Shown one piece after another: positions 1 through 29,834 of a DNA stretch of 29,834 nt. Below the pieces are notes generated by a model. That model searched no databases, was not told the origin of the DNA, and saw only the letters and a program-made list of their open reading frames with translations. Numbering within the stretch: position 1 is the first letter of the stretch; the number at the start of each line of letters is the position of its first letter. Source of the stretch: Catajapyx aquilonaris. Its lineage: Eukaryota. The stretch lies in NCBI GenBank assembly GCA_000934665.2, contig KZ538252.1, positions 62,001-91,834 of the forward strand, given 5' to 3'. The position numbers and the translations under genes were made by a program.

Positions 1-410
1 TGATTATTGTTGTATGATGCAGCCTCAGACTCTCCACCATTTCATTTTCGAGTGTCCAGTTTTCAATGGGCCCAGGGAGCGTTACCTAACAGACTTGCCC
101 CATTCCCCTCCAGATCGCTTGCTATGGTCCTTCGCAAATATAACAAAGGATCAGGCCTTCAATGTTTTTTTCTTTTTTTAAACGGCCCTCCGTATACAAG
201 AATTATGTCAAAATTGATTATTGGATAATATATTTCATGTATTTTGGTATGGCTTGCTGTGCACGGTAATATTGATGACAATGCTATTTGTATGTAGGGA
301 GCAGGATTCCCCCAAAGACCCCGCAAGGGGTGGCACGGGGTAATTGGAAAAAAAAAAAGGCATACAGTAACTGTTCATTGCAAGCTGTTCTCATCCCAAA
401 ATTTTTCCAG

Positions 411-1119
411 ATTGACAGCCATGAAAGTAGCCCAAGTGTGGAAGGAGTTGAGAAACCAACGTCTGGCAGTAAGAAAAAGGGTGCCCCAGCCTCCGTCACA
501 CCGGCAGTGGAGAAGGACCCTGAGTTCTTCGATCGCATAGCTGACGAAGCAAAAGCGGCTGTGCGCCAAGAGAAGGAACGTGAGGAGAAGAAGGAGGCGA
601 CCAGGCGGAGGGACAAGTACATCCCTGAGCTGATCAAGATGAATCGTTTCGAGGAGGAGCTCAAGGCCAAGGAGGAAGAGTGCAGGTTTCTAAGGAAGGA
701 GGTGGAGAAGCTCCGAGTAGACTTGCAAAATGTCAAAACTAGGAACAAAAAGCTCTGCAACATTCTGGCACAGGGAGAGAGTGAGTCTGCCCTTTCGAGG
801 ATCTCCCCATAATTTCTAACATTGTCCGGGATGCTAATGCCGTTTCGTTTATTTCTGATTCAGTGCGAGACAAGGCTGAAGTAATCGTGGAGATGGAGAG
901 GTTAAGGAAGGTGAAAGACGAACTGACTGAGGAGGTAAGCAGTCTCTCCGGCCAGCTAGAACAGGAGCGGTCAAAGGTCAGCAACCTCACATCAGAGCTC
1001 AAGAAGAATCAAGTAAGCACACGTTCGTTACTTCTCACAGGGAATTAATATCGGACAGCTGTTATACCAAGTGCATCTTTCCGCAGGGCAAGAAGAAGAA
1101 CAACTCTTCAAACGACTGA
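411..1119 (+). CDS. GKAP1: G kinase-anchoring protein 1, last three coding exons (5' part lies upstream of the window)
   Basis: Exons 411-780, 864-1012, 1087-1119 joined by GT-AG introns give ...VKTRNKKLCNILAQGEMRDKAEVIVEMERLRKVKDELTEEVSSLSGQLEQERSKVSNLTSELKKNQGKKKNNSSND*. This matches the remembered GKAP1 C-terminal coiled coil (VKARN...GEMKDKAEIL...LEQERSKV). Confidence 0.88.
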
Positions 1120-2043
1120 ACTGTTTCACCCGATGTCATAAGGTCGGATTTATTTTTTCAACATTAACATGATAGCAGTGGTGCTACTGTGTCGAATATG
1201 ATGAATTTTTTTGTCCACTTTATGGGTCATGCACATCATGATTTTGGCTTTCTTGTTCTTTATTTTTACTCCGCTGTTACGTAGGATGTGGGAGAAGCTA
1301 CCTCAGTCACTTTGAGATGTGCAGGGCCGTCGTATTACTTAATTATTGGGTGAAGGGAAGGGGGGAGGCGGGTGACATGGTTGCATTTCAATTACTGTTT
1401 ACGTTCGTTGTTGATCTGTGATTTTTACATTTTTTAAATTTGTACTTTGCCTTATTCTGTTAGAGACATTGCTAGACTGTAAGAATTGTTTGTTAGAATT
1501 TTTTTTATTAAGTTTCGTTAGATTCACAGTTTTGTTCACGAGAGGCTTAAGAGCAAGACTGAAACTTTTTTTCGTTCCGATACTTGAAAGGCGAATGAGA
1601 GTGTGAACGTGCCAAATTTTTTTTTCCCCTTAGAAGTTGATGCCCACTGACGAAGCAACAGCAGGTGCGCGAGCCATTGATGATAAAACTAGTTTAAAAG
1701 CTGTATCGGTTGTTTTGCAAGAGACACAAAATCTTCCAAACTTATCTAGTAGTTGTGACGAGAAGTTTGAAGACTGTAATTTAGAGTTTCAGAGCACAGG
1801 TAGTGTTACTGATAGTTGCGATTGAGCAGAAGGGAGGTGCCAGAGTGGTGTACAAAATGAGAAAGAGTCAGAAGAGGGCATCTACTTTTGTACCTCTGTG
1901 TGTTGCGCTTTGTAAAAGGGCAAAGTAAAGCATTTGAAATAATAACTTGTGCGGTTCATTTATTCCTTCCTTGCCGCTACGTACTTAGAAAAACCAGTTG
2001 CTGTGTAGGCTGTAATTTTTTTTTCGCTTTATTAAAATGGAGC

Positions 2044-4701
2044 TTACACAGCATAGATTGAGTCGATGATGTCTGCAAATTTCTTTTCCACGATGTGTCT
2101 TCGTAGCTTGAAAGTAGGACCTGCAATGGTGGCGTATCATACACTGTGCATGTAGTATCTAACAGCGGACAGATTGTGTTAAAATGAGAACTCACTTAGT
2201 TCACCGTCAGCCATGCTGAGATCTTTGGGCAAAATGGCCCACTTCTGCACTTTCTGCGCACTTGATATGGCGTTTTTATTGACCTTGTTTATACCCTCTT
2301 GAATGGCAGCCGTCACCTGTTGCCAAAAGATACTGCCAGTTAGCAGCATGAGATGAACGGACATGTACACTCACCTTTGGGTCTTGATTCTGTAGTAGTT
2401 CCGTAATTGTTTTGGCCGATGCGCCGATACTCTGCATCCATGCTTGAACCCCATCACTTAGGGTGTCTTTGGTCTCATCAGGGCCGGGATTAATCTTAGT
2501 CTGCAATGAACATTGATAACAGAAGTGTTCAAGTATTGCAGCACTTGACTTACATTGAGGGCCAAAAGGACGCTGAGGAATTTCTTCTTGTCACCAATCA
2601 GGACAACCTGGCTCAAACATGGAAGCTCTTTCTTGATGGACAGTTCAATCAGAGGTGCTGGAATGTTCTCTCCACCAGCAGTGATCAGAATCTCCTTGAT
2701 CCGGCCCGTTATTGTCAAGTAGCCGAAATCGTCCAACTTTGCGACATCCCCAGAGTGCAGATATCCGTCGTCATCCAGTGTGTCCTTGGTTGCCTCTTCG
2801 TTGTTCAGGTATCCCATGAAGACATTACGACCCCAAACACACATCTGCCCAGTTGATTTAATGTTAATGAATTACCGCTCACAAGCACGTTGAAGCTAGT
2901 ACTGACCTCTCCATTTCCGTCACTGTCCGGTTGATCAATCTTGACTTTGACGCCAAGTATTGGCTTTCCGACTGAACCCATTCGAAACAGCTCCTTATTC
3001 GCACATATGCAGGGTCCGCTTGACTCGCTCATCCCGAAAGTCTGCCGATTGCAAATCATTAATTTATAATCATTTGCACATGACATGTATTTTTACCTCC
3101 ATTAGGGGCATATCGAGACTGGCGAAATGTTGCATGACCTCCTTCGAAAGAGGGGCAGCACCGGTTGCTAGTAACGCCCGATCCAGTCCAATTTCCTGCT
3201 TAATTTTTTGCAAAATGAGCCAGCTGGCCAGTCCATAACCAAACGGTGTTGTCTCATTGCTGTGTTGAACAGGATAAATTTGTACCAGTTGACTACATAG
3301 TGTATGCTGTATGTTACGTACCCGCTCATTTTCCTCTGAGTGTTCTCCCATCCCAATCCTTTGGCCCAGTTGAGCAGTATTCTCTGGATGGTCGAAGCCG
3401 ACTGTTCCCTTTCGGTCATCTTTTCATATATTTTCTCCCATATGCGTGGCACTCCTAGGAAGAAGGTGGGACGTACCTCACGCAAGGTCGTCAACAAACT
3501 GCCCTGTAAAATAACATGGCATTGTTGTAACAAACTAACTGTAGTACACAGTTTCAGCTTACCTTGAGGGCATCTTTGGCTGCAAAGTACACTGCGGCAC
3601 CATTATAAATAGGAAGGTAGATATCTGCAAACTATAAGAAAGCACGATTATTTACAAATAATCATGGAGAGGATCAGCCCTCACCTGAGCAGCAATGTGG
3701 CTGAGAGGAAGGTAGCTGATGATGACCTGCTCCTGATCGCTTGTGATTCCATGATGGTGACTGAAAGATTCGCTCACTGCGGTCAGGTTGTCATGACTTA
3801 ACATCACTGCTTTGGGCAGACCTGTGGTTCCCGACTGTAAGAAAGAGTGGTCACCATAATGCTGGACACAACCTGAACGTTGTCGGACGTACAGTGTAAA
3901 CCAGCACGCAGCACTGATTGACCGCAATTTGCTTCAAGCGAGAGTCCACTAGTGAGTCCGGCTGCTGCAACCCTATCTCCATCAGTTGGCTCCACTGAAA
4001 TTGGTGATAAGTCCGTTTGCACTTTGCACAGCTCAAGGTAAGGTTACGTGTCAACTTACGCTGTAAACCCCTTCCACCGTTGGCTCCCCAGCGTACTGTA
4101 TAATAGCCTTCAGATTTGGAAGCTTGGACTTGAGCGGAATGATCTTGTCCAACTGCTTCTGGTCCTCAACCAGGATGATCTTGGTGTCACTGTTGTCTAA
4201 GCAGTGTAAGCATGCGTCTGAGGTGTTGGTTGGGTAAATCCCATACGCAATTCCTCTGCAATTTTGGTAATTAAATGTCTGTTTTCAGATATATCCGCAT
4301 AGGACTTACCCTGCAAAGATGGCTCCCATGTCCGCTATAAACCACTCGGGACTGTTGGCCCCCAGAATGGCCACAGCGTCCAGCCTCTCAAGTCCCAAGT
4401 GGACAAAAGCCTTAGCGCATGTCCTCACATCCTTCAAGTACTGGGTGTAATTCCACTTGACCCAATCGCCATCTCGTTGGACAGCCATGGCCAATCTGTC
4501 TGGATACTTCTCCGTGGTTTGTATCAGAGTTGTTGGGACAGACACGCACTTGGGATTGTCCGAATCGGACCGGATTTTGACTGCACCATCTCTGGTCCAT
4601 GCTCGTAGGGATTCAGCAGGGATTAGACGATCAGGACCATTGTCGCTGATATCCTGTACCTGAGGGACCTCCTCACTTGGGATCTCCTGGTTGTTCATCA
4701 T
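2044..4701 (-). CDS. ACSBG: Long/very-long-chain fatty-acid--CoA ligase, bubblegum (ACSBG) family, paralog A, ~667 aa
   Basis: 12 exons: 4310-4701, 4060-4255, 3893-3994, 3685-3834, 3563-3631, 3322-3503, 3097-3259, 2907-3041, 2554-2844, 2375-2500, 2196-2316, 2044-2120. They total 2004 nt, in frame, all GT-AG. Motifs: [67 protein letters not shown]. Confidence 0.93.
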
Positions 4702-5150
4702 TCTGAAAATCACTGCTTCCTATCCAGTGGTTACAGTTGAAAGAGGGGCACACACAATCGGTAGTCCCTTGCTACCTTCTTTTATCATGATCGCTTATCA
4801 CCAGCCGATGGAGATTCCCAGGGAACCATGGTACCCATCTCACTCATTGTGCCCACACACTGGGCACGTTTGAGATAAGATAGTTTCATCTTATCCTGTT
4901 GTCCGCTGGCCATGACCCACATTATGTGACACTTATTAATTAATAAACAAAATCCAGTCAGTTTCTGTCAAGATTGTTGAATTTCCATAGAAACATTGTA
5001 ATGAGCAAGTTTTTTTGATTCTGACTGCTTGCGGATACATCTTTAGTGTCTGTTCCGGACTGTGAAACAGGAGCTTTTCTGTAAGTTCTGAAGCCCCAAT
5101 CACTGCTGTTCTTCGGTAATGATGTGAACCCTTTGCAGCAAAATCGAGAG

Positions 5151-5827
5151 ATGTCGGGATGTTCGTGCCGTGACATTCCAGTCAATCAGGACAGCTTCAG
5201 CATCATTGACCAGGAGTTCAACAACATGCATGAGCTGTTTGAGGACCACATGAAAAAGATGCATGAGGAAATGGTACGTTTCATGTCCACAGCCATGGAG
5301 TGCTGCGAACCCTTGTCGCTTGATAGTAGCAGTGACAGCTGCTGCGATGATGGCTGCATCACTGAGCCGTCATCGGCCATGGCACCACGAAAGTTAGTGT
5401 TGCATGTAATATAATCATAGATACTCTTCATGACTAACAATATAGTTCCTTTAGCACTCCCACCAACAATGGTCTGGGGTTTCCATGCCCCCATCTGAAC
5501 ACCGTGGACTTTCCATCCATCATTCAGGAAGACGCAGGAGAAAAGAAGCTGAAGCTGCGGTTTGACCTGAGCGAGTACTCGCAAGAGGAGATTGCCGTCA
5601 AAGCAGAGGACAACCTGATCGTGATACGTGCCAAGAAGGACAAGAAGACGGAGAACAAATCAACACATAAAGAGTTCCACTACCAGTTCACACTTCCTGA
5701 AGGGGTCGATCCGGGTGCGGTCAGCTCCTCACTCTCCACGGATGGAGTCCTGACTGTCGAGGCTACTTTCTCCATAACAGGCATGGACAACCTTGCCATC
5801 GCTCAAAATTGTACCTGTGAATTCTAA
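5151..5827 (+). CDS. Small heat-shock protein (alpha-crystallin domain), Hsp21.4/CG14207-like, Cys-rich, ~204 aa
   Basis: Exons 5151-5392 and 5455-5827 (an in-frame alternative acceptor would start at 5446); likely 5'UTR intron 5081-5138. N-terminus RDIPVNQDSFSIIDQEFNNMHELFEDHMKKMHEEM resembles arthropod Hsp21.4. Crystallin domain: LKLRFDLSEYSQEEIAVK...FTLPEGVDPGAVSSSLSTDGVLTVEA. ATTAAA at 5835-5840. Confidence 0.9.
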
Positions 5828-5902
5828 TCTATGAATTAAACCAGCGGTTTTTCCCAAACCAGTTTTACTCTCAAAACAGTAAGTCCGACTCTCAGACAAG
5901 TA

Positions 5903-6243
5903 CAGTGCTGGACATAATAGCCGTCGCTGAATGTTTTTTTCCCGTCGGCGACGGCGCTGCGTAACCTGGCAACCCCATCCGGCGGGCCAATTCAAACATC
6001 AGCCCATGGAGAGCGCTTCCATTGTTGCCACTGTTTACAAATCGAGTGAGTGACGCGGACGACCCAGCGACGGGTCTCTTCTGCCTGCGCACTCACTCAC
6101 TCGATTTGTAAACAGTGGCAACAATGGAAGCGCTCTCCATGGGCTGAGGTTTGAATTGGCCCGCCGGACAGGGTTTCCAGGTAACGCCGTCGCCGCAGCC
6201 GCCGGAAAAAAACATTCAGCGACGGCTAATATGTCCAGCACTG
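5903..6243. mobile_element. Tc1/mariner-type MITE with ~150-bp inverted arms
   Basis: Starts CAGTGCTGGACATA and ends TATGTCCAGCACTG, flanked by TA at 5901-5902 and 6244-6245. The arms are nearly complementary over most of the element. Confidence 0.88.
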
Positions 6244-6509
6244 TACCGGTATGTTATCAGTAACAAATATTGCAATAGAAATTACATAAGCGATAGTAGA
6301 GATATGTGCCACACTACATAGTACTATTTGTTTACCTGCAAAAGAATTTATCAAGTTGAAAGGTCAACTCGTACAAACTTGTCAGAGCACTCTCCGAAAA
6401 TAGCAATCCCCCCCCCATTCAAACCAACATTATGAAACCTTTTGCGAGGCAGTGCGCACAACCTGACCTGAAGGCACAGAGGTATTGCATCATAACAACC
6501 TTAACGACC

Positions 6510-9289
6510 TTAGTCCGGGTAGAAGGAATCAATCATCTGAGCATACTTGCTCATCACCTTGCTTCTCTTCACCTTCATTGTTGGTCCTAAAATAGGTTTG
6601 GTTTTAGATGATTGATAGTACTGGGTGTGGTATACAACACTTACCTAATTCGCCACCGGGTATTGAGAGATCCCTGGGCAGGATGGCCCACTTCTTGATT
6701 CTCTGAGGGTTGGACGTCGCGTTTTGATTGGCCCTGTCTATTCCGCTCTGGATCCCGAGATACACCTGTGAACATACCGTACTTGCAATAAGCAGATCAA
6801 CCTGTATCCACCTGATCTGGCACCTTCTCATCCTTGTCCCTCAGTATCTGAGACAGTGTGGTGGCCTGGCTCCCCACCTCCCTGCACCAGTTCAAAGCCA
6901 TGGGTTCCAGCTGATCCATAGGTTCACCTGTGGCCGGATCCATCTCGGTCTGCAAATGTACCTGTCACTACCCCGCACCATTCTTGTTCAACTCATGCCG
7001 AATCATGCCTTACCCGGAGTGTCAGAAGAGCTGATATGAACTTCTTCCTATCGCCTAGAAGCACCGCATGATGAACACAGGGCAGCTGTGCTTTGACCTG
7101 GTTCTCAATCAGAACAGGAGGTATGTTCTCTCCTCCTGCTGTGATGATCAGCTCCTGCAGTGACCACATTGCCGTTGAAAGAAAGTGGTGTGACACCCAT
7201 CATGAATCGGTCATACCTTGATCCGTCCTGTGATGTGCAGATACCCATCAGCATCCGTCTTGCCCACATCCCCTGAATGAAGCCATCCATCTGCGTCAAT
7301 GGCCTCTGCCGTCTTGTCAGGCATGGCCATGTACCCCATGAAGATGTTGCGTCCCGACATGCATATCTGAAATCACAAACTTCATATCTTCAACAGGAAC
7401 CTTTGTGAGCAGAGTCCTGACCTCTCCATCTCCACTAGCATCCGGCTGATGGATCCTGATCTGACATCCTGGCATGGGTCTCCCGACACTCCCAAGACGG
7501 AACTCCGCTGTCTTGGACAGGCAGTGAGGACCGCAGCACTCGCTCATACCGAATGTCTCCAGGATGGGTATGTCCAGTCGGGCGAAGAACTCCAGTGTCT
7601 CCCAGGCCACAGGAGCTGCACCAGAAGCACAGGCCATCAGTCTGTCGAACCCAAGGGCTTGACGCACCTTCTTGAAGACCAGAGCGTTGGCAATCACATA
7701 ACCCAACGGAACACGGGTGTCGCTGTAACAACCTTTTGTTGTAAGACCGAATCTCTTTGTAACTACAATGGACTTACCCTTCCATCAACCGGCAGACGTG
7801 CTCCCAACCACATCCTTTGGCCCATTGAACCAGCATCTTCTTCAACCCTTTGTTCTTCTTCCCTGCTTCTTGCATCTTCTCCACAATCTTCTCCCAGACT
7901 CGAGGCACTCCGAGGAGCCACATAGGACGTGCTTCCTTCAGAGTTCCCAACAATGTGCCCTAAATGGAAACAATGAAGATTTCTAAAGGATTCGTTGAAG
8001 ATTTGTGGAGTGTGTGATGAAGACTTATGGAGAACTTGTGGACTACGATGGATTTGAACTAATCCAGAGAGGTTTTGTAGATGATTTGTGAATAATTAAT
8101 TGATGTACTCTATTTTTTTTTATAGATTGAGGATTTTTGTGGATGATCAGGACACGATGTGTGATTGACCCTACTGACCCTGAGTGCATCCTTATCTCCG
8201 AAGTACACCGTGGATTTGGCATTCATCATGCAAAATACGTCCACCAGCTGTGCAGCTACGTGACTCAGAGGGAGGTAACTGACGTATGTCTGGTTCGGAA
8301 TGTTCATCTCCATCCGGTCAGCCACAGCATACCCTGTCCAGGTCAGGTTGTCGTGGTTCAGCATCGCACCTTTTGGAGGACCCGTCGTTCCTGACTGTAA
8401 TAAGTTCATCAGGAAGTGTTGTGGATGGATGTACTATTGTCAGGTATTACCGTGTACACAATGGCGCAGCACTGGTTGATCACGATTCGCTTCAGACGAT
8501 CGTTCAGGATGTCATCAGATTGCTGCGTACCAAGGTACATCAGCTGGGACCACTGTGAAGAGACATTGTCAACAAAGAAAATGTTCCCACCCAAGACGAA
8601 AGTGGTGTTACCGTGAGGACGTTGTCTTCCTGTGGCTTTCCTGTGTACTGCACTATGGCCTTCAAGTACGGCAACTTGGATTTGACCTGCAGAATCTTCA
8701 TGAGTTGCTCGTGGTCCTCCACCACAGCAATGTTGGCTCGACTGTCCTCCAGGCAGTAGTAGCATGCTTCTGCAGAGTTGGTGGTGTACACCCCCAAAGC
8801 AATACCACCTGCGTAGATGGCAGCCACATCCGAGAAGAACCATTCTGGAGCATTGGTACCGATGATGGCCACCGAGTGGTTCCTCTCCAGACCCAGATGG
8901 ATGAAGGCCTTGGCGCAGGTCCTGACCTCCCTCAGGTACTGGGCATAAGTCCACTCGACCCAAGCACCGTCCCGTTTGACCATCAGTGCAGGGTGGTTCG
9001 GCACCTCCTGTGCTGTCCTCTCCAGAAGGGAAGGTACGGAGATGGGTTTACGAGACGCTGCTCCGTTGTCCTCCAGACGAAGAGTCACTGCTCCTTCGGG
9101 ATGGCAAGTCCATCGTGTGCTTGATGGCAACAGTTGGTCTGGTCCTGCAACAAGTACACATGCATACACCTGTTGCATGGTACACACAATCGAAATATTG
9201 TTGAACAACAACTGACCATCCAGATATTCCCGATCCGTCCTCTTCCACTCCAGACCAGGGTCATCCTCCAACCTCTTCAACTTGTCCAT
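6510..9289 (-). CDS. ACSBG: Long/very-long-chain fatty-acid--CoA ligase, bubblegum (ACSBG) family, paralog B, ~673 aa
   Basis: 11 exons: 9217-9289, 8612-9144, 8451-8552, 8179-8394, 7778-7959, 7422-7722, 7217-7366, 7014-7154, 6824-6949, 6645-6765, 6510-6586. They total 2022 nt, in frame. Motifs: [72 protein letters not shown]. The start codon is tentative because an acceptor-like site lies just upstream at ~9296. Confidence 0.92.
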
Positions 9290-9570
9290 TCTTTCCTGGA
9301 AGGTTCCCCGCTCACTGTCAACACTATATGTGAGGGTGAGGGTAAAAATCCCCCCGAGACCCAATTAGAATAGAGCATAGATTATTATAATTGAAGGAGG
9401 GGGCTGTTGAGAGCAAGGTTGACTCATGATGGGGGTCAATATGGAGGAATTGATTAAAATGGGGTAACAATGCGGGACACGTTCAGAATGACATGTGACT
9501 AAGTAGGGAGGGGTCGTGGGAAGCAGGCAGGGTTTTGATCGTAGCATATTCTGAGACATGATATGGTATA

Positions 9571-10609
9571 ACGGTGTCCTGATTATCCGAACACTGGGAA
9601 AATAATTTTCTTCGATATGCCATCACCCCATAAGAAAATAATTATATTACGGGAGTTTGGATAATCGAGAAAATTATTTTCCTAGTGTTACGATAATTTA
9701 GTTTAAATTTTTTTTCGATATGTGTTCCCAATGTTCCCATTTTTAAAAAAAATAATTTTCTCAATTATTCGAACTCCCATAAGAAAATAATTTTCTCTAT
9801 TATCCGAACTCCCATAAGCCATATGAAAATAATATTTCCAATTATCCGAACACTAGGAAAATAATTCTCGTTATTCGACCACTATAAGAAAATAATTTTT
9901 CCGACTATCCGACCACCCAAAATAGTTTTCTCGATTATCCGAACACTATATAGAAAAGTAATTTTCTCGATTATGTTAACTCTCCATAAGAAAATAAATT
10001 TATCCTGATTATCCGACCACTATAGAAAAATAATTTTCTCGATTATGTTAACTCTCCATAAGAAAATACAGTAATTTATCATGATTATCCGAACACTACG
10101 GAAATAATTATCTGGATTATCCGAACACTAGGAAAAATAATTACCGATTATCCGAACACTATAGAAAAATAATTTTCTCGATTATTTTAACTCCCATACG
10201 AAAATAATTTATCCTGATTATCCGAACACTAGGGAAATAAATTATCTGGATTATCCGAACACTAGGGAAAATAATAACCGATTATCCGAACACTGTAGAA
10301 AAATAATTTTCTCGATTATGTTAACTCCCATATGAAAATAATTTATCCTGATTATCCGAACACTACGGAAATAATTATCTGGATTATCCGAACACTAGGG
10401 AAAATCATGACCGATTATTCGAACACTATAGGAAAATAATTTTCTTGATTATTCGAGCTCCAATTACAAAATAATTTTTCCCGATTACACGAACACTACA
10501 AAAACTATTTTCTCGATTACCTGAACTTCCCATAAGAAAAATAATTTTCCCACATATCCGACCACACAACTCGATTATCCGAACAGTCGGATAATCGAGA
10601 CTCCACCGG
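9571..10609. repeat. ~1-kb tandem array of GATTATCCGAACACTA..GAAAATAATT units ending in a pogo/Tigger-like terminal repeat
   Basis: More than a dozen ATTATCCGA-type units about 27-35 bp apart, with a ~134-bp higher-order period (TCTGGATTATCC at 10111, 10245, 10378). The right end reads TA-CCGGTGGAGTCTCGATTATCCGA on the minus strand. Confidence 0.8.
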
Positions 10610-11240
10610 TATGACACCACATTAGGACGAAAGGCAATGCCGGGCCGTCCTCCGTAAACATTAAATTAAATTTTTAAAAATAAATATAAAAATTTAAATG
10701 TATGACACCACCTTGTGTCTCACAAGTCAGAGTGCAACAACCCATTTTGCTATGTACGTGCTTCAAACTAAAACTAACCTGTGTGAAATAGATGTGTGTG
10801 TCTATCGTAGTGTATGTTCCTGGGAATGGGCGAGCATGTCTGTCCTGGGTGGCGTGAGGGGAGCAAAAGGGGGAAGGGGGGAAGGGGGGGGGGGTGTCTA
10901 TTGATCCACTCAGAGAGAGGTTGCTAGGGGTGGTGCGTTGCACTTAATAAATACATACGAGGGTGAGGGTTACTGGCGGCATATGTGAGTGAGTGAACCA
11001 CACATGTGTGTGAGAGAGAGACAGGAAATATTCAAGGACAAGCAAGGCAGTCTGAGCTATGCATAGCACTTAAGCCTATAGGGATTATGTGATTGGACAT
11101 GTGTCGTGGGGAATTTAATCGCCTTTACTTGGAACATATAAAGCAGGACACCAGGCCGGGTTATTGCGTTCTCTTCTCATTATAATAAAATATGTAAATA
11201 TTTCATAATATGGAATCGGAAAACGGGTCATGTTACATCA

Positions 11241-11300
11241 AAAAAGTAAAAGGTAAAGTAAAAGTAAGGTAAAAGTAAACGGTAAAGTAAAAGTAAAAAA
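11241..11300. repeat. Degenerate (AAAAGT/AAAGGT)n microsatellite
   Basis: aaaaagtaaaaggtaaagtaaaagtaaggtaaaagtaaacggtaaagtaaaagtaaaaaa is seen directly. Confidence 0.8.
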
Positions 11301-12363
11301 GCCGGTATGGCGTATCAAAACAGCCACAAAAGTGCCAACGTACGTATTTTTGATGTAGCATAACCAGTTTTCTGATTCCATATGGTTCAATTGCGTACGA
11401 AAAGTCGGTTAGAATCAAACCAGTTTTAAGACAGTTCGTTACAGGTATTCAGAGTATGCATACCGCCTTCAATAGGAATAGTAATGCCAGCTGGTATTGC
11501 TGATGGCAACATGTTGTCGTACTTTGCACAGGGGGTGGCCTTGAAGTGTTGATGACTTGTATGCAGATCTTGCGGCGAAAAGCTTATGATGAGTAATGAC
11601 TAATGATGAAAATGACACCCATAGCTAGATTAGACGGCTGGGAATAACACATAATATGCAAATAAGCTATATTATATTATAATCTGTGACACAAACATAT
11701 CAGATGATGTCATTTATCTCAGACAATGTGTAATACCCGTATTGGTGCCCAGTTCTCCCATTTTTGTAAAAGTCTAGCTCATTAGCCGGGGTTGCCGGTG
11801 TAGATTTTTAATTAATTTAATTATAATTTAAATACATTTAAAATTTTAATTATATTAAAAATTTAAATGTTATTTTTAAATTGAAATTTTTGAAAAATTA
11901 ATAGCTCACAACGAAATATGGTTGGCAGCTCTACCTATGGCAGAATTTGAGTTAGGCCGATTAAAATATTTGAACATTGAAATATTTAACAATTAATTGA
12001 CACATTTTAGTTAATCCGATTACTTAACATACGAACTAAATTAAAACAATACGTTAAATTGACAATGAAATGAATTAATTAAATGAGGGCACGCCATTGG
12101 CTCGTGCTCCGGAGTGCCGCGCAGATCCGTCTCTTTCCCGCCACGAGTTCAATCCACTCTCTTCGGATGCCCGCATGTCCCTCACGCATATTGATCCGCG
12201 TGAGGATACTACGGACACGCGTCTACGACGAATCGCCCTGCACTTGTCGGACCCACATCTGCACTAGTTGGTACCAGGCAGGTACAGTACAATGCACAGG
12301 ACACCTTCTGGTGTATCACTATACAACTGACACACAATATTTTGCAGGTGACAGTCCAACGCA

Positions 12364-13905
12364 ATGGGTGTGACAGAGTTCAGCATCACCTTTGACAACA
12401 ATCCAGACGGGGTGTACCCCGCTGGGAGCACCGTCTCAGGGGCGGTGCAGATTGTGGTGGACGTGCCTGTCACACACAGAGGTCCGGGCCACTCTCGTTT
12501 GGTCCTTTGTCGCTTATTGATTAATCGGTGTGCATCTTGCAGGGATTACGCTGAAGCTGCTGGGTGAGGCCAGGGTGAGGTGGACCATGAGGGTCCACCA
12601 GTACCACAGCGCCATTTTCAGCGAGGCTGAGACGTACTTTGACAAGGACTTCCCCTTGGTGGCCGCAGGTGCGCACGCTTCAACCAGTCGGGATGGTTGC
12701 ATGTCTGCGTATACACTTGAGTGGTTTATAATTTGCGGCATTTAGATCAGTTTCAACTTATGTTGCCCACATACACATTTTAATATTGTTTTATTATTTT
12801 AAGCATCAACGTGAGGGCCAGCATCCGAGCGGCACGTTCTTCTGGGAAACACCAACATAATACATGAAAGAGCATGGTTGGTTTTGTTGCCTATTTTATT
12901 TCCCTGTATTGTCACTTCTCTTATTTTATGGCCATGCAGTTTGTGTGTGTAGAGTAGCACGTGAAATGCTGTTGACTTGTCTCGCTGGACCATGTAGTTT
13001 TGCCCTGATTTGTTACCAACAATGTCTTTCCAGAGGAGGATTCGGAATCATTAGAACTTCCACCAGGAACTCACAGCTTTCCGTTCTCCCACGACCTTCC
13101 GTCATCCCTCCCTGCGTCGTTTGAAGGTACCTCAGGAAATGTGCGCTACTCCGCCTCTGCCAGGATAATTCGTGCTACTTGGGTGCCTGATATAACGGCC
13201 ACGAAAATGTTTACCATCACCACGTCTCTTGACCTGAACCGTGATACGCAGGCCAACCGAGCGGAGGTGTCAGAAAAGAGCAAGGAGGACCTCCGTTACT
13301 CGTGCTGCCACACTGGACCAGTGTCGCTCAAGGGTGAGTACAAATAAGTAATGGATACAACCACTTTAAAGTGCCTGTTCATTCCAGCCAGCCTACCTCG
13401 CACTGGCTACGTCCCAGGGGAGCAGATGAAGATCGTGGCAGAAGTTGAAAACCTGACCACCACCGAAGTGAAGCTGCTTGCCATACTGCGTCAGGTGGCT
13501 GAATTCCGTGCCACCACAAACGGCTGCACAGGCGAGCGGGCAGTGACTAAGGCGGGAGTCAATCGAGTGGCCAGGGCGACTGGTGGGACTATCGCTCCTG
13601 GACAGACACAGGGATGGGAAGGGGAGGCCATCAGCGTACCGTTGATACCACCCACTGATCTCGGGGGAGAATGCACCATTATTGGGGTCAGGTACGAGCT
13701 AAAGGTCAGTTAAATTTTGTAAGTCAAGTCACTCTCATTGTAACCTGCATTATTTTGTACTAAGGTAATTGCAAAACCTGTTGGACTCGCATCAAAAGTG
13801 AAGGTGCGCCTTCCCGTAACAATAGGAAGTGTTGCGTTGCTTGATGCGCCGGAAGTGCAGGACACCCCAGCAGCTGATGATGCAACAATGCAAGATCGGC
13901 TGTAA
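12364..13905 (+). CDS. Arrestin domain-containing protein (alpha-arrestin/ARRDC-like), ~333 aa
   Basis: Exons 12364-12481, 12543-12668, 13034-13333, 13388-13704, 13765-13905 total 1002 nt, in frame. Motifs: GVYPAGSTVSGAV, GEARVRW, LPPGTHSFPF..LPSSLPASFEGTSGNVRY, RTGYVPGE, IIGVRYELKV, LPVTIGSV. Likely 5'UTR intron 12282-12347. Confidence 0.9.
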
Positions 13906-14845
13906 CTCATATGTGAGTGATCCTCGGTTCAAGGTGGAGCACCAATTAACTAATAGCTTTTTATGTCGTTTGCAGAATTAACATCGATCAAGACATTCTG
14001 CTGGGTCATTGCCTAGAAAGTGTAACTAGTAACCTTACAGGTCTGCTGTGTATACTTTCTAGGCCTTCACCTACCTTTGCAATAATGGTCACCTTGACAT
14101 TCTTCTCAAACTTATTAATTTTTTTGTCTTTATAAAACTTATTAACAATGTCTGCTACTGGGGCATTTTTTAAGTTACGGTACATCATGTGTCGTAATAA
14201 TTTGCAACATGCAGTTAATATATTATATGCACATACTTGCAGCAGCTATTTGATATGCACATTTTAAATGTTATTTGCAATGATTATTTTTCTTCGACAT
14301 CTGCTTCCCTGTCTTAAATTAGGGAAATTACTTTAGTGATAAATTATGTAATTAATTAGTTGGCTTCGGGGTTGCTCCTATTGCTGGAAGTACAGGCAGA
14401 CCTGACCTACGTAAGCGGATCGTTTTGCAACATTAAGTCGCTGCAACTTGGAGGCGTAATTTATTAGGTATAGTATAACATACTGTACCTTGCGTCAGTA
14501 CGGAGTCATTCATATTTCATTGAGGCTGTTGCAAGTGGTAAGGGGCCACAGGTTATGCCTGTCACATGTTAAGGAGCCTCGGTGGGCAGGCTTGAGTTTC
14601 CATATGCTGCAATTGCCATCAGTGTACATTACCAGTTTGTTTTGTATATTTTTAGTGCAGGTGCAGGTGACTGCCTGCACTTGCACCTTCCATGGCTCCA
14701 TATATTATGCATGTTGAACCATATTTTACAAGTGATAATCTATGCAATACGAAGGGCATTAGTGGATAGGATTATTCCTAGGTTACATTATGTAGTAATA
14801 CAACTTTTTGTAAACTTTGTACCATATGTAACCGTTAGAGCCTTA

Positions 14846-15027
14846 AGGCCCATGCACACAGGCAGTCGACGGTTTTGGTCTTTGGTCGGGTTGTCGCTGC
14901 GGACCAATCAAGACTCATGTAAACAAGCACAACACTTGTGTTGCGCTTGTTTACATGAGTCTTGATTGGTCCGTGGCGTCAACGCGACCAAAGACCAAAA
15001 CCGTCGACTGCCTGTGTGAATGGGCCT
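14846..15027. mobile_element. PIF/Harbinger (Tourist-like) MITE, 182-bp near-perfect palindrome
   Basis: AGGCCCATGCACACAGGCAGTCGACGG...CCGTCGACTGCCTGTGTGAATGGGCCT flanked by TTA on both sides; symmetry centre at 14936/14937. Confidence 0.85.
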
Positions 15028-15497
15028 TTATACATTTAGAAAAAAGAGATTTTGAACTTGCAACTGGATTTTATAATATTACGACACCATTTTACGTAAC
15101 TATGTAACCGAATGACTCCGAATGTAGTAGCGCATTGCGATTGCCACAATTGTTTGAAAATTCATAATTACGCTGTAACATTTTGGATATTACTATAATC
15201 ATATACTGTAACCATTACAGCCCATTTGCATGACACTCTGGTTACGACCGTCGTCTGGTTTAGTTGGCAATGCGCATGTGTATTTTCCACATTTACCTCT
15301 TCAATTACTGTCGCTCCTATTTGTAACATCCTGTGTACGTCTCTTATCCAAATATGACAAGTCGCCTACGTGCACCACGCACAAACCTCCCAAAAAACTG
15401 CTAATAAAACTAATAACTACAAACCCTGGACTTTATTAAAAATTCCTATAATATATATAATAATATATGTTAGAAGAAAAAAAAATTTGAAGGAAAA

Positions 15498-15571
15498 ATG
15501 GTGGTATTCCACCCCCCTATAAGGGTCTCTGGCCCTATCAGGGGGTAACGTAAAATAATAATAATAATAAT
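15498..15571 (+). mobile_element. Orphan retroposon 3' tail with (AAT)n end
   Basis: ATGGTGGTATTCCACCCCCCTA...GGGGTAACGTAAAATAATAATAAT resembles the 3' end of the SINE at 22746-22815 (minus strand). Confidence 0.6.
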
Positions 15572-15832
15572 ACATTATAATATTTTCCACTCATTTTAAT
15601 ACCGTATCTGCTCATACGGTTCCTACCCACAGATGGCACCACTGTTGAAACAAGCGGCTATTTGTAACAGTTATTTTTTGAATGGCCATGTCCCATCTGG
15701 TGGGCATTACTGAAGCTGATTTAGTCCGCCTCTTTTTCATTGTCAGTTGGTTGCCCTTAAGGTGGGTTCTGTTTCCTATTTGATAAATAGCCAGATGGCC
15801 TGAGTTGCTTTGGCTCCCACAGATTGGCAGGC

Positions 15833-16807
15833 ATGGCGCTGAAGGACCTGTCTGGTTACATGGCATCACGCACCAGGGTCATGGGTCAGGCCATGGCCAT
15901 CAGAAACATGGAGCACAAGGAAGGGATGCTGGGGAAGCTTCAGGAGATCAGGGAAGCACAGGTGGACATGTCCAAGGGGATCCAGAGGACTAGGGAGGCC
16001 ATAGTGCGGATCAACGCTGGGATACCCAAGATGGAGGTACGGCAGGGCTGCATGTGTTTGTTGGAGCGTAATCTCACCTGGTTTTGCTCCCAAAGCGCTT
16101 GCTGGAGAAGATCAGAGCCAGGCGGAAGGTGGTGGATGAGAACGTCCAGCACAGGCTGCCCCAGTTCTTTAAGGAGCATCCGTATCTGGCTGTGAAGGGT
16201 GCTGCGGGTGGATCGGCGCAACTGAAGGAGCCGAGTAAGCGGAATGGGACTGCTGCTGATGGAAACGGTGGAGACAAACCCAGGTCCGCGCCACCCCCGA
16301 TCATACCCAAGATTCAGTACCTCACGTCCAGTGAGTTCGAGCACATTCCATCGTTAGTGTTTCATTCTTGCGATTTGTTGTGCACTACGTATTTTACAAG
16401 TTGATCTCTTGCAGGTATATGGTTGGCCGCATGAAGTTTACGGAGATCAACTTGGCCGTGGAGCAGTTCAACACTGCCTTGCGGATAAAGTATGAGGTAC
16501 TGACGCGGCCCCTGGCTAGCCTGACGAAACAGGAGACTGACAGACGAAAGGCCTACAAGCGGTTGGAGGCAAAGGAACTCAAAGGTACGTTGCCATACCA
16601 TGTCTCTTCCAATCGCCCACCTGCTAATACCAATTGTTTATATTTACAGGCACATCCTTCCTGACACCAGAGGACTTGAAGGGTCACTCATTCTTCAAGC
16701 TTCCTAAGCAAGGGCAGAACATAATAACCATATTGCGTCACTGCAAGCGGGTGAAGGATGTGCGAATACCTACAGTTGGAGTGAGGCATGTGGTCATTAT
16801 TCCTTGA
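15833..16807 (+). CDS. SKA1: Spindle and kinetochore-associated protein 1, ~262 aa
   Basis: Exons 15833-16036, 16096-16352, 16415-16584, 16650-16807 total 789 nt, in frame. N-terminal coiled coil, flexible linker, then LTSSEFEHIPSYMVGRM...KYEVL...ILRHCKRVKDVR, matching the remembered SKA1 microtubule-binding domain. Confidence 0.88.
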
Positions 16808-17880
16808 AATAACTTCATTTGAGCGATGTGATTTTTGTTAGTACTACATCGGATAAAAACAGATGAATTGCACTTCCACGCGAAATTGCCTCTATCTTTT
16901 TGTCCGATGTAGTGCCAGTATATACTGAAGTTATTCTGGCGACTGCGTCTGCTGGTCTAATAATAATGATAATGGGATATGTTGGATGTCCTGGATGCCA
17001 TAAGTGTTCTCAGGAAATGTTTTCATAAAATTTTGAGATTTTGTAGCAGTTATTTGTTATTGTAGCATTTTTATTGCAGCAGCAACCAAGTTAACTTAGA
17101 AGGTCACAGCACCTAGATTCCGCAGAATGGACATGATGGAATATTTTCATGAAGTATTGCTAATTGCGCAGTACTGGTGTCGTACTGGTAGTGCCAAGAG
17201 CTGGTGGCGGTAAAAGAGCAAATCATAGTGATGAAGTAGCAACCAATACAGTGCTTCGATGCACTCTCTTTACAACCTGTCCAGCACTGTACAAGGTGAA
17301 TAGAAAGTTTCTTCCTATGGTGGCTGGATTTTTTTAAAAGCATCGTATATTTATATCAAATATTATATACGCACTTCGCTAATATGGGACACTTACTCTA
17401 CAGAAAACTGGCGACTCCTCCCTGTGCGCCATCTGTTGGCTCGGGGTGAGGTTATCCCCTCAGGCTGCAGCCACTAGTGCATATATCAATGTTTTACTAT
17501 TTAAATTAATTATTTCATAGTGTTTACTTACATGACCCATGCACCAAAAAATCAGAAATAATAAATATTAGGCCTACAGGTTAAGCATCCGCCTCTTTCG
17601 AGTGTTGGCGCTACATGCCACAAAGGGAAACGAAAGGGAAGCTATTTGTTTGGCTCTAATTACGAACGTAAATATCAAGTAAATGTAGGTTATTGTGCAT
17701 AACAATGGATAGGTCAAACACTTCATACTTCTGATAAATTATGTCATGCAACTCATGCCATATCACAGGTAGTTGCTGAACTTGAGTGGAATTGAGTCGT
17801 ACAGGTTTAAAAGAAACTCCAGGGAAGAATTCAACTAACAAGGTTCTAATTATGCTTTACTCAACATGAATGCACCCTAC

Positions 17881-18099
17881 TTTATAATTGATATTTAAGG
17901 AGGTTGGCCCAGCATTGCCTTTCAACCTCCAAGGATAGGGAAGGAAGGAAGCGGCTGTGGCCTATTATACGGAAGCGACCCCGTAATTATCCTAGAAAGA
18001 CTGGAAAACCACAGTCAAGGTTGCCGGCCCCGGGATTCGAACCCAGGACCTCCTGATTAGCAGTCGGACGCCTTATCCACTATGCCAACCTGCTTCGGT
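17881..18099 (-). mobile_element. tRNA-derived SINE, full-length (tail type 1)
   Basis: Minus strand: ACCGAAGCAGGT-TGGCATAGTGG (A box)...CTGCTAA...GGTTCGAATCC (B box), core GGCCACAGCCGCTTCCTTCC, tail hairpin GGAGGTTG..CAACCTCC. Candidate TSD GCACCCTAC at 17872-17880 and 18112-18120. Confidence 0.88.
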
Positions 18100-18849
18100 T
18101 ACCGTACAGCGGCACCCTACAGTGGTGCGCATTAAACTCTCAGATAATTACAATGCATTTAACTCTCATCACACATCTCAAATTCAATTCTTACGATTCA
18201 CTGTGAAACTCTGATATTGTATACTTGTCTCTCCCTTCAAAATAAATGTGAAATTTGGTGTCTAAGTTGTTCGCGACTTACTTCAAAGATAGTTTCACTA
18301 TCATGAACAGTAGATAAAGTGGGCTGGCTTCATGACTGAGGGAGTACTGGAACGTACTCTCGACTTCGGCTTACCGAGTGACTGACTGACCCCCGCGCAT
18401 TTTCTGCTTTTATATTTTTCTGGTAGTCGATACTAAGCCAAGTACAGCCAAGAGGGGCACAATTTTATTAGGTGCTTGTTCTTGACCGTAATAGTTATGC
18501 TGGTAGTCTCGTGCCAAGGATTATTGGTTGGGTGTGTCGTATCAGTTAGCGGCAGATTATCGGTTAGCTGAGGAGTATCGGTTATTAGCCTCCCACAGGT
18601 TTATCATGAAATCCACCCGTTTTTACTGTTGGGGTTTTTCCTTAATTGCTTCTACTTGTGCCGCGGGTAATTGCAAGGGTACTTGCATCTGACAGATAAC
18701 TAATGGCAATTGAGTTGAAACTGCCCTGTTAAATAATAAAATGATCAACAATACTGTGCATGAAAATGTCAAAACTGTCTAGATGAGCAATGTATTTCTT
18801 TTCATGATACATTTTTCAGGACATATCAAATAAATCATTTCATAATATA

Positions 18850-21124
18850 TTAACCTGACTCATTCAGTCCAGGTGAAACATTTGCGTCCTGAAGCCATCT
18901 CCTCACTTGTCGCACAGTAGGAAGGCAAAATAACGTCCTCATATATCTGGAATAGTACAGGTTATCTTCATATGAAATCATTGGAATCAATTTTTCTCAG
19001 TTCCAACCCCTGGCATGCAAGCTACTTCCACCAAAATTTGCACCTCTACTATTTAAAAAACAAAACACAAATATGTAAGTAATAATCGAGTTATTTCAAT
19101 ACTTCATGTCGATTGACTCAATGATCACATAATTCTAAGTGTGAATAATAATATCGATAGCTCTCTTCATTTTACAGCTGACTATCACCTGAAAACAAAA
19201 TGTTCCACTATGAGTACTTGATGCTGCTCACCTGTATGCTCTTGGAGACACATCATGCAAGCCCAAGGCGAAGTTCTTTTCTTTTTCTGTGTACCTTCTA
19301 CCACAAGGTTTTCTTCCTCTCGATGGAAAAAAATCACCTGCCACATACTGATCAGGAATGGCCACATTGCTGATGATTGTGGAAGCTGGAGGATCAGAAG
19401 CTCTACTCTTGACTCCCTTTTTTTCCAGTAAGTTGTTGTCCTGCAACATTTTCCTCAACCGATAATTTTCCTGGCGAAGACCAGCAACTACTCCTTTCAG
19501 CTTGGAAATCTGTTTGCGCGCATTGGAATACTTCTTGTTTTGCTCATCACTCATGGAAAATCTCGCCATCTTGTTTTGCGGTTCCGGTGCTGGTGATACA
19601 TATGGATGTATACCTTCGCTTAAGTTGTCAACAGAATTAGGCAAATCCTCAGAAGGGTCCACATGTGACTTGACTGGAGAAAAGTGTCTTTTTCGTGGAC
19701 TTGGCCTACATTTCTTTACCACATGTCCCTGTGGCAGGTTGACGCTTGGTATGGACCCTTCCTTCAGCCTGTACAGTGAAAGTATATCAGTATCAAAATC
19801 ACTCAACTACTCTCCCTAATTTCTAGCAATTATAATTATTAAGCCTACCCTTGGGATGTCAGTTGGGGATTTCTCAGGTCGCATAGAGCAAAATGGTCTG
19901 AGCAGATTCTGTGGTTGTTGTTCATATAGATGGGGCCAAAGTCTTTGAGCACTGCATCCAGATCTGACCGTTTACACCAATGGACCCATTGCTTGCACCT
20001 GCGTGTAACAGAAAGGGAAGTAATAATAATTCACACCCCATTATCAGCCTATCGGCTCTTTAGGGGGGAAGTTTTGTTTTGCCTGGAACTCTTTGCTTTC
20101 ATTTTACTGCGCTTTTTGGGATAGGATAGGGACGGAAGGAAGCGGCTGTGGCCTGTTAATTACGGAAACAACTCCGGAATTTCGCTGGAGGGACCATGGG
20201 AAACCACAGAAAACCATGGTCAGAGTTGCCGGCCCTGGGATTTGATCCCAGGGCCTCCTGATTAGCAGTCGGACACCATGTCCTCTACTCCAAACTGCTT
20301 CGGTGTGTAACAGAAAGGGAAGTGCGCATATAAACATGGAGCCAAGATAATAATGAATACATTATACAAGGTGATTCATATACGCAGAACTTTACTCATT
20401 CATTTCGCTGTAACTGCCTGACGGAAATTAGTGCACTCGAAAAGATTGAAGTCAATGTGAACTATATAGTTCACATTGACTTTTGCATCAATCTTTTCGA
20501 GTGCACTAATTTCCGTCAGGCAGTTAGAGAAAAATGAATGTAATCACCTGTACAACTTACTACCAAGAGCTCTTGTTCGTAGCCAGCTTTCCGTCCAGTG
20601 ACTGATCGGACCAGGATGGGACCATGATCGGACCCATGTGAAGTAAATATTTCGCGATGTAATGAATGGATTTCAACCAGACATAACTTTTTCGAGACCT
20701 TACAACATTTCCAAGGAGCCGTCAAGCTTTTGGTTTCTTTAAATTCTAATTCTACGTCACAGTTATTGCCAGTGAAAAGGAGCCTTCCCTTGTGGCTTAC
20801 CGGGATTGATGAGACCAAGGTGAAGTAGATATTTAGCGATGTAATGAATGGATTTCAATCAAACGTGACTTTATCGCAACCTTACAACATTTCCAAGGAA
20901 CCGTCACTTTTGGTTTTTGTACTTTATAAATTCTACGTCGACTTTTGCCAGCTTATGGCCCTGCCCGTCTGGCGCTCACCGGACGGAAAGCTGGCTACGT
21001 ATTACCATATTACTTACATGGCCAAATCCTTAGGAAATCGATAAAAGGACCGGGCATCCTTCTGAAGTTTGTAATTCTTGCAATGCTGCATGTCACAAAC
21101 ACCCCCAGCTTTAGGTGGTGCCAT
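18850..21124 (-). CDS. THAP-domain protein derived from a P-element/THAP9-like transposase N-terminus, truncated before the catalytic core (~296 aa)
   Basis: Exons 21018-21124, 19849-19998, 19232-19768, 18850-18946 total 891 nt, in frame, GT-AG. THAP: CDMQHCKN..FYRFPKD..CKQW..CKR..RICSDHF..LKEGSIPS. Then a coiled coil (ARKQISKLKGVVAGLRQENYRLRKML), then GRRYTEKEKNFALGLHDVSPRAYRYMRTLFCLPTVRQVRRWLQDANVSPGLN, typical of P-type transposases. The 3' end is uncertain. Confidence 0.8.
20022..20304 (-). mobile_element. tRNA-derived SINE, full-length (tail type 2), in THAP gene intron 1
   Basis: Same ACCGAAGCAG head and CCACAGCCGCTTCCTTCC core as 17881-18099, with an (ATT)n tail. Perfect 19-bp TSD GTGTAACAGAAAGGGAAGT at 20003-20021 and 20305-20323. 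Confidence 0.9.
20397..20540. mobile_element. ~144-bp palindromic element (MITE-like)
   Basis: CATTCATTT..TAACTGCCTGACGGAAATTAGTGCACTCGAAAAGATTGA...TCAATCTTTTCGAGTGCACTAATTTCCGTCAGGCAGTTA..AAATGAATG, centred on AACTATATAGTT. No clear TSD. Confidence 0.7.
20578..20999. mobile_element. Non-autonomous TIR element with an internal 182-bp-period duplication
   Basis: 24-bp inverted repeats CGTAGCCAGCTTTCCGTCCRGTGA at 20578-20601 and 20976-20999 (1 mismatch). Internal direct repeats begin GTGAAGTARATATTT at 20638 and 20820. Confidence 0.65.
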
Positions 21125-21642
21125 TTTTGCTGAGCTGCGGATTGGCAAATTATTGTTATTATTTAATAAATGTTACGCAATGTTTATTCTAGGCAAGAAA
21201 CCTTCTGCCTCTACTTACAGCGAATGCCACTGTAGCACTTGGCGAAAGGCTCTTAAATATATTTAAAATATATTGATGCGACCATTGCAATCTCTGCTGA
21301 TTCTTTGTTACGTCAGGCGTCCCTCTAATGACACTCTGGCTGGAATGGGGAGTTCTCCAGTAGATACCCTACGGGGGGTCATCATGGTCCTCCGGGGGGT
21401 TTTCCGGGGCTCCTCTTCCAGAGATCCAGACGAATAGCCTTTTGTAGGCCTAGTTTAGGCCGCCTGGTGCTACTGCTCACACCCCGAGCCAACAGATGGC
21501 GCGCAGTGGCGCACGGCGGTGTAGCCCGGTGGCAGGACCAGACATGTCGCGACCTACCGGCCATTATGTAAACTACTACAACAAACTGATAACAATGCCG
21601 GGGGTCACACTTGCTGGGGTAAACAACAGCTTTAGTCCGTAA

Positions 21643-21956
21643 CTAGCTGCGGCACCCGGCGTTGCCCGGGAAGAAATGAATGAAGGGAAAACACCTGCCA
21701 GTACCCCCGTCAACTGTCTGTCTTTCTGTGTGTCGGCCCACCAATGCCATCTGTGGTCCTGCTACTCCGACACCTTCAACCTCTCCTGCCTGTATAACGG
21801 CAACCGTCATTTGCCTGCCATCTGTAGTCAACCCCCAATACCTCCATACTCTCCCGGCCTGGGGATGGAACACAGATGGCAGGCAAATGACTGTTGGCAG
21901 ACGGACAGACGGACAGAGACGACAGACAGACTCACAAACGGCTTTATTTATATAGA
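21643..21956 (-). mobile_element. Non-autonomous Helitron
   Basis: Minus strand begins A^TCTATATAAATAAAG, carries a (CTGT)n-like tract, and ends with the hairpin CCCGGGCAACGCCGGG and CTAG^T. These are canonical TC...CTAG termini in an AT target. Confidence 0.82.
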
Positions 21957-22657
21957 TATCACATTATACATACAGACAATTATGCCTAGGGGACGCTCCC
22001 CCCCCCCCCNCCCCCCCAAACGCGGAATTGAATTCTCCATAATATATAGCCATTATTAAGCGACTTGAAATATTGGCTATAAATTACATGTTACGTAACG
22101 TGGGAGGATATTAAATTTACCGCACTTTAAAACCGACGGTTAATATTCCCAAAATGGGAAGGACTTTGACGCAATGATGGGCGTAGACGTGAGAAAAGGG
22201 ACAACCGACCATTTATTCTCGGGCCAAGGACACGGTTTGAGAACGGTTTTAAAGTGACGAATCCCACGCGTACAAAAAGGCTTTTAAAATGGGTACGAAA
22301 TTGTTACGTAACTGGTGGCAAAGACATCTGTACGTAGCCCTGTCCTATATATATAGGACGCTAGGTATATACACAATGTGTAACTAGATCAGCCTTACAC
22401 TGTACATACTGATGAAAAGCTTCCCTAAGGGCATATTTTTATAACAATGCACATGCCCAAAAATGGCGGCTGTTTCCACTTGCCTAGATTACAGCTCAAA
22501 ATAATACCTCTCGCCTAGGCACTCTTTTGAATTAAAATATTCGAAAAGCTGCTTATGTCAGCTTGTATCGTAAAACATGATTAAATTTGATTAATCATGA
22601 TTTGTGCTACAAGATCTTAATACTTGCAAAGTGTGCACCGGAAGCGGCTCTGTAGGG

Positions 22658-23209
22658 CAGCGGTTCCCAAACTTTTGGGAGTCGCGGAACCCTTAACGAA
22701 TCACTATTATTGGGCGGAACCCTAACACCAAACGAATATTTAACTATTATTTATTTATTTATTTTGGTATACCCCGTGCTAGGTAGGCCATCTTAGGGGA
22801 GTGGAATACCACCATTCGGTGCAGGGGACAGGATAGGGATAATGAGGGGGGGGGACTCTGGTGCATGTCCAATGTCTCAAATTTGGGGGTCGTGTGCAGT
22901 CCCTCAGGGGGTCCGTTCGCCAAGGTGTCCCTCTAGATGCGGGTCAGATATTCCCCACCGACACCGCACCTCCTCATGGACGGGACAAGGATAGGAAAGG
23001 AAGGAAGCGGCTGTGGCCTATTATTTAGGAAGCAATCCCGGAATTCTCCTGGGAAACCACGGTCAGGATCGCCGGCCTATTTAACTTGTTATAACTTTTA
23101 CAAAGTTGATCCCACAATATGATGAATTCAAATTAAGCATACTCTGGATTCGCTCGCGGCATATTCAAATATGATGATCCTTCCGCGGAACCCACTTTAG
23201 GAACCGCTG
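22658..23209. mobile_element. hAT (Charlie-like) MITE containing a nested SINE
   Basis: Termini CAGCGGTTCCCAAAC / CTTTAGGAACCGCTG with a perfect 8-bp TSD CTGTAGGG at 22650-22657 and 23210-23217; subterminal GCGGAACCC motifs. Confidence 0.9.
22746..23077 (-). mobile_element. 5'-truncated SINE (tail type 3) nested in the hAT MITE
   Basis: Core GGAAGGAAGCGGCTGTGGCCTATTA at ~22999-23023, a long distinct tail and an A-rich end. 9-bp TSD TATTTAACT at 22737-22745 and 23078-23086. Confidence 0.85.
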
Positions 23210-23889
23210 CTGTAGGGCATACTACGGTTCAAACTACGCATACTATGTACCGTACTATGATCGGCGAAACATTTCGGCCGAAAATATCTGCTAAGTGTGC
23301 ACTCGAAGCGACGCTACAGGCCATATACTAGTGGACAAACCACGGTAGTTCACCAATCGGCGAAACACATTTCGGCTAAACAATTTCAGCCAAGTGTGCA
23401 CAAAAACCGATTTTACAAGCCACATCAGTGAACATACACCGTTCAAACTAACCACACTACTTCACCAATCGGCCAAACACATTTCGACCAAAACCTCTCC
23501 CAGTTTATAACCACTCTTTTCTGTTTGCATCCACTTCTATTACCCTCTCCCTCCTGCTGAGTGGAATACGAGATTCGATTAGCCCCGGGGCCAATTCTAG
23601 AACCCTAGAGGGGGAATTTTTGGGTTAAGGGCAGAGGAAAACGTGATGAGATGATCGTTACGACTCTGGAATGATCCCCACCATCCTCATCTGAAGTGGC
23701 AGAGGAGCCTCGCATAATCGTCAACCGTCACTCCAGGCATTTGGCTTCAAATGGGGCGGACTTGATACCAGTTCCAGCAGACATAGGAAATGGAATTATT
23801 CTTCCCGGAGAAAAATATTCCACGGAAATATACCAGTCTGAAGAAAATTGCAGTCTTTATGACTCTGCATTTCTCAGACCCACAAATTG

Positions 23890-24665
23890 TGTGGTTCCAG
23901 TGACATCTGGTGGCGAGGAAATATTGAGAGTGCAGAATTTTGCACCAATATGAAGTTTTGGCAATTTTCTCATGACTGTGTGGTCCGATTGGGTTCATAT
24001 CACGTATGTAGGTACATGCTATTTGTACATACCTAATGATGTACTATTTTGGATATTCTGACTGAAAGAAACCGAGTTTATTGCTAAAAGAAACCGAACT
24101 TGCAGCACATCTGATGAGGAAAATAGGGCAGAATTTTGGACCAATATGAAATTTTGGCAATTTTCTCATGACTGCGTGGTCCGTCTGGGTTCAGATCATG
24201 TATCTAGGTACATGCTACTTGTACATACCGAAGAAGGCTGAAAGAAACCGAACTTGCAGCACATCTGATGAGAAAAATAGGGCAGAATTTTGCTCCAAAA
24301 TAAAATTTCTCATGACTGCGTGGTCCGTTTGGGTTCAGATCATGTACGTAGGTACATGCTAGTTGTACATACGTAACGGTGTACTATTTTTCCGATTCTG
24401 ACTAAAAGAAACAGAGTTTTGCAGCACACTTTGCACCCGTTTCTGGAGTGATATCTGGTGGCGAGTCCGCTGCAGAATTTTGGCCAACATTTTTGCACCA
24501 AAACGAATCGAATTTTGGTCATTTTTGCATGACTGCGTGGTCCGTTGGGGGTCAGATCAGGTACTTAGGTACATGCTACTTGTACGGACCTAATGGTATG
24601 CAATTTTGTCGATTCTGACTGAAAGAAACCGAGTTTTATGTTGTTTCGTCCCACACTTTGCAGCC
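23890..24665. repeat. Degenerate satellite-like tandem repeat, 4 units of ~145-215 bp
   Basis: CATGACTGYGTGGTCCG..GGG..CA.ATCA....AGGTACATGCTA at 23971, 24167, 24311 and 24528. Confidence 0.85.
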
Positions 24666-25321
24666 GTTTAGTACGTTTATGGCCGTTATAGTCGTATAGA
24701 GCATAGATCCTCCTAGAAATCAGCGAGCCAACCTGTAGAAAATCAATGTGCGTATACGAACTTTACGTATAATCTAGGGTGGAGTCTGGAGCCCCGTTGT
24801 TCCGGGGGGCTGCGAAAGTGGCGCCAACAGACTCTTCTTCTTCCTTCCTCCACCTTTCCTATACCTGGCTGCACATCACGCAACTCGTAGCCAACCAGGG
24901 AGAGTCAGTGAGTCAGGAGCAGTCGGAGGGATCGGACGTGTCCTGTACTCCGGGCGAGGGCCAGACCACGTTGTGCTTGGATGGGTGAAGTGTTCGGGTG
25001 TGTGGTGCACCGTTGTGGTAAGTTGACAACAATGATATGTAACGTACAATGCTCGAAGGAATGGGTACCCTCAACTGTACCTGATAATACTCTAAAGGTA
25101 TGTTGGGGGACCCTCCCGGAACAAGGGTATTTATGACCCCGGGTTTTGGCAACCTTGGAATGGGTGCGGTTGGGTTGGGCACACACGTGTCGCTCCACTT
25201 ACCTGAGTTACCTCCAGACATGTGTACAACGTTGTCCTGTGCATGGCCAGTCGAAGCAGGTATGTTTGCTTCGACTGGCCGTGGTACCAAGGGGTTATTC
25301 ACTTACATTTTTACGTACCCG

Positions 25322-25572
25322 GGACTATGCGGACTACCCCAGACTACCTGGACTACCCCGGACTACCTGGACTACCCGAGTAGTTTTTTGTGTAGGCTAC
25401 ACGGACTATCCCCGGACGCGACCCCCGGACCACCCCGGACCACGGACTACTCGGGTATAGTCCGGGTAGTCTAGTCTGGACTACCCAAGTAGTTTTTTTT
25501 GCGTACATGGACTACCCCCGGATTATCCCGGACTATCCCTCGGACTACCCCCGGATTATCCCGGATTATCAC
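25322..25572. repeat. GGACTACC(C)/GGATTATC ~9-11-bp repeat array with a local inversion
   Basis: Many GGACTAC copies; inverted copies TAGTCC at ~25458-25471. Confidence 0.75.
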
Positions 25573-25970
25573 CCCCCCCCCCTACGAAAGTGTACACGGA
25601 CTTCCCTTAGAATCACTCCTCGCCTGGTCATACGCATCGATGGACGTACTCCCGATGAATGGTTCCCTCGGTGGGTGGCACGGGGTCACGGGGTCAAATC
25701 CGAACCCCCGCATATTTCGCACGTCGCAGGGGAGGTATTTCGCAAACTGGAAAGTCCGGGTAATTCGTTATAGACATAACCTAGGGTCCGGCTTGGTGAA
25801 GGACTAAATGGCGTGTCGTCTTAACGTCTTTATTTATATCCAGACCGGTCGCTTTGTTTGCGACTTGTTTACCTGAAGATTAAAGCTTCTGACATGATTG
25901 AGACGTTAGGCCGACACTAGTGACGCTCTGGCGGTCGGTTCAGAACTAAGGGTTCGGAAGAGCTAGCGCG

Positions 25971-26150
25971 AGGTACGGCTGGGCCACTGGGAAGTTCGGT
26001 AGAGTCACCACCGGGAGGTATGGCAGAGCCACCGCCGGGGGGCACGGCCGAGCCACCGCCGGGAGGTACGGCCGAGCCACCGGGAGGTACGGCCGAGCCA
26101 CCGCCGGGAGGCACGGCAGAGCCACCGGGAGGTACGGCAGAGCCACCCCG
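25971..26150. repeat. GC-rich 21/24-bp minisatellite
   Basis: Units CCACC(GCC)GGGAGGTACGGC(A/C)GAG repeated about 6-7 times. Confidence 0.85.
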
Positions 26151-26525
26151 ACGACACTAGCGACAGTCTACCAGCTACTCTCCAAAGTATGTATCGAAGA
26201 CCTCTTGAGGTGTTTATCGAGAGTGTGGTCTTTTGGTGACAAGTGGGAATCCGTCGTGGCGGGTGGGCGATGTCATGGCAGGAGCAGGCGCGAGATCTCT
26301 GTCCGGATGTCTACCCAACTCGATTTGTCACTTGGAAAAACTAGTTGAAAAAAAAAAGGTGTCTAGGCAAGGTTTTGCATCCTCACACCCCTCCCCACCG
26401 AAAAGATTTTGCGTGGGTTTACATCAGGGTCAGGGGACTTCATCGGGAAGTTTTTGCACGTCTTTGGTAGTGTTGCTTCAGACGTTTGAGGAAGGGCAAA
26501 AAGGGGTGGGGGGAAGGGGGGGGGG

Positions 26526-26623
26526 NNNNNNNNNNNNNNNNNNNNNNNNNNNNNNNNNNNNNNNNNNNNNNNNNNNNNNNNNNNNNNNNNNNNNNNNNNN
26601 NNNNNNNNNNNNNNNNNNNNNNN
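26526..26623. other. Assembly gap (98 N) flanked by G runs
   Basis: N run seen directly, with poly-G on both sides. Confidence 0.99.
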
Positions 26624-26876
26624 GGGGGGGGGGGGGGAGGTTCATACTCATGGGCCACCCCCTCCCAGCTCGACAAGGTGTCGATTACGCCATTGGTCTG
26701 ATGAGATTCGGTTACCTCAACCAGGTGTTAATGAACGTGTAATTAAGAGCCACCTTTGTAATATTTTACACATTTCATGCTGCCCGATATTAGTCCAGAC
26801 CTTGCAACTAACGCCGGAATTTGCCTTTTAAAACTTTACTAGCTATATTAGTTGCATATTAGCTACATTAGTTATA

Positions 26877-27100
26877 CAGGGTGTTCCAAATTCGTGGGTC
26901 GTGTTTCAATAACTTGCACGATGGCATTATTTTTTTTTTGTAGCTTATTGGGCCCCTATTAAACCATAGGTGCCCCATTCTATGGCAACTGCTATATTAC
27001 CAGGCAGTAATGGGTAACTTGGATCGGGTTACAACAAGCTACATAGCTATCGGGCGATATCAGTTAGTACGAGTTAGGCACGAACTTGCAACATACCCTG
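26877..27100. mobile_element. Old mariner-like MITE
   Basis: Left TA-CAGGGTGTTCCAAATTCGTG; the right end reverse-complements to CAGGGTATGTTGCAAGTTCGTG. The TIRs are degenerate and the right flank is TG rather than TA. Confidence 0.5.
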
Positions 27101-27149
27101 TGTATTAGTTCTACGGTAGTATATTATGTGTTATAGTATGTCATATTAG

Positions 27150-27650
27150 CTACATTATATTTATAGTGATATTATCTATTCATATTAATAAATAATAATA
27201 TCACTATAACTATAATGTAGATAAATAGGTTACTAGTTAATATTATTATTTAATATTAACACAATAACAGTAGTAACATTCATATTAATTAATATTATTA
27301 GTTATGGTTTTATAGTTATAGTTATGGGTTTATTATGGTTTCATTATAGTTGTAGTTATGGTTTTATTATGGTTTCATTATAGTTATAATTATGATTATG
27401 ACCTTATAGTCATAGTTATGATTTTATTACAGTAACTATAATGAAATCCTAACTATAACTATGACAAAATCATAACTATAACTATAACAAAATCATAACT
27501 AATAATATTAATTAATATGAATGTTACTAATGTTATTGTGTTAATATTAAATAATAATAACATTAACTAGCAACCTATTTATCTACATTATATTTATAGT
27601 GATATTACAGTTATAGTTATGTTATAGTTATGGTTTTATTATAGCTAGTT
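27150..27650. repeat. AT-rich nested inverted repeats with (TAGTTA)n-like simple repeats
   Basis: ~27196-27325 is the near reverse complement of ~27472-27608; a shorter palindrome spans ~27150-27219. Confidence 0.8.
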
Positions 27651-27872
27651 AAATTGTTATACAGTATTAGATACTGTATACATTAGTTATGTTATATTAG
27701 ATATCATACACATAAGTTTATAAAGTATATTTAGCCACACATTTATTTAGTTACATGTTAGTATACACTAGTTAATATTATCTTGGTTGTAGTATATGCT
27801 ACATTAGTGTTTATGATTGTATTATAGTTATAATTGTGAGTTGACACTAGTTGTATTAGTCATAGTACATGC

Positions 27873-27998
27873 ACGGTCTTCCTATTATAATTCAGGGGTT
27901 GCTTCCATATAATAGGCCACAGCCGCTTCCTTCCTTCCTTCCCTATCCTTGGAGGTTGAAAGGCAATGCTGGACCAACCTCCTTAATATCAATAATAA
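27873..27998 (+). mobile_element. 5'-truncated SINE (tail type 1)
   Basis: ATAATAGGCCACAGCCGCTTCCTTCC...CCCTATCCTTGGAGGTTGAAAGGCAATGCTGG matches the 3' half of 17881-18099. 9-bp TSD AGTACATGC at 27864-27872 and 27999-28007. Confidence 0.85.
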
Positions 27999-29534
27999 AG
28001 TACATGCTGTATTAGTTAAAACATTAGTTATATTGTGGATTTAATTTGGCGGATTTTCGTGATCCGTATTGTTGACACGGTCCGTAACAATGGCGTCTTT
28101 AAGCTTTTTTTCCGTCGGATTTTCTTCGGGAATTGAACAGAGGGTGAGGCGAAGCGTTCATTCGGACAAGAAGGCGAGAAAGTCATGCGGGTCTGGCTGG
28201 GGTGGGCTTCGGTGCAGAACAAAAGGAGACCCAAGGAGACAAACCGTCTTGGGGGAGGGAGGGAGGAGAGGGGAGGGGAGGGAGGGCTGTAAAATTGCTT
28301 CTTTTCGGGTGGATTCGAGGATGACGTAGAGGACCAATTATTGTCCCCCACTTTTTTCTGAGGGATAATAACCTGACAATTATCCTCGCCTATTGTGTTC
28401 AATTTGTTAGTAAGCGTGTAACAAACCGCGGGGAAAAATAATCTAATTGTTGCTCTTTTTGCTAAAAAAATATATATATGGTGGTCGATTGTTGTGGTGT
28501 GTACGCATCTGCCACAACTGGTTATAAAATGTGTACATGCTAAATACAACAAAACAAAAGCCTGGCACATATGGTAATCAATAAACACTTCAATTGCATT
28601 ATAAATTAATTTGATGATTATTTTGTGCGACTGTTTCAACGCTCTATTTATTAATGTGTATGGCTAGAACTGACAATAACAATGTTGCAGGCGTAACATA
28701 GGGGGACAAACAGTGCCGCTATTTGTTATGTGGCGTAACTGAACCGCACACTTTTTTTTAATTGCAAAAATGGGATGGTAATTAAAATATGAATTTTAAA
28801 TGGGAGGACCGACAAAGCAAACTGCTTGATTATTTAACTTATTAATTCGCTGGACCAGTCGACATACATAGGGTTCATAATGAGCTATGAAGCCAGGATT
28901 TTCTGTTATTTTTGTGTAGTTGGCTGCCATACGTGTCCTATTATTCCCAGGTGGTCGAATAGGGCACCTTGTTATGGTCGCAATAAGCTATAAAAATAAC
29001 TAATATACCGGTAGTTGTAACACCGTGCGCTATACGCTCGGCGGTGGGGCTTCGCCCTCCTCCCCCTCCCCGTTGGGCTTCGCCTCATTTGCGCGTGTAT
29101 ACTGGATGGCTGAGGCAATGCGACGGTGGCACTATTGTGGTGGACGTTCCACGCGAACGATCCGGGCGAAGGCGCAAAAATCTTATTTTGGCTATAGCTG
29201 AGCCCTTTCCAAGTAGCACGAAGCGCCCGGGAAGATCCCATAAATATCCACTGGATAATTGGATAGGATGTAAGTAGGATATCCAAATATATTCTCCAAA
29301 TGACAGTGTGGACTATTTCTTCACCTGCACTGAACCAGGTGGTTCCATTTCCATAGAGTGGAAAGAAGAGCACTTTGGCATCCATGATGTGCTGACCGAC
29401 CACTCGCAGTTTAGGAAAAAGCATTAGGGAGTTTCACGGAAGAAACGGACATCTAAGAGACATCGCCTGGACATCGCTAAAAACCACCCTCATCACGATT
29501 TGCGCGACCACCACTTGTAAAATATTCGGCCATT

Positions 29535-29834
29535 TTAGACTTTTCCTAGAGAAAAAAGTATTTTAGAACGTCTCTGTCTGTCTGTCTATCTGTCTGTGGA
29601 CAGGTATCAGGCAGACAGAGCTGTGCTATAAGACTTTTTTCGAGCCCCCTGGCTGCCCCCTCCCCCACCATCCCCTACACCTGACTGCCCATGCTCCCCA
29701 GACGAGACAGACAGTGCCGTGCTATAAGACTTTTTCGATTTTCGGGTTCCGGGTTCACTCTATCCGCCCCTTCCCCCTGGCTGCTCCCTCCCACACCGCC
29801 CATTCTCCCCAGTCGAGACAGACAGACAGAGCCG
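29535..29834 (+). mobile_element. Probable DINE-1/Helentron-like non-autonomous element, 5' part, with internal ~100-bp tandem repeats
   Basis: T-run, short inverted repeat ACTTTT..AAAAGT, then (CTGT)n, then repeated GTGCTATAAGACTTTTTCGA (~29624, ~29719) and CCCCTGGCTG...CTCCCCAG.CGAGACAGAC. It runs off the window end. Confidence 0.5.

Follow-up and report, generated by a model that had tools for sequence, protein, structure and literature searches.

The closest described systems are the P elements and their derivatives. The P transposase DmTNP comprises a THAP domain, a coiled-coil segment, an HTH (helix-turn-helix), an RNase H domain with a GTP-binding insertion and a C-terminal domain; its THAP domain binds internal sites and its HTH contacts the inner half of the terminal inverted repeat, or TIR (PMC7776569). 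The KP element lacks nucleotides 809-2561 and encodes 207 aa, 199 of them from the transposase (PMC4938643). KP binds P elements, has a repressing effect on transposition and apparently one on expression as well (PMC4938643, PMC10299278), and it is mentioned as a self-encoded repressor (PMC8700633). A putative P repressor is recognised by an interrupted translation together with the presence of the DNA-binding domain (PMC12393704). The P elements of Anopheles have TIRs of 27-31 bp and target-site duplications (TSDs) of 8 bp (PMC1562414), and the recurrent domestication of P and THAP genes is established (PMC3698922).

The window, meaning the whole stretch of DNA that was analysed, comprises 29,834 nucleotides of Catajapyx aquilonaris contig KZ538252.1. 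The gene at 18850-21124, on the minus strand, lies within a 4.1-kb internally deleted P-type element (17420-21508) and is not a repeat-less neogene, because a 29-bp inverted repeat, missed in the preliminary description, brackets it. The element adjoins the 3' end of SKA1, which converges on the opposite strand with exons seen up to 16823. The ends of the element and its non-coding parts are:

21480-21508, minus strand: 5' terminal inverted repeat, 29 bp, beginning with CA; 26 of 27 positions match in the core (21480-21506) and 27 of 29 with the outer bases.
21443-21452, minus strand: 10-bp motif with an inverted copy at 17569-17578, a hint only of a sub-terminal repeat or THAP binding site.
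17449-18849, minus strand: rest of the deleted element, with no transposase homology detected, AATAAA at 18469 and a segment (17436-17802) common to a multi-copy family.
17420-17448, plus strand: 3' terminal inverted repeat, 29 bp, core 17422-17448; it departs from the 5' arm at its penultimate base and at a single base further inside.

The inverted repeat scored 49, where 200 shuffles reached 31 at most, and within the window its 23-nt core occurs only at the two ends. The match length of the 10-bp motif was reached in 10.5% of 1000 shuffles. A TSD of 7-9 bp, usual for the P superfamily, was found neither at nor near the TIR ends by strict and loose scans, and none was credible out to 23400 and 16830; this is read as decay or rearrangement of the flanks, and the locus is filed as a derivative, not as an intact element. 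With no TSD and an altered terminal base, it is probably immobile. Looking further out for short TIRs accompanied by a TSD turned up six weak AT-rich chance pairs, and the TIR pattern had 0 matches in the genome_contigs and viral_contigs libraries.

The gene has five exons, four of them coding:

21219-21450, minus strand: non-coding first exon, corresponding to record 889-1120 of X5 contig 28 with 0 other letters.
21135-21218, minus strand: 5'-UTR intron, 84 nt, GTAAGT..CAG, placed by its splice sites and by contig arithmetic.
21018-21134, minus strand: exon with the ATG at 21124 and the first THAP half (C10, C15), placed by frame, Pfam and contig arithmetic.
19849-19998, minus strand: exon with the second THAP half (W40, C68, H71, F72); Pfam 22.2 bits, Atlas THAP 0.92.
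19232-19768, minus strand: exon with the THAP end, the basic RPSPRKR, a linker, the leucine zipper and the first part of the HTH, from domain scans; X5 contig record 85-620 with 0 other letters.
18850-18946, minus strand: last coding exon with the HTH end, a PG motif and TAA, from frame and profile; X5 contig cover presumed over 18946-18863.

The coding parts (21124-21018, 19998-19849, 19768-19232 and 18946-18850) have a GT donor and an AG acceptor throughout and sum to 891 nt, that is 296 codons plus TAA, with zero internal stops. Sequencing contigs were compared from 4 of the 5 runs containing the stretch, none of them recorded as RNA. X1-X3 are one DNA sample, in which the introns are present; it is probably the source of the window and hence not independent. 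X5 comes from another study and appears to be RNA from the introns skipped here and in SKA1, where one X5 contig skips two. X5 contig 28 (1,120 nt, depth 14.9) was placed on 19232-19767 and 21219-21450, and the two pieces examined (768 nt, 2 of 5 pieces) equal the window with 0 differences. The five-exon model (18863-18946, 19232-19768, 19849-19998, 21018-21134 and 21219-21450) totals exactly 1,120 nt and predicts the X5 depth within 0.09 in 6/6 exon-containing bins. Because it fits both the length and the depth of contig 28, all three junctions proposed in the preliminary description (21018/19998, 19849/19768 and 19232/18946) and the 84-nt 5'-UTR intron are supported by a spliced contig, X5 being taken as RNA; the four phase-compatible exons of that description thus stand, with their GT-AG sites and an open frame of 296 aa. 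Retention of intron 3 was rejected, being a misfit with the length and depth model.

Contigs carry no strand, start or expression level, and the first exon is therefore given as at least 21450-21219, its 5' limit being a contig end and not a mapped start. Contig 28 begins 58 nt inside the 5' end of the element, which is consistent with a promoter internal to it, and ends at 18863, 10 nt ahead of the stop. The 5' UTR holds two short upstream ORFs (25 and 10 codons). The stop codon is overlapped by a possible weak donor, AG/GTTAAT, at 18854, short of which the RNA-like contig stops. X5 is without cover at 18170-18536 and 17436-17802, which is not taken as evidence on the 3' end.

Four insertions were delimited in the non-coding parts of the element. 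The three in coding intron 1 had been reported before together with an uninterrupted frame, and both observations hold.

20578-20999, no strand given: insertion A, coding intron 1, a non-autonomous DNA element whose inverted ends measure 24 bp and in which about 135 bp are internally duplicated.
About 20367-20551 (limits approximate), no strand given: insertion B, coding intron 1, a TA-flanked hairpin MITE.
20022-20304, minus strand: insertion C, coding intron 1, a SINE with a 19-nt target duplication (20323-20305 and 20021-20003).
17881-18111, minus strand: fourth insertion, a SINE of tRNA origin, the target duplication of 9 nt lying at 18120-18112 and 17880-17872.

The arms of insertion B (20397-20461 and 20476-20540) are 88% complementary, and by the TA-flank rule we take it to be Tc1/mariner-like. 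Rfam miRNA matches at 20411-20526 were discarded, as they lie below the gathering scores and reflect the MITE hairpin. Insertion C is 78% alike to the SINE at 17932-18099 and has very high depth in the DNA runs; the acceptor of intron 1 survives because the 19-nt duplication copies the polypyrimidine tract. The fourth insertion contains an Rfam tRNA match of 34.4 bits (18022-18093), and the SINE-free joint 17871-18112 is present in DNA contigs.

The preliminary description had listed a THAP finger, RPSPRKR, a coiled coil and an HTH followed by a stop, and had proposed domain profiles as a check; each of these parts was found again. The THAP domain (PF05485) is divided between two exons, the first giving 14.5 bits and the second 22.2 bits, and the HTH (PF12017) was detected at the end of exon 3 (16.6 bits), all below the curated cut-offs of Pfam with the pieces scanned singly. 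Once spliced, the HTH (residues 241-294) reached 41.4 bits against a profile of five P-type transposases, where the best of 500 shuffles reached 6.3. The C2CH ligands (C10, C15, C68 and H71) are present and the basic RPSPRKR occupies residues 107-113. The leucine zipper (residues 173-194) follows a canonical heptad and has I173, V180, N187 and L194 at a positions, one of them thus an Asn, and L176, L183 and L190 at d positions. It was modelled as a parallel homodimer with a score of 0.59 (best of 3 controls 0.00, pLDDT about 81, 100% contact agreement between runs); the dimer mark was reached by 21/30 solved pairs (7/16 for animal pairs) and 0/23 single chains, and coiled coils may pass it through their resemblance to solved ones. 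The N-terminal C2CH THAP, the coiled coil followed by a P-type HTH and a TIR in the range of about 27-31 bp are features of the P superfamily, and all three are present here.

The protein ends ahead of the catalytic core. Its last residue is the equivalent of DmTNP V209, 21 residues ahead of the catalytic D230 (chained alignments: P0002, P0002-6p5a), and the HTH match spans positions 2-57 of the 82 in the profile, whose position 82 lies just beyond the first catalytic aspartate. A tblastn search of both strands of the 29.8-kb window with P0002, a 910-aa full-length transposase of THAP9 type with all core domains and PF22824 (THAP9_C), matched exons 3 and 4 only. Pfam gave 0/6 matches on two 3' stretches (three minus-strand frames each, stops as X), and our own core and C-terminus profiles, built from only 3-5 close THAP9-type sequences and hence of low power, gave at best 2.2 bits in the six frames of the window. 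The RNase H core with its DDE triad, the GTP-binding insertion and the C-terminal domain, which mark autonomous P and THAP9 transposases, were thus not found within the window, in agreement with the lack of a DDE domain reported before. Two by-eye readings, of 17570-17880 as a decayed transposase C-terminus and of the bases past the stop as a decayed RNase H start, were dropped, being unsupported by the same scans, of which the profiles had low power.

The closest retrieved relatives are THAP9-type transposases. The spliced protein is 30% identical to P0001 over 286 columns (E 1e-27) and 27% identical to P0002 over residues 6-286 of the latter (E 1e-18). P0001 was the only match of exon 3 in a library of 1.84 billion proteins; this protein is the sole member of its Logan cluster, comes from a contig of 1,768 nt and could be fragmentary. 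Searches with exon 3 confirmed 0/562 candidates among longer proteins, 0/25 among those of similar length, 0/56 pattern matches in genome_contigs and 0/6 in viral_contigs. P0002 was confirmed in 0/3 candidates of viral_contigs and in 3/73 of metagenome_contigs (L001-L003), none with a TIR comparable to that of the window; in L001 the inverted pair around the P-type gene gave, on inspection, the impression of a dispersed repeat present twice and not of TIRs. No orthologue was found in the protein and contig libraries searched, the only relatives being about 30% identical. That this architecture is not rare is hinted at by an Atlas cluster whose 69 members, mostly from arthropods and about 274 aa long, have the same THAP and HTH (score 0.82, a lead only, some members possibly fragments).

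Within the DNA runs, depth was 31-43 in the bins of exons 2-4 (a single contig), 30-37 in SKA1 and 607-760 at 17436-17802, depth not being a copy number and contigs showing presence, not absence. This is read as a multi-copy non-autonomous family which has in common with the element its 3' end together with a small stretch next to exon 4. A sister contig has at least 26 listed differences from the 3' end of the element in 235 nt (about 11%), and DNA contigs from 3/3 DNA runs of one sample join 18795, beside exon 4, directly to 17880 (shorter side 52 nt). In all, the sister family was seen to share just the 3' end plus some 80 nt close to exon 4, and the 5' sub-terminal region (21106-21472) had single-contig depth only; divergence beyond the 85% threshold is one possible reason. 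As to a close coding partner, no sequence of 85% likeness or more raises the depth of exons 2-4 appreciably in these contigs, which report presence only. The search for full-length relatives suggested earlier thus yielded the distant P0002 and, at 85% in the contigs, no close autonomous partner.

The element ends, the spliced message and the domain content are direct observations. The explanation we prefer, at a probability of roughly 45%, is that this is an old, stranded gene of KP type kept as a putative repressor of P-type ends. A THAP9-like transposon of the P superfamily would have lost its RNase H, GTP-binding and C-terminal coding parts by internal deletion, as KP did, and would afterwards have been stranded beside SKA1, at its 3' end. 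A promoter lying within the element would drive the five-exon mRNA, and the 296-aa product would enter the nucleus through its basic motif and dimerise through the leucine zipper. Most likely the product would act as a non-cutting dimer on P-type ends, its own promoter included, with the THAP domains on internal sites and the HTH on the inner half of the inverted repeat. Such a dimer could sit on the ends of related elements, among them the non-autonomous sister copies sharing the 3' end, and block active transposase or damp transcription. Selection for repression would then have held the frame open while the non-coding parts decayed. Against a retained repressor stand the lack of a close autonomous partner over exons 2-4 in the contigs, the missing TSD, the single-contig depth of the 5' sub-terminal region and relatives only about 30% identical.

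The intact frame beside decayed non-coding parts favours constraint, and the alternative to be weighed first is a neutral relic: a deleted element that its own promoter keeps transcribed and spliced, with a 5' half so far spared and a product, if made, invisible to selection. In simulations (4,000 each, two assumed indel rates) a neutral frame survived in 3.5-9% of cases at 3% decay, in 0.2-1.2% at 5.5% and in at most 0.05% at 11%, figures that are soft, as the sister divergence may not give the time of immobilisation and intactness was what led to the choice of the locus. The first of these ranges leaves room for a relic. The insertion is not very ancient, because the TIRs still match at 27/29 positions, the searches returned no orthologue, and the two upstream ORFs could limit translation; that 0 of 4 insertions fell in the coding sequence has P = 0.24. 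Against it, four insertions and about 11% sister divergence in non-coding sequence stand beside an intact 891-nt frame, the C2CH ligands, zipper heptads, HTH and four working introns are all kept, and survival is already low at 5.5% decay. The broken element not yet decayed, offered as an alternative in the preliminary description, has therefore become less likely than before and ranks second to the retained repressor in probability, with the frame intact and the non-coding parts decayed.

Co-option by the host is a further alternative, in which the THAP-zipper-HTH dimer regulates host genes as a transcription or chromatin factor, having given up the policing of transposons. Such regulation of host genes is ascribed to THAP proteins and to Drosophila P neogenes. 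The apparent immobility of the locus, the contigs without a close autonomous partner over the coding exons and the Atlas cluster taken as a lead suit this alternative, as does the known recurrence of THAP and P domestication (PMC3698922). It is nevertheless a rather improbable one, as transcription begins inside the element, the inverted repeats have both been kept, there is no newly gained host exon or domain and cross-species conservation is not in evidence. The domesticated neogene proposed earlier is weakened likewise, because the gene lies between its own TIRs and its transcript starts inside them. A KP-sized repressor midway to domestication, fixed and immobile between its own ends and serving as a host guard against the P-MITE family after loss of the master, is a speculation we regard as improbable.

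The two remaining alternatives are held very unlikely. A longer isoform, in which the weak donor at 18854 overlapping the stop splices to further exons with a catalytic core or other domain, would suit the RNA-like contig ending at 18863 before the 3' end, but no core homology was detected on either strand of the window, the longest in-frame addition among 128 AG acceptors down to 16831 is 64 aa, the 3' TIR closes the element 1.4 kb past the stop and SKA1 converges from the other strand. Coincidental repeats, a pair of unrelated copies of a short GC-rich motif (the TIR core may resemble a CTCF-type site) or of a dispersed repeat end bracketing an older, end-less P gene with a MITE behind it, would account for the missing TSD, the 5' sub-terminal region unseen in sister contigs and the precedent of L001, but the short match has sharp limits, lies symmetrically around the gene and begins with CA, and the 18795-17880 joins tie the coding part to the 3' repeat.

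The repressor reading places the gene near two kinds of Drosophila derivative. The montium and obscura P neogenes encode a much longer, 66-kDa-like product of about 560 aa; they are reported to be conserved across species and to be without terminal repeats. This gene is KP-sized and has kept both inverted repeats, the loss of terminal repeats typical of neogenes being absent here. As to the single immobile locus typical of neogenes, the observations are the single-contig exon depth, an exon sequence identical in two samples and the lack of a TSD, and the locus may be immobile. The likeness to those neogenes lies in an apparently stationary, truncated, transcribed gene with a repressor-like DNA-binding product, outside an active family (PMC8434751).

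As for KP, the likeness assumed in the preliminary description is borne out by anatomy: an internal deletion between both TIRs, a spliced THAP, zipper and HTH message without the core (PMC4938643, PMC10299278, PMC7776569), and a truncation ahead of the RNase H core within about 10 residues of the KP break (residue 209 equivalent here, 199 in KP). Both marks of a putative P repressor given in PMC12393704 are found, a stop at the equivalent of DmTNP 209 and an intact THAP domain in the spliced contig, X5 being presumed RNA. KP is a young, multi-copy element with 8-bp TSDs that can be mobilised in trans and lives alongside full-length elements sharing its sequence. The present copy appears single; it lacks a TSD, its TIRs mismatch at two positions, four insertions are nested in it, and the contigs showed no close coding partner. 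The gene further differs from KP in its five exons and its THAP9-like sequence; as a putative repressor it would work like KP.

Zebrafish P-like elements also include internally deleted copies with inverted repeats, but their TIRs are of 13 bp and their TSDs of 8 bp, and vertebrate THAP9 differs in being full length, catalytically active and without TIRs (PMC7776569). The P-MITEs of Anopheles gambiae (PMC1562414) and BuT5 (PMC3698922) are multi-copy non-autonomous derivatives with the ends of a P master, and the multi-copy 3' segment here resembles such a P-MITE family, Anopheles TIRs being 27-31 bp (PMC1562414). In Anopheles the master is full-length with perfect TSDs (PMC1562414), whereas here the sole coding copy seen is deleted and the 5' end of the sister copies was unseen. 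A literature search found no KP-like gene outside Diptera; most subscription papers lie outside its coverage and no absence is claimed.

A shortened transposase is able, as KP demonstrates, to repress the family it comes from, and fixation of truncated P genes is possible, as seen in the Drosophila P neogenes. The locus offers a direct non-Dipteran test of whether hosts keep transposon-encoded repressors when an invasion has ended; should the gene be neutral, it would be an ordinary relic that is expressed. The gene is not KP, being apparently single, old and without a TSD, nor a classical neogene, its TIRs having been kept, and an expressed, old, single-copy, KP-sized gene with TIRs and a sister MITE family would bridge the two.

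Intron 1 of the element, a 4.1-kb internally deleted P-type element on the minus strand, has a SINE inserted in its polypyrimidine tract. The target duplication of this SINE is 19 nt long, and it has remade the polypyrimidine tract that precedes the working acceptor of the intron. The element contains no N letters; the window has 99, one at 22010 and a run from 26526 on, which is an assembly gap. The features noted in the window are the following:

279-1015, plus strand: exons of a coiled-coil protein
2276-4719 and 7105-9364, minus strand: two tandem genes in the ORF list, by eye, presumably long-chain acyl-CoA synthetases, bubblegum-like
5085-5827, plus strand: small gene between these two and opposite to them in the ORF list, by eye taken to be a small heat-shock protein, alpha-crystallin-like
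9570-10600, 23930-24640, 25950-26150 and 27140-27860: repeat arrays of complex structure, tandem and inverted
13009-13713, plus strand: exons in the ORF list, by eye assumed to be arrestin-domain-like
15791-16823, plus strand: SKA1 gene (Pfam PF07160, 37.2 bits)
20003-20323: SINE of intron 1 with its target duplication
21640-21960: repeat of very high depth that contains a hairpin

SKA1 and the element are convergent, with about 600 nt between the last covered base of the gene (16823) and the 3' inverted repeat of the element; two SKA1 introns are spliced out in a contig of X5, a run from a second study inferred to be RNA. On the other side, the high-depth repeat precedes the 5' inverted repeat at a distance of 130 nt. 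The complex arrays include one with a 133-bp period and an AT-rich foldback. A Pfam scan of the first ORF of the coiled-coil exons gave no significant match.

Sister copies were identified in the DNA contigs and are of two kinds, with joints at window positions 17871/18112 and 17880/18795. The first kind lacks the SINE at 17881-18111, and the second lacks both this SINE and positions 18122-18794.

A THAP9-type transposase was identified in L001, a metagenome contig:

L001 3941-6388: THAP9-type transposase, open stretch of 815 aa

The inverted pair that flanks this transposase looks like two copies of a dispersed repeat.
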